A stretch of DNA of 64,000 nucleotides from Laetmonice hystrix (lineage: Eukaryota), in NCBI GenBank assembly GCA_965235115.1, contig OZ249436.1, positions 38,628,001 through 38,692,000 on the forward strand. The letters are read 5' to 3'. Position numbers and translations under genes: made by a program. The notes under the pieces are model-generated. The model was given only the letters and a program-made list of their open reading frames with translations, had not been told where the DNA came from and ran no database searches. This document shows positions 1 to 64,000 of the stretch, one piece after another (the stretch's first letter is position 1; each line of letters opens with the position of its first letter).

Positions 1-3000
1 TGTATTTAGTGAGATCCTGAAACATTGAGCGATACATCTTTGACGTTCCGGGAGAAAACGAAGTAGGTAGAAGTTAACCCGTACGTAAATCAAAATCTAT
101 CACAGTGGTTTTGGCCAGACGTGTACACTTACATAAAGGATTTCCGGCAACCTAGGATCAAGCAGTCGTGTCTCCTTCTTCAGTTTATCAAGGAAGGCCG
201 AGATAGCTCCTCTAAGACGGCCATCTTTCCTGATATTACGACAGAAAATGAGGCTGTACTATGATCGAGTTACATGTAATTTTCCACTTCCCTAATCCCC
301 AAACCCAGATCTGAGAATCAGTTGCTCTCCCATTAATATCTGCTCCTAAGTGATCCCTTATACTCCATACCCAGAGTGAGACTTATTAGGATATGTAGGT
401 CAGCATGACCCATAAAATCTCCTTTTATTCATGACATATAGTTTGATCACAAAGCCCAAGTATATTCAAGGAAAGCCTCCTGGGCAGCGTACCACAGGCG
501 GTTAACGTCGAAGGTTTTGTAGAGGAGTTTTCCAAGCTTCTTTCGATATTTCCTCGAATGTTTTTCTCTTTGTTCCAGATCCTTAAACACGGAGACGAAG
601 AACTGAAACGAGAATAAATAAATTGGATTTGTTTATCTTTTGGACTTTACTCCAGAATGTTATTAGGTTTCCAATAACGTTTACAATAGGCTGAAATCCT
701 TGGAAAGGGAAAGGATGACTCAACCAAACCTACCTTGAGACATCGGTTATATTCTTTTATCATCAGCAGCTCGATAAGCTCAAGTCCTCTGCGAATTGAA
801 AAAGAACGAATATAAAGTTTATAATAAATGAAGAAAAGAAATATTTTCATTAAGGCAACTAATATGCTTAGGAAATACAGGTATGTATTTTAAATGTGTC
901 CACTTTTACGTACTGTAGCTTGGCCTCTATGATGGCATTCGTCTCTGGACCTGGAGCATGCCGCTCTGTTTTACGCCACTTCTCGACTGTTGCCAGTAAC
1001 GCCTTAGAGTATTCTGTGAGCACATGGCAACTTTAAGTAAGTCATTCAGTGACGTAAGTCATTCAGTGACGTAAGTCATTAAGTGACGTAAGTCATTCAG
1101 TGACGTAACTCATTCAGTGACGTAAGTCATTCAGTGACGTAAGTCATTCAGTGACGTACGTCATTCAGTGACGTAAGTCATTCAGTGACGGGGTTTGTAT
1201 AATAGGAGCCTACAGACATACATGATGCGTGGCCGTAGGAAGGGTGGCAAAGGGGAACGATCCCTTTTAACCACCCCATAAAAACAGTTGCTCCAGATGG
1301 ATGGTTTGTGAAATCACCAGAAGATGATCAAAACAAACATTTAAAAGAGAGAGCGAGAAAGAAAGATTGTTCACCTATCCCCTGATCTGGAGGGAAGGGG
1401 ACGTCATTGTAGCCGTTGATGAGGTTGACGAGAGAGGATGTGATGAGGTGAAGTTCAGTACTGGCACCAAAGAAGCCGTACTTGACGAGACATATAGCCA
1501 GCCTCAGAACCTGAACAAGGCAAAGAGTTCGGTCAGGTTAGCTATACCTGAGTCTACCTTATGGCCCTCGCGAGATACGGTTCGGCGAGTTCAGGTTATT
1601 CAGCGTTTGGTTTCTATTTCGTGTCTATTATTACACAATCCTTGATGTCCAGCTCGGCTAGGTTGGATGTCATCAATTTGATTATTTTTACTTATGTTTG
1701 AGAACCCTAACACCTTGGCCACCCGGCTATCTCTCATTACTTTGCTGAGGTAACTATAGGCGTATACAATTGAAGTACTCTACCTCTTTGATGAGGACGT
1801 TTCTGCCCGGATTGGAAGCCACAAAGACCTTGTTCTCGCCAAGAAAAGCGAAAAGCCACACCCGCATTGTCGGAAAATGGGAATCAAAGTCGTGTGGAAC
1901 CTATAGGAATAACACACGCCACTAACGCACAAACATATTTAATGAGGTTAATTTTCACGTATTTCCATCCCACGAGTTTAGTTCATTGATTTTGTGCTCA
2001 TCAATACAGACTTACGTGGTCAGCCTCCGTTTGGCCGTAGTTTTCCACAGCGATTTCATCATAGACGAAGTTATTGGATGTTACCTCGATGATTGAGTAG
2101 TTGTCACCAACATCCAGGAAAAGACCTTCAAGAACAGAGTTTGTTTCTGTGAGTGTCTACCAAGCAGTGGTTCCTAAGTTTTTACAGGGAAGCGCGAGGT
2201 TGTCGGGAGGTAGGCCTACACACAGACACTTTCCCCAATGGTAAAACTTACCTATGAGTAAATCACAGAATGTAGCCCTGATTCGATCAGGTAAGACCTC
2301 TGAGCGCAGACCCAGGTAGGCGACCTCCCACGTGAAGAATTCACGGTTCCGTGTTATGACCTCTATAGCCACCTGGTTCCGGCCCTGGTTTAGTTTAAAT
2401 GAAATGAAATTTATTAATTATCTCAAGTTTAAAGATACTGCACATTTAGAAATTTGGTAAAAATCTTAATGCGACAATTGATTAAAATTATGATTCATTA
2501 AAAAGTAGGAGTTACTAGTAAATTACATATTAATTCATTTATTAATTAATTATTCATTTTGTTCACCAGAACAACTGACTAACTATTTATTTGGAGTAGC
2601 ATTTGTTGGCACACTATGATACTTCAGATCACGACTTTACTGTTTTACTTACGTAGCAAAGTTTTTTGTACAGAGCAAGCTGTCTCTCCAGGAACGAGTA
2701 GCACTCCTCGCTGTAGGTCGCGTTACTTGGCTAAACAAAATAATAATAAAATACAAAGTGAATCAATCCAATTTATATTACACTCCTTATAAAGTACATT
2801 ATTTTAATAGATCTACATCATTTAGTAGCTCTATTACTTGTGGTGTCAGTTTTGTGTTAATTATATACAAGTCTTGAAAGAAGGTCAATTAACTGCTTTC
2901 ATAAATATCTCGTTCTGGTGTTCGATGCCCATATTGCGTGTTACTATGACGTCAACATAAGACAGTAGGTGTATCATATAGACCCAGACACCGTGATCTT

Positions 3001-6000
3001 AGCAAGCTCACGTAGGTAAAGGTGTGCAGAGTAAGCCATGTGGTCCTGTTGTTGGTGGACACATAAAGTCTGTCAGTCTGCTTCCCTATGTCCTGTCCAA
3101 TCTCGATATGGTACACGCAATCCTACAGTAAGAGAATAACATATTAATGACAAGGCCTTGATGAAGGGTTAAAGAGTATAATATTTTAAATGCTGAGTGA
3201 TGGACGTAGTCTAGGGCCTAGTATAGAATCGGTGCCATCGATGAGTTCAGACTTTACCTTTCGTTTCTGGAGTAGGTTGACGGAGATCTGTGTCTGGTTT
3301 TCGGTCATGGCGATTCCGTTACACACGCTCACCACGCCGAGAAGGTCGAGATAGAGATAATGCTGAAACACGGATACAAGACTGCACGTCGGAGAGGGTC
3401 AAGATAAAGATAATGCTGCAACACGGATACAAGACAGTACGTCAGAGAGGGTCGAGATAAAGGTAATGCTGCAACACGGATACAAGACTGCACGTCGGAG
3501 AGGGTCAAGATAAAGATAATGCTGCAACACGGATACAAGACTGCACGTCGGAGAGGGTCAAGATAAAGATAATGCTACAACACGGATACAAGACTGCACG
3601 TCGGAGAGGGTCAAGATAAAGATAATGCTACAACACGGATACAGACAGCACGTCAGAGAGGGTCGAGATAAAGATAATGCTACAACATGGATACAAGACT
3701 GCACGTCGGAGAGGGTCAAGATAAAGATAATGCTGCAACACGGATGCAGACAGCTTGTCAGAGAGGGTCAAGGAAAAAGGACGGTCGTGGCAGCTATCCA
3801 ATCAACAACTTCCTTAAAAAATACCTTTCATCGATAACAAATGGGACAACAAATTCCAGCAGTGTGCTAACTTAGATATTGCATTTGCCAGGCATGGTTC
3901 CGTGCGTTATGCCCTAAATAAAGTCTCGGCTACGCCTCGATCCTATGCCCTAAATGAAGTCGTAGACACAATAGTGAAAGTAAATATTAAAATATACATT
4001 TTTAAAAATGTGTTTTATTAGCACCTTTTGTTCTCTCAGAAGACCGATGATATCGTCAATCTGTTTCCCGGTGATACGATCCACAATTTTCCGATTGTCC
4101 CGGAGCAGTTCGATCAACATCTGACAACTCTGCAGCCCTACTCCACCCTACACACCAAAACAATGACGCCACTTTAAACTGAAAATGATCATTCATCTAG
4201 AATGACACCTAGGCCTATAGCCATAGTTATATCGCCTGCTGAAAGACATTGCTGAAACAACCTCTTAGTGAGCAGGCTATCTCGATGTGACTTTGATAAC
4301 ATTAAGTGTGTACATATATGGTTCCAGTAAACCGAGTATCGAGTACGCTTTATTCTGAAATTCCATATTGAATTGGGGTATATTAATAAAACATAGATTT
4401 GTGGATGGGAATAGATTATCAGTACTTACCTTTGCCAAGAGCGTAGAGAAGAAGAAGACAATATATTTGGCCATGTACAAGGCATTCTTCTTACTACGTC
4501 CCATCACGTAGCAGTGCAGAACCTCGTATATGGAGCGGAACACCTAGGATTCGCAGGCATGAGATATGTTACATATTTATCACTGAGGTGTTCTTATAGA
4601 TAAGCATGACCAGGCTGGCAGTATCTGGCAGGTTTTTCACAGACAGTACCGTTAATTTTCTGTAACAGCACAAACCTGGGTGAAGTGAGTAAAATCCTTG
4701 AGGCCTTCATGTAACGGCGATCTCAGCAGGTCGACCATCACGTCGACTAACTAATAAAAACAACCAAAAAGGGGAAATTAATAATAAAATAAGGGATGTC
4801 AGGAATTTAAAATGGCATTCAGATATGAATTTAGAAAGGAATATTCCTAATTTCGTTAGTTCTTTTCACACATAATTATACAATCGCAATTGCGGCTCAG
4901 GACAGGGGCTAGAATCCCCTTACGTGTACATTTTTTTGTACTTTTTTCCTTTTTTTCTCATCGAACTTTCTTCCCCTTCTTTTTCTGTTCCCCCTTGGAC
5001 CTCTTTTCAAAAGTCCTGGCCCCGCCCATTTTATACAGTATGTTGCTTTAATGATTGGCAAGATTTTAAAGTATCATAGGGTTACCCTCAGATTCCGTAA
5101 GAGTTTCTGGTGATCCTTCTTCGGTGTACCCTTCTCCATGATGAAGGTTTTCAGTTCATGTAACGTCTACGAATAAAAAGAACATCGGTATGACTATGAG
5201 AGTATTACACTGATCAAGGCAGCCGGAACCGGGTGAGGGGTCATGGGGAACCCCTCCCCCCCCCCTCCAAAAAACCCTTTCAACCAAAAAAAAAAGGATA
5301 GTGTGTCATAATTTTGACTATCAATCTGACAGGCGCTACCCGTGTCAGCTCCGGATCCCACTTCCGATTGAGTATATATCACTTAAATTTTCCAACAGTT
5401 TATAAATATACAATATGGAAAGAAAGAAAATAATGTGTCCGCCAGCTAACATTTCTGCTGAACTTACGAAATGTATACTTTACAGTAATAGTTTGAGTCT
5501 TCCAATTTTAGTTTGAGGTGACCTTGTCTTAGAGAAGAAGAGAGAAACATGCTTACACCAATGATGCTCTGCGTCGACCTTGCATTCAGAAATACGTTTT
5601 CTTCCTTTCTCTATAAGCAAAAAATACACAATAATTCACAGCAGCAGCAAATGGGAGAGAAGTTTGTTAAGTGACTCTGAGGAACTGTTAACGCCAGAGG
5701 GCCGTTAGTGGGACGTACTGCCTGCGTGAGGTCCTTGAGGAAGGGCACCATCCCCGCCACGTAGTTAAAGTTGAACCAGTCTGAGGGCGCCACCTTCTGG
5801 ATGGTGTAGGCGTCAGGGTAACGTCGGGAACTGCTGCCTATCACCTGTACACGGGAAAATATACTGACATAACTCAACTCGGCTTCTTCCCAGGGACAGG
5901 CTTTATTTTGATGTCACTTTTTAATCGTTTACGATCTGTGTAATAGTTTTTAGGCGTTTCCCGTACTTGTATGCACTTTCCTTTTACTAATCATCAAATT

Positions 6001-9000
6001 GATATTTAGATTTATAAAAATGTTATCGTTATTTAAGGGTCTTACCTTCAGCAACGTGGCTCCATCCCATCTCAAGGCGTGCAGGTCGGAGCTCTCCTCA
6101 TCTTGGCACTGCTGACGTTCATACGTATCATCTGTTAACCACAGTTCGAATGGTTAGAAACTCAATTTGTCATGTACGTATCATAATTAACCACAGTTCG
6201 ACTGGTAAAACTCAATTTGTCATGTACGTATCATCTGTTAACCACAGTTCTAACAGTCAGAAACAATATCATTTGTTAACCACAGTTCTAACAGTCATAG
6301 AGCCAATATCATGTGATATAGGTAACCACAGTTCTAACAGTCGGAGACCCGATTTGTTAGGTATGTATTATCTGGCATCCACAGTTCTAACGGTCAGACA
6401 CACAATAGACCATGTATCCGGTGTATATCATCTATCAACCATATCAAAATAACCCGACAGACTCTTGGCGTTTCCTTGGTACCAGTATTACTAGCATTGA
6501 CTTTAGAGGAACTTATTCATCAAGAGACATTATTCATCATTCTTCTCTTTCCTCCTTCTCTGTTGTTATAAGTGTTTTGATATTGCGCACCTATCGGTCC
6601 ATGCAACCAACACCCCGATAAGACATGCTCAATGCGGCAGTCACTTCCACAACTGATATTCATATTCTGTGGTTTCTGAAAGCATTCAATGGGGAAAACA
6701 TATCAATTTAGAGCATTTCTTAAACCTAATGGATAAACACACTTTCGCTTACTTACGATTTACTTATGACTGTGTGTCTTCTCAAATTTAGGGTAATTAT
6801 AGAGTCTGACCTGGGATAGCGAGTACACCCTGAACACTGCCCTGGGGTCACAGCCGTCGGTGGTCAGCGCCACCTGGCCGTCGTCACTGATATACAGGTA
6901 TCGACGTGTGGTCATGTGACGAAACCTGACCGAGTCGTCCCAGTGGAGAACACGTCCGTCTAGGATACTGGTGGCGGCCTCTAGCTGCCAGTACGTGATA
7001 CCAGAACGAGGTTTGTACAGGGTACGAGGGTCGTTCGGGTTGATTTCACGCACCCGCAGGTGAACTGTGGAAAGGAAGGGAATAATTATGTTATTATGTG
7101 AAAAATTTGAGATCCGGCGGAAGCTTGAGAGTGAAGTAATGTGATTGGGAACCAGACAGGAAATGATCAGTGATGATTCTTTGATTTGTGAGGAATCGGC
7201 ACTGAAAAACAGTAAACATTATTACTCATGGGTGAATTGATAAAATTGTTTCTTACTTTTATACTTCATTCATTCTGCATGTAATTCTGCATTCATATAA
7301 ATATAGCTTTTCAACACATGCATCCAAATTATATGTATGGATTAACATTTCTCGTAAAAATGTACAGATATAGAGTAAGTGATATATTAGGTACCATTTT
7401 CTGTTGGTTCCTCCCCAAAGACTCCTTCCGCTGTCAGGAATGCTTCGATGTCTTTGTGAAACAGGCGTACCACATGACCGCCCTGCAGAGATAAACCACT
7501 CGTCAGACCAGCGACTACATTCTCGGTAACATTTATTAAAGTGTAGCCAATTTATTTCTTCACTTCTTTCTTAAAGTACTCTTGTGTATATTTCAGCTAA
7601 AATACATATTGATGTTATTCGAGACTTACCCTGACCAGTCCCTCCGTGTCATGATCAGGACTGGAGTGTTTGACCCAGGTAAAACTGGAACGATCTACTC
7701 CAAGGTTGAGTTCCGAGCTGCCAGAACATGAAGAGGGAAAAATATTCAATATTTGTTTGTTTTTTTTTTAAAAAAAGGTCTCAACTGATGTGAGAGAGAC
7801 AAGTATCAATGATGGCTTCAAGAAGACACATTGAGAATCCATACCCGAATGTGAAGTGGTCAATCTGGTAAGGGTCACTGGCGTGTAAGTAGCATCCAGC
7901 TGATTTTGCACTCTCAAAGGTGACCTGGTCGTAATTTTCAATCTGGAATACAAAACAACACGGCTTAAAAAAAGTCCTTATTTCTTATCATCAAAAATTA
8001 GAATGAGCTTAGACATCGAGTTAACAAAAGTCATTATGATATAAGTTTACTTACGAATTCTCCCTCCACCTTCACCTTGTAGCTCGGCAGGATTCTGAAG
8101 AGGGCGTTCTTGGAGGTGTGAGACTCGAGGCTAACCTGAAATACAACATACAAAAATACGATAAACATGAACACTTTTTGGACGGAAAAGGTAGCGGTAA
8201 TAAGGAACAAGCTAACCTACCATCATTTTACTTTTGTCGACATCACTCGTCTCCGACGTGCTCACGTGGATGAACTTGTTGGTGAACATGTGCCGGAGCT
8301 AGAAGGTAAGGTCAGCAATCGGTAAGTTCGGAATGTTTACAAGCTGTGTGTCAAGACATAATGTATTGGTAGTGTCCTCTGATAGCAACAAAACACTCCC
8401 TACCTGAATGATGTCTTCGGATAACAACAGAACGCTCCTTACCTGGATGGTGTAACAACAGAACGCTCCTTACCTGGATGGTGTAACAACAGAACGCTCC
8501 TTACCTGGATGGTGTAGCAACAGAACGCTCCTTACCTGGATGGTGTAACAACAGAACGCTCCGTACCTGGATGGTGTAACAACAGAAACTCCTTACCTGG
8601 ATGGCGTAACAACAGAGCGCTCCTTACCATGGATGCATGGTGTCCCCTGTTAACAACAACGTGCTCCTTACCTGGATAGTTTTCCTGATAACAACAGAAC
8701 GCCCCTTACCTGGATGGTGTCCCTGGATAACAACAGAACGCTCCTTACCTGGATGGTGTCCCTGGATAACAACAGAACGCTCCTTACCTGGATGATGTCC
8801 CTGATAACAACAACACGCTCCTTACCTGGACGGTGTCCCCAACAACAGAACGCTCCTTACCTGGATGGTGTCCCCAACAACAGAACGCTCCTTACCTGGA
8901 TGGTGTCCCTGGATAACAACGCTCCTTACCTGGATGGTGTCCCTGATAACAACAACACACTCCTTACCTGGATGGTATCTCCGTAGCGGACCCGTTTCCC

Positions 9001-11773
9001 TTGAAGCCGGATCTGTTCAGCCTCGTTGTCCTGCCGTTCGCACTCAGCTGCCACCTGCAGGATAAGTTCATCATCACCGAACAATGATGATCGGTGTTGC
9101 CGACCGAGAGCGCACATATTAATAAAACAGACGCCCGATATTGTATAGGTAAGGCCGACTATTTGTTATCTTCATAGCATACACTGTCCATTGATTTATC
9201 TTTTTAACAATTTTTGACTGGGTTTTCTTGGTAATGAAGAAAGTGGTACAGATGGCACAGATAAAAAATAAAGAAAAGTGCGCTGACCTTGGCTACTGCC
9301 AGGGCCTTCTTGAGGTCCTCGTCATCCGGGTAGTCTCCATGGGCCTCCAGCAGATTCTTGTACTTTTTGGTCAGTTTGTACCGGTTCTGGGACACCACCC
9401 GGAATGTTACGGCTGTAAGTAAAGTTAAGAACGTCTTGGTTAGTTTGTACCGGTTCTGGGACACCACACGGAATGTTACGGCTGCAAGTAAAGTTAAGAA
9501 TCTAATGGTTAGTTTGTACAGGTTCTGGGACACCACACGGAATATGACGGCTACAAGTAAAGTTAAGAATCTATTGGTTAGTTTGTACCGGTTCTGGGAC
9601 ACCACCCGGAATGTGACGGCTGCAAGTAAAGTTAAGAATCTAATGGTTATTTTGTACCGGTTCTGGGACACCACACGGACTGTGACGGCTGCAAGTAAAG
9701 TTCAGAACCTCTTGGTTGGTTTGTACCGGTTCTGGGACACCACACGGAATGTGACGGCTGCAAGTAAAGTTCAGAATTACTTGGTTAGTTTGTACCGGTT
9801 CTGGGACACCACACGGACTGTGACGGCTGCAAGTAAAGTTAAGAAGTTACGAAACTCTTTGTTGGTTTGTACCGGTTCTGGGATACCACACGGAATGTGA
9901 CGGCTGTAAGTAAAGTTAAGAACGTTTTAGTTAGTTTGTACCGGTTCTGGGACACCACACGGAAGGTGACGGCTGTAAGTAAAGTTAAGAACGTTTTGGT
10001 TAGTTTGTACCGGTTCTGGGACACCACACGGAATGTGACGGCTGCAAGTAAAGTTACGAAACTCTTGGTTGGTTTGTTCTGGGACACCACACGGAATGTG
10101 ACGGCTGCAAGTAAAGTTACGAAACTCTTGGTTGGTTTGTTCTGGGACACCACACGGAATGTGACGGCTGCAAGTAAAGTTACGAAACTCTTGGTTGGTT
10201 TGTTCTGGGACACCACACGGAATGTGACGGCTGCAAGTAAAGTTAAGAATCTATTGGTTAGTTTGTACCGGTTCTGGGACACCACACGGAATGCTACGGC
10301 TGCAAGTAAAGTTACGAATCTCTTGGTTGGTTTGTACCGGTTCTGGGACACCACACGGAATGTGACGGCTGCAAGTAAAGTTAAGAATCTATTGGTTAGT
10401 TTGTACCGGTTCTGGGACACCACACGGAATGCTACGGCTGCAAGTAAAGTTACGAATCTCTTGGTTAGTTTGTACCGGTTCTGGGATACCCAGGCACGTA
10501 CCCAGGATTGTGCTTAGAGGGGGGTTCCATCAGGACGAGAGGGCTGCCCGGGGGCTACCTGTGTTTTTGCACCAGTCGACCTGGGGACCGGAGGGGGCCG
10601 GGGGGGGGGTTCCGGAACCCCTGGAACCCCCCCCCCTGGGTACGTGCCTGATACCACACGGAATGTGACGGCTGTAAGTAAAGTTAAGAACGTTTTGGTT
10701 AGTTTGTACCGGTTCTGGGACACCACACGGAATGTGACGGCTGTAAGTAAAGTTAAGCACGTTTTGGTTAGTTTGTACCGGTTCTGGGACACCACACGGA
10801 CTGTGACGGCTGCAAGTAAAGTTAAGAACCTCTTGGTTAGTTTGTACCGGTTCTAGGACACCACTCGGAATGTGTTGGCTGCAAGTAAAGTTAAGAACCT
10901 CTTGGTTGGTTTGTTCTGGGACACCACACGGAATGTGCCGGCTGCAAGTAAAGTTACGAAACTCTTGGTTGGTTTGTTCTGGGACACCACACGGAATGTG
11001 ACGGCTGCAAGTAAAGTTAAAAATCTATTGGTTGGTTTGTACCGGTTCTGGGATACCACACGGAATGTGACGGCTGTAAGTAAAGTTAAGAACGTTTTGG
11101 TTAGTTTGTACCGGTTCTGGGACACCACACGGAATGTGACGGCTGCAAGGAGTGTGGAGGAGGGCGGTCAAGGTTGGCCGTATACGCTAGTGCGGGAAGG
11201 GCTACGGGTGGGGATTATGTACAGGGTAAGACCTACTGCCCTCAACCGAAAGTATCACCTAATCCACCCTGTTCCTGAGGACAATCTCTATATTGTTTGG
11301 AAAAGAAAGGTTGTTTTAAGAGTTTCTATATAAGGGCATTCACACTAAACTCCATTCATTTTCGTCTTTTGTTCGTATTCGATACAATAGGGCTGACATA
11401 AAGCACTCCTCATTCCGAACAAGGTTTACATAATTCAACTTAAATGGGAAATATTATAATAAAAACTGAGGTCTCGATATCATGTTGTTTCTGCACTTAC
11501 CGTGAATATTAGGAATCCCAACTGGACAACCACGGTCCTGCCCCGTGTACACAAATAATCCACTTTTGGCTATGCTGATAAAAAAAAGAAAATATATATA
11601 TTATTATCCAGTATCATGCATGGTTTTTACTGAAAGAAGTATCTCTTATTGGAAAGTCGTAGCTTATAGTAGAGTATTTAGGTAACTAACCTGGTCTTGT
11701 CACTGTTGACGTAGCCACCTGTGTCTTCACAATAGAGACATATGATATCGCCCATACACATGAACTCCGCCAT
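1..11773 (-). CDS. ITPR-like: Divergent inositol 1,4,5-trisphosphate receptor-like (IP3R/RyR superfamily) Ca2+-release channel, N-terminal ~989 aa (suppressor/MIR/RIH region), 30 coding exons, 3' end outside the window
   Basis: Hand-spliced exons, GT-AG and phase-consistent: 11691-11773 (ATG; MAEFMCMGDIICLYCEDTGGYV), 11501-11574, 9288-9412 (FRVVSQNRYK), 8968-9054 (RVRYGDTIQ), 8221-8298 (LRHMFTNKFIHV), 8055-8135, 7845-7942, 7630-7717, 7395-7482 (GGHVVRLFHK), 6811-7064 (WDDSVRFRHMTTRRYL), 6591-6675, 6046-6131, 5719-5844, 5557-5610, 5086-5166 (HQKLLRN), 4676-4750, 4430-4543, 4025-4147 (LLRDNRKIVDRIT), 3258-3362 (YLDLLGVVSVCN), 3012-3122, 2653-2730 (RQLALYKKLC), 2252-2384 (LPDRIRATFCDL), 2016-2125, 1784-1900, 1375-1510, 914-1013, 734-788, 493-602, 133-229, 1-16 (partial). 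The motifs are collinear with remembered IP3R motifs (FLHIGDICSLY, FKLCPMNRY, YGNVIQLLH, GGDVVRLFH, RQKLMRE, LLHNNRKLLE, FLDYLSDLC, QLNLFARMC, LPYDLRASFC). Confidence 0.93.
1037..1190. repeat. 17-bp tandem repeat (GTAAGTCATTCAGTGAC) x ~9, intronic
   Basis: Near-perfect copies read directly; the array ends about 22 nt from the exon-26 acceptor (1014-1015). Confidence 0.95.
3345..3772 (-). repeat. 53-bp tandem repeat x ~8 built from the exon-19 acceptor and exon start
   Basis: Minus-strand unit ...cttgtatccgtgttgcAG|CATTATCTTTATCTTGACC; AG dinucleotides at 3363, 3416, 3469, 3522, 3575, 3628, 3680, 3733. Confidence 0.93.
6120..6395 (-). repeat. Degenerate ~45-52-bp tandem repeat containing the exon-12 acceptor
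   Basis: Recurrent TAACCACAGTTC core; full copy of gttaacAG|ATGATACGTA at 6235 in addition to the used acceptor at 6132. Confidence 0.8.
8395..8978 (-). repeat. 31-39-bp tandem repeat x ~17 built from the exon-4 donor site
   Basis: Minus-strand unit GTAAGGAGCGTTCTGTTGTT(ATCCAGGG)ACACCATCCAG; the junction matches the true exon-4 end ACCATCCAG|GTAAGG at 8968. Confidence 0.95.
9368..11148 (-). repeat. 69-bp (63-bp variant) tandem repeat x ~24 built from the exon-3 acceptor and first ~47 nt of the exon
   Basis: Unit ttcttaactttacttgcAG|CCGTCACATTCCGTGTGGTGTCCCAGAACCGGTACAAACTAACCAA; 69-nt spacing between AGs at 9413 and 9482; explains the repetitive ORFs at 9204-11333. Confidence 0.96.
10491..10650. 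mobile_element. 160-bp MITE (hAT5-like, 5-bp TSD) inserted in the 69-bp array
   Basis: Perfect TIR CAGGCACGTACCCAGG...CCTGGGTACGTGCCTG; TSD ATACC on both sides. Confidence 0.92.
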
Positions 11774-11869
11774 TTTTTCCGATGGTACAGGTAGTCGCAG
11801 TCACAAAGACCACAGCTAGCCGGCTGCCAACCTCAACAATGATGTAGTCTCGGCAATATCCCTATAGAT
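11774..11869 (-). other. 5' UTR part of the first coding exon of the ITPR-like gene; implies an upstream non-coding exon
   Basis: Acceptor-like gcatttccAG at 11870-11871 on the minus strand, 96 nt upstream of the ATG. Confidence 0.45.
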
Positions 11870-12146
11870 CTGGAAATGCATGAGCCGATGAAACGGTTAT
11901 ATGGCTATAATAATGTTGAGCAGGTTAACTAATAAAATAATAATGCTATAATTCCGGGGAACTGTGCTCTGTCGTGATGGCTCTGCCATGGGTTCAGAGA
12001 CGACGTTGCACTCCAGGGTGGATGATAGCGTATGGTGAAGGTTTATTGGTAACTCCGAGCTAATCCAAGACGAAGTCGGAGTTCAGGCGAGTCTGAGACT
12101 GAAGGCATCTGACTGAAGAGCGTTCTTTCTATACATATACAGGTTC

Positions 12147-12318
12147 CAGTGGCCTATCCACGATGGGAAGGGGGGGGGGGGGTTCTAAAAGATTGGCCGG
12201 GTGGGAGGGTCCAAACGTTGCAAATGATCACATTTCCATGTTATCATGTAATTGCCAGATTGGGGTGGGGTGGGGGGCGTGCGGGCACCCCCCCCCCCCC
12301 CCTCTGGATACGCCACTG
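12147..12318. mobile_element. MITE, 5-bp TSD (hAT5-like)
   Basis: TIR CAGTGGC(C/G)TATCCA...TGGATACGCCACTG; TSD GGTTC. Confidence 0.9.
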
Positions 12319-12424
12319 GGTTCTGAACAATGTTGCCGCTGATATTATAGGAACAAGGCGCAGCTGGGGGCGCGAGTATTACGTTTGTATATTTCAGGGT
12401 AAAGAGGCGGTGGCAGATTAAGAG

Positions 12425-13347
12425 TAATACCCTAGTCACACTAGAGGCGGAATGAGCCAGAATGCTGTCGGAATGAAAATTCTTGGTATATTCCTGGATA
12501 TTCGAAGTGCATTCTAAAAGTTCTGACTGCATTCTGAGTGCATTCCAAATATTCGGGCCCATTCTTGTGGCCGGCCCGAATGTTTTGCTCATGCTCAAAA
12601 CTTTCGAGGTGCATTCGAAGGGGAAAAATATCGAACGGCATTCGAAGTGTATTCTAAATGCACTCTGACTGCATTCTAAATATTCTTACGGCATTCCAAC
12701 AGCATTCGAAACATTCTGATCGCATTTGAGGCAGAATCGAAACGGCAAGCCACTTCAAATCCTGCCAGAATGTCCCGAATGCGCCTCGAATGAGCCGGAA
12801 TGCACCTCGAATGCATCTCGATTGCTGCCGGAATCTATACTCGGACATTCGTGTTACATTCTAAGTACATTCGAAGTGCATTCTAAGTGTTCGAGCTGCA
12901 TTCTGTTTGAATATTTGGACGTTCGAACCATATTCGGCAGCCATTCCGGGAGCGTTCTGACTGCATTTGAGGTTAATTCGTACAGCATGCGAGGCACCTT
13001 CCATCCAGACATCGGGCGGTATTTGGGCAGCAATCGAACCGCACTCGTACGGCATTCGAGGTGCATTCTAAATATTCTGACTGCATTCTAACAATATTCT
13101 AAATATTCCTACTGTGTTCCAACTACATTCAAGCTGCATTCGAGCTAATACACCCGGAATGTGCAAGAATCATTCGAGGCGGGTTCGAAGCGCATTCTAA
13201 GTATTCGAACGCTATTCTTACAAAGCTGTAAGAATTTTGGTCAATTTGAAATTCCCTCCCGAATGTGACACGAATTTTGAGAATTCTCCATTCCGGCTGG
13301 TTCTGCTTGATTCCTGCTGATTCCGAATAAGTGTGACGGGGGTATTA
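12425..13347. mobile_element. Non-autonomous DNA transposon rich in GCATTC/GAATGC/TTCGAA motifs (possibly Harbinger-like)
   Basis: Inverted termini TAATACCCTAGTCACACT...AGTGTGACGGGGGTATTA; interior made of dense short motif repeats in both orientations. Confidence 0.8.
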
Positions 13348-13737
13348 GGGACAACTGGGACGCGGGCCCCAGTCTGTCCCGATTGTAAATATAACATAAG
13401 AATGCAAAGTTAACAGATATATGAAAGGATATTACGATTAAAGGTTACTTTCACAATTATACATTAGGCTGGATTCCACCAAAAGTGTGTTTCGTGGACC
13501 GATGCATCGGCCCGAAAAGACATCTGGCCGAACTTGGAGGCGATGTTTGTGCACGATGTCGGACGTCGGTTCATCTGATGAATAAACAAAATTGCTCTTC
13601 CACCAAGCCATCGGATGGCGAATCTGATCATCGGTCCGATGACAAAATATTACTAGATCTACAGTATAGGCCTATTTGCATTCCCGCCGATTTAATAACC
13701 TCGCGGCTCATGTACATTACTAATAAGGGCGTTCAAG

Positions 13738-16700
13738 ATGAAGTGGAGTGACATTCAACTTGTCACACTCGGGGTCACAGCAACTTTTCTACTAGAAGAT
13801 GAGGATATGTTCATCTGCAACGGTATCGAGAGACGCCATCGGCAGGCCTACTGGATGGCGCCTTACCTGCGTGACAGAACAGACCCAACACAACGTAACA
13901 CAATGCCCAAATTGGAGAGACACATGATAAAGGTGAGCACATGTAGTCGATAATAGGTGGAAACTCAGTTTCTATACATCTGACTGTGACGATAGACTGG
14001 ACCTAAGGTAATTTTCACGAAAAGAATGCAGATTCAGTGCCCCCGTTCGAGCCCTCCTAAAAGGCAGGCTTGGCCTAACAGGGCCAATTGGCACCGATTG
14101 GTGCGGGGGAGGGAGTAAGGTATTGGTGCAGGGGGGTTACAGGGGACGGATCCAAGTGTTAGTTAGGACCTAACAAAAGCTAAAAAAAATCTTTAGCACC
14201 CAGGGGGGTTACAGACCCCCGGGCACGGCCCTGCCTAAGGTGTTTATCAGTAACAGATGGAGAGTTACAATGAATTGTAAACATTTTCTACAAATGTGAT
14301 GAAACAAAATATTGGAAAACCTTGGGTAGCGATGGCTTATAGGGCAGGTGGGAGAGATGGTGTTAGTTTTGGAGACGAGGAAATGCATCGTCCGGTATGG
14401 CTATAAATAGTTTATAAATGATTTTTTTTTGGTGTTGTAATATTTTTATTTCTACCTTACTTTAACACACAGAGTCAAAACGCTAAAGCTTTATTAAATT
14501 TCTTTTTGTTAAGACAGATAATAAAACATTTTAAATACTCTTTTCAGCTTGGCTGTGATTACGAATTTATGGCAACCATTAGAATGTCGCCAGACGTCTA
14601 TGCTGAAATAAAGAGACTTGTATATCCCCACATCTATAGACAAAATACGAACTAAAGAGAGTCTATAACGCCTACTGAACGTCTGTCGCTCACCCTCAGA
14701 TACCTAGCTCACGGTGAGTACAGGAAAATATTTCTATGGAGGATATAAAAGATAGCCACTAAAGCTCATGGGTCATTCCATGGTAAATGTAGCCAATGTG
14801 TTATATGACGGCTGACATGGGGGATTGGAAGACGTGAAGGACGTAACATCTGACACTTCCAAAGGCGTGAAAGAAAAGATAAATCAAGTCTTGGCCTTTC
14901 CACAGCACACATAATAATTTGAGCAGTGATCTCACAAGACTGGACCTCACAAAAATACAAAACACCCTTTAAAACAAAAGAAATTATTGATGACATAAAA
15001 TGTGTGATAAAAAATAGACTTCCTTATCTGATTATAGAACAAATACAAAGAAGATGTGTATGTGGCCAATTGCTTTCCTCCTCGAGAATATTCTGGAAAA
15101 ATTGTTCAGAAAAATGTTAGCCCTCTTAAAAGGAATATAGAATCCACCTGGAAGAGTGTGGAGTTCATCACTGATAATGATCATCAGCGTACAGCGTACA
15201 CGCTACACTACACAGGCCCGTAGCCAGGGGGGGTGCGCAGGGTGCATACGCAGCCCCCCCCCCCCCACAGCCCAAGCTCCCCCTAACTTCAAAAGGTTGC
15301 AAGCACTCGCTGGAGTAGGCCTACCCTGCACCCCTCACCTGGCCAACAGTCCAAGATCTTCCTAACTTCAGTTATTTTGTGCTCCAAATTGCACCAGATA
15401 TCACCAAAATACACCTTAAATTTCAAAATTTTCTGGGGGGCCATGACCCTGGATCCGCCTAACTATAGGCTTCGCGCTCTCAGCACTAAAAGTTTGCAGA
15501 CTTTGCACCTTTGGCCTGTGGGGCTTGTGTGCTTCGTGCCTATAGCTATGAGCGCTGGGGGACTGTAGCGGTAGGGGGGTTGGGGGTGTCCCCTGCATTC
15601 CTGTTCCTAAATATTGACAGCCAAGGCCGTAGCTAGCGGAGGGGGGCAGTTCCCCCCTGTAACACCCCCCCCCCCCCCCACACCCACCAGAAAATTGTCA
15701 TATTAGGTCTAATTTGACTGCAAACTGGCTGGGATCGTCGGTGGTATCATCAAAAGTGGCCCAGCAGGCTTTTCATTTCTATCAGAAAAGTGATTTCCAG
15801 ATGCCGGGAAATAGTGGGTTTCTTTTGCCTTCCATATTAATTTTTTCCCCAAGGGAGGGCCCCGGACCCCAAGCGGCAGGAACGGCTCACTCTGTCGGCG
15901 CTTGCTGAATTTTACCTTATAGCTTTATCTCTGCAGCCCCCTTTCGCAAATGCCTGAATCAGCCCCCCTATCTTGTCCATTACATTTTTTTTGTATAGTA
16001 TTTCCATGCAGGGAGGGATCCAGGTTGGCGCCAAATAGGGGGGGGGGATTGTGAGTGCCAAGAAGGGGTATATGCTTGGTTTGAACCTTTCAAGCAGAAA
16101 AAAAATTAGCCACTGGTTCTCATATAAATAAATGCACACGCCCCTGTTCATTTAAAAAAAGTGTTTTCGGCTATAGGACCTCGGCCCAACTAATATAACA
16201 CCTTGCATTTCCGTCCCAGATGCCAGGGAAACGCCTATTTGGCACTTTAATTTTCATTTTTTTCATTTTAATTTTTTGACCCCTCTCCCCCATTCAAGGC
16301 TTCGCGTCTTCGGCGGGCCTTCCCCAAATTCCTGAATCCGCCCCTGACTGCCCTACTCAGAAAGTTCGAAGCTGGGTAGGTTATATGGATTATGAACATC
16401 TTGCTCCCTCCCTTTCTCATTGTTTTTGGCGACGTTGGTAAGCACTTTTACGGCCCAAATTAGGCTACCTAGACAACAGAACACCGATGGCAAAAATACC
16501 CCTTCTTCCCCATAATACGCACCCCCCCCCCCCCCCAAAGAAATCCTGGCTACGGGCCTGCTACATAAGTAAGAATACAACACAGTGCAGGGAAAATAAA
16601 ATATTCCTATTGAAAAAAAAGATATAATGACAGGGGGATTGGATGTAACATGGACAGTGACACCATAGTGCCTTCAGTTCTTTGTTACGTCTAGAACCGT

Positions 16701-18298
16701 AGGTGAATTTAGCTGGTATTTTCCCAATGAAAAGGGCAATAGATTATTGCCAATGGGCAGGAGTATTAGGAGAAATTAGTAAGAACTCAAGAGAGAATGA
16801 TATCTTATTTACAGCTGTCCAGCAAAATATTTCACAAGTATAAAGTCTGTCATTGACCAGAGCACTCAGTAGAGCATCTCGGTGTAGCATAGCTTCTGAC
16901 TTGCCAAATATCTCATGTCATAAATATATTTGAATTCCCCTATAAATTCTCCTATAAATATTCACAGTATGGATTGGACGTAACAGGTTATGGAAGTAAC
17001 AGAACTCTACACATCAGAAACTAATGCCTGAAGTCCTCTCTCATTTTCCTCATGTAGGAGCAACAGTCTGAGCATGTGTAGGCAAATTGTAGGTGTTCTG
17101 ATGTTTTAAAAAGTTTGTAAATCAATGTCTTTTATATGTTTTTACAGGCGACAGTGTTCATACCCTGCACCATGCATATCTCATAGGATATAGCACTGTT
17201 CTTCCTCTTGCCAGGGATACTTGCCGTGCGATATTTCGTGTCCTAAAAGATGAGCATATGAAGGTAATTTTATAAAGTTTAATTTTATGGGTAAATTATT
17301 GAATTAAATTTCATTACGACTTAGCTTGTTATTATGATAGTCGACTTTATATTTGTGATTATTTTGTATTAATTTGTGTATGTGCGTGCGTACATGAATC
17401 TATTTTATTTCTATCAGATACCAAGCACCAGAGTGGGAGGCAATAGCAAGAGGCTTCCAACGTCGATGGGACTTCCCCAATACACTAGGAGCTGTTGACG
17501 GGAAGCATATCAGGATCAGATGCCCAATAGGGTCAGGATCCGTATACTACAACTATAAGAACTACTATTCTCTAGTCCTGCTCGCTGCAGTCGACAGTGA
17601 TTACCGCTTTGTATATGTCGACGTAGGGTCGGAAGGAAGAGCATCGGATTCAACCATATGGAAAGAAGGCGATTTCTATAAAGATATCTGTTCAGAAACA
17701 AACGTTTTGACCCCCCCCCCCCGCCAAAGAAATTGCCAGGCTGCAAGGATCGTCTGCCATACTATTTCGTGGGAGACGATGCTTTTGCATTAGGGGAACA
17801 CATGATGAAACATTTCCCTTCCAAGAGTCCGATGTACGCTGAACGGGTCTACAACAACCGGCTTAGCAGAGCCAAACGCGTTGTTGAAAACTCGTTTGGC
17901 ATGCTCGCCAACAGGCTTCGGATCTTACATCGGCAACAGGACATGGAACCAGAAGGTGTAAAAGTCACTGTAATGACCATGGCAGTCCTCCACAACTTCT
18001 TAAGAAGTAAGTCCAAGTCAGACTACATGGCCAAGGGTCAGGTGGATTGGGAAGACCGTAACCATGATGTCCTTCTTCGTGAGTGGAGGGCAACTGGGCA
18101 GTTGGACAGCTTGGGACACATGAAGGTGAGAAACCAAGTCATTACGTGAAAGAAGTCAGGAACAGCATCCGGCGGTGGTGTATAAGTAAAGATGGAAAGG
18201 TCCCTTGGCAGGATGAGCAAGTTCGCAAGATGAGGGAAGATGAAGAGGCTGAAGAAACCGAGTATGGAAAGGGATGCTTAAGGACAGGTCGTGACTAG
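13738..18298 (+). pseudogene. PIF/Harbinger (HARBI1/DDE_Tnp_4-type) transposase pseudogene, 4 exons
   Basis: Exons 13738-13932, 14548-14713 (IRMSP...ERLSLTLRYLAHG, in-frame TAA at 14653), 17148-17263, 17418-~18298 (WDFPNTLGAVDGKHIRI, YYNYKNYYSLVL, VGDDAF, YNNRLSRAKRVVENSFGML); frameshifts near 17430 and 18140. Confidence 0.92.
15213..16560. mobile_element. 1.35-kb composite MITE (5-bp TSD) in transposase intron 2, with nested related MITE fragments
   Basis: Perfect TIR CAGGCCCGTAGCCAGG...CCTGGCTACGGGCCTG; TSD CTACA. Confidence 0.9.
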
Positions 18299-19499
18299 GT
18301 CCTTCTTATTCATGTAGCTAGAGGATATTGATATAAATGTACTAGTGATTAAAGAATGGGTCCAGGCAAGATTAAAGCTAAGTTTGATAGATAAAACAAA
18401 GCAAGGGATATTTTGGGCCCTCAACCGTTGAACGAATATTTATAAGCAGCAGAATTGGTCCAAAAATTGTACTTAGAGAATGTATGCATTCCTATTGATA
18501 TCTGCCCTAAACCTAGCCTAAATCTTGCCCGGACTCATCCTTCAATATTCTGAAGTTAACTAATGGTATATTAGATACAAGGGTTAGGATCTTGTAGTAC
18601 TTAACAATAACTCTTCTACTTGAACTGTTATCTTTCATTCGTGAAAAATTGTAAACATTCTATGCAAAGCGTTGATTATCTTTATGGTCATTCAGTATCA
18701 AAGCATAAGGGTCAGAACAAGCCGAGTAATGGATGTGATTTTATTCATAAAATCATATTATATGAATAAAGATTACGGTTTTCTTTAAAATAACAGTTGT
18801 ATTTTCCTTTATAAAAACGTCTTCTAGTAACTTTTCTAAGGACACAATTGTCTAAGGATAGAAATACAACTACCATGTTTAGAACGTTTAAAATGTTTTA
18901 AACCTTATCCAACGTTTAACAATTGTAATATGTACGCTTAATCTATCTGAAATGACATATTTTTCCTCTTAATCGCCATTAATGTCCAATAACTAAAGGT
19001 TTAAAAATATTTCCTTTTTTCTGAATTACATCGATATTCATAGGTGTGTACACTCTCCTATCTGGGGGCTATAATGAACCTAAAATGTAAAAAAAAAAGC
19101 AACGAACTAACTCTTCACATGTCAGTTTGTGATATTTACCAGTATTACGCTGGAGTGCCCAGAGTACACATGAAAAAACCTAAACCAACCTACAACCCAG
19201 AATAAAATCCACATTTTTGGAAAAAAAAATTCTGAACAAACCTATAATCTCTGTATGTATAAAATAAGACGATAATCTCCTGATTCTGCAGTGTAATCAA
19301 TATCCAGGCATCCCTACCTATTAATTTTAGCCATGGGAAGAGGAATTTGTATAAAGTTATGTTTTCTCAAAACTCTGAATATGTAATCTGAGCAGTACGC
19401 ACTGTAATATGCAGAATATACATATAAAATCTGTCTTGGATCAAATAGATAATGACCTAATTGTACAAAAATAAGTCTATTTTCATTCCTTTCCTTAGG

Positions 19500-20745
19500 A
19501 AAAATCCGTCCTTTAATGTGTTTTTTTACAAAGGATATGTACATAAATTTGGCATCAATCATCCTGGCTCATACGTCCCATCTGACATGACAATGATTTA
19601 GCCCACAAGAGATCAGCTTTCTCTAGGCCCTCAATGATTTTCTCTGTTGGATGGCGATTGGCTATTGCTGAAATCGACTCGGTGAGGGAGGTCTTTAGCT
19701 TGGTGCGGTCAGCTATGACTTCAGCAATAGCATTGCCAATAAATATGAAAAGGGAAATAATTAACAAATGGCATTCATAGATAAATTTTATGACTCTAAG
19801 GGTAACTCAGATGACAAAAATTATAAGATCAATGTAAAAAATGATCTAAAATGGGGGAACATGTGGGGGTGGGTGTATATGTGTATCCGTATAATCAGTA
19901 TTATCGTGACTTGTATACATAATATACATTACATCTAGCCCACTTGGGTTTTCATAAGTCACACTTATTTAAAAATAAGATAAAAGCGCTTGCAACCTGA
20001 TTTAACCAACTACAGAGATTATGTTTTTTTCGAAAATCTTTCCAACAAATCTACTTGTCTCCATAATTATATCCATCGACATAATTGAAAAAACACTGGT
20101 CAGGGGTGTAATCCAGAATTTTCAGTTGGTGGGGGGGGGGGTTCCAGGTCGAGGCCAATGGGTTGTGTTTGGGACACAAAAGGCTTGTCAACCAGAACTG
20201 CCCCCCCCCCGTCATACAAAAGGGTTATCCCAATAATTACCCCCCCCCCCCAAAAAAAAAAAAAAAACTGCGATTTTTATGGATGACTCAAGGGTTCTCA
20301 CCAGAAATTTTCGACAGCGTAGTGGTCAAACCAAGGGCAGAGGGTCACAGGAAAGGCAATGCCCCCACCCCGGCCCCCACCCCCAAACTATAGTAATTTA
20401 GGCTGACGGGACTTGCTGCGTCCAAGTCCCGGTCAGTGATGGCTGCAAGCCGGTCAGGTGGCTGGGCGGAATGTACAGTAGGCCTACAGCGGAAGATACA
20501 GTACCGGTTCACGTGACCCGGTCTGGACCCAACCTTGAATTCGGGGATGAATACAAACGCACCTCTGCCCCACCCAAATCTATCAGATCCTTTTCCCAAT
20601 CGTCCAGTTTCTTTGCCGCACCCCTAACAGTTCTACGTGGTGGTCGCGGGGGCGGTCCACTTTCTTGCCCTGCAGGGTCAGGGACATCACATTTTGGGTT
20701 TTCTTTGGTCTTCTTCGCTGGAGCCTTTCTTTTCTTTCCTGCCAT
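19500..20745 (-). pseudogene. Remnant of Harbinger ORF2 (Myb/SANT/MADF-like DNA-binding protein with BESS-like C-terminus)
   Basis: Basic NLS-like start MAGKKRKAPAKK, then WEKDLIDL..AEVRLYS (MADF helix-1-like) at 20509-20745; DLLWAKSLSCQMGRM at 19555-19740; convergent to the transposase; stops present. Confidence 0.55.
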
Positions 20746-22019
20746 CTTTGCGCTTTGTAGGCGTACGATCACATGACCACTGAGTCACGTGACGCGAACA
20801 GATTGAACGTATCCAGCTAGCCATAGGCCCTATCCTCGATATCGCTGAATAATGACGCACCCACCAGGTCGCCCAACACAGCCTGGGCGTGGGAAGGCCA
20901 TGAAAAGTGGTGTGTGTGTGTGCGATGTGGGGTGGGGGTGGGGCAAATCAGTCCATTACGCGAGTGCCGAAGGTGTGAAGTCTGGGAGAAAACTGTGAAA
21001 TTTCGGGGGGGGGGGGGGTGGTGACATCTGGTGCTTTTTAGAACACAAAATAAGGTAGGCCTATAGGGGCCTAGGCCTAGATCTATAATTTTATCTTAAG
21101 ACTGAACTCTTGTTTCAAAGCTTCTGATTGGTCCTTCAAATGAAGTCCCCCCCCCCCCAATATAATCTATAACCATACATTGCTTTGGTGGAATGGGCAG
21201 AGAATGTAGACCTCTATAGGCTAATAGAATACAAATAAATTCAGCAGAGCTTATGAATGCATGCTCTCCTTGATTGAGACAGATCTTAAGCCCCCCCCCC
21301 CTCCTCCCTGCCCAAAATCAGGAATCTGAACCACAGTAAATGGGATGGGCTTGGGGGTCATTTGAGTCGCAGGCTTTGCTAATTGAGTCGGCCGCAACGA
21401 ATGGCGCATCCAGGATTTGAGGAAAGGGGGGCACCATTTGGTGAATAGAAATCTAATATTATCAGGGGCCTATTTTCGGGAATGTCGAAGACATAAACAA
21501 ATTTCCACTATTTTTTAATCGGCCCCTGGAGTTTTTTTTTTGGGGGGGGGGGGGGGGGCATCCGCCTTTGATATCGACGGGTCTATATAAGGCCTATATT
21601 ATGAGGCTACTATTCGTCCGGCCAGATGTCCGGTCAGATGATCCGACAATATTCAACTTTCTGAATATTGTCGGATGACGTCGATTCGACCTCTCTCGAT
21701 GACCCGACGGGTCACCCGACGTCCGACAGAGCTGTTCCACCAGGCCAGATGTTATAGACGATGCCCCCCGATGCATTCCGGGCATGATTTCTCGGACCGA
21801 TGCCGTCCGATGCGTCCGATTTCTTCCGGTGGAATTCCAGATTTTGCCCGATGACGTCGGTCAGACTTCTCTCGATGACCCGACAGGTGGCCCGACGTCC
21901 GATGAAGGTGTTCCACCAGGCCAGATTTTGTAGCCGATGCACCCCGATGCCACTCTGGGCATCGTTTTCTCGGCCAGATGCCATCCGATGCGTCCGATTT
22001 TCCCGGTGGAATTAAGGGA

Positions 22020-22269
22020 CAGTGGCGGATCCCTTGGAGGGGGCATGACCCCCCCCCCCCCCGACCAAAAAAGCCAGAGTAGTGGGGACTGAACAACGGT
22101 ATTCTGGTTGTCACATGCAGCGGCCCCCAAAAGCCATAGGAACGAGTTTCTGAGTGGCTATTTTTTCCAAGTTTTCTGGGAAGGACCCCTAGACCATGCC
22201 TTCGGCGCTCATAAGTTCTGCTTAGCCCGATGCCCCCCCCCCCCCCCAGGTTTTCTGGATCCGCCCCCG
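22020..22269. mobile_element. MITE, 5-bp TSD (hAT5-like)
   Basis: CAGTGGCGGATCC...GGATCCGCCCCCG; TSD AGGGA. Confidence 0.85.
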
Positions 22270-23852
22270 AGGGAAAGGTAAAATGTTTAAGGGAAAGGTT
22301 GTTTTCTAATATATCTTATTGAATGTCGTGTTTTGTAGTGTAAGATGGTAGGCCTTGTACGAAGTATATACTTGGCGTACCTATACAAAAAGAAAAGGGG
22401 TGCTATGCAAAAATATCATTTTATAGAAGGTATAGTTTGGATATTTGTACGGTACTTCTTGTATCAGTCGATGAAGACAGTAGATCTAGATTTGGACTGA
22501 TCACAACTATATTGTTTCTGTCATGAATCATATTAAAAGAGAAACCATCGTGTCTGGCATGTTTTCAGTGGGGAAATAGTCATAAAGTTCTCGTCAAGGT
22601 ATATGTCTTGTGGTAGGTGAAACATGTTGTATTGCAGTCTTTGGCACGTAATGAATACTGCTCTATAGTTCCAGACAGAGCTTGGCACCGTCTGTCACAA
22701 TGCGTTACCTAACCTCACAAACATGAAAAACGTCACTATACCTGATGAGTTTTCTGTTGAATGTCCTGAGTATCGTACGTGTTTGAACCAACGTATCATG
22801 TTGAATGTATCACCATTCGTATCACGGCGCATTGGGACATCTTGTACTGGTCACAACCTTCCCGCAATGACCACTGAAGAATTAAAATGCCAAACAGACA
22901 ATGGCAGTGGTGACCAGTCGGGAGCTCGGTTTGACCCGCTGGAAATAGAAGTTGTATTTTTATTTCACCCAGACACAGATTGGCTTCCTAACAATGGAAA
23001 ATGTTACGGTCGGCTGGCGTAAAAGCCGACACTGCACCCCAGGTCCAAACCCCCACCCCTCTCACACTCACGCCAACTACACTCATATGTAATCTTGGCC
23101 ATTAGAACATGAGTGTGGCTTAGTTTAGTCACGTTTAAATAGGTCTCAGGCCAGTTCTTTTATATCTCGCTGTGAATCCGTTAGAAGTACCAGACTTGTA
23201 GGCCTAATGACCATGATGTTGAAACACTCACCGAGAGAAGAAGTTCAAGGTCTGGAGGATCGTCCTGTCATCATACATCTAGCGCTGTAATTCCCAACCG
23301 GTCGATCCGATACATATGTATACATGTATATTACCGACCTCGGAGCTCCGAGGTCAGGCGAACGCTGGAATTGGTCATTAGGGGGTCGTGTCATGACGTG
23401 CCAAACGCAGGGACAGTCCGTAACCGCACGAACATAGAGAGGCGAATATAATACTTGTATGTCGGCACCCCCCCCCCCCCCCCCCATTCAATGAGCGGCT
23501 CTTTTGGCCAAATACCAGACCTCTGTTCATTTTTTATCAGTTTTTTCTTTCTTCCTGTTTTTCTTTCTTTCTTCTTTTCTTTAGTTATTATTTACTTATT
23601 TACTTACTCCCCTACTTACTTTTTTACTTACTTACATACTTATTCATATATTTGCTGTAAAAAATATATCTGAACCAGAAAGGTCCTTTTTCATAGAGCA
23701 CCCCCCCCCCTTCCTATACCAAAGATCGTGTGCATACGATCGCTTACATAAACGTTTGCCTTCCTAACCCCAGAGTATACAAAGTCAGTCCGGCGACTGA
23801 TACAAGGAGAGATAATCAGTATATAAATTATAACATGGTTATCTTGACCAAG

Positions 23853-26696
23853 CCGGTGTGATATGAAAATTGGACCCCCCATATTATGGACCCCCGGTCC
23901 ATATTTCATAGTGACATTTGGACCCCCCGGTCCATATTTCACTATGAAATATGGACTCCCCCCATGAAATATGGACCCCCCTCCGATTTTTTGTTCACTT
24001 TATGGACAATGATTAACCAACCACGGGAAAGCATTATTGGGGTTGAGATGACAATGAGCAAGGCGTTGATTGCGGCACGTGCCTCAAGTTTGGTCAGCAA
24101 CTACCGCGCACCGTACCTATACAATGGTCGTATGGCCAGTGGCGGATCTAAGGGTAACAACTTAAAATGTAACGTTGAATGTTCATAGGATAATCGAAAG
24201 CAATTTCTTTATAAATGGTCATGTTAGTCGGAATATAGTCGGAATATAGATATGGAAGCCTCTCATTGGGGGGAATTTTCACTAGGTGACTATGCACACC
24301 CCGCCCCCCAATCCGCATATATATTGTCGCCGTGCAAATATTGTCGCCGCCGACAAAATATGCACGGCGACAATATATGCCGTAACATACCTCTCATTCT
24401 GGGGGGGGGGGGGTCCATATTACACTATGAAATTTGGACTCCCCCCCCCCCCCAATCTCTAGGTGACTATGGAACCCCTCCCCCCAATCTCTCAGTGAGC
24501 TGGTATGAATATTGAACCCTCTCATTCTTGGGAGAGGGGTGTCCATATTACACTATGAAATATAGACCCCCCCCCCCAATCTCACAGTGAGCTGGTAGAA
24601 ATATGGGTACTTTGTTACGGTATATATTGTCGCTGTGCAAATATTGTCGCTGGCGAACATTGGCATATTTTCGCCGCCGACAAAATATGCCTTAACATAC
24701 CTCTCATTCTTCTGGGGGGGGGGGGTCCATATTACACTATGAAATTTGGTAACCCCCCCCCCCCAATCTCTAGGTGACTATGGCCACCCCCTCCCCTAAT
24801 CTCTCAGTGAGCTGGTATGAATATGGAACCCTCTCTGATTCTTCGGGGGGGGGGGGGGGGGGGGTCCATATTACACTATGAAATATAGACCCCCCAATCT
24901 CACAGTGAGCTGGTAGAAATATGGGTACTTTGTTACGGTATATATTGTCGCTGTGCAAATATTGTCGCTGGCGAACATTGGCATATTTTCGCCGCCGACA
25001 AAATATGCCGTAACATACCTCTCATTCTTCTGGGGGGGGGGGGGGGGTCCATATTACACTATGAAATTTGGTACCCCCCCCCCCCCCAATCTCTAGGTGA
25101 CTATGGCCACCCCCTCCCCTAATCTCTCAGTGAGCTGGTATGAATATGGAACCCTCTCTGATTCTTCGGGGGGGGGGTCCATATTACACTATGAAATATA
25201 GACCCCCCCCCTCAATCTCGCAGTGAGCTGGTATGAATATGGAACCCTCTCATTCTTCGGGGGGGGGGCATATATACACTATGAAATATGGACACTCCCC
25301 CCCTCCCATCTCACTTATTATTGGGGTTGAGAGGACAATCAACGATTTTTATATATGGCGGATGCAGTCGTGTCTACCTGTCACTGACTTGATTATATAT
25401 AAACTTAGTGTCAATTAGCAGGCAATTACAAAAGGGCCTAAAACAGTGATATAACTGGCATTGTGTTCTTAAACAAGTGAAGTGGCCTCCACCAAAGAGT
25501 GAAGTCCTTCTAGTAAGAAATTTGCTTTTCTTGCCAACAATTTAACCTCGATTTGTCAAAAGCCTCACTTATTATTGGGGTTAAAAGCAAGGGGTTGATT
25601 GCGGCACGTGCCTCATGTTTGGTCAGGAGCTACCGTGCACTGTACCTATACACTGTGCATACAATGGTTGTATGGCTCCGTTAACATCACTGTTAATACA
25701 AATTAGGTTCCATAACACTCACGTGTCCCACGTGTTTTCGCAATACGATGTAATGTTGTACTCAACAGAAGAGACTACGAATGTTTTTTTTAACGAAAAT
25801 ACATTAGGAGGAAACGTTTTTAGGATAGTCAAAAGCAAATACATGTATATATGGTGGACGGAAGCATTCGTGTCTCCTTGTCACTTATAGGTATTTGATT
25901 ATGCTCATTGTCAAAATATATTTGGAGCCTCCTATTTATAATAGAAATGATACTCCATGCGCGCATCCGGGGGGGGGGGGGGTCCAGGAGGTCCGGACCC
26001 CCCCCCCCTGCTCAGGACCAACTTAGGTTTTTGCTATGTTATTGGGGACTTTTTGGGGACTTTTTGCCCCCTCCTCCAGCGGCTCGCATCTTTCGGACCC
26101 CCCCCCCCCCCCTTGCAAAAATTCCTGGATCCGCGCCTGTAGGCCTACTCATACTCAGACATATCAGTTTGTCAAGGTTTCGCTCATCAAGATTTCAAGC
26201 TTTGAAGTATAGTCCATCGGGGCAACTTCCTTTAGTCGCTGGCTTTGGAAATAAACTGGGCAGATTAGCTGGGGTTGGGGGTGGGGAGGGGGTGGGTCCA
26301 CATTCCGCTATTTAAATTCGACCCACATCCCGGAAAAATAGAGGGATAACTTCAATATGCTACTCAAAGCTAGTAATATAATATAGCTCCTTTAACACAT
26401 TTATACTGTCATTAATTCAGGACCCAGCTGCCATAAACAATGTTGGATGAGTGGTGGGAGTCCAGGCTTAGGGCATGATGTAGGCCTAAATCCTAGGCCT
26501 ACTAATAAGTAACTTTTTTATGGAAACTGACAGAAATGATTGTTTTGTATAATATTGCTAGTTTGGCCAGTCATTGTATATAAAATAGAGGCAAAACGGA
26601 GGGGGGTCCATATCGTATGGGGGGAGTCCATATTTCACTGTGAAATATGGACCGGGGGTCCATATATTATGGGGGGTCCATTTTGCATCTCACAGG
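23853..26696. mobile_element. 2.8-kb non-autonomous TIR element with GGACCCCC/GGTCCATAT subterminal and internal tandem repeats
   Basis: Left CCGGTGTGATATGAAAATTGGACCCCCCATATTATGGACCCCCGGTCCATATTTCA; right end reverse complement CCTGTGAGATGCAAAATGGACCCCCCATAATATATGGACCCCCGGTCCATATTTCA; repeated modules at 24290-25310. Confidence 0.82.
25956..26139. mobile_element. MITE (5-bp TSD family) nested in the 23853-26696 element
   Basis: CA(T/G)GCGCG(C/G)ATCC...GGATCCGCGCCTG; left TSD TACTC, right copy reads TA-ggccta-CTC. Confidence 0.8.
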
Positions 26697-28019
26697 GGCA
26701 GTATCAGACGTCTGTCGGCCATTGATCATGGAGAACAAATTTACCCTGCCCCGACGTGCGGCTATTTACCCCCCGTACATATCGGCACTGACAACCAGGC
26801 AGTGGGAACCAGATCACCAGGAGCATGCGTATACACGATAGTGGGGGCCAATCATGATGCTCCATCGTCACTGAGACCTGCTGTTGTCAACTGTCACAGA
26901 GCCGTGCCACCCATGATGTAGTGGTGTCTATCCAAATTTGAGATCTGCTTTCCGGATGACCTGTAACATTTTTATAGTTTTCTTTGGAAACTTTGTATCA
27001 TGCTTTGGTTGCCTTTGACTACATATAATATTGGGATATTGGGAAGCTATAGCCTGCACAGATTTTACAACGCTCTTGTAATATTCATGTGGCTTTATAC
27101 AGTCATGATGTGGTGATAATACTCATTATAGTAAGCAAACCAGACCTAAACTAGAATGATGTTATCAAGCTTTCAGGGAAATACAGAATATAGATATAGT
27201 GGTCGATCGACAAGGTCTAGACATATCAATTAGGCTATGTGAATTTGGTGTTTATGGAATTCGAAGAATTGTTTGTTATTGTTGGCGTTGACAAAGACTG
27301 TGCAGCCTTCAGATGTGCGTATTTGCCATTAAACGAATCCTTCCTATAGTTTGCACTAGAATGTTGTAAAATGCTGCCGACTTGGCATGTAAGCATCGCC
27401 TGAACTCGGTTTGGAAGATGAGGATCGCCTCATGGCGACACCTAGTGAGGGCTGACGATTTCATTCCGCATGATCTCTTGTTCCCGAGGTGTCCGCTAGG
27501 TGGCTCTCCCTCAACATGGGCCGTGTGATCTGTGCCGCAAAAGTGTCCCTGTCATGGGTATCGTGAGAGGTTTCAACCAATGCCTAGTCTACCACTTCCA
27601 AGGCCCTTTCGAAATATAGCTAAATGATTCAAAACTACAGTTCAAATGAAATTAGGTTTTATTCTACCTGGAAGTTCAATTCAGAAACATTTTGATAAAG
27701 CTCACATACAATGGGATTTGGTTTCTAAAACTTCCGCGTTTTCGTCTTTTTTTATAATGTCATATAATTATTTACCTTCTTTTTCTCTCCCGCCCCCCAT
27801 GTATCCTTCTTTTCTTCCCGAGGGGCAGTATGGATGTCTCTACCCTAACTGTCACTGTCTCTAGTTAATCAGGGGAACATTATGTGTGCAGCAGTTCGTA
27901 ATTAATTTTTTGAACCATGCATTCCAATAGCCTTCCTGCCTACAGCTGCCGCCTAATATGAAACCAAGGGAATCTTACGTCATGTGACACGTTCATTCAT
28001 GTCGATCAATGGTTGATAA

Positions 28020-29690
28020 CCTCCAGTGGTTCTTGGCGAGGATTGTTGTATGTAAGTTCTAGTTGTAGTGGTTCTGGGCGGTGAGGTTCTGTGTATAGGG
28101 CTGTCCAGGCATTGGTTCTGGGCGATGAGGATGTGTGTAGGGGTGTCCAGGCATTGGTTCTGGGTGTGGGTGTTGTGTGTAGGGTTATTCAGACATTGGT
28201 TTTGAGAGTGGGTGCTGTGTGTTGGGTTGTCCAGGCATTGTTTCTAAGCGTGGGGGTTGTGTGCGTGGGTGTCCAGGCATTGGTTCTGGGCGTGGGTGCT
28301 GTGTGTAAGGTTGTTTAGACATTGGTTCTGGTCGTGGGTGCTGTGTGTTGGGTTTTCCAGGCATTGGTTCTGAGCGCGGGTGCTGTGTGTAGAGGTGTCC
28401 AGGCATTGGTTCTCAGCGTGGGTGCTGTGTGTAGGTGTGTCCAGGCATTGGTTCTGAGCGTGGGCGTTGTGCGTAGGGTTGTCCAGGCATTGGTTCTGAG
28501 CGTGGGTGTTGAGTGTAGGGTTATCCAGGCATTGGTTCTGAGCGTGGGTGTTGAGTGTAGGGTTGTCCAAACATTGGTTCTGGACGTGGGCGTTGTGTGT
28601 AGTATTGTCCAGGCATTGGTTCTGGGCGTGGGTGTTGTGTGCAGAGGTGTCCAGGCATTGGTTCTCAGCGCGGGTGTAGTGTTCCAGTGGCGATGGTTCT
28701 GAGTGAGGATATTGTGTGTGTGGGGGTGTCCAGGCATTGGTTCTGAGCGCGGGCGTTGTGTTAGTATTGTCCAGGCATTGGTTCTGAGCGTGGGTGTTGA
28801 GTGTAGGGTTGTCCAAACATTGGTTCTGGACGTGGGCGTTGTGTGTAGTATTGTCCAGGCATTGGTTCTGGGCGTGGGTGTTGTGTGTAGGGGTGTCCGG
28901 GCGTTAGTTCTAGGCGTGGGTGATGTGTGTTGGGTTGTCCAGGCACTGGTTCTAGGCGTGGGTGCTGTGTTGGGTTGTCCAAATATTGGTTCTGAGCGTG
29001 CGTGCTGTGTGTAGGGTTGTCCAGGCACTGGTTCTGGTCGTGGGTGTTGTGTGTAGGGTTGTCCAAACATTGGTTCTGGGCGTGGGTGTTGTGTGTAGGT
29101 GTGTCCGGGCGTTAGTTCTAGGCGTGGGTGCTGGTGTTGGGTTGTCCAGGCACTGGTTCTAGGCGTGGGTGATGTGTGTTGGGTTGTCCAGGCACTGGTT
29201 CTAGGCGTGGGTGCTGTGTGTTGGGGTGTCCAAACATTGGTTCTGAACGTGGGTGCTGTGTGTAGGTGTGTCCAGGCATTGGTTCTGAGCGTGGGTGCTG
29301 GGTGTAGGGTTGTCCAAACATTGGTTCTGAGCGTGGGTGTTGTGTGTAGGGCTGTCCAAGCATTGGTTCTGGGCGTGGGTGTTGTGTGTAGGTGTGTCCG
29401 GGCGTTAGTTCTAGGCGTGGGTGCTGTGTGTTGGGTTGTCCAGGCACTGGTTCTGAGCGTGGGTGCTGTGTGTAGGTGTGTCCAGGCATTGGTTCTGGAT
29501 GTGGGTGTTGTGTGTAGTTGTGTCCAGGCATTGGTTCTGAGCGTGGGTGTTGAGTGTAGGGTTGTCCACGCATTGGTTCTGAGCGTGGGTGTTGTGTGTA
29601 GGTGTGTCCAGGCATTGGTTCTGAGCGTGGGTGCTGGGTGTAGGGTTGCAGTGGCGATGGTTCTGAGTGAGGATGTCGTGTCTGGGTAAC
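28020..29690. repeat. 42-bp minisatellite x ~38
   Basis: Consensus CCAGGCATTGGTTCTGAGCGTGGGTGTTGTGTGTAGGGTTGT; minus strand translates as repeated QPYTQHPRSEPMPG. Confidence 0.95.
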
Positions 29691-31684
29691 AATTACAGTG
29701 GAGATATTAGCGAGGAAGTTGTTGCGTACAGTGGGGTTTTGTTTTTGATGAGGATAATGTGTGTAAGCTTCTGGTGGCACTGGGTCTGAACGAGTTGCCT
29801 CTTGCCAATTTATAATACTCCCGACTACTAACAAACTGTTCCCACAGTAGCTGTTGACATTCTGGGCAGCGCTATCCATTTTCGTAGGGTTCCGTCATCC
29901 GAGAAGCACCGTCAAGGGGACTGTAGGTGCAACATTTGCGCTGGAATACTACGACAAAGTGAAGGTCATTGTGGAAGCATACCTTAGCCGGCCCGTCAGA
30001 TGGAGATAAAATACTGCGATTTGTATGTAATCGTTTGTAAGCCTACTAAGGAAATTTAATTCGCATGTTAATTGAAATGGCTACTGGTATGACGCTCAAA
30101 ACTACATGGACAACGTTTGACATGCCAACCGTTTCGCGAGGCCGAGGGTCTATTCAAGGTAGATTCGTCATTTCTGAACACTTGCTAAGTTGCAGGGGTG
30201 TAGGAGCCAAATCAACCATAATGACCCGACTCAATCATGAAATATGTCAAAATTAATTCTTTTGTTGGCGTCAGTCTTTTTTGCTGAACTTTGCACCCCC
30301 CCCCCCTCCGAATTGTCAGCCCAAGATACTACAGCAATGCCAATATTGATGACCGTGACATCCGTGTTATTCATCGACTTATCGACACACATTAATTCCA
30401 AAAATGGGAACAACAACAAACATATCCTTGAATTCGATTTTAATATCTGTTTTTTTTTGTTCTCAAGGCTAAGCCAATGTCTTTGCATAAGGCATCGGAA
30501 CGTAAAGCTCATCAGTAGACCTATCGTATAATCCTTTTATTCCGAAGTTGCCAGTGGTAGGCCTAAGTTGCTTAATCAAGCAGGTATATGTTGTGTTAGC
30601 CATCTTGTTGAATTCTTGCATTCCTTGTGAGTTCTCCTGCATGAAGGGGCGCAGTTCTGGCTCCTCGGTCTAAAAGCCAGAGTAACTACAAGTGATATTA
30701 TTAAACACAGCTATGCATATTTCATTGCTACATCCCAGTCGGCTCCACCCACAAACTGATGAATAACACCCACGTGCTGGTAAGCTTGGCTTTTCTTCAC
30801 TATACTACCCCTCGACTGGTAGGCCTAGGTTACAGCCCCGCACTGGGCCACGGGTCAGAGGGCAACGACGCCCTGGTACCGGCGCTGGCGGTGCGGGTCA
30901 GTCACCTTTATTATTTACTGTTTCCAGATAGAGAGGCCGTCGATTTGCCTGGATCAGCCGGGCAGCAGACGGCTTCTCCCCCCTCCCCGGTAGACGCCGA
31001 CCCGCCGTACGTGGTCGGACGGTGCCAAGGTTGCTGACATTGTGCCCAGATGGACAACACGCCGCACCGGATCGGCCCAGGTTTATCGCATCATCCGCTT
31101 GGTGGCGCCCCGCACTAAGGACAGTTCGTGGCAGCGCCTTCCGCCTTGCGTTTCCACTACACCTTGTTGAAACGTTAATCGATGGATTTCTTTTTCACTC
31201 CATAAGGGTATTCAACCTTGTGGGAGACCTGATACAAAAAGAAACACAGGAACGAGTTAAGCGTCGACTAGCTATTTATATAGCCCTTTGACTCCCACAT
31301 AAATGTTTGAAGAGGACGCTATTGTCAGACGCATATCTCCTCATTGGTTGAAACTTGCGCCTGGTTCAATGGATGAGTGGCCGAGCTTCGTGAAAACGGT
31401 GCCTCGCAATATTGGCCTTGTCCATTTGATCCTTGTGCCAATCACGGGTGGGGTAGCTTTTCTCAAAGTTGTACCCAGGAAACTGAACTTGGAGTGTACT
31501 CTAAATCTCGTCATGGTCAAAGATAATTACGCAAAATAATCTAAGTAAAATGGTTCACATGATAATACTTCAATGCTTTCTTCTGAGAGTATCTAACATT
31601 TTTAGGCGATGTAGAAAATCGCTTGCACTGAACAATGTCATAAACTAGGCTAATTCGCGACAAAATACAGGGGACTTGAAAGAT

Positions 31685-31687
<3 letters not shown>

Positions 31688-31754
<67 letters not shown>

Positions 31755-31847
31755 CAGAGACAGAGAGAGACAGGCAGACAGACAGACAGACAGACAGACA
31801 GAGACAGACAAAGATAGATAGATAGACAGACAGAGAGAGACAGAGAG
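31688..31847. repeat. Compound (AG)n/(AGAC)n/(AGAT)n microsatellite
   Basis: Read directly. Confidence 0.97.
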
Positions 31848-32456
31848 CGGCAATTACATGTACATGTGTGTATACCAAATATGTTAATAACATCAGTCTA
31901 AAATGGCTTCAGTCTATGTTAGCTTGTGTGCAAGTGTAGTAATCCATTGAGAGCAGACAATTATTAAATCCCTATACAATTCACATGTTCCACGCTTATT
32001 TGCTGTCTATTGATTCGTTAATGTAATTCAATTCATTTACATGAAAGCACTCACTGATCTTCAATTTGCATACTTAATGAAGAGGACAAGTGGCATGAGT
32101 ACTAGAACCCCTTGCTGTGGTTAAATAATCCACTAGGGGGAGAGGGAGGGGTACGAAGACACCCCAACTCGTTTCTCGTTTTATTTTTTACCTGCATGTA
32201 CGTGGTAACGGCATGCAGCATCGACCAAAAATTCCAATACAGCCAGAACGAATTGTGTCTTTGAGTGAAGACATCGCGAGGCACAAAGAAAAAAACGTGT
32301 GAATCTCGAGGGACTTCAGAGTAAAAATATTCGCGCATTCATGCATATTATTCACGGGAGAGGGTGCTGGGAAAATATGGGAATGGCCCGGGATGTGTAT
32401 GTATTGTTCATGCATATTTGTTATGGATTGATTAAGTCAGACTAATTAGCAGACAT

Positions 32457-33359
32457 GTGATGGGACGAAAAATATCGCCAAAGCGAAAAATGTCCCAGCC
32501 AGAGATTTTAAGACATTTTTCGTTCTATACGCACGAAAAATGCCTCAAAATCTCTGTTTGGGACATTTTTTGTGCACTAGACGCGAGAATGTCCCAATTT
32601 TGTTAGTGAGACATTTTTCGTCCGGCAGTTGCAAATGTCCTAAGGACAGCTAAGGACAGCTACGGTGCAAAATAATAGTTAGCACTGTTTGCGCTGACGT
32701 ATAAAGATATATGATCACGAGTATAAATAGGGTTATAGCTTTAAAACGGTGAACATTGTTACTATTAATGTTAAATAGGTACCCATACATGATCCTTCTT
32801 TTGCCGCCATATGTCATGACGTATCATGACGTAATTATGTCAAATGATTGTATCGCCGAAAATATGAGATATATAAGTGCATATAGTTACTAATGAATGG
32901 GAACCTATTTATGAGTCATTGGTAAAGGCAATATAAAGCACATCGGTTCCGATTCGCGTTCAATAGTGACTATGCATGTCTCATATTTTCGCAGATACAG
33001 CCATTTGAGCTAATTATGTCTTGATACGTCATGGCATCTGGCAGCAAATGAAAGATCATATCTGGGTTCCTATTTAACATTAATAGCAACAATGTTCACC
33101 GTTTTTAAAAAAAATATAGCCCTATTACAAGCCTGCAGCAGTGCTCCTTACATTGTTCGTTGCAACTGCCGGACCAAAAATGTCTCACTAGTAGCCTATC
33201 AAATGTCCCAATCTCTGTTTGGGACATTGTTTGAGCACTGGATGCGGAAAATGTCCCAACCAGAGATTTTGAGACATTTTTCGTGCGTATAGAAAGAAAA
33301 ATGTCTCAAAATCCCTGATTGAACATTTGTCGCGTTTGAGACATTTGTCGTTACATCAG
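32457..33359. mobile_element. ~900-bp foldback MITE (almost fully self-complementary)
   Basis: TGATGGGACGAAAAAT...ATTTGTCGTTACATCA termini; AAAATGTCCCA/TGAGACATTTT subterminal repeats; inner arms AACGGTGAACATTGTTACTATTAATGTTAAATAGG (32745) vs CCTATTTAACATTAATAGCAACAATGTTCACCGTT (33069). Confidence 0.88.
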
Positions 33360-34384
33360 ATGTGTTCTGTGCCAAATTAGACTAAATACAGAGGGCGCTG
33401 GTTGGTTTTCAAGAATGCATTAAACAATCAACTTAATAACAAAAACAGGTTAGTTGTACAAATAATATTTTACCGCCCCCCCCCCAAAAAAAAACACTCA
33501 TAGGGTTAGGGGCATACGGCACAAGATATGCGAATTCAAATGGTCCTGATTCTGTGGAGTAATTAGGCCTACTAAACTTAGAGCCTACTTCAACCGACTT
33601 CTTTGCCCTACGCTCTTTGCTACAATCTTCAGCGGTTGCCTATATAGTCGGGGATCCAGACACCCAAAATTTGAGAGGACCTGACATGGCTTGCTATACT
33701 TTTTGTTTGTGTTTTTTCTATTAAATTGGTCATTAAGGTCCACTGAATGAGAGGTCTGCTCTGCCGGAAACCTTGCGAAAAAATATTGTGGCCATTTTTG
33801 TATATGCGCCCTTTGTCTTTTTAGGGAAAATGTGAAATATGTATTTTTTCTTAGAATCTATGGTGGATTGTGCAGGCTGTCAATAAATGCATCCCAGACA
33901 CACAGAACACATGTGTTGACAACATCAAGTTCAGAAATCCACTTACAAAACCTTTCCAAATGATTTAGCATCATTTTTATGCAAAAGCGCCCCTGATGTT
34001 TTGGCATTTTTTCATTATCTTCATCTTTACTTCATTATTAATCAAATATAAAGTTATGACATAAGGCAATGTGTTATTCTTTTCAGCAAACATTATAGTC
34101 ATTCCACAGTAAACATTTTGAAAATCAAACCAAAATCAGTGGATCTGTGGTGATTTCATTAACCCTACCCCCCAAACTGCAAATTGTGTCCGAGACATCA
34201 ATGTATTTGATTTGACTACTATTGCGTTTTATAGGCTATTAACAGAGGCATCCGTGGAGCTTCCAGTAATTTTCTACTTAATTTCCAGATGTTTCAGGTT
34301 AAAAACAGGGACCAAAAGACTTACTATTACCCTTACTCCCAGAGATTCCCAGAGATGTAAAGTATATTTATGTTTAGCATCATG

Positions 34385-34642
34385 CAAAGGCGGATCCAGA
34401 GGGGGGCACAGGGGGCACGTGCCCCCTCTTTAGCTTCACTAATTAGGCCTATGCACGGCTATAGCCTACTTATTTTGAATTAATTTTAACACTGACGGTG
34501 TACCTCAGGGAAACCCCGAGCTATTATGTAGGCCTATACCTCTAAAACTCTAATTCAAGAGCATGAGCTTTAATTAGTAATGCAAACAATCATGAATTGT
34601 TTTTATGTGCCCCCCTTTAGTGAAATCCTGGATCCGCCAGTG
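34385..34642. mobile_element. MITE, 5-bp TSD, nested in the Academ-like element
   Basis: CAAAGGCGGATCCAG...CTGGATCCGCCAGTG; TSD TCATG. Confidence 0.87.
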
Positions 34643-35008
34643 TCATGGTATGTCCATTTTATTAAACATCCTGGCCAAGGCATCTTTTTATTTTTAACAG
34701 AACTCCATGCTCCCAAAGAAAATACAAGTAACACAAGAAATGCAAAACAACAAAATGAATTCATAATTTCACTGAACAAAATAACTTATGGACTGTAATG
34801 TGTAATGCATGATAGCATACATTATACTGTAACATTAAAACATAATACTGCAGCAGTAAATCATAATTATATATATAAATAATGTCCCCAGTCCTAATTA
34901 AATTGGCAAGCCAACTGGGCAAGCCAGATCCTTATCTACCTTACCACTATATATGATTGCAACATCTCGAATCCTGCAGAACAACCACAGGGGTTTATCA
35001 TAAAGATA

Positions 35009-36025
35009 GGGTAAGGTGGGGCAATATGAGCACCTTAACAATTTTGACCTGGTAAAACTGCTGGTACTGCCCAATGCATTCATGTAGTATTTCATCATCA
35101 AGAGTCTAGTATAGGCTGTATTTCTGACATAAAATAACTGTAGGGTCCTATTAAAAAATTAAATAAATCGCAATAAACAATTTAATCAAATATGCTCATA
35201 TTCCCCGTCCTGATGGGTAATATGAGCATGTGGCAAAAATAGATATCGAAATGGTATGTTAACAAACTTATTAAAAAAGATGACGTTAAAGGTATCGTCT
35301 AGGCTACAGCTGTCATCATTCCCAAGTCCAAATGTGGTCGGTAAATGACGTTTGGTTACCGATATTTAAAATGTCAGGAAATAATCCTATATCAACATAT
35401 GCTCATATTACCCCCAGTCGTGCTACTATGCCAATAAATGAAGATATTATTATTTCATTATCAAGGAATTACACACATCAATATTTCATGGGATCATTAA
35501 TTTTATTAATAAAATATGATCCAGAGGTGTTTTAGAGGGGACCGGGGGGCTCGGCCCCCGTTGGTACAAATTCTGGATTTTTATGGTGGCTTGCAGGCCC
35601 TTCATTATGGGAATCCCTATGCTCATAATGCCCCACCCTAGGTGTGCTCATATTCCCCGCACATGTATTTGTCGTGTTTCTTCCAAGGTCTGACATTATG
35701 CAATGTCTCGTGCCCTGCTATCGTTTATTTAACGCTGACAAGAGACATCGAACTGCCAATAAAATATGAAGTTGTGTCTACCAGGGTAGTCTTGCGAAGG
35801 CACCAGAACATGAAACATAATGTGTAAAATGTTAAGAAAATGGGTCTTAAAATTTAATCTTCACTTTTCTTCAAACTGTGCCACCGAGGGCTACGAAATT
35901 TTCGTATGCTATCGGCCTTAGTTAGTGCTGCAAAAAAAACACCAGGGGGCCCTACCCCCTGTGGTTCTGGGTTTCTGTACTGGAGGGTGCTCATATTCCC
36001 CGTGTGCTCATATTACCCCGCTTTA
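35009..36025. mobile_element. Nested ~1-kb TIR element (pogo/Tc1-mariner-like, TA target)
   Basis: TA|GGGTAAGGTGGGGCAATATGAGCAC...GTGCTCATATTACCCCGCTTTAC; internal repeats of TGCTCATATT(A/C)CCC; right tip clipped at the Academ arm. Confidence 0.7.
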
Positions 36026-36779
36026 CATCTTTTGTTCCCTGCCTTTACCCTGAAACAACCGGTAATTAAGTAGAAAAATTACTGGAAACTCCAAGGATAC
36101 CTCTGTCGATCACCTATAAAATGCAATAGAAGCCAAATCAAATACATTAAAAAATGTTGACGTTTCAGCCACAATTTACAGTATGGGGGTAGGGTTAATA
36201 AAATCATTACAGGTCCATTGATCTTGGTTCGATTTTCATAATGTTTACTGTGGAATGACTATAATGTTTGTTGAAAAGAATGGCACATTGCCTCATGCCA
36301 TAACTTAGGGCGTAGTTGATTAATAATGAAGTAAAGATGAAGATAATGAATAAAATGCACAAAAATCAGGGGCGCTTTTGCATAAAAATGGTGCTCAATC
36401 ATTTGGAAAGGTTTTGTAAGTGTATTTTTTAACTTGATGTTGTCAACACATGTGTTCTGTGTATCTGGGATGCATTTATTGACAGCCTACACAACCCACT
36501 GAGGATTTTTAGGAAAAATACATTTTTCACATTTTTCGCTAAAAAAACAAAGGGCGCATATACAAAAATGGCCACAATTTTCTTTCGCAAGGTTTCCGGC
36601 AGAGCAGACCTCTCATTCAGTGGACCTTAATGTCCAAATTAATAGAAAAAACACAAACAAAAAGTATAGCAGGCCATGTCAGGTTCAACCCATTTTATTG
36701 AGCTTTTGGGCCTGTGGATCCCCGACTAATAATAGGTCTAGGGCCCAGCGTTGTTGAGAAGTAAAGAAAAAAGTGGTTT

Positions 36780-37250
36780 CCCGGCGAAGGCAGGTGATGC
36801 CCACATAGGACGCGAGCCCCTGCCTACCTGTCTACATATTCATGGGCCCAAATTAGGTCATCAGTCACGCTGGCGCATGCGGGCTGGCGTACCGCGTGCC
36901 TTCAGTCAGAGCGTGCACAGTGCTGGACGCAACGGCCTAGCTCCACGTACCGCCACACGGTGGCGCTTCGGAATTCACGTTTGAACTTGGCACAGTTGGT
37001 CGTCACACAGTGTTGATAGACTGAACATGGCTTTCATCGTGTTGCTTACCGTGAGCTCGTAGCGGTACTCTGAATCACTACGAGTGAGGACTGTGTGACT
37101 ACAACGTTAAAACTCGTGAACAAGTTGGATTATCACGGAGAGCTAGGACTATGTGGGAGTACAGACTGTGTGGATAGCGGCTCCTGACCAGGAAGACAGT
37201 TATACACTCGCCAAGTTTTGTTATTGGTCGTGACGGACTGGGTCAAGAAT
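36780..37250 (+). promoter_or_regulatory. CpG-rich candidate promoter and 5' UTR
   Basis: Local CpG enrichment, NRF1-like GCGCATGCG at ~36873, Inr-like TCAGT motifs, directly upstream of a signal-peptide exon. Confidence 0.45.
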
Positions 37251-37320
37251 ATGAAGTCGGCTGTTCACAAATCGCGACTCGTGGTTCTCAGTCTCTTGGC
37301 CTGGTACACCGTACCAGCTG
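37251..37320 (+). CDS. Probable first coding exon (signal peptide) of a secreted or cell-surface protein gene
   Basis: ATG...MKSAVHKSRLVVLSLLAWYTVPA(G)|GTGAGT; basic n-region, hydrophobic core, strong donor, phase-1 intron. Confidence 0.6.
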
Positions 37321-39574
37321 GTGAGTAGCCTACACCTGAATTGCAATAATGTTTTTTTATGTATGTTTTATTACTTGTAAGGGCCGCTTACTTATAAGCA
37401 CATATTGTCATAAAACTAGAAGAGTAGCCACAACAAAATCCATGTTGGAGAGGTACATAGGTCTTGTCCCAACAATCACAAAATCATGTGTGCTTCAGAC
37501 CTAAGCCTGGAGTGGAAGCCTACGTGAGGGCCTGTGTGATAACGATAAAGGCACGCTATACTACGACCTCATTGCTCAAAGTACACTTAGATCTACAAAC
37601 AACATATATTGGCATACCTGCCGGGTATAGGCCTGCTATTTTCTAACCTTGGTCTACATGTTCTTGGTCAGACGCACCAGAATGAGACACAAAAGCTTTT
37701 CTCTCTCAGAGTGACATGCTTCACTTCCGATGACATAGCGTCACCACAGACATACCACTGTCACAAGGCTACAGCAGCCGGCCCACTTTCAAGATTTCCC
37801 CTCAAAACAGTTCACGCTCTGGTACCCACGGCCCCACTACAACAAACACCCACACAAGGTGCTTTGAATCGAGTTGGCGTTGGCCTTAAAATTGGCACAT
37901 ATACTTGCAGCTCCTTAACTTTTAGCTCAAGGTGAGGTGAAGAGATCACTCTAGAGTCAGCCAGGCATAGCGGGTCAAAGGTCAACGGTCAGGTCTAGAA
38001 CACCGTTATAACAGTTACAGATTGCCAGATCTTAAGAAAGTTAGATATTTTTTGGGAGAAATGTATCAATTTATACCTAAAATATTAACATAAAACTTGT
38101 ATCCAACTGATTTATCAGTCCGGGTTTACACTTTGCGGTATCCGCTGAGGGAAATTATATATAACGGTTGAACGTACACATCAGTAGAGGCAATGCAATT
38201 AGTATCAGCTGAGTAATAAATTTCTCTCCATCAGAAGCTTTTCACTGCGGTGTTGTAATATGCCCCGTTATTATAGCTGCCAGCTGGGCATCAGCTGTTC
38301 GCGTGGTTACATTGAGGGCTCGCTATTGTACGTGGTCAATGTTCAGGGCAGGATCTAACGCAATGCAAATGATTGTAAGTTGGCAGAGACCAGCGTAGGC
38401 AAAAGGGGCAAACTACGGGTTATCAGTTCACCTATAGGATGAGCCTTGAGGGTCGGCTATTGACAAAATATGCATGGAGGACAAATTGAATGTTTGGTGT
38501 TTTAGTGGTATAGGAGTGTCGGCTCGCTCTCTCACGTTCCGAGGGGCCCCAGTCGGATCAGACCTTCTGTCCAGACATGGCAGCCAGTAAGGATCGGGAC
38601 GCTTTGAGTAGATTTCTCAGGGCCTCGGCTCCAATACAGGGCCGTCCCGTGGTCTATGAGATATTATGAGATATTATCGAAAGGTGTCACAGATACACTA
38701 TAGCTTTACCAAATATTGAGGATGGAAATCCCTTGACGAACACAGCGCTGTTGACGCCTCGGCGAGTATCGCGACTACAAGAGTCACACGACAGGCACGG
38801 CCACTGTATCATTCGGAGCTGAGGCTTTCTGGTTCAAATAAACATTGTTATTATAGCAATATTTATTTTCCTCAAACTATGCAAACTTGCCATTTCAATG
38901 GCCGACAGAGATTGCAGAAAGAAAGTATTTTTGGTATGACTAACAAGTTAATCGTGTTATGGCAAAACCATGCAAGTCACTCATCTTACCCCCCCCCCCC
39001 CTTCCACCAAAAAAGATGGAGGGTAAGGAGATACTCCGCCAATATAACCCCCTTGCCCTCCATTACTTGGACTACCTTATGGCCTTAAAGTCCCAGCCCT
39101 ACCCTGAATCAGCATGACCCATTATCTGTAACCTGTAGTTCAAACAATCACCAATTATATACCCCCCCCCCCAAAAAAAAACCCACCAAAACTCCCCAAA
39201 AGGCAAACGCGCAGACACCACTGGCGTCTCAAGAGCCTTATACCTCGCCACAAATCTTAGACATCTTGTCAACAACACCATTCAACGGTTCGTGCTGTTT
39301 CCAAGTGTAAAGTCTGCAGGCTTTAGAGTCCGATATCAGAATCCTACTATTTCATTTGTTCTCACACACGGGCGAGTGCATGATCATTATATTTATACAT
39401 CACATGGCGAGCAGTGAATATATCTCGTCCTTATATATTCGGGCTGGGCCTTTAATCTTTTACTTTCCTCCCTTCTCTCAAAGAATCGCCAAGGGTATTT
39501 TGTCACAGATCCCTAGAGAACTTGTTAAACAAGTCTTACTATAATACACACATGTCCTTGCAGGTCGGAAAATA

Positions 39575-39745
39575 ACAATAGTGGTCAGGGTACCGCCATA
39601 AGAGGGTCTAGGGTCTACTCCATGTAAGACTCCATGTAATAACAATAGTGATCAGGGTATCGATATAAGAGGGTCTACCCCATGTAAGACGCTATAGTGA
39701 TCAGGGTACCGCCATAAGAGGGTCTACTCAATGTAAGACGCTATT
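39575..39745. repeat. Short imperfect tandem repeat x 3
   Basis: ATAGTG(A/G)TCAGGGTACCGCCATAAGAGGGTCTA...ATGTAAGAC repeated three times. Confidence 0.85.
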
Positions 39746-41371
39746 ACCAAGCTAACCCTTGAGACATCGCTCGAATTACATACCCACTCGAATTACGTAC
39801 CCGGGTATTAGTTTGACTGAGCTGGGTGAACTTTTCAATAATACGAACTTAATTTCGCTCTATCCTGATTAGTTACCGATGTATTAATGTTGAAATAATT
39901 ATAAACCCTTTAGCTCCTTTATTTCCCTCTAATGAGGAGTTTCCTTAGTTTAGTCCTCTGAACTTTGAAACACGCACGTAGGTCCCCTAGTCCTGTCCAG
40001 TCTATAGAATATTATTTGAACTGAAATGGTCACTCACGTATAATGTTGCAATATATAAAGCATATACATGCTGAGTGTATAAAATATCGTATAGTCAGAC
40101 TGATGCATTCCACTGTCTGTGACAGTTGATGGTTCGACTGGCCTGGATTGAAGCCCTCCTGACCAGCATATTTGGCTGTCGGCCGTCATATGTCCGACCA
40201 AGTGTTGGGTGAGAGGTCACGTAATAAACGTCACGAGAACAGATCTCTCTTTAAATGTAGAGACAGCTAAAACGTTGCGTTCTACTTTTCAAAGAAAAAG
40301 TGCATGCCTGTTGAAATATCGTACGGTAGCCTACTTACGGGTATACATGTTGGAAATTGACAATCCCCAGTTATATTTTTATGAATTACGCAACATTACC
40401 ATTAATATTAATTTAGCTAATGTGGTGATTCCTCTTAGAAAGATTTAACCGTTGATATTGGTAAGTGGACATCCTTTTCACTGAAATGTGCACCACATGT
40501 GCCCACAGAATTATTGTTTAATTCATTATACATGTATAACCAGTACACCCGAGTCGGTATGTAATGTTCGGCAAAGGGTCAGATGAGAGTTTATGTCATC
40601 GGACATTATCAATACATGCTGTACAGTTTGAGCACACACCAACCACACTTTTTAATTCTGGATACATACTTATGGAGACGTGGAAAGAAGAGCGTCGTTA
40701 AAACCTCACCTGGTCATGATGAATACCGGGAAGTTAATTCTAAAAACATACAATGCCGATTTCCGAGAAGCTATCATGTAATGTTAAAACTGCCACTATA
40801 ACTGGCTCTATCGTTTTGGTTACAACCGTTTGTGGGTGAAGCGTGTGTATTAAACCTAGATATAATAAACTGAGTATACGATTGTCGTCAACATCAGAGC
40901 TATCATCCATTATCGTAAAAAGGCCGAAACTGGAACAGTACAGTAGTAAACTAGTAATGGATGGGGAATGGGTTGTTTACTAGAGACATAGGAGTTAGAT
41001 TTACTCATGTAAAAAATGGGTAATGTCCAATGAGAAGATCATTGGTTGACGGGGACGTGTCGCGATCAATAGACAGGGATATCAGCTATAGAATGTGCGG
41101 CATGCTTTGTGTACACATCGGAGATAACGTCTCAAAAATGTTTTTATTCACATCTAGTAACTTTTTCAGAACGTTTATTTACTACTAGGACACGGGGAGG
41201 ACGTATCACAAGACTAGTATGTAGGAGAATATCATTATCATGAAGGTCAAGGAGAAAAAGATAAGGAGCGATTTGTAAACGTTTATCTTTCCCCGAATCG
41301 TGACACACACCTGGATAATTTTGTTTTGTAGATAGTATTGATGATAGGTGCTACCGTATATATCGCCACCC

Positions 41372-41535
41372 CCGCTTCAGGAAAGTGGTTAGGCTAACTT
41401 GGTTAAGATGAATTCGAACCAGAGATTTAACCAATCAGGAAACAGAGAATTAACCAGTCGTGGTTAAAGTTAGAGTTAACCACGATTTTAACTAACTTAC
41501 GTCTATGGTTAACTTAACCACTATCTTGAAACCGG
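41372..41535. mobile_element. Small MITE with TTAACC/GGTTAA repeats
   Basis: CCGCTTCAGGAAAGTGGTTAGGCTAAC vs right end reverse complement CCGGTTTCAAGATAGTGGTTAAGTTAAC. Confidence 0.6.
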
Positions 41536-43837
41536 CTGTTAACAGACATAGGCCTCTAAGGCCATGAATTGCGATATAAAGCAGTGCGTCATGAATCCAC
41601 ATTCCTCCGAGTTGAGAGTGAGCTAGCGGAGGGGGGGGGGGGGGTGACGTTCAGGCAAGTTACAATAGTATTAGCCACTGAAGTTTTCTGTAAGTGTGTA
41701 TCTCGTGGGTCTGTAAGATGGGCCTTGGTTTCCGGTGGATGCCAAAGTAGGTACAAATGGCATTGGATCGGCAGGGAACATCCCGCCATCTATCATGATT
41801 TCGTGGATGTAGGCAGATGAGTGAATGCATGTTGCCAAATAAGGATCAGCTTTGGGCAGGGACTTGCCTTACCGATGTGGCGGGGAGAGGGGGGAGGAGG
41901 TTGGTCTGGGCACGACACGGCCAATAATCTGATCACCCCAGCACGAGGGTTCATCGCACCGAAAGCGAGGCTTGGTGCTCACCCCGACCACCTTGCCAAT
42001 CAAGTTTCGGACAGAGCTGCCACATAGCACACAGACATGTGCAGTTAGGTGGCTTTCACGCTTAAAATGTTGTGGTACGATAAACACATGCTGAAACTGA
42101 GATATGGATTCCGATCAGTGTTGTAGCAAAGGTGGCTCGGGTTATCAGTGCTCAGTAATGTGGACATGGCTTTCCAAATATGATATCGTATTGGCGGGTT
42201 GCAGTTTAACTATGAATGGAAAGGGCGGGTTTTAATGGATCGATGCGTATTAAATGGTAGATTGTATAGGATGTTTCCCGTTTATATCGCGTTCCGATAT
42301 GTGGCTATGACTGTCACTGCCCTGTGAATCCTGTTATATTGATTGGAAGCGAGATTAAAGGGCATCGTTATTAACGATTAATTAACGATAAATATTTATT
42401 ACATATTGTTCGGTGCGAGAAGGACCTAGCTCGTTTTTTTTAACTCTTTTATTTTTTTGCGCACACAAGGAACCCGGAGACATTGGTGTGTTGTGTGAGG
42501 GTCATTAGAAAATGACGTAATAATAAATTTATTTATAACATCTCCTACTCTTATAACAGTGGCTGAGAGGGGGATCCCCCACGTCCTTGAGCAGAAGGTT
42601 CTCAGAGTGAGATGACGGTGGAACCCCCCTTTTACGCACATACGTATATTAATTACCCAAGGGCGCACCTATATTGAAAAGCCTATCCTTTTTGGAGAAC
42701 GTTGCGGAGAAGTGACAGATCCGCCAGCGACCTTTTCATAAAGCATGACTCAGTGATGTTTTTACAAGTAGCCTTTGGAGGTGACTATACCTAGTTTACA
42801 AAGTATTCCAGGTTACTGGAATAAAAGCTTGATAATGTTCGCTGGCCTGGCTCGAGGATGTCGCTAGCTTGGCTCGAACATGTTGTCAGTCAGTATACGT
42901 TTGGTGGGTTGTGAAACTTTCTGGAATGATTCCTTATCGCTTTCCAAGAAGTGCTAAATACCATATATTCCGCTGTTGACCATGATACGTCGAACACTAG
43001 TGCAATATGGATGATAGTTGCCAAGAACTGTCCCGGTTTAATACCTTTAATAAGAGAAATACTGATCTGTTAAAGAGACACTTCAGAATGAGATTGCGGC
43101 TTCCTGGTTTTATTTGGCGCCAATTAGGCCTTGTCAATGTCCTTGAGCATCGCCCACAACACATATTGCTGCCGAAATCCCCAGCGGTACTCTGGCTGAC
43201 ATGTTCACGCGCATCATGTCATAAAATGTGAGAATAATGATTTTTGAGGCCAACCCCCGTGCAGTTCTAATCGGTGGACCTGCCAGAGATCTGCTGCCAA
43301 CGATAAGCTTTCAATGTGAGACAATCAACAGGAGAAAGATTCCAACATATTGTCATACACGGGGACTGACATAGCCTATCTTGACTATATCAATTGTTTG
43401 TTTTTACCGTTGGTATTACATGTATACTAAATCATGTCCCAATGTATGCAGGCATTAACTTTCTTTTATCAGACCGTGCTGATAACCTGCCAGATATCAG
43501 TATATACATCCGGTATAGGAACGCACCTTGTCCTAATCTTGTCCTAATATATTCAGAGTGGTTCACGTAATCCTGGTATGAAGTCGATGTGTCAGGATTT
43601 GTGCTGTATAAGCTCAGTGATGTTTACATCCAGAGTACGATGGAATGCTGCACGTGCCGACCGTCACGTAGGAGCACGTCAGTACGTGCTGCATGCACAA
43701 CCTTCAACACCAGGTTCAGAATCGGAGGATTTACTGGTAGCTTGCCTAAGCTCTCTATGTACAAGAGACATAGGGATAAATTGTAGAGAGGGTTTTTTCC
43801 GTTCTGGAGCGTTGTCTTATTAGAAAGGACAGTAGGT

Positions 43838-43935
43838 TTACAACATAATTTACAACACAATGTTTACAACATAATTTGAAAACATTTGACATAATTTGAC
43901 AACATAATGTTTACAACATAATTTGACAACATTAT
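43838..43935. repeat. Short degenerate tandem repeat (ACAACATAATTT)n
   Basis: Read directly. Confidence 0.8.
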
Positions 43936-45276
43936 ACATTCTGTAATACTCAGATTCAGGATCTCTTTATGCTTATAATCAATGATACGATCGAATTATA
44001 ACGACGCCAAGGCCGTTTTTATTATAGGGCTTACCAGTTTTTTTCATAGGAGTTCTCGGGAATTACTTTTTTGTTCAGAATCGTAGTTCCGAAATGCCAC
44101 TGGTCGATATAAGGAACAATTGATTTCCCCGAAATTTAACATGAAAATACGGTAATTGGGGATAATCAATTTGTTCCAATTCTTAAAATCAATAACGATC
44201 GTCAAAAGGCCGGGAGGAGTAGAACAGTGGGTAAATATTGATAAATACATGTACGTCCAATTCAATGGTCCGGTGGCATCTAGGCTTATGTATCTCTGAC
44301 TTGAAGAGTCCATGCCGAAATGAGTTAGCCTATAAGACGTAATATTAGGCTAATTCAGTCCGAATGAGTGAAAATAAACAATAACCCTAAAATCTTGGCT
44401 GGCGTGAAGATCAACCTGCCTGTATTGACTGTTGTCTTTAACCGAAAACCATCGTGTCGACCCTGACCTTTGACCCTTTGTTGGGGTTTGCTGGGAAGGG
44501 CTGCAGATGGAACACACAGATAGCGACGTCTAGCGGCAACGGACATCCCCAAAGGCGCAGAGGTGCGACAGCGCGTGTCAGTTCATCGCATCTCGCGAGA
44601 CACCGGGTCACGTGACAACCCGAGACTAATTCTGCAGACACATACCCGCGTCCTGCTGCAGTGGCTGTGTCTCTAAGTCATTCCAAAATTAACAATGGTG
44701 ACACTGGCGTATATTAAACGTTCTCAAAATTACGTGTAATTGGACTCGTGTATTGATTGCGAAGCATTGATTTACCATCGGGTATTGGTTCGACCTGGGC
44801 CCATTCCCTCACTCACTGACATAAGAGGTGACAGCAAGTCGTATGCTTAAATGCACTGACGATATTTACCTCTCCCAAGTTACATTAATTTTCCATTGAA
44901 GGCCATTAAATCATTTGCAAAAATCCCAGGGGAAAGAGCACGGTCGCTTCACTAGGCGCTCTTAACGCTTTTACACTCGGAATTCATTTACAAGCGTTCT
45001 TAGCTGAAGCAGACACAATCATGTCATCTTCATTAGCAGAACCACGTAATTGTTTCCTATTGACTTACGGTCCAGCTCCGTGGCCGGGGCCGACTGTATT
45101 GTCTGGGGAACTGCATGAGAGTGGCAGGAATTGACGAATCCACAGAAGAAATTCATTTTCCTCATTAATGAATGTAGAGAATCCGTTTCCAGCATGTTCT
45201 TAACGTAAGGCAGCTGGTTTGATATCGATAGATACTATATGAAAATATCGTATCATATACATGTATAGGTCCTGTT

Positions 45277-45488
45277 CCGGCTAGATATGTCCGAACGGCT
45301 AGTTATGTCCCAAAGGAGATATGCCTGGAAACATGAGCTAGATGTGTCCGGAGAAAGGTATATGTCCAGTAATATCAGCTAGGTGTGTCCGGTAATCCGG
45401 ATATGTCCGCAAATGTCAGCTAGATGTGTCTGGTAATCCGGATATGTCCGCAAATATCAGCTAGATGTTCGGACGTATCTATAGCCGG
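45277..45488. mobile_element. MITE with CCGG termini and internal ATGTCC repeats
   Basis: CCGGCTAGATATGTCCGAAC...GTTCGGACGTATCTATAGCCGG. Confidence 0.75.
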
Positions 45489-48400
45489 AAAGGCCCTAAC
45501 ATTTGATAAACTCTATCCCATCCAGGTTGTACCGGCAGACACAATCCTGGGTTACCACCTAATTTGATCACTTTGATCTCTATATCATACGAAACTAGAC
45601 GCTCAGATCTGACTAATTTATACGAGTATTTACTCGGACTATAGCATAAAGGAGAAGTATTTCTGGACTGCATAATACCATAAAGACATTGATATGGCAT
45701 CCACAACGCGGCATTCTCTAGCTCACGTCGAACATGGACGCCAAAAGAGCGTGTCGCCCTTCGAACCACCAGGAGACCGCCGGAGTGGACACTGCCCGGT
45801 GGTCGTAGCTCGGAGATGACCGATAGCTGACCAGTACTGACCGGACCCAGCCGAGATGACGGGAGGCGGCGAGGGGCCGACCGGCCGACTGGCCTGGGGA
45901 TCCCGGAAACTCCGGAATCTCTGATTGAAAGCGGTCAGGATTAAAGCGACCCGACTCGGTGGGAGTTGGGCGTACAGACAGCGGTAGTCAGGGTTCGTCT
46001 CCAGAGAACGACTCGCCCCCAGATCCAATTCACCGAGTCTGACCTTTGTATCCTGGGCGTGATAAAAGAAATGGACTTCACGGTGTAAGACAGGAGATAG
46101 GTACTGTAGACTGGACTAATTGAGGATTAACCCATAGTCCTTGAACCTATGTTCTTCATTTATCGTATACAGGGACGCCTAGTTATAAAACTACTATTGA
46201 ATCAATTCTTTAATTAGTGGGAAAGATTAAATAATGTATTTCTTTAAAAAAGGAGATATCTACATATATAATCTTTACTTATTTTATCCCATGCGCTGAC
46301 AGCAAAGTGACCTTTGACCTTGATGTGACCTCCAAAGAGTGTGTGCCACGTTATGATGAAAAGTACTTTGGCTCACCGGTTAAAGGGATGTCCACGGAAA
46401 TTTGCTGGTGGGCCACTTTCCCTTTTGTAATTACTTTCGACGGAACTACCACATTCCGTCCGTCCGCCTCAGGTCTCAGCAGGCGATATCTCGCGAGAGT
46501 CGGTGAGAATAACGTGCCGAAAGCGCCACCTGTTTCCTACAGACCACATGGTGCCCCGGGCCAGTTCTTGTATTCGTACCTTACGGTTAAATCTCCAGAG
46601 TTTACACGGAAATTCCAAGCAGGGTCATTGAAATGAAACAGATCACTTTGGATGTCATGTGACTGTCTTAATTCTCATCACAACCTGACGTTTTGTGTAG
46701 ACTACAGGTGTGGCGTTGTCGGCATATCCAACATGATTCTGGTTGGTTTGTCTGATAAAATAAGCCATTTTATATTCAGAATGAAACACGCCTGTCGTCT
46801 CGCATCACTCAGAGAACCATCTGGAGTTTGTCAATTTTCCTTAGGGACCATTATTTTTATGAATAGCAAAGTACAATTGTATGAATGCATCACATTTCAC
46901 GGTCACATGTATAGTCTAACACCGACTGTGGTACAAATGTATATTAACTTTCTGAATGACAGACACAATTGCGTAATAAATTGTGAACGTCAATCCTGGA
47001 AAGTTAAACTTTTGTGTGTGTTTAGTCACATACTATTTGCGGTGCTGTATGATGTATCAGTAAAAAAAAGCTTGTATAGGTCTATGTTTAGTGTACCTTT
47101 GCCTTAAAGGATTTGGTTCACGCGCCGAATGGACCAGAATCTTCAGCTTTTTACTTAGGCCTACATCCTCATCGTTCATTTTGATTCTATTAAAACAGCT
47201 GCTGTGAATATACAATCAGTAATATCCCCCCACATCATTCTGGTATGTTGCTTATCGTGGGAACATAGACATCACCTGGGAATGAGTCCCAAATGAACCC
47301 AGCTACAATTCCATGGGCTTCGGAAGATTTTCAGTCGCATGAAAGACGTTTTGGCGACCTTTATATTTTTTTTCAACATTATAAATATAAAACTCATATT
47401 GAAATGTAGTTAGAGAAACTATCTGAGGAGAGTAATGCAGATGTATTATCGTGTAAATGGCCACGTATTATTTGAAATCGTGAGACCATATCTTTCATGT
47501 TTAGGACTGGATCCAGACGCAGGCCAACAACTGTTGGTATACAGGTCTACATATTCTGTGAAAGGATGCGTCAGCACGCCATGTATGAAGGTCCTGAGAT
47601 CTACTATAGATGAACGTAGAGTGCTTCTGTGGTATATGTTTGTCAAACTAAACCGCAAAAGAAAAAAAAAACATCTTTAGTCACCTTACTTTCACCGAAA
47701 TGATTATAAAAAAACAATAGAGCAAAATGTTGTTTCAGATTATGTTTTATGAAATGCAGTATCTTCCATCAGAGAATTTCTTTCCAGTATACTGGCAGTA
47801 AGAGAATGATATTGTGTAGGATTTCCCCACAATGGTTGATAGATCAGTAAAGCGAGGGCTTTATACCAAACGGACCCACTGACTCATTATTTGCCCAGTG
47901 AAAGCCCCAGGGAAAGGTTTCAGTAATCTCAAGTTTTGGCTTACGTCTCGCCAGTTCTGTAAATGCTAACGAATACGTGCTGGGTTCCATGTTTAATGTA
48001 TTCGACACAGAGCCACGGGCAATCATTAGTAGGCGGAGTGTGGACTAGCTCGGATTGTGACAATGTGTTCACGGAACAGTAAGGAACCCCATCGAAATAC
48101 ATTAAGACGCAAAATCGCCCAAGTCCGTTAACCCCAAAACGGAGGAGTTATGACACAGCGCTCAAAGAATGCCTGACATGCTCACGCCAACAAAGTGTAG
48201 ACCACCATGCCTGATGAAAAGGGTGACTTAAAGTTACCTCTATAATCCTTTCAAAGAGAATTGCGCACTTGAACGTTACGTGTACATCCAGAGTGTGTTA
48301 TTTCCCACGGCAGTGCAGGATTGACGCATACCTGATTCTTGATACACGCTTAAAGCAACCTGTAGCTCTAACCGAGGCTGTTCACTTAATTCTGTGCTCA

Positions 48401-51400
48401 GTGACCTGTCGGATTATAGGGATGTCTGGAGGCTAGAATGTATACTTAGAGTCAACTAGAAGTGCCCCTTACATAATGATTCAATCATTTTAAAATTGTT
48501 CGTGTCTGGACCATTGTATGTTATCCACTTATAAGAGAAATGCGGACTAGTGTAAAAAGAAAATGCCGCTAGAAACAAAACCAGTAGGAGTGAACGATCA
48601 GCCATGTTACTGTAAGGAGAGCTAGGTAAGATTTTAGAACGCTAACTGTAGCTACTCTTGTCCGGCTAAGTTTTGTAATTATATTTATGAAGAGAACTTG
48701 ATTCCTATTTCTTTTTCAGTTTTTTTTATTCACCCATTTGATCAGCTGTGTTCCATCTTTTAAATCTCACATCGGGTATTTTTTTTTTAAAGATTTTTCT
48801 CTCGAGAACAACCGTTAATAATCTCGTTTATGATACGATATCATGTGTTATACGTATACGTGGAAAAATATATTACCTTTTCATATATATCCACAATAGC
48901 CCTATATACATTTCCAAAAACAAATCAGCAAGAACGTTGCACTGCCTAAGAAAACCATTAAACCCAGAGTCACACGACTCCAAACATTACCTGTTTTAAA
49001 TTCAGAGGGACACGTGAATAGGTCAAGGGTAATATATACTTTTCTCAGTCCTTGAGTATAAATCTCGAACTAAATGTCGTGAGGAGAAATTATCCTCAGC
49101 ACAACCATGATCGAGCTGTCAGTAAATGGATCAGCTACTATTAGGATGGCGACAGGTCACTGTTGTTTTTAGTGACCAAGGTTAGGGTGTGAAAAGACAA
49201 AAGCCGGTGTTACTTTCAGGACCAATTTCTTCTTTAAACAAAGACCAATTAAGGCTTGGATAAATTGGTCTTGAAAACCGACGGGTCTGAACTGTGACTT
49301 GTCACGTCGGCGTCCAGTATCAACATCGTCTCTCCTCATTTTTAACATCGCGTTACCCGAAACATATATAGCCCGTACTCCAGGGACAAAGGACAGGCTG
49401 GTTTGTTTAGCAGATAAGCGCTGAGTAGGATTGAATTCACGCCAAACTTGGGCAGACCGTTAACTAACTCATTGCCCTTGCCGACCCTCGGCCCTTAGTT
49501 CCCTTGTGATGCAGCAGACCGTGTCCTCCCTATCTTTCCAGAAGCGCCTGCCATGTTCTGCCTTAGCCATTATGATAATTATAAACAAACGGTTATATAG
49601 CCTAAGTCACAGCTTTTGCGGATAGTACCTTTGGAGTTCAATATGGTCTTGGAACGATTAGAAGTTGTAAAGTTTTTTTTCTAAATAACTGTCCATCGGT
49701 TGACCATGCAGGAGAGCTCGCCTCGACCGCTGTGCTAACTTCAACCTCTGTTCGGTGCAGACATGTAAAAGATAATTGGTTACTTCCCGCCTGAGACTAA
49801 TTTAGATCAGTGAAGACTTGAATGGGGCATCCTTTGGTTTCTTCTGTTAATCGCACATCACAGTGCGACGCGGAAACTTGTTCACCAAGAAGCCAAAAAT
49901 CTACTTTTCAACTTAGTATGAAGTCGGGTTCATTTGGACAGCCTACGCCATCTGCGCACGAAGTTTGGAGGCCTTGTGCCTTAAAGTTTCGATAAAGAAG
50001 TGTTCAAAATCATCACTAAATCAGAAAGGGAAGCATGTCCCGTTTTGGTGTGCTTTGTCATCTTTGAAGCAAGTTTCTGTCCACACACATGATATCGAAA
50101 TACACGTTTACTTTTTCAGCGGGGGTAAATTTTTAAGAAAGAAGGTAAAATACAGGAAACTTGGAGGCGGATGCGCTACGCTACGTTGTATTGGTGTAGG
50201 CGTATACTATCACTCATATATGACTTACATCTGTGATAGTGATATCTGCTTTCTATATCTTGGGCTCGTGATTATGATCAAGATCGAGTGAGATGTGGCT
50301 TATTGTATTCAGAAGAGAAATATTAAGATACAGTTGGTCTTCTTGGTGCAGGAGACCTGTCATTTAAGGAGAAGATGAATTCCAGTCACAGTGAAGTAAT
50401 CACCTTGAAGTACTTTGCCTCCATTCGCTTAACCCAAATGAACTCTGACAAGAACTGAAAGTTTCTCTGTGGACGAGTTGTTCTTGCCGCGTTCGCTGAG
50501 TTGAAAGAACTTTCTTCCACTTACATATAGAAGGTAGAATAGTTTTCTAAAATGTTGATAGGCCTATGTTTTGATTCTACACATATTCCACTCGTTTTTC
50601 GGAGCACATATATACAGAATGTATAGCACTAAAAACATTACTGAATGATGGTAGATATCCGAATATATGTCTGAGATCATAATCAGCATCATTCTACCAG
50701 ATGACGCCATCATCAAACATAAAATTTAATGATATTTTATAGCAAATGTTGACTTTAATACTCCTAACGAAATATGTTTTTATTCCCATGTAGCGCACGG
50801 CGCCTCCACCCAGTGGTGATTGGGCTATCGTTGCGCCACCTACTGCCACAATTGAACTGCTAATCTCGGTAATCTTATAATGGTCTGAAAAGTGCTCAGA
50901 GCCCTTCAAAGGCAACCGCGTTCCTCCATTGTAAGGCGCCTCACAAAGCGCTTTTCACGAGTCAGTCCAGATCACTATGGGGGTCTTTGCGGGGGAGTGA
51001 ACCGGTCTACAATGTAACCAGTGGCGTTTTTCATTTTGTTATCATTCACAAGTTGAGGGAATCTCTCCCTCGTGTAATTCTGCCGGCAAGTAAGTGGTCT
51101 GGAGGCATTATGGCAATCAGCCAGTGAGGTCGTATGCGACACTCTCCATCGCAATCTCTATTGTTAGCCGAATAGCGGTAGCGTTATTCATTAAGCGGCA
51201 GAACGATTATGCCATAATTGGAATCATCCATTGTCAACAGAAAACAGAGAGACAATTTTCCACTCGATGGATACCCCTTTTCACTGGCATGGTATGATTT
51301 TACACCAATAGGAAGTGCGCGCTCTAGGCCATGGCCAGAACCCTCAGGCAAATTATGATAAGACCAGACGGATTATGTAACTACGCCGAACGATTGGACG

Positions 51401-54400
51401 CATGTTGAGGGGTTTCATGTTGCCTGCCTATCTCGGATGTGGTAGTTTCACAGCCCTCTGGTCAATAAGGCTCGGCTATCTGGTGCTGGCAGAACTGACT
51501 GTCTTAATGCCTTGCCCAGCGGGTACGCCACAAGGTTCGCTACCGCTGGCATTAACTAAGTGCCACCGCCAGAGGTAATGACAGCACAAACGCCACTTTC
51601 TATATACTACTGCTTCTGCCAAGTGTGGGCTCGGAGCGAAACTAAAGTCTAACCCTGCAGGTTTCTCATTGGCTTGGAATGCTTAAGTAGAGAACGTGTG
51701 TAATTATAGCCTCTACATTAAGTACCTATAGTTAACGTTGGAGTCGATCTCGAGCGCCGGTGTCACGATTGTGCTTTTCAAACAGTCCGGGGCGATATAG
51801 GAACTTTCTTCTTACTTCAACAAAAAGGGATTTTTCCCCACTCGTTGTCGCTCGTGTCATTTAATGCACTTCTGTTTTAGAATGGAACTGCATATTTTAG
51901 CGACACGCTTAGTTAACGCACAATTTCATGTTATTAGGACAACTAATAAGCACCAAAAACGCTAATCAACTGTATTCGAACAATGAAAAGAAAGCTTGAT
52001 GAAGTATTCATTTATTTCCTCAGCCGAGTCAATAAAGTGAAGTCAATTACTATAGTTCACTTTGGGAAATCGTTAATGTGGTCATCCCATTCATGGATGT
52101 CTATAGGCGTGCCTGATTGTAATGTACCTTCCAACTCATTAAACACTCGAGAATTGTCATGTTAGACTTTTTCTAACAGCACGCACAAACTCTTCGCTTG
52201 AATCTGTCAAGTAAGATATAAATGTGACAAAAGGACAAAAATACGTTTAATGGCTTACTTTAATGAACAAGTCCGTATTTATCTTACGTGATATTAATAC
52301 CGACTAGATTATCTCAGAACTTCTCCACCTTGTTAAGCGTTCCTTCCATCCGTTGCGGCATGCTATATTTAAAACGTTTCAATGACAGATGTGGTTTGTT
52401 TGTGGTTGCTATTGTAATAACTATCCCTCACCTTACCCTGCGTTACATAAGCCGCGACCATCAGCAATAAGCGATCAACATCACACCATCACACCATCAC
52501 ATCCCTTTCACACCACTTTCCGCATCATTTCGGACCATTTCGGACGCGGGTGGGAAACTCAACCGTCCTTCATCACTGACAGCTAAAACAGCGGCCCTGC
52601 CTTTACACTTCCATTAAACAATGCGACAAAGCCTCCAAGGGTGATAGAAGACATTAGCGTGCCTCTTTGATCAATAGCAAGGACGCAGATAGCAGATCCT
52701 TGAGAAAGGTTGTGGCAAGCTATAATGCTCGTTGTTGTCGCTCGGTTTACATTTGATCTCACGCTGAAGCGGTGGTTACTTCACGGCTTCTGCCAAGCAA
52801 AAGACACCGCACGGCAAAGTGATCGTTTATCATGGCAAGCGCAAAGCCAGCCTTCTGTTGGCGAAACGGCAATGGGCTCGCGACGGCTAACAGTGGATCT
52901 ATGACGTGCCGATGTGTTGAGAACACTTTAAAAGTTTGCAGCTGTGGCTTTACGGCGCAGTAACCATCCATATAGAATGCACAGCTTTACACCGGAGGAG
53001 TTATTTTATTATATCCATTTTTCAAAGCTTGTGTGGCACTGGACAGTGTAATGTGTTGATATAATGAAATGTTTTTCCGTTTTAGCGATTCTTTTGCTTT
53101 GCAGTGTTTTGTACGGTGGGATAACATGTAAGCGGACAGAAACTTCAAATAAAACTACGGAAGGCATATATCACCAGAATGTACTGAGTAAGATATCACA
53201 AATAAAGAGATTGAGATTAATGGTGAATTGGATTAATGACTTCCGATTTAAAAGATTATCGTCGCGGTTTTATTATGAACTCAGGGCCGAAGATGGATAG
53301 CTTACGTCTCTTAGCGCAGAAACATGTTAGAATATTCAATGGCTTTCTGTGCATCAGATGCAACAGGAACAATTCTAAAATTTCCATGCCTACCTGGCTA
53401 TTCACCTTAAACCAATACGTACTTCTACATCCAATGTTGACAATTCCTTCTGATTTCCCTATACTCCCTATTATACCATAAGTAATACGGCCCTTTGTGC
53501 TGAGACTAGGAACAGACGGGGGAATTCCCTGGTGTCACGTGACATGCACCTACGATTTCAGGTTCTCAGCCTTTGATACTTTTCATAGCTGTAACCGACT
53601 ATGACGACCCTTCCTTACTTATAGTACCATGGGTAACGACTAAACTGTTCACTCTGATGCCATGTTTAAAACGGAAAATAGCCCGTCCAGACCAAACGTC
53701 CAAAGACTTATTTGTCTAGAACTTAGAAGGATCTTAGCAAGCCCGCCATTGTCAGTGGTTCGCAATTCCAAAAACTCCTGTCAATGCGCCCAGCGCTCAA
53801 ATGCTCAAACGATAAAAAAAATCTACGCTGAGATCTACTAATATTGCATTCACGTTTCCTGCCGAAGAGCTCTGTGGTATAGTGGTATGGGGGACGTCCC
53901 ATACGTGGCATGTTGCGGTTGCAGCAAGTAATGCAGACGAATATCTGTTTACATTACAAGCACATGTTGGGGAAACCCCCCTTCCCCTTCCGCGTGAGGA
54001 TGTGCTGACGTCACGGTCGGGTTGTAAACACTGGGACTTTCGGTTCCAAGTTGTCACCCAGAAATCTCCGTTATTAGGTCTATGAGTCATTCAACGGGTC
54101 AGTTCCTTGTTTAATAATTTCAAATGACATCGGTCGGGTGGGACAGAACCAGTGATTTTCCAATGGGATGTTGAAGTATTGGTTTAATGTACACTTCTCC
54201 CTTAGGCCTGAACAGAAAGTGTCTGGAAAAGTAGTCCTATTTACAGGACGCCAGAAAGCAGTGTACTTCACAAGGGCACAAGAAAATAGTGTTAAATCTA
54301 CCGGATAGGCCCCTATGTCCACGTGGACAACGACTTGATGTAGTTTGTTCTAGCAGATTAAACCATCAAAAGTGGAATTAAGGATTGTAATAAAACTGGG

Positions 54401-56742
54401 AAATTGGAATTGAGATCCAGTCTTTTGCAAAACGAAGAATTTCCAGATATATTCTGAGGCATTTGGTATGTGTATTCGATCATAACACCCCATAATATAT
54501 CAGAAAATAGAATCATACAGCCCTGTAAATTGGTTCTCAACAGAGATAACAGAACAAGTTGCCCCTACCGTCCTAACGGCACGTGTTAGGAATAACTTGA
54601 CGGGCCTACGGAAATAAATACTTAGCAACCGGAAGGAGGTCTTTAGACGAGAAAATGGTGTTCAACGTGAGGGATCGACAGGACAGCTTGTACCCGTCCC
54701 AAGGCTAATGACACCTCATCAACCGATATCCGTGACCAAGGGTCGTCGGGGCCGCCTATTCCCATACCCTGTCCTTGGGCCAGTCAGGGTTCTTTATGAG
54801 CCAATACGGAGAGGGGAAGTCAGGTTCTCTTCGTCAGGGAGAAGGGAACATTTTATGATTTGGGGAGTGCCGCGGGCACTGGAACGATATTAAAGCGGCA
54901 TACCTCGATGATCAATGCCATTACTTAGTCCTATATAATTCAAAATAATGAAATGTGGTTTTCGAGTTTGGTCATGAAGGTTCGTTTTCTCTACACGTTC
55001 ACGCGTTTCTTCCGTTGAATTATATTGGGTTATTTATTTTGTTGGGGTTTAATAAGGCGCTGCTTGAAATGATTATATAATCTCAATGATGGCATGTCTC
55101 ACGCTATAGAGGTCTACTGTGTCGATCTGATTGTGTTACATGTGGGCACTCAGAAGATTGTATGGATACCTACACCTACCTACACACACATACCTAGATA
55201 CCTAGCTGCCTACCGAGATTCTATATATCTCAGTCTACATTAGGGCTACATGTGCACCCATGATTGGGTTGAGACCGATACCTATTGTATCCAGGTTTTT
55301 GTTGGAAGACAGGAGGGTGACATATACTGGTCGTCCTAACGTTTCTCATACCTTTCTGTAGACATTTCGCGTGTCATCACACGTTCTATGACAATGCCTA
55401 TACTCGTAAAAAGAGTCCAATGTTGCGATCTGGCGCCATGGTATCAGTAAATTTCCAAGGTCTCTTGAGTCATTATCTTGCAAACATGACATGGATAATG
55501 ATGCTTGTTGTGACATAACAAGTTACTTTAAAAAATGATGGGACTTAGCACGTTAGCGTACGGTACTGTATAGCACGGCACGACTGTCTATAGATTACCA
55601 ATGACGGGAGTATGTTATTGGCGATTAGCCTGCCTTTAGTATATTGGTAAAAGCTTGCACGTGTGTAGGTGTCTATACATTCTTCCTAAATGGAACTATC
55701 GTTTCGATGTGGTACTTTTCTTTTTGCACTAAGAGGGGAGGACACGCCCAGGTCACTAAGCAGGAAACCTTTCTGTCGGGCAAACTTTGTTAAAGAGCTG
55801 CTTGTTAGTTTCTCCCCTGACGCGTAGACGTAGCGCCGACCTAAAACATGTCAGCCATGATAATGCATCACCATTAGACGTGACAGATGCACCAAGCAAT
55901 AGTCAAAACACAATTTCCTAATATCGAGACTTGATTCGATCAGCGTGTGATGAATCGGGGGTTGTGACAGGGAGGGAGGTGTGGTCCGCGTCAGCACCGT
56001 CACAGATGTGTCACGTCAGCAACGTCTACGTGAGGTCACATGATCGCTAAACAGTCTGACGCGCCCGGATTGAAGAAATGTCGTCTGCTTATAAATGTTA
56101 CCGAAGCGTTCGCGCAATGGGCGCACATGCATGCCACTTAAACGTCATGCTGTCATCACGGGTTCGCTTTGAACTGCGATAGGTATACTTGTATAGCACT
56201 TGGGGGGGGGGGGGGGGGGCTAATGTGTAGGTGTGTCATGACACGGTGCACATTTACGATGACGTCACGCACGAAGGATATGCGGCTCAGTTGTGCAGTG
56301 CTGACTCAGCAGAACCCAGTCAAATCTCACGCCATTACCACGGTTTGTATTGTCGGGTACAACATTTTCGGCTATTGCACTTTGGTGCGGGTGTTACCGG
56401 CGCAGCTCCCCCACTATTAAAGTGAACATGATTGCAAAGTCAAGATTTGGTGACTGTCGGCGCAATCTTCCGATACTTGTGACACCATTTTACGAATGTG
56501 ACCAATTCTATAAGTTCTAACGAGAGAGGTTGTCTTTTGTAGTGACGTAGATCTTTGAGTTAGCGTCAGTTGTTACACTTGTGACGCAGATCTTTGAGTT
56601 AGCGGTCATTGTTACGTTAGCCACTTTGAAATCTGGAGTCTGTCCGCTAAAGCGAAGATTGAACTGAAAGCAAGCGTTTCTATGTTGTTGGATTGCCAGG
56701 ATCATTGGATTATGTATTTCTCCCTGCCAAGAAACGCTAGTT

Positions 56743-57043
56743 CCGGTGTAACAACTTCAGATTACCCCCCCCCCCCCATTGAAGTTACCCCCCGGTAATC
56801 TGAAGTTAACTTCAAATTACCCCCCTCCCCCAGTTTCAAGTTAGATAAAATAAACTTCGGATAAAAATGTTTAGCGCGTTAATTCAAATAGACCTAACCG
56901 TAAACTTACCTTAACCCTAACCGAGGGGCTTTTTGAAACCAACTTCAGATTACCGCGGGGTAAGTTGAAGTTAACTTCAGGTTACCCCCCCCCCCCCTCC
57001 CCCGGTAGTCTGATGTGGGGGTAGCCTGAAATTGGGACACCGG
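56743..57043. mobile_element. MITE with CCGGTGT termini and central TAACCCTAACC
   Basis: CCGGTGTAACAACTTCAGATTACCCC...GGGGTAGCCTGAAATTGGGACACCGG; internal AACTTCAGATTACC repeats. Confidence 0.8.
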
Positions 57044-60000
57044 ATTGCACTGGAGAGACGATCGAGGCAGGTCTGGCTACAATAACGAATCTATCTAGAA
57101 ACAACGTCAGGTCCATCGTGTCGCTCGCCATCCTCGTACGTGTATATACGAGGCCATACTCCTACAATACTTTCCTCAAAAACTTCCCTCAAAGTCGAAG
57201 GAACCATCATTTCTAGCAGGGTCAAAAAGCTGTTCAAATGAATGTTTGATTTGACTTCCTATAGTCTGCTTCTTTATAATGATAGCGTATTCAGACCACC
57301 ATTACCAACTCTAATGGTCATTTTGGTTCTGCCAGGGAAACAAGTGTTCCGTGATCAGACCCGTTCAACCTTTACAGACCAGACCAGAGGATGGAGTGTG
57401 AACAGGACATAATGAAGGTTGACATGTCGATATGAACACGGCCCGCCACCTCTCAACTCACGCCAGCGTGAGACGAGGACACTGAGTGGATTATCCTGAG
57501 ACTGGGAGCCATTAGATGATGTCACGTGACCGAGGATTAAGGACATTGGTGACGGCGTTCCATATAATATAGACATGTGTCAGTAACAGTTCTGATGGTC
57601 AGTCGAAACATAGGGTAAAATAGGCAATTCGTATTAATGTGGGGTGAATTATAATGCATTAAATGGGGTTAGTCTTTGCCCTGGACATAGAATGGTGCCT
57701 GTGATGTCGTGTTTTAACTTTAATGTACATACAGATTCTCTGCATGACCATGCATGCTGGTACCTCACTATGGTACAAGGCACATCATTTGTTTCAGGAT
57801 GGGGTTAGCACCCATTTTGACAAACTCATTTCCGTTCGTATAACCGCAGGAATAAGGAATTCCAGCCATCGACACTTGGGTCGATAGCCGTCAAACCTCT
57901 TCTAATGCTCCCGTACAATTACGCTGCCGTTCGATAGACAAAATAGCCTTTTCATCACTCCTTAACGCTTGACCAGTTTGAGGGTACCATCCGTTTTTCT
58001 CATCGTTCATGACAGGCAGGCCGTTCATATTGAGAAACGACAAAGCGGACACTGTTCTACCGTACCCCCTCCCCCTCCCCCGATTCCAGGATTCAGGGCC
58101 TTTTTTCTAAGGTCATCAACCGTCAGCGGCCGGCTGCTGGCAACGTTGTTGAATGTTTGCTGGAACGCCAACCGGGCATCCCCCTCAACGGCCGATGGCG
58201 TTCCGCGCTGGCGGCTGTCAATCACTCATGGTGGCCCGAAGTGCCCATCCCTCCCCACCCCCACCACCATCACCACCATCCGCGCCTTCCGCATCCCTTC
58301 ACCAAGACATTGGTTTTGGGGGCGAGATTTGACTCGCCACGAGGCGTTGTCGGCATCGATTTGATGGGCGCCGACATCCATTTATCCCTCTCCTCAAGGC
58401 TTACTCAAATATTGTAGGAAGCCAATTTAGGGTAGGTCTAAGCATATAAGGGGCCTGATAAAGGAGCCTCCCTGCACGCCAGGTTGTCCTCCGTGTGTGC
58501 CCTGGGGCGAATGGTTCGTGGGGAGACTGTAAGGCCCGGTCCAATAGGTGTATTCTCTTAATTAGGTTACTGGGCGTCACCTGGCACAGACAGCCAAAAC
58601 GCCGGGGTCAAATGCAGGTGCGCCACAAAGCGAAGCCGAACGGCGAAATTTGATCCTGGCTTCTAGACGAAGGAAGAATCGGATGCATTACAAAATGACA
58701 TCGGCATGGTATGATCGTAATGCCTAATATCGCGACAATACAAATTGTCGACGTCCCGTGTCTGTGGCTGAATGGACAATGACAGGCCATGTGTGTATCA
58801 ATCAATGGTGTAATCTTCCTATTGTTATACCACTTTCTTTCTATAGCCGCCCACGCTGGCATTGTTAGTAAGTGTTGGTGGTTTCCCGGAGTGTAAATTG
58901 ATAGCAACGATAGATACTAAGTTGATGATCTTGTGTACGTTTCTGCGTTTTTTTTTGCTCATGCTGATAGAGTTCTTTACTTTTTCCTTTTCTGCTGTTT
59001 ATGGCCAGAATTCCTTATGAGCCCTTTGAATAAATGTCGTTAAACATTTAAACGTTAAACGTCAAACTTAAACATGGGATCAAATTAAGTGGATCAGCAG
59101 ATCTAAGAAAGGATCAAATGGTGCACGTTTGAAAGAGCACACTGGCTATATCGGAAGGACTTTATTGAAAAGGTCAATGGATAACATTCCTTTTTAATGG
59201 GCTACAAAGTGTGCCTGGACCCACATTGCACAGGGGTTGGCAGAACATTGTGTCACCCTTTATAGTCGTTGATTTCTACTGAGGCTCATTAGAAAAAATC
59301 ATTTGGTTTTATAGCAGGTACTCCAGAGCATACCTGCCTGGGTAATCGTGTACATTGACGTGTTCTGTGGTAAAAATGTATACCCCACCGACCATAGGCC
59401 CTATAATAGTGTATGCCAAATTCAGATCATTGTTGGGTGTCTAATGATGTGAGAGGAATAGGATTAGACAAAGGTTTTAAGTGCAGATGAGGGTTCTAGG
59501 GTTTGGGTTGCGGGGCTGGGGTTATGGTGTAGTAAGAGTGTTGGGTGAGCTTCCATTTTGATATTTGGTTTTTGGTTGGGGTGGCGAAAAGTTGTACCCC
59601 CTCCCCCTACCCCAATGGCAGTGTGGTACCCTCCCACGCATAGTAACACTGCACTAACCAAACCGGGGCAGACGCCATTAGCCACTGACCCGCTCTTCTG
59701 ATCGCAGATTGGTTTGTCAATACCGACCGTGCTTGATTTCATATAGGCAGAGCAGAGTCATAAATATTTGAGAATACCAAATATCGTGTGATGTCCCACT
59801 GTCATGGCATTGTGTCAAAGGCGCCATTTTCAATACAACCGATCATTTTGTAGTGTGTTTCCATGTACGTACAATGTACAATGTACGTACACGAACCTAA
59901 ATTAGCTATGATAGAAACTGAATGATTTTAAAACAATACCTAAGTAAGTCATGAAACCCTATCAGCATACCTTGTATTTTAGAACATGGGTCTGTAAACC

Positions 60001-60232
60001 AGCGGTATCCTGCCAGTGACATTAAAGACTGTGAATCCTGTTAAACGTTACCGATCTGAAGACAGATTTTCTGAAATTTAATAAACACCTATACCCCCAA
60101 CTCGCCACCATTAGCGTGTGGAGCAGGTTGATCTGTTGTGACGTTGATTAGAGTAGAGCCTGACGGTCACTCCCATTGACCGAACTCAGTGTCCCACCAC
60201 CACTGGCCTCCCGACAAACCAACTCCCCACCG

Positions 60233-60246
60233 CCGCTAGGTGGCGT
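60233..60246 (+). promoter_or_regulatory. CTCF-like motif
   Basis: CCGCTAGGTGGCG matches the core CTCF consensus; motif match only. Confidence 0.3.
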
Positions 60247-63200
60247 GAAATCAGCCGCTCTCGGCCACTCTCGAGGGAACCGAGACTGCTACACAAACGA
60301 GGCCCGACTTGCTCCCGAGTGCAATGGATAATCGTAAGGTCAACTTATGATCTGATTGTCGGTTGAAGAAAGTCCGTAACGAGGTTAAACGCCCCGCCAG
60401 AGAAGGGTATCTGGTGAGTAGAGGGATCAGGAGGGATCGAATAATGGTGATGAACAGTCTTTGATTGGACTTAACACAATAAACGCTCCTCCAATAAAGA
60501 CCTTATAAGGCAGTGGGGGTCTCTTCACAGACCTCCATACCAAGTGACCGAAAACTGAAAAGATCGAACAAAGTCGGCATCATGAGAAACAGAAATGCGA
60601 CCAAAGTTCCGGAAACAGCCAAAGGTCGCGCGAGATTTAGATAATGTATATTATTTTTAGATGTACACGTACAAAACCCGTCGTGTGGTCTTGGGGACAA
60701 CAATTATTACACATGGGGGTTCCTGTCACGTGGTGAGATCAGGTGATGGATGGATCACGTGGTCGGAAAGAAGCTCACGGGAAGGACGCATCGCTTTCTT
60801 ATATCGGTCGTCCATGTAGCCTATACAAAAGAAAGAAGCCTTATTTAGATAGGCTAGCCCGTGAACATATTTGTTTCAGTGGATCTGAATAATAATTCTC
60901 AGCATTTCACCACGATGTATACAATGCTGCCAGTTTCTTACATAGGCTATATATGGTCTAATCTATGACACTGATACAATGCCTTGTTAAAATTTAGCTC
61001 CTGGCACGTGTCGATGTGGCTGAATCCACTGGTTATAGCCGAGACTTGGCGTACATTAAGACTTGAGTTATGGTGGGGGGTGTCCACGGGAGTACGCCGA
61101 GGCAATAGGTAAATTACGTCCCTGGTAATAAAACGCAACTATTGGCCGACTTAGACCAGCGCCTGACTGGTGGGGAAATCGAACCCCAATAGGAGACTGT
61201 CCCTAATTGTCAGTGCCTTATCAGTTTTCCTAGATTTGTGTGCATCTCCCGAATGTAGTCATACACCGTTCTTGGAGCCTGGTCAGTATCTAACCGAAAC
61301 AGATGTGGCTATACGCCCGTCAGACACGCAGATAACATGGAAACCTCTAGGACCATCACTGTGAGGTTTATCTGCCGGAACTGGCACGTCGGGCGCCGAT
61401 TGGTGGACAGAACGCCCGTCACCACCAAGTGCGCGTGCGGAAAGGAGGATTTTTCATAAATTCTAGATGCTTTGGGGAAATGTTTTCTTCTTCGTTTTCT
61501 TCATAAATCGTTTGAGGGCCACTAAACCAAACGCTTGTTTGTCTGAGGGAACAGAAGTAACCTCAAAAAATCGGGTGTCTGTTTTATGCAAGATTATTCA
61601 AATATTTGAAAACGTAACACCCTTATATACAACGCGCAATGCGTCGACATGCTTCCAAGACAATGACAAGTAACAATTGTGTTTGTCCGCTGTCTTCATG
61701 CTGTCACAGATCCCAGTTTCATGCACTCGTACACGTGTAGTCTGAAGGAATGCATCACAGAGGGACGTGTAAGTGATTAATTGCCTTCATTGATCCCACG
61801 TGCCGCCGTGCCCGTCGGCTACTCCATCACATGGGATCCAATGACAACCAGTTATGGCAGTGGAGACACGATGTTGTGACGTTCCGACTCAGAAGGAGTG
61901 GTAGTCTGAATACATGCTAGCTGTGACAAATCGCCTCGATCTCCCCGGCCCCCCTGGATTAGTCCATCTATTTCTGTCACCCTACCCTTCTCCAGTTATC
62001 TCTGACTGTATTTAAAGCACACACTATTATACTGTACGGTATCTGACAAAGCAAGGCGTGTATAGTTAAGGGTATAGGAACTCTGGGATCATGCCAACTG
62101 GTTTTGTTCGGCACAATTCTAGCGCTAACATATTGTATTGACCGTACGCCGTACTTTGTCGGAAGGTTTTACTTCTGATGGTCTGGGCAATACCTATTTC
62201 TACACCCGGCCCCCATCTAGACCTACATCTACGAATCTCTCCCGTTTTAATCATGTTTCTATTGGCCTCCTTCCAGTCATAATGATTGCAGCGGTAAGTT
62301 TACCACCGACATCAAGGTACAGGTCCCCGACCTGCTTCTTCTTCAGGTCTTAACGTCTTCGCTCTGAGTGCACCGTACAAAGATCTAGATTTGTAAACGG
62401 ATGAGGTAATCGATACAGGACACGTTAAGAATGGGGCAGAATTCATCGATTGTAATGTACATATTTTGCTGCCGAAAGCCATGTCAAAGGCAGATTATTG
62501 CATTAAAGAAAGCTATATTTCTTTAATATGGCCAATATACCTCAACATGACATCAAAAATGTCAAAGTTTTTATTAGGCAGGCTTCATAGGTAATTTCTC
62601 AATGAAAGAATATGAATGCATATTTATACAATACAGTTTATTTGTAATACATGTTTACATATACAACTTTTTCCTCTGAGTTGTTACCCGGGTGTGCAAT
62701 GCATGGGATCGTCTCGCGAAATCGTAACCCTTTAGATATATTTTTCAATATGATTATATAGTTAGGGGGTCATAAAGTCTTGTAAACCCATGACGAATTT
62801 GTTGAATACAACCCCACATTTAGAACATGAATGAACAAATGAGATTCACTCTGGCACACAACATGCATGCACGTTCACTGCCGCTGTCCTTCACTCTCTC
62901 GTGCACATATCTCCGTATGTATGCCAATACACCCACAAATGTATAGCGTCGACGGACTCACTGAAGCGGCTCAGAATTGCCACACTTAGATCCGTAAATG
63001 GAGTAGAGATTGATTTTCAAAACCTCTGATATGCCATTAGACGGGGCGAGGGCCAAATATTGACCTGCTGGATATATATTTATAGGTGAGAGAATATCTA
63101 GATTCCATTAAGAGAAACGTCAACCAAGCGTATGTCAGTCGGCACTGTACTGTAGTCTAGCCACAGATCCAGACTGCCATCGACTTGATGCTGTAGTGCC

Positions 63201-64000
63201 AGCAGTAGGCAATCTCGGGAGCATCTTGTTGTCATCTATACAATGGCCAGAAAGAAACGGAATTCAGTGCAACCAGAATCCAATGTATCTCGGGAAAAAT
63301 CTTGACCCGCCGGTGGCTATCCCTTCGGATTTGCCTAATTTGGAAATAATTATGCAGGTTACCGGGCACTATGGTCGCTTTGCATTGAGGCTATTTCCAG
63401 ACTGGTACCTGTATAGTTAATGAGCTCTGGCTTGGACACATGGTAGGTAAGGCGTCCGCGGTATAGTGTTGAAGTGATCCGTTAAGGACACAAAGAGAAG
63501 AGCATTCAACTACAGAGCGATCAGTATTGTATAAGTTACTGAGTTAGGTATCGACCAGTACGGATCGGTTGATGACATTCCCCGGTACCAGTGTAGACGG
63601 GGTTACATCTTTCATGCGACAAGTGTGTCATGACTGAAGGTACACCATCTCCTCAGGAGATTGACAATTATCTTGAGCCCGTAAAGGTTCGGAAACGTGG
63701 GGTTTCTCTATAAAAGCAACACCCCACAAAAGAAACTATTGAAGGTGCACATCGATCGGGGATGGGAATTAGCGGATGGAGAAATGTTGGTTGGAGTATC
63801 TCCTGATGGGAAATACTGAGACATTTGAAAGAAGACATGTGTTTTAAAAGGCTTTCTTTCTCCGCCTCAGGACGCAAAAAGTTTTTTGGCAAGAAATTCT
63901 TTGCATATTTACAAGTAGTGGAAAATGATGCAGCAAAGGTGGGCGAAGAGTTGCTTTTAAATGTAACTTAATTTAAATAAACTGAAGGGGGCTGGTATTT

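What the first reader, a model, noticed from the sequence alone, without database searches (positions are those of the whole stretch)
1037..11148. Tandem arrays in one gene are systematically built from its own splice sites
Seen: all five obvious tandem arrays in the ITPR-like gene lie on exon boundaries. Four are amplified copies of the junction itself (exon-3 acceptor x ~24, exon-4 donor x ~17, exon-12 acceptor degenerate, exon-19 acceptor x 8) and one abuts the exon-26 branch region. The units are unrelated to each other, so these are independent events. In each case only the copy touching the unique exon body gives the conserved protein. Inference: either a mutational process targets exon-intron junctions (splicing- or transcription-coupled duplication), or such arrays are tolerated or selected as banks of decoy or alternative splice sites that tune productive versus NMD-bound mRNA by copy number. 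Short introns make some boundary overlap likely by chance, so enrichment must be tested.
Basis: partly seen in the sequence, partly recalled or inferred. Interest (0 to 1): 0.88.

Follow-up and report, generated by a model that had tools for sequence, protein, structure and literature searches.

The report
Minisatellites that copy exon edges
In an invertebrate calcium-channel gene, and in many other genes of the same genome, short stretches at exon edges have been copied head-to-tail into stacks of spare splice sites, a kind of repeat already known from lancelets as a "mirage"; here the stacks look like by-products of repeat growth near exon edges rather than a splicing control device.

Summary
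In a 68-exon ITPR-like gene (minus strand, continuing 25 kb left of the window), four window arrays span a splice junction and a fifth ends 23 nt before one. They are lancelet-type 'mirages' (PMC3087553); this scan found such arrays before, in this and other genomes.

The edge bias is real but modest. In 35 held-out gene regions, 48 of 129 arrays span a junction (22.8 expected; 34.3 under a same-intron null) and 80 lie within 30 nt (38.4; 56.1). It is weak in short introns and vanishes if introns are capped at 200 nt.

Two-copy duplications show no bias (4 of 24; 6.3 expected); arrays of 8 or more copies do (47 of 64; 20.6). So the bias arises during growth or survival, not at birth. Arrays without a splice site are enriched too, unit lengths ignore reading frame, copies are weaker than real sites, and density is 6-9-fold higher within 3 Mb of contig ends.

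Best reading: silent passengers expanded by recombination-type turnover at exon edges. A decoy/NMD bank is unlikely. Splicing itself could not be tested: no RNA run.

The parts
1..11773 (-). 5' part (exons 1-30) of a 68-exon ITPR-like gene; probable ATG at 11773; the gene runs on about 25 kb to the left of the window (L006-L008)
   Evidence: spliced alignment; homologues named ITPR-like; Pfam
9367..11149 (-). Exon-3 acceptor mirage: 69-bp unit (about 24 nt intron end + 45 nt exon start; 63- and 77-bp variants), 23 spare acceptors
10491..10650 (.). 160-bp MITE-like insert inside the exon-3 array: 16-bp terminal inverted repeats, 5-bp target duplication; a 91% copy lies in L070
   Evidence: and the sequence
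9288..9412 (-). Exon 3 (real acceptor directly upstream of 9412)
8968..9054 (-). Exon 4 (real donor directly after 8968)
8381..8981 (-). Exon-4 donor mirage: 31-39-bp unit (about 10-14 nt exon end + intron start), 15-16 spare donors; the six distal 30-31-bp copies also score as ordinary acceptors (AG|GT)
6122..6431 (-). Degenerate exon-12 acceptor mirage (about 50-53-bp unit); a second allele carries one more unit
6046..6131 (-). Exon 12
3339..3772 (-). Exon-19 acceptor mirage: 53-bp unit, 7 spare acceptors; the functional terminal copy differs from the homogeneous inner copies
3258..3362 (-). Exon 19
1037..1190 (-). 17-bp x 9 intronic array ending 23 nt before the exon-26 acceptor; holds a branch-point-like motif (consensus recalled) but no junction
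914..1013 (-). Exon 26

Best explanation
These are 'mirage' minisatellites: locally born tandem repeats that include or abut an exon edge and are probably silent for splicing. Step 1 (shown, small sample): short tandem duplications of 10-200 bp arise at roughly uniform positions in introns. Step 2 (shown as a pattern, cause inferred): those at an exon edge are far more likely to become long, homogeneous arrays. The likeliest cause is recombination-type turnover (unequal exchange or gene conversion). In this polymorphic sample exons are the stretches where two haplotypes still match, so repair tracts anchored in an exon run into the adjacent repeat and change its unit number, most often in regions near chromosome ends. 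Deletions that would remove an edge array are also limited on the exon side. Step 3 (inferred from human and lancelet cases): the spliceosome keeps using the copy next to the unique exon body, so arrays are tolerated; selection keeps the real site strong, lets copies decay, and keeps mainly shallow overlaps and strong donors.
For: Enrichment in held-out genes: 48 of 129 span a junction (22.8 expected, p=4e-8; same-intron 34.3, p=0.001); 80 of 129 within 30 nt (38.4; 56.1, p=2e-8); 20 of 26 array-bearing regions exceed expectation, p=0.009. It holds without the two densest genes. Copy-number gradient of edge arrays: 4/24, 12/26, 17/27, 23/31, 24/33 against 6.3, 7.8, 8.3, 9.7, 10.9; Fisher p=3e-6 for two-copy against 4 or more copies. 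Donor and acceptor sides alike (19 and 24 spanning; 14 and 16 abutting). Density 0.47 edge arrays per intron in 4 regions under 3 Mb from a contig end against 0.05-0.07 in 31 others; correlation with array-free intron GC rho=0.51, p=0.002. Dynein genes differ from 0 of 46 introns to 17 of 24, the two densest lying nearest contig ends. A length allele of the exon-12 array, 110 substitution rows and 33 indel rows in 4.6 kb; all 12 indels shown are intronic. No frame bias (18/18/15; nearest copy 6 open, 9 stop, 36 frameshift of 51). Real site stronger than the median copy in 27, weaker in 6, equal in 18. Spanned donors are stronger than other donors (9.7 against 7.6 bits, n=26 and 871, p=1.5e-5). 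An array also covers the gene's probable stop codon, an edge that is not a known splice site. Lancelet RT-PCR found normal splicing (PMC3087553); human F7 uses only the first donor (PMC1557585).
Against: No recombination map or pedigree was available, so the cause in step 2 is inferred. Arrays show no polarity (exon-side more homogeneous in 26, less in 24 of 52). The effect is weak in short introns (23 spanning against 20.1 in 40 arrays, p=0.2) and disappears if every intron is capped at 200 nt (59 against 51.4; 83 against 86.1). This gene itself is mid-chromosome yet dense (0.17 per intron); two dynein regions 5-6 Mb from an end have none; relative position does not correlate (rho=-0.02). The position signal rests on 4 regions. 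489 of 526 copies keep GT or AG, so leakage is possible, and two human cases use the two nearest copies (PMC1557585 Introduction). Exon models are predictions, refined with their own output.
Confidence: 0.6

Rival explanations
1. Survivorship only. Arrays grow at the same rate everywhere, but deep-intron arrays are removed by deletions and intron turnover, while an array touching an exon cannot be deleted whole without hitting the splice signals.
For: Predicts uniform births, a bias rising with copy number, symmetry of donor and acceptor sides, and hugging of any constrained edge; all seen. Indels between haplotypes are frequent in introns.
Against: The most diverged arrays (under 88% identity) are not enriched (6 of 17; 4.2 expected) while those of 94% or more are (45 of 63; 21.1); survivorship predicts the reverse, though the diverged class includes dispersed repeats. 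It does not itself explain the tenfold difference between regions.
Confidence: 0.2
2. Chance in short introns: any array in a 100-250-nt intron is near an edge, and long intron interiors are late insertions where arrays have not had time to grow.
For: Median collapsed intron 245 nt; no excess of spanning arrays in introns up to 200 nt; no excess when introns are capped at 200 nt.
Confidence: 0.08
3. Splicing- or transcription-coupled mutation (R-loops, polymerase pausing, RNA-templated repair) creates duplications at junctions.
For: Exon-facing ends peak just inside the exon (26 at -20..-1 against 9.2 expected). One array end sits exactly at a donor and several within 5 nt.
Against: Two-copy duplications are not edge-biased; ends spread from -68 to +30 rather than at the junction; dynein heavy-chain genes, most of which should be co-expressed in ciliated cells (general knowledge), differ from none to 0.7 per intron.
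Confidence: 0.06
4. Selected banks of decoy or alternative splice sites that tune productive against NMD-bound mRNA by copy number.
For: Copies mostly keep GT/AG (489 of 526); copy number is polymorphic at one array; four exon-3 copies are in frame and open; intronic tandem repeats act as splicing QTL in humans (PMC10078293, passages).
Against: No frame bias; copies weaker than real sites; arrays lacking a splice site also enriched; density follows position rather than gene type; none of 7 edge arrays of the 41%-identical paralogue shares a junction with the 11 of this gene (about 0.6 expected, so weak).
Confidence: 0.05
5. Assembly artefact.
For: No raw long read was seen spanning the three long arrays.
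Against: Copies differ by shared variants and by 63- and 77-bp sub-types; a MITE-like element with target duplication sits inside one array; run contigs carry the exon-12 array in two alleles; contig C1 has telomere repeats at both ends.
Confidence: 0.01

Closest known systems
Amphioxus 'mirages' (Adh3, globins BflGb6 and BflGb9, troponin C, PGBD5): PMC3087553 (passages), PMC3902484 (passages); the first description (Canestro 2002) was not held
   Same: Minisatellite-like tandem copies of 5' or 3' exon-intron boundaries, units 10-160 bp, many copies keeping AG/GT, length differences between haplotypes, homogeneous inner copies with a distinct terminal copy.
   Different: Not a Branchiostoma genome (a dynein exon is 76% identical to B. 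lanceolatum and 75% to Mytilus). The lancelet papers describe single loci and call the mechanism unclear; here the bias is counted over 897 introns and tied to copy number and position. Splicing outcome and somatic instability were not tested here.
Human donor-spanning VNTRs: F7 intron 7 (37 bp), CBS intron 13, 6-16, LAMIN B2, PDGF (PMC1557585, abstract and Introduction)
   Same: First unit spans the exon-intron boundary and reiterates the splice site; polymorphic copy number.
   Different: Those are scattered donor cases; here 56 of 1794 predicted junctions are spanned, acceptors as often as donors.
Internal tandem repeats that alter gene structure and intron gain by duplication of AG|GT (PMC2812944, outline and passages; Rogers model as cited in PMC3087553)
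   Same: Minisatellites at exon-intron boundaries; 11 of 26 donor arrays carry copies scoring as both acceptor and donor.
   Different: No new intron or exon is shown here; single exon-4 units (31-39 nt) are shorter than the shortest predicted intron (81 nt).

Membership tests
Mirage minisatellite | Head-to-tail repeat whose unit spans an exon-intron boundary | tested here: met
   4 of 5 window arrays, 8 of 13 in the gene; the 17-bp array does not meet it
Mirage minisatellite | Both 5' and 3' boundaries affected; units about 10-160 bp | tested here: met
   19 donor and 24 acceptor cases in held-out genes; window units 31-69 bp
Mirage minisatellite | Many but not all copies keep GT/AG | tested here: met
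   489 of 526 copies in 51 junction arrays
Mirage minisatellite | Length polymorphism between haplotypes | tested here: met
Mirage minisatellite | Concerted evolution of inner copies, boundary copy excluded | tested here: met
   By inspection of exon-3, -19 and -54 arrays; no tree built
Mirage minisatellite | Normal splicing at the copy next to the unique exon | not testable with these tools
   No RNA holder listed
Mirage minisatellite | Somatic instability | not testable with these tools
   Needs tissue-level long reads
Tandem exon duplication (mutually exclusive exons) | Whole exon with its own acceptor and donor is copied | tested here: not met
   Units hold one boundary and 1-68 nt of exon
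Mobile intron-like or transposon-derived repeat | Same unit dispersed at unrelated loci | tested here: not met
   Five window units matched only their own array in about 0.96 Mb of fetched DNA, bar one short hit; the exon-3 stretch matched only this locus in the genome search
Recursive splicing array | Acceptor directly followed by a regenerated donor (AG|GT) | tested here: inconclusive
   Absent from the three acceptor arrays; present by score in the exon-4 array and 11 of 26 donor arrays; use not testable

The most novel reading that the evidence does not exclude
In highly polymorphic marine invertebrates, conserved exons anchor repair between homologous chromosomes, and the fall in similarity at any coding edge (splice site or stop codon) pumps minisatellite growth. 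This would make mirages a genome-wide footprint of recombination, account for much intron length (arrays are 87 of 546 kb of the intron sequence sampled, 73% of it in edge arrays), and leave a few percent of junctions with polymorphic stacks of spare sites. Some of these, such as the four in-frame exon-3 acceptors, could leak and make copy number a splicing QTL and a source of new introns.
Probability: 0.25. Interest if true: 0.75.

Novelty: new member of a known kind. Interest (0 to 1): 0.42.

Why it matters
The structure itself has been known since 2002, but its origin is called unclear in the lancelet literature (PMC3087553). The counts here narrow the question: the bias appears during growth or survival of arrays, covers exon edges rather than splice sites as such, and is strongest near contig ends. 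That is directly testable with a whole-genome annotation, a linkage map and long-read RNA. Dozens of natural duplicated-acceptor arrays are also ready-made tests of 3' splice-site choice, and they mislead gene predictors into adding repeated peptides.

Tried and rejected
No RNA holder listed, so splicing is untested. Word-based homologue search with the MIR exon found nothing; the full phmmer scan did. A genome search with a full-length homologue did not complete twice, so other ITPR paralogues were not surveyed. A TGACG-like motif seen by eye in several units is not among the enriched 5-mers; the top one (CTCCC, 22 against 7.4 in 117 units) is confounded by regional GC. Polarity of homogeneity: none. 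End-phase tests were mixed: 15 of 42 edge arrays end within 2 nt of a whole number of units, but the preset window (-3..+12) was not significant, 16 against 12.9; the cruder test is unreliable. Acceptor scores had an off-by-one error and were redone. Microsatellite control too small (n=16). Searches for a genome-scale test of such arrays found only single-locus reports; the library lacks most subscription journals, two key papers were not held, and no supplements were read, so prior counts may exist. Human subtelomeric clustering of minisatellites and the 1986 duplicated-splice-site experiments of Reed and Maniatis are recalled; searches gave no usable passage.

Full report
Setting. The window is G000:C1:38628001-38692000 of a 627-Mb, 35-contig assembly; C1 has telomere repeats at both ends. 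The gene lies on the minus strand. An 85-aa exon finds ITPR-like proteins, named from molluscs, a nemertean, a flatworm and a hemichordate. I wrote a spliced aligner and aligned a profile of 15 such homologues to the window plus 26.5 kb to its left: 68 exons, no frameshift. A few exons in variable regions (about 8, 28-29, 39-40, 50, 56, 60-61) are uncertain; four shifted on realignment. The organism is not Branchiostoma: a dynein exon is 76% identical to B. lanceolatum and 75% to Mytilus. I did not place it further.

Observation. Four span a junction: exon-3 acceptor (24 sites in all), exon-4 donor (17), exon-12 acceptor (degenerate) and exon-19 acceptor (8). The 17-bp array ends 23 nt before exon 26. 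The units are unrelated. Two corrections: the gene's other half holds 8 more arrays (4 spanning, 2 within 30 nt, 2 deep), and the four nearest exon-3 copies are in frame and open, while all other listed copies give a stop or a frameshift. A 42-bp x 15 array also covers the probable stop codon; its unit resembles a donor, so an untranslated-region intron there is not excluded. An artefact is unlikely: copies carry shared variants, a MITE-like insert with a 5-bp target duplication interrupts one array, and run contigs show a second allele of the exon-12 array with one more unit (three runs, one sample, possibly the assembled one).

Enrichment test. I fetched 21 myosin, 13 dynein and 1 ITPR-paralogue regions, picked by family search or adjacency without regard to repeats, and annotated them the same way. 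Profiles were refined with their own predictions, so exon scores are partly circular. Counted: TRF arrays with period 10 or more, 2.5 or more copies and score 80 or more, between the first donor and last acceptor after trimming weak end exons; microsatellites, smaller repeats and arrays outside that span were left out. Null: collapse each array to one unit and place it uniformly over all intronic and junction-spanning positions of the gene, or of the same intron only. Result in 35 held-out regions: 48 of 129 span a junction (22.8 expected, p=4e-8; same intron 34.3, p=0.001) and 80 of 129 lie within 30 nt (38.4; 56.1, p=2e-8); 20 of 26 array-bearing regions, this gene included, exceed expectation. 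It holds without the two densest genes (27 of 84 spanning, 13.7 expected; same intron 20.8, p=0.04) and after collapsing degenerate copies. Against it: myosins alone miss significance for spanning under the same-intron null (12 against 9.0, p=0.14); in collapsed introns up to 200 nt spanning arrays are 23 against 20.1; capping all introns at 200 nt removes the excess, and a cap of 300 nt leaves only part of it. Across all 36 regions, 56 of 1794 junctions are spanned.

Where the bias arises. Two-copy duplications fit the uniform null (4 of 24 at edges, 6.3 expected); edge share rises with copy number to 23 of 31 and 24 of 33 (Fisher p=3e-6). So births look uniform and long arrays are edge-biased. 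Wholly intronic arrays within 30 nt are enriched about as much as spanning ones (30 against 14.2; 43 against 20.2). Exon-facing ends spread from -68 to +30 and peak at -20..-1; deep overlaps are not enriched (4 against 4.5). Density ranges from 0 to 0.71 edge arrays per intron, is 0.47 in the 4 regions under 3 Mb from a contig end against 0.05-0.07 in 31 others, and follows array-free intron GC (rho=0.51, p=0.002). This gene, mid-chromosome at 0.17, is an exception, and telomeres were seen only for C1.

Signs of function. None found. Unit length mod 3 is 18/18/15 in 51 spanning arrays. Use of the nearest copy would give 6 open frames, 9 in-frame stops and 36 frameshifts. The real site outscores the median copy in 27 arrays and is outscored in 6, though 489 of 526 copies keep GT or AG. 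Spanned donors are stronger than average, acceptors are not. The 41%-identical paralogue has 7 edge arrays, none at the same junction. No RNA holder was listed, so silence is inferred from lancelet RT-PCR (PMC3087553, passages; PMC3902484, passages) and human F7 (PMC1557585, abstract and Introduction); the same Introduction lists two human genes that do use nearby copies.

Mechanism. Shown: uniform births in a small sample, edge-biased long arrays, allelic length change at one array, high polymorphism (110 substitution and 33 indel rows in 4.6 kb; 7 of the 40 substitutions and none of the 12 indels shown fall in exons, which are 31% of the stretch). Inferred: recombination-type turnover anchored in exons drives growth. 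Minisatellites change length through mitotic and meiotic conversion (PMC5698624, passage), and local divergence between homologues shapes crossover position in Arabidopsis (PMC6307820, abstract); neither paper concerns these arrays. Protection from deletion on the exon side probably adds to this and could be the whole story; the lack of enrichment among diverged arrays argues mildly against that. No polarity and no clear motif were found.

Comparison and novelty. The arrays meet every mirage feature that could be tested; normal splicing and somatic instability could not be. They are not whole-exon duplications or dispersed mobile units. Six literature searches found single-locus reports only, within the limits of the library and without supplements. 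Earlier notes of this scan describe the same thing near the start of C1 and in annelid and sea-urchin genomes; one judged edge closeness in its stretch to be chance, which agrees with my short-intron result. Two ITPR-like ORFs from other organisms also show repeated exon ends (P0004, P0068).

Verdict. A real, known kind of repeat in a further animal group. The added value is the count: a 1.4- to 2-fold edge bias that appears with array growth, covers edges rather than splice sites alone, and is strongest near contig ends. Interest 0.42.

Noticed in passing
L006:7111-7670, L006:1201-1364, L007:4700-5613, L008:6909-7135: Four further junction-spanning arrays in the same gene: exon-38, -53 and -63 acceptors and exon-62 donor.
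   Followed up: yes
L006:367-968: 50-bp x 12 array copying the last 50 nt of the intron before exon 54; the copies lack the acceptor's final G and the exon's first base, so only the terminal copy has AG at that place.
   Followed up: partly
L008:4300-4940: 42-bp x 15 array whose unit covers the gene's probable stop codon; the unit also resembles a splice donor.
   Followed up: partly
L006:6162-6280: A perfect palindrome of about 60 bp followed by a 44-bp tandem duplication, near the uncertain exon 40; looks like a template-switch product.
   Followed up: no
window 10491-10650; L070:8527-8698: 160-bp GC-rich MITE-like element with 16-bp terminal inverted repeats and a 5-bp target duplication; one 91% copy elsewhere in fetched DNA.
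   Followed up: partly
L095-L091 and L011 (G000:C1:38520400-38572300, + strand): A tail-to-tail ITPR-like paralogue, 41% identical, 66 exons at mostly the same positions, with its own 14 arrays.
   Followed up: yes
L007:1-4700 and L008:7135-10000: Intron 62 is 8.6 kb with long open frames and internal repeats, probably an inserted transposon; not identified.
   Followed up: no
window 28069-29648: 42-bp x 38 array with strong strand skew; on the minus strand both ends read as open frames (Pro/Gln/Thr/His-rich), possibly a coding repeat.
   Followed up: no
window 24368-25305 and 12500-13330: A 318/93-bp repeat with G and C runs, and a patch of short degenerate 10-20-bp repeats upstream of the gene; probably transposon ends.
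   Followed up: no
L085-L087 and L079-L081: Two dynein heavy-chain regions 0.2 and 1.2 Mb from contig ends carry 27 and 12 arrays in 24 and 18 introns; L079-L080 also holds a 407-bp satellite.
   Followed up: partly
P0004, P0068: ITPR-like ORFs from other, unnamed organisms contain three to four tandem copies of an exon start or end, suggesting mirages there too.
   Followed up: no
L009-L011 (several places): A 22-bp AT-rich unit forms short arrays at several separate sites, a dispersed family unlike the locally born arrays.
   Followed up: no

What the first reader, a model, noticed from the sequence alone, without database searches (positions are those of the whole stretch)
8395..8978. Donor array whose every unit is GT...AG bounded: a chain of ~17 recursive-splice-like sites
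Seen: on the gene strand the unit reads GTAAGGAGCGTTCTGTTGTTACACCATCCAG (31 nt, variants to 39 nt). It starts with a consensus donor, has a U-rich stretch and ends in CAG, so most unit junctions are CAG|GTAAGG. Established: AG|GT juxtaposition defines recursive (ratchet) splice sites, and tandem duplication of an AG|GT segment is a classical model for intron gain. Inference: splicing from the true donor (8967) to any internal CAG regenerates the same exon-4 end and a fresh donor, so the array could be removed stepwise with no coding change. Using a later donor without ratcheting adds 38 nt for the first unit, a frameshift.
Basis: partly seen in the sequence, partly recalled or inferred. Interest (0 to 1): 0.82.

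Follow-up and report, generated by a model that had tools for sequence, protein, structure and literature searches.

The report
Repeated splice donors in ITPR-like intron
In a calcium-channel gene of an invertebrate, a short piece of DNA covering the end of an exon and its splice signal has been copied 16 times in a row, a known kind of repeat that is common in this genome and most likely ignored by the splicing machinery rather than used as a chain of stepwise cut sites.

Summary
The array is real: minus strand 8967-8404, 16 units of 30-44 nt plus a partial 17th, 15 of 16 junctions CAG|GT, in intron 4 (669 nt) of an IP3-receptor-like gene. Each unit is the intron's first ~25 nt plus a copy of exon 4's last 9-13 nt, so the AG is simply the exon's own end. 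This is a 'mirage' or donor-reiterating minisatellite, as in lancelet Adh3 and globins and in human F7 and CBS. It is common here: 20 of 452 donors and 18 of 452 acceptors in nine paralogs carry one, with no excess of AG-ending units (9 of 20 vs 208 of 432). The intron is old (7 of 9 paralog models) and would be 105 nt without the array, so this is neither intron gain nor a long intron needing ratchets. Against my reading, six 30-31-nt units score as acceptors at the 49th-73rd percentile of true sites, above the real acceptor (15th) and above seven other AG|GT arrays, so occasional recursive use is not excluded. No RNA run was listed, so splicing is untested. The scan noted mirages earlier elsewhere in this genome. 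Verdict: new member of a known kind.

The parts
8968..9054 (-). Coding exon 4 (87 nt, phase 0/0) of an ITPR-like gene. It ends in the codons G-D-T-I-Q; its last 9-13 nt are the template for the tail of every repeat unit.
   Evidence: join to exon 5 without gaps in 34 of 34 homologs aligned over this stretch
8962..8967 (-). Authentic donor of intron 4 (CAG|GTAAGG), 93rd percentile of true donors
8628..8967 (-). Units 1-9 (34-44 nt). Units 1, 2, 5, 6, 7 and 8 carry a second, stronger YAG 13 nt before the CAG|GT junction. Units 3-4 (35 nt) have lost it. Unit 9 ends in ATG.
8443..8627 (-). Units 10-15 (30-31 nt, an 8-nt deletion variant, homogenised). Their CAG|GT junctions are the best recursive-site candidates (acceptor score 49th-73rd percentile of true acceptors).
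8404..8442 (-). Unit 16 (39 nt, diverged)
8299..8403 (-). Partial 17th unit running into unique intron. This 105-nt stretch is the probable pre-array intron (inference). It holds a YTNAY branch-like motif and the true acceptor at 8299 (15th percentile).
8221..8298 (-). Coding exon 5 (78 nt)
9367..11149 (-). Sister acceptor mirage in intron 2 of the same gene (69-nt unit, 23 spare acceptors, interrupted near 10490-10652). Context, not part of the finding.

Best explanation
A locus-private minisatellite arose by tandem duplication of a ~38-nt segment spanning the exon 4/intron 4 boundary of an ITPR-like gene. The trigger was probably slippage between the exon end and a similar short motif about 30 nt into the intron (inferred). 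It then grew by unequal exchange, with a 31-nt deletion variant spreading in the 3' half, and swelled a ~105-nt intron to 669 nt. Because the exon ends in CAG, every copy reads CAG|GT. The first donor is chosen because only it closes a complete exon, and the intron is normally removed in one step 8968->8298. The later donors and AGs are mostly silent pseudo-sites, and any leak is low-level noise whose products mostly carry premature stops. Shown: anatomy, exon origin of the tail, age of the intron, frequency of such arrays, no AG enrichment. Inferred: the mutational route and the splicing outcome (by analogy to F7, CBS and lancelet mirages).
For: The unit tail matches the exon end; Tandem Repeats Finder overlap into the exon is 9 nt. 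Last donor to acceptor is 105 nt; the neighbouring paralog's same intron is 115 nt; the 5th percentile of 457 introns is 108 nt. The same intron is present in phase 0 in 7 of 9 paralog models; one other paralog (C6a) has its own unrelated donor mirage there. 20 of 452 donors and 18 of 452 acceptors carry mirages. AG-ending exons: 9 of 20 mirage donors vs 208 of 432 others, Fisher p=0.82. GT is kept just as fully in arrays with no AG (34 of 34, 23 of 23, 21 of 21 copies), so GT retention is no sign of ratchet function. Junction-spanning arrays number 37 of 113, against 33.7 expected under random placement when the partial copy is counted. 34 of 34 homologs show no gap at the join. The array matched only itself in the genome and has no unusual RNA fold (z +1.38). 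In human F7 only the most upstream of identical donors is used (PMC1557585). Lancelet mirages did not disturb splicing (PMC3087553).
Against: Six of the 15 CAG|GT sites score at the 49th-73rd percentile of true acceptors while the real acceptor is at the 15th. Of 8 donor arrays with AG|GT copies this one is the most acceptor-like (median 49th percentile vs 0-15th). Simulated donor mirages reach that score in 1.7% of cases (4.5% if the exon ends CAG), about 0.15 for one of nine; the threshold was chosen after the fact. Both shorter unit types lost the competing upstream AG, which could reflect selection. Unlike spare acceptors in acceptor arrays, these AGs have strong donors downstream, so exon definition does not obviously silence them (inference). 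One placement model gave an excess of junction-spanning arrays (37 vs 22.3, P=0.0002). In CBS and 6-16 two pseudo-donors are used (PMC1557585 introduction).
Confidence: 0.8

Rival explanations
1. Recursive (ratchet) removal. The spliceosome regularly joins exon 4 to a CAG ending one of units 10-15, regenerates the donor and removes the rest in a second step. Steps would span many units, not one unit at a time.
For: AG|GT at 15 of 16 junctions. Acceptor scores 7.4-8.7 for units 10-15 and regenerated donors at the 75th-93rd percentile. The U/G-rich words in the unit are the ones enriched before true acceptors here (TGTTG, TTGTT). Recursive lariats occur in short human introns, though less often than conventional ones (PMC10156609, passages).
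Against: No need: the intron is 669 nt, whereas fly recursive introns are at least 11 kb with segments of at least 2.6 kb (10.1101/006163, passages). 0 of 15 sites have TT at -6/-5 against 196 of 197 fly ratchets. 0 of 15 have a YTNAY motif at -43..-14 against 238 of 415 true acceptors; this is a weak discriminator (46% of decoys) and the copies are not independent. Six junctions have a stronger AG 13 nt upstream that would add a frameshifting 13 nt. Single units (30-44 nt) are shorter than all 457 high-confidence introns, though the aligner's floor was 55 nt. If re-splicing failed, every internal acceptor tested (22 of 22) gives a premature stop. The EJC represses regenerated sites in flies (PMC8184009). 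No AG enrichment across arrays.
Confidence: 0.1
2. The array acts as a splicing rheostat. Spare donors or short pseudo-exons are used at appreciable rates, giving stop-containing transcripts (or rare in-frame 10-43-aa inserts), so that unit number tunes receptor level.
For: Pseudo-donors are used in human CBS and 6-16. 9 of 141 internal acceptor-donor pairs are in frame and stop-free. One contig of run X3, anchored in exon 4, shows a different first unit (table 5c).
Against: All 16 direct alternative donors are unproductive. 34 of 34 homologs have no insert at this join. In F7 the pseudo-sites do not compete with the first donor. Nothing sets this array apart from 19 other donor arrays as regulatory.
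Confidence: 0.07
3. Intron gain in progress by tandem duplication of an AG|GT segment.
For: The model is established for exonic AGGT duplications (PMC3443670, passages) and was proposed for mirages (PMC3087553). The array offers raw material.
Against: The duplicated segment is mostly intronic and lies inside an intron already shared by 7 of 9 paralog models. No new exon is supported by homologs.
Confidence: 0.02
4. Assembly artefact.
For: Short tandem arrays can be mis-assembled, and no listed contig spans the whole array.
Against: Units differ in ordered, sub-typed ways. Contigs of three DNA-like runs show raised depth over the array and pieces matching its inside and both ends; these runs may come from the same sample as the assembly.
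Confidence: 0.01

Closest known systems
'Mirage' minisatellites of lancelets (Adh3, globins BflGb6/BflGb9, troponin C, PGBD5). Seen: passages of PMC3087553 and PMC3902484. The original Adh3 paper was not held.
   Same: Unit spans an exon-intron boundary; both 5' and 3' boundaries are duplicated in the same gene; unit length in the reported 10-160 bp range; homogenised interior with a diverged end unit.
   Different: The host is probably a spiralian invertebrate, not a lancelet (inferred from the names of the best homologs; species not determined). Part of this array gives unusually acceptor-like AG|GT junctions. No RT-PCR here.
Human donor-reiterating VNTRs: F7 intron 7 (37 bp, 5-9 copies), CBS intron 13 (15-20 copies), 6-16, lamin B2, PDGF. 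Seen: abstract, section 6 and passages of PMC1557585.
   Same: First unit spans the donor and identical pseudo-donors follow; similar unit size and copy number.
   Different: The F7 junction reads UGG/GU, so it forms no AG|GT. Here the exon ends in CAG, so the units also look like acceptors. Site use was measured there and not here.
Recursive splice (ratchet) sites of Drosophila and human introns. Seen: passages of 10.1101/006163 and PMC10156609.
   Same: Juxtaposed AG|GT that would regenerate a donor as a zero-length exon.
   Different: Proven sites lie mostly in very long introns, are spaced by kilobases, have a strong pyrimidine tract (TT at -6/-5 in flies), are conserved, and have junction or lariat evidence. 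Here the sites are 30-44 nt apart in a 669-nt intron, lineage-private, with no RNA evidence.
Intron gain by tandem genomic duplication of AGGT (Rogers model). Seen: passages of PMC3443670.
   Same: Tandem duplication creates new AG|GT pairs.
   Different: The model concerns an exonic segment making a new intron; here an existing, old intron was lengthened.

Membership tests
Mirage minisatellite | Repeat unit spans an exon-intron boundary | tested here: met
   Unit tail copies the last 9-13 nt of exon 4
Mirage minisatellite | Tandem copies duplicate the splice signal | tested here: met
   17 donor-like sites, 16 of them spare
Mirage minisatellite | Minisatellite unit size, with concerted evolution inside and a diverged boundary unit | tested here: met
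   30-44 nt; units 12-15 nearly identical; units 16-17 diverged
Mirage minisatellite | Length or allelic instability | tested here: inconclusive
   One exon-anchored contig of run X3 has a different first unit; contigs cannot count units
Mirage minisatellite | Mature mRNA unaffected | not testable with these tools
   No RNA holder listed; indirect only: 34 of 34 homologs without a gap at the join
Donor-reiterating VNTR (F7/CBS type) | First unit spans the donor and identical pseudo-donors follow | tested here: met
Donor-reiterating VNTR (F7/CBS type) | Most upstream donor used exclusively or mainly | not testable with these tools
   No RNA; all 16 alternatives would be unproductive
Recursive splice site | Juxtaposed AG|GT regenerating a donor | tested here: met
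   15 of 16 junctions
Recursive splice site | Strong 3' splice site (pyrimidine tract) | tested here: inconclusive
   6 of 15 sites at the 49th-73rd percentile, 2 at the 33rd-37th, 7 at the 9th-22nd
Recursive splice site | TT at -6/-5 (fly ratchets) and a branch motif upstream | tested here: not met
   0 of 15 TT (read; fly figure); 0 of 15 YTNAY (weak discriminator in this genome)
Recursive splice site | Long host intron, large removed segments | tested here: not met
   669-nt intron, 30-44-nt spacing vs at least 11 kb and 2.6 kb in flies; short human cases exist
Recursive splice site | Evolutionary conservation of the site | tested here: inconclusive
   This array is absent from the same intron in 6 of 6 paralogs; orthologs of related species were not available
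Recursive splice site | Intermediate junction reads or lariats | not testable with these tools
   No RNA holder listed
Intron gain by tandem genomic duplication | New intron absent from homologs, made from a duplicated exonic AGGT segment | tested here: not met
   Intron present in phase 0 in 7 of 9 paralog models

The most novel reading that the evidence does not exclude
A donor mirage has drifted or been selected into a working recursive array. The 31-nt variant lost the competing AG and pulled the U-rich stretch next to CAG|GT, and units 10-15 now serve as ratchet points through which this 669-nt intron is regularly removed in two or more steps. This would show minisatellite turnover creating recursive splice sites, with allele-dependent site number.
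Probability: 0.1. Interest if true: 0.6.

Novelty: new member of a known kind. Interest (0 to 1): 0.17.

Why it matters
As the ordinary case it is one more splice-junction minisatellite. It adds a count for a probable spiralian: about 4% of donors and 4% of acceptors in one gene family carry such arrays, so mirages are not a lancelet oddity. It is a ready-made natural test of how a spliceosome picks the first of 17 near-identical donors when strong spare acceptors lie between them, a situation that F7 lacks. Only if RNA showed regular stepwise removal would it bear on how recursive sites originate.

Tried and rejected
RNA evidence: no RNA holder listed, which says nothing on expression or splicing. 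The three listed runs are contigs that cover exons and introns alike. Single-letter differences inside the array in those contigs may be misplaced units and were not used. A word-indexed protein search with one exon found nothing; the HMMER search did. Pfam named only the MIR domain in 1 of 5 exons. RNA folding of 8280-9000 is no better than shuffles (18 of 20 fold as well). A dispersed-repeat origin was not supported: only the self match (that search skips very common words). Enrichment of arrays at junctions depends on the model: significant, absent in all nine settings, so I do not claim it. A minimum intron size could not be fixed: with the floor lowered to 25 nt, 33 of 631 unfiltered gaps were under 80 nt and 11 under 50 nt, many with poor donors and probably alignment artefacts. 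Per-column variation across 17 donor arrays showed no special conservation of AG or GT. Rows dropped: 5 of 457 introns where the aligner placed an exon inside an array; 167 of 624 modelled introns failed the confidence filter; 8 of 42 alignments were to a second MIR repeat. Literature: no paper held all of 'tandem repeat', 'exon-intron boundar', 'splice site duplicat'. 'recursive splicing' plus 'minisatellite' gave 2 papers; passages of one (PMC13196383) do not link the two, and the other I saw only as a listing. The annelid search gave 1 paper, whose passages show no junction-spanning repeat. These searches do not cover subscription journals. The original mirage paper and the 6-16 paper were not held. 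No supplements were read.

Full report
Observation. Tandem Repeats Finder reports 8381-8981, period 31, 17 copies. On the minus strand there are 17 donor-like starts from 8967 to 8403, bounding 16 full units of 30-44 nt. 15 of the 16 junctions read CAG|GT, and unit 9 ends in ATG. CAGGTAAG occurs 16 times on both strands of the window, 14 times in this array. The array matched only itself in the 627-Mb genome.

Host gene. Exons at 11773-11691, 11574-11501, 9412-9288, 9054-8968, 8298-8221 and onward form an open frame. One exon hits Pfam MIR. The best relatives are IP3-receptor-like proteins of molluscs, a flatworm, a nemertean, an annelid and a hemichordate (8 proteins looked up), with Ins145_P3_rec, MIR and RIH domains. 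The host is therefore probably a spiralian invertebrate (inference). A spliced protein-to-genome aligner written here recovered about 65 exons and the 8968->8298 join independently of my hand model. 34 of 34 homologs aligned over this join (of 160 proteins held) have no gap within 5 residues.

What the unit is. Aligned units consist of the first ~25 nt of intron 4 followed by a tail that copies the last 9-13 nt of exon 4. The AG before each spare GT is thus the exon's own CAG (Gln codon), not a separately evolved acceptor. Units 10-15 are an 8-nt deletion variant and nearly identical; units 16-17 are diverged. From the last donor to the acceptor is 105 nt, close to the 115-nt intron at the same place in the neighbouring paralog. 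I infer that slippage between the exon end and a similar motif ~30 nt into the intron seeded the array, which then expanded a short intron sixfold.

This is a described class. [quoted passage not shown] I knew the term from memory and confirmed it in those passages; the original paper was not held. In human F7 a 37-bp unit spanning the exon 7 donor is repeated 5-9 times. Only the most upstream donor is used, and knocking donors out one by one activates the next (PMC1557585, abstract and section 6). Its introduction lists CBS and 6-16, where two pseudo-donors are also used, and lamin B2 and PDGF, where none is. An earlier scan note pointed me to the F7 paper.

How common it is here. I fetched eight paralogs and modelled nine genes: 624 introns, 457 passing a confidence filter. 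23 donors and 20 acceptors had junction-spanning copies. After dropping 5 introns where the aligner put an exon inside an array, 20 of 452 donors and 18 of 452 acceptors remain. The window gene itself has two donor and five acceptor calls. The intron 4 position is shared in phase 0 by 7 of 9 models, with lengths 115-1867 nt, and paralog C6a has an unrelated donor mirage at that very site. The intron is therefore older than the array, which rules out intron gain in the sense of PMC3443670 (passages). Arrays span a junction in 37 of 113 cases; random seeding predicts 22 or 34 depending on how the seed is defined, so no targeting is claimed.

Tests of the ratchet idea that go against it. If AG|GT units were favoured, donor arrays should prefer AG-ending exons; they do not (9 of 20 vs 208 of 432, p=0.82). 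Full retention of GT is seen equally in arrays without AG. Fly ratchets sit in introns of at least 11 kb, are at least 2.6 kb apart and have TT at -6/-5 in 196 of 197 cases (10.1101/006163, passages); none of the 15 sites here has TT there. None has a YTNAY motif at -43..-14, against 238 of 415 true acceptors and 46% of decoys (weak, and the copies are not independent). Six junctions have a stronger AG 13 nt upstream. Single units are far below the 108-nt 5th percentile of intron length, so unit-by-unit removal is unlikely, although a true minimum could not be set. An internal acceptor used without re-splicing gives a premature stop in 22 of 22 cases, and the exon junction complex represses regenerated sites in flies (PMC8184009, abstract and section 9).

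Tests that favour it. A weight matrix trained on the other 456 introns puts the six junctions of units 10-15 at the 49th-73rd percentile of true acceptors and the 95th-98th of decoy YAGs, while the real acceptor is at the 15th. Simulated donor mirages reach such a score in 1.7% of cases (4.5% with CAG), about 0.15 for one in nine, with a threshold chosen after the fact. That is suggestive, not significant. Sites with both good acceptor and donor scores also occur by chance in array-free introns (21 in 204 kb). Human data show recursive lariats in introns under 1 kb, but as the rarer, probably stochastic route (PMC10156609, passages).

Consequences of other choices. The second donor frameshifts (+38), and all 15 later donors read through a stop at codon 14. 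9 of 141 internal acceptor-donor pairs would give in-frame, stop-free inserts, but homologs have none. So any productive transcript must end up with the 8968->8298 join, in one step or several.

RNA. No RNA run was listed. The three listed runs behave as genomic contigs. One exon-anchored contig in X3 has a different first unit, a hint of allelic turnover.

Verdict. This is a donor mirage minisatellite, one of dozens in this gene family and a new member of a known kind. One-step splicing from the first donor is most likely (0.8). Regular recursive removal through units 10-15 remains possible (0.1) and is directly testable. Earlier scan notes report mirages elsewhere in this genome, and arrays of complete mini-introns in tiny-intron fungi; those differ because each unit there is reported to be a whole intron of normal size for its genome.

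Noticed in passing
window 9367-11149 (-), intron 2: Acceptor mirage with a 69-nt unit and 23 spare acceptors, most scoring as well as the real one. The four nearest (9481, 9550, 9619, 9688) are in frame and stop-free with exon 3 and would add 23-aa repeats if used; aligned homologs show no such insert.
   Followed up: partly
window about 10490-10652: A high-copy G/C-run-rich insert interrupts the intron 2 array; depth reaches thousands-fold over single copy in the laid contigs.
   Followed up: no
window 3339-3772 and 6122-6264 (-): Two more acceptor mirages in the same gene (introns 18 and 11; 53-nt and ~50-nt units).
   Followed up: partly
L009 about 4880-5230 (G000:C6, paralog): An independent donor mirage at the same exon 4 donor in a paralog: three extra copies of ~34 exon bases plus intron start, with an unrelated unit.
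   Followed up: yes
G000:C6, paralogs C6a (intron 22 of its model) and C6b (intron 11 of its model): Two paralog models show the same acceptor context with a 39-nt mirage, suggesting an array older than their split or gene conversion.
   Followed up: no
G000:C1 about 38.52-38.57 Mb, neighbouring paralog, intron 5: A donor mirage in which 0 of 20 copies keep the GT, the opposite of the window array.
   Followed up: no
G000 contigs C1, C6, C7, C10: At least nine divergent ITPR-like paralogs with about 65-70 exons each; tandem arrays lie in 97 of 452 of their introns, about 72 kb of 254 kb of intron.
   Followed up: partly
window 1037-1190: A 17-nt array in intron 25 ending just before the acceptor; on the non-coding strand each unit begins with a perfect donor-like GTAAGT.
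   Followed up: no
window 17682-18149 (+): A 155-codon open frame that looks like a Harbinger-type DDE transposase fragment (label recalled, not tested).
   Followed up: no

Follow-up and report, generated by a model that had tools for sequence, protein, structure and literature searches.

A mirage-type minisatellite spans the exon 3 acceptor of an ITPR-like gene in 24 copies, of which probably only the last is used for splicing

Canestro et al. are said to have given the original description of the lancelet Adh3 'mirage' in 2002. Mirages are minisatellites made of tandem copies of exon-intron boundaries, and the accessible parts of two papers place them in the lancelet genes BflGb6, BflGb9, Adh3, troponin C and PGBD5 (PMC3087553, PMC3902484), the PGBD5 paper giving further cases. 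For BflGb6, the accessible text of Ebner et al. describes the same acceptor geometry as that reported here, with homogenised inner units and divergent edges, and RT-PCR that suggests normal splicing (PMC3087553). A human relative of sorts is the VNTR in intron 18 of ABCA7, a donor-bearing repeat of which one unit leaks into some transcripts and whose length tracks exon skipping, according to the part of that report available (PMC5954066). A literature search that covered few subscription journals returned no mirages from annelids and nothing relevant on in-frame acceptor minisatellites in invertebrates.

Here we describe a tandem array at the exon 3 acceptor of an ITPR-like gene, on the minus strand of the window (the whole stretch of DNA analysed, 64,000 nt long). 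We consider it likely that this is a splice-site-spanning minisatellite of the mirage type, that it is neutral, and that splicing goes to its last copy only. Such an array is a natural test of how the spliceosome picks one of 24 near-equal acceptors.

As in the BflGb6 mirage, the array consists of head-to-tail copies of the 3' end of an intron and the 5' start of the following exon. Its unit size lies within the 10-160 bp that the accessible reports give for amphioxus mirages, with which it also shares an AG kept in the copies, identical inner units between divergent edges (cluster boundaries being excluded from homogenisation in the part of the BflGb6 account available, PMC3087553), and several arrays per gene. 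It has 24 copies, whereas BflGb6 has 3-6 in the same partial account. It also departs from amphioxus mirages in that its tail matches the 5' flank exactly over 7 nt only, in its four open in-frame upstream copies and MITE-like insertion, and in its host, which is not a lancelet, judging by best matches (Owenia or Capitella for three of nine family genes, a placement that is not firm). The ABCA7 VNTR is likewise an intronic tandem repeat bearing a real splice site, with a neighbouring copy that is usable; as far as its accessible description goes, it differs in bearing a donor, in its 25-bp out-of-frame unit and in a measured length effect, whereas the exon 3 array bears an acceptor and is known from sequence alone.

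The host gene is, by its predicted domains, a member of the ITPR/RyR superfamily, in a divergent invertebrate ITPR-like subfamily. It shares with the IP3 receptor/ryanodine receptor superfamily a MIR domain match on exon 10, detected directly and above the cut-off, and homologues about 50% identical that are named ITPR-like and carry the family domains (PF08709, PF02815, PF01365, PF08454 and, mostly, PF00520). RIH was matched directly only below the cut-off and on one exon, and the assignment of PF08709, RIH and the C-terminal channel comes through homologues aligned to the gene. By identity the gene is not the orthologue of canonical ITPR, and IP3 binding and channel activity are putative. 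Through a homologue, the head of exon 3 aligns with the CLFKVCPMNRY stretch of the ITPR2 N-terminal domain, which we take to be the 'suppressor' domain. A preliminary description of this DNA had placed exon 3 in an N-terminal domain, and this is the N-terminal IP3R/RyR domain, by PF08709 in the homologues and the homologue-ITPR2 alignment. The exons and intron around the array, all on the minus strand, are as follows.

11691..11773, minus strand: coding part of exon 1 from the ATG (22-exon model; matches the paralogues)
11501..11574, minus strand: exon 2, ending in phase 1 at a GTAAGT donor (22-exon model)
9413..11500, minus strand: intron 2, 2088 nt with the last acceptor and 358 nt with the first (splice-form computation)
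9288..9412, minus strand: exon 3, 125 nt; no other reading fits the paralogues and homologues (gene model, alignments)
8968..9054, minus strand: exon 4; a donor array (8381-8981) comes next (gene model, TRF)

The 22-exon model runs from 11773 to 2252 with GT-AG introns and, with the last acceptor, has an open frame of 742 codons; the gene continues past the window, and 38 exon cores reach homologue residue 2624. Among 35 variant places examined, a set that excludes two array rows, seven listed rows lying upstream of the gene or inside the inserted element, and 45 further rows, all five exonic substitutions are synonymous, and all seven indels tested are intronic, because of which the gene looks to be under constraint. 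The variants come from three runs of one sample, which may be the source sample of the assembly; the runs cover introns and behave as DNA.

Within the exon 3 acceptor region, 24 acceptor copies lie head to tail on the minus strand, from the AG at 11144-11143 to the AG at 9414-9413, each preceded by YAG (CAG in 23 copies, TAG in one). TRF reports the array with a period of 69 and scores of 1651 and 735, a repeat far beyond chance. The unit joins about 46 nt of the exon 3 head to 23 nt of the end of intron 2 (the acceptor tail), so that a true exon-intron boundary of the gene lies inside it, one that is kept in all eight paralogues.

9367..11149, minus strand: tandem array, 23 units and then the true exon 3 head (TRF, unit alignment, genome search)
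11143..11175, minus strand: flank of copy 1, with a TTGAC motif, a C-rich tract and CAG; single copy in the genome
10853..10855, minus strand: TAG in unit 5, met on reading from copies 1-5 (translation)
10491..10650, minus strand: 160-nt MITE-like element in unit 8 (inverted repeats, target duplication, contig ends, depth)
9827..9903, minus strand: unit 17, 77 nt after an 8-nt gain, a frameshift for copies 1-17 (unit alignment)
9702..9779, minus strand: in-frame stops in units 18 and 19 (translation; open reading frame 9204-9701)
9413..9690, minus strand: units 20-23, four in-frame stop-free upstream acceptors, each adding 23 aa if used (translation)

The 23 units measure 69 nt (16 units), 63 nt (five), 77 nt (one) and 234 nt (one). 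Units 1, 7 and 15 are identical to one another, as are units 3, 12, 13 and 14 and units 9 and 11, so that the interior has been homogenised. All 11 genome matches to the unit fall inside the array itself and none elsewhere, in a search that skips very common words. With a boundary-spanning unit, a kept AG, a homogenised interior from which the edges are excluded and a unit specific to the locus, the array is an ordinary further member of the lancelet-type mirages. As regards copy number between alleles, contigs break at the array edges and none spans the array.

Much of the preliminary description holds at this level: the most upstream AG has a tract of its own, unlike that of the other units; reading from it meets a TAG at 10855-10853; the last AG yields the intact 125-nt exon 9412-9288; and the pyrimidine tract and CTAAC serving that last AG are repeat-unit sequence, the CTAAC lying about 28 nt upstream in the exon-derived part of the preceding unit. 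The four acceptors just upstream (9690, 9621, 9552 and 9483) are in frame and free of stops, each adding 23 aa, as it stated. Its '~24 frame-preserving copies' are right in number and wrong in frame, given the 77 nt of unit 17 and the 17 of 23 upstream copies that are out of frame. The 69- and 63-nt units it gave account for 16 and five of the 23 and omit those of 77 and 234 nt, and the exon it called split, copies of which are indeed present, is better described as having had its first 46 nt copied into the intron.

Only copies 20-24 leave the 742-aa frame open, and only copy 24 does so without adding an insertion. The remaining 19 of the 23 upstream copies lead to a premature stop (at 9779-9777 and 9704-9702 for copies 18 and 19), and it is the frameshift in unit 17 that throws 17 of the 23 out of the frame in which exon 3 ends. 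In each of the eight paralogues found in this genome, an AG stands at the corresponding position and phase, with a single exon head. The exon 3 acceptor site is covered by 53 of 57 full-length homologues, with insertions there of 0-4 aa, none of which repeats the NRY motif; one shorter homologue (P0010) has 21 extra residues just before the exon 3 strand, which may be a prediction error. It follows from the comparison with paralogues and homologues that only copy 24 gives the form of the family. Searches for a close relative lacking the array gave none among 70 candidates when exon 10 was the query (proteins of 148-2000 aa); a profile search returned 52 proteins, and the 51 that were aligned to the gene model are all at about 54% identity or less. 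With exon 3 plus one unit as query, two of three candidates were 56-57% identical, neither with the repeat.

The array may have begun with the duplication of a short segment spanning the junction of intron 2 and exon 3, and may have grown by slippage or unequal exchange, as the identical units on both sides of the inserted element suggest. After such a duplication the 5' edge would keep the intron's original flank, and the exon would stand complete at the 3' edge. On an acceptor matrix self-trained on 322 predicted acceptors of the family genes, which serves for rough ranking only, copy 1 scores 7.8 bits, copy 24 scores 9.1 and copies 2-23 score 5.7-9.2. The copies being about equal by local sequence, local strength cannot pick the last one, and context likely does. 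Copy 24 alone is followed by the whole exon and stands nearest the exon 3 donor, and would be the choice under exon definition. A transcript spliced to any of copies 1-19 would run into a premature stop, read directly from the sequence, and would probably be removed by nonsense-mediated decay. In the accessible part of a study of human splice sites, exon definition favours those competing sites that are nearest across the exon, and 3' sites of exons with a long upstream and a short downstream intron behave in this way (PMC9225289); exon 3 is preceded by an intron of at least 358 nt and followed by one of 233 nt. The same part of that study also reports that the overall upstream preference among competing human 3' sites persists, exon definition only lessening it (PMC9225289). 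Intron definition may be common here, favouring copy 1, because the median intron of the gene is 233 nt. Also against the use of the last copy only are that the last acceptor is no stronger than most upstream copies, that an exon made from copy 23 would be of normal size (194 nt), and that copy 1 here lacks the unit tract, as it does not in six of ten other readable acceptor arrays.

In a rival reading the allele would be leaky and sensitive to array length, a sizeable share of transcripts using upstream copies or skipping exon 3 and being destroyed, so that array length would tune output. Every copy scores as an ordinary acceptor, copy 1 would leave the shortest intron and introns in this gene are short, skipping of exon 3 would also lead to a stop (at codon 55), human ABCA7 offers a precedent in the part of its report available (PMC5954066), and eight paralogues could buffer the loss. 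Lancelet mirages are, however, reported without disturbance of splicing, and dozens of arrays in one gene family would be a heavy load if each leaked much; some leak would fit splicing mostly to the last copy as well, whereas the leaky allele needs a large one. We regard it as unlikely. Still less credit goes to the array being mis-assembled, or the gene being dead and its choice of acceptor irrelevant, which we hold to be highly improbable. Tandem arrays are hard to assemble, and no contig bridges this one; against mis-assembly, the three runs of one sample (again, possibly the source) contain both flanks, the variants among the units and the sequences peculiar to units 5 and 17, and against a pseudogene stand the frame open over 22 exons, the 38 exon cores reaching residue 2624 and the synonymous exonic variants.

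The preliminary description had also proposed a graded isoform series, in which use of copies 20-23 would add 23, 46, 69 or 92 aa to the N-terminal domain as a functional product; were the open upstream copies used, this would be a repeat-driven gain of isoforms in a calcium-release channel. In its favour, the four upstream acceptors are in frame and free of stops, the unit consensus is open in the exon frame, the tail loosely resembles the continuation of the exon (11 of 23 nt, a value reached by 1.6% of coding 23-mers), and the extra residues of P0010, if not a prediction error, lie just before the exon 3 strand. Four clean units in a row adjoining the exon are nevertheless expected by chance at about 0.35, five of the 23 units having a stop or frameshift, and are for that reason unremarkable. 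In the heads of the 16 units of 69 nt, 15 distinct substitutions comprise six synonymous, eight missense and one nonsense change, against 37:91:4 among possible changes; the synonymous share is thus 6/15 where 28% of possible changes are synonymous, and falls to 4/13 without two synonymous changes that are the exon's own alleles. The real exon 3 differs from the unit consensus at three positions, all synonymous. In the 63-nt units the near-invariant NRY motif has lost R-Y, unit 22 turns NRY into NLY, and conserved residues are altered in two of the four open units, 20 and 22 (F>V, L>I, T>I, R>L). As far as 15 variants allow, the upstream copies drift without coding constraint: in place of a kept frame and constrained codons they have a frameshift, stops, missense changes at conserved sites and a near-neutral synonymous share. 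Across nine family genes, array periods divisible by three are at the chance rate (41 of all 145 arrays, 11 of the 33 on the acceptor side and 9 of the 35 on the donor side), and none of the 53 homologues covering the site has the repeat. With the frame broken at unit 17, neutral-like unit heads, chance 3n periods and no insertion above 4 aa in the full-length homologues, the proposal is not supported, and we consider a functional series very unlikely.

What lies at the upstream edge of the array has a bearing on where the working acceptor came from. A native-looking acceptor there is no surprise, since any duplication that spans an acceptor leaves the original flank at that edge. Less usual is that the copy 1 flank agrees with the unit tail consensus exactly over the last 7 nt only (a GCAG-type tail) and at 14 of 23 positions overall. 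Among 33,156 intron windows with the same last 7 nt, 20% score as well by the matrix, on which the flank is average, 2.7% match its high pyrimidine count and 1.2% match this together with its AG-free zone, these three measures having been chosen after inspection. Of the 33 acceptor-side arrays in the gene family, 17 only abut an exon or hold fewer than 8 exon bases, five have evidently mis-called acceptors and 11, including the exon 3 array, are readable; six of the other ten keep the unit tract at the first copy, three are confounded by indels or compound units, and one resembles the exon 3 array. This exception is an array of period 41 on C6, whose first-copy flank is purine-rich, weak and unlike the unit. 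It follows that the copy 1 flank need not be an intact old acceptor. The C6 array has 13 copies, in a minus-strand ITPR-like gene near 9.02 Mb; its flank shares only 8 nt with the unit, and the AG is lost in three of the 13, so that it makes a useful case to set beside the exon 3 array where edges diverge.

A bolder reading is that the working acceptor was born inside the repeat and the old one retired 1.7 kb upstream, the nearest open copies giving a low-level ladder of +23 aa steps in the N-terminal domain of the channel. In the duplication, exon sequence from about nt 47-62 would have come to adjoin the final 7 nt of the former acceptor, the exon-derived stretch would have become a pyrimidine tract, and the exon-derived CTAAC a branch point. 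If true, this would be the replacement of a splice site by a minisatellite caught in place, and an exon-derived tract would show how a conserved exon can exchange its acceptor while the intron stays in place. The 16-nt core of the tail matches the 5' flank at 7 of 16 positions (reached by 19% of 324 predicted acceptors) and exon nt 47-62 also at 7 of 16 (reached by 8% of coding windows), so that judged by these matches neither flank nor exon continuation appears favoured over the other as its origin; within ~3-4 kb no convincing local template was found (two matches, with two mismatches in 12 nt). We think it distinctly unlikely that the working acceptor arose in this way.

Inserted in the 234-nt unit 8 is a high-copy element of 160 nt; it is bounded by 16-nt terminal inverted repeats, has a 5-nt target duplication and contains a stop. 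Loose contig ends fall exactly on its two ends (10491 and 10650), and its depth is hundreds of times that of the flanks. The inverted ends start with CAGG, and the element holds a strong donor-like site whose pairing with acceptor copy 8 could give a stop-containing pseudo-exon. A chain of mini-exons or recursive splicing was considered and rejected: the units hold no good donor (the best scores 3.9 bits, against 3.3-12.1 for 22 real donors), and the exon resulting from the sole strong donor, that in the inserted element, would hold a stop. Another very high-copy element lies upstream of exon 1 (~12430-13330), rich in short GAATG/CATTC words and with a depth several hundred times that of its flanks.

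The nine ITPR-like family genes contain 145 arrays (period of at least 15, at least 2.8 copies, score of at least 100), 33 at acceptor ends and 35 at donor ends. This is about three times a rough null of ~11 and ~12, respectively, rough in that exon cores come from tblastn, some exons are missed, and the rules for observed and simulated arrays are not identical. Arrays that touch boundaries being common in these nine genes, the exon 3 array is routine in this genome. The genome has at least nine ITPR-like genes, with loci at C1:38.51-38.57 Mb and C7:16.69-16.73 Mb, four on C6 and two on C10; one paralogue lies ~100 kb from the window on the opposite strand, and the position of intron 2 is kept in all family genes. 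Further arrays in the host gene itself include the donor array after exon 4 (8381-8981), arrays at 3339-3772, 6122-6264 and 1037-1190 (two at acceptors, preceding the exons that start at 3362 and 6131, and a 17-nt one in an intron, just upstream of an acceptor), and more beyond the window. Near 6.75-6.76 Mb on C10, an 8-kb array of ~190 copies of a 43-nt unit lies inside an ITPR-like gene. Elsewhere in the window, positions 28069-29648 hold a 42-nt array of ~38 copies, which is strongly strand-skewed and has an open frame of 463 aa on the minus strand.
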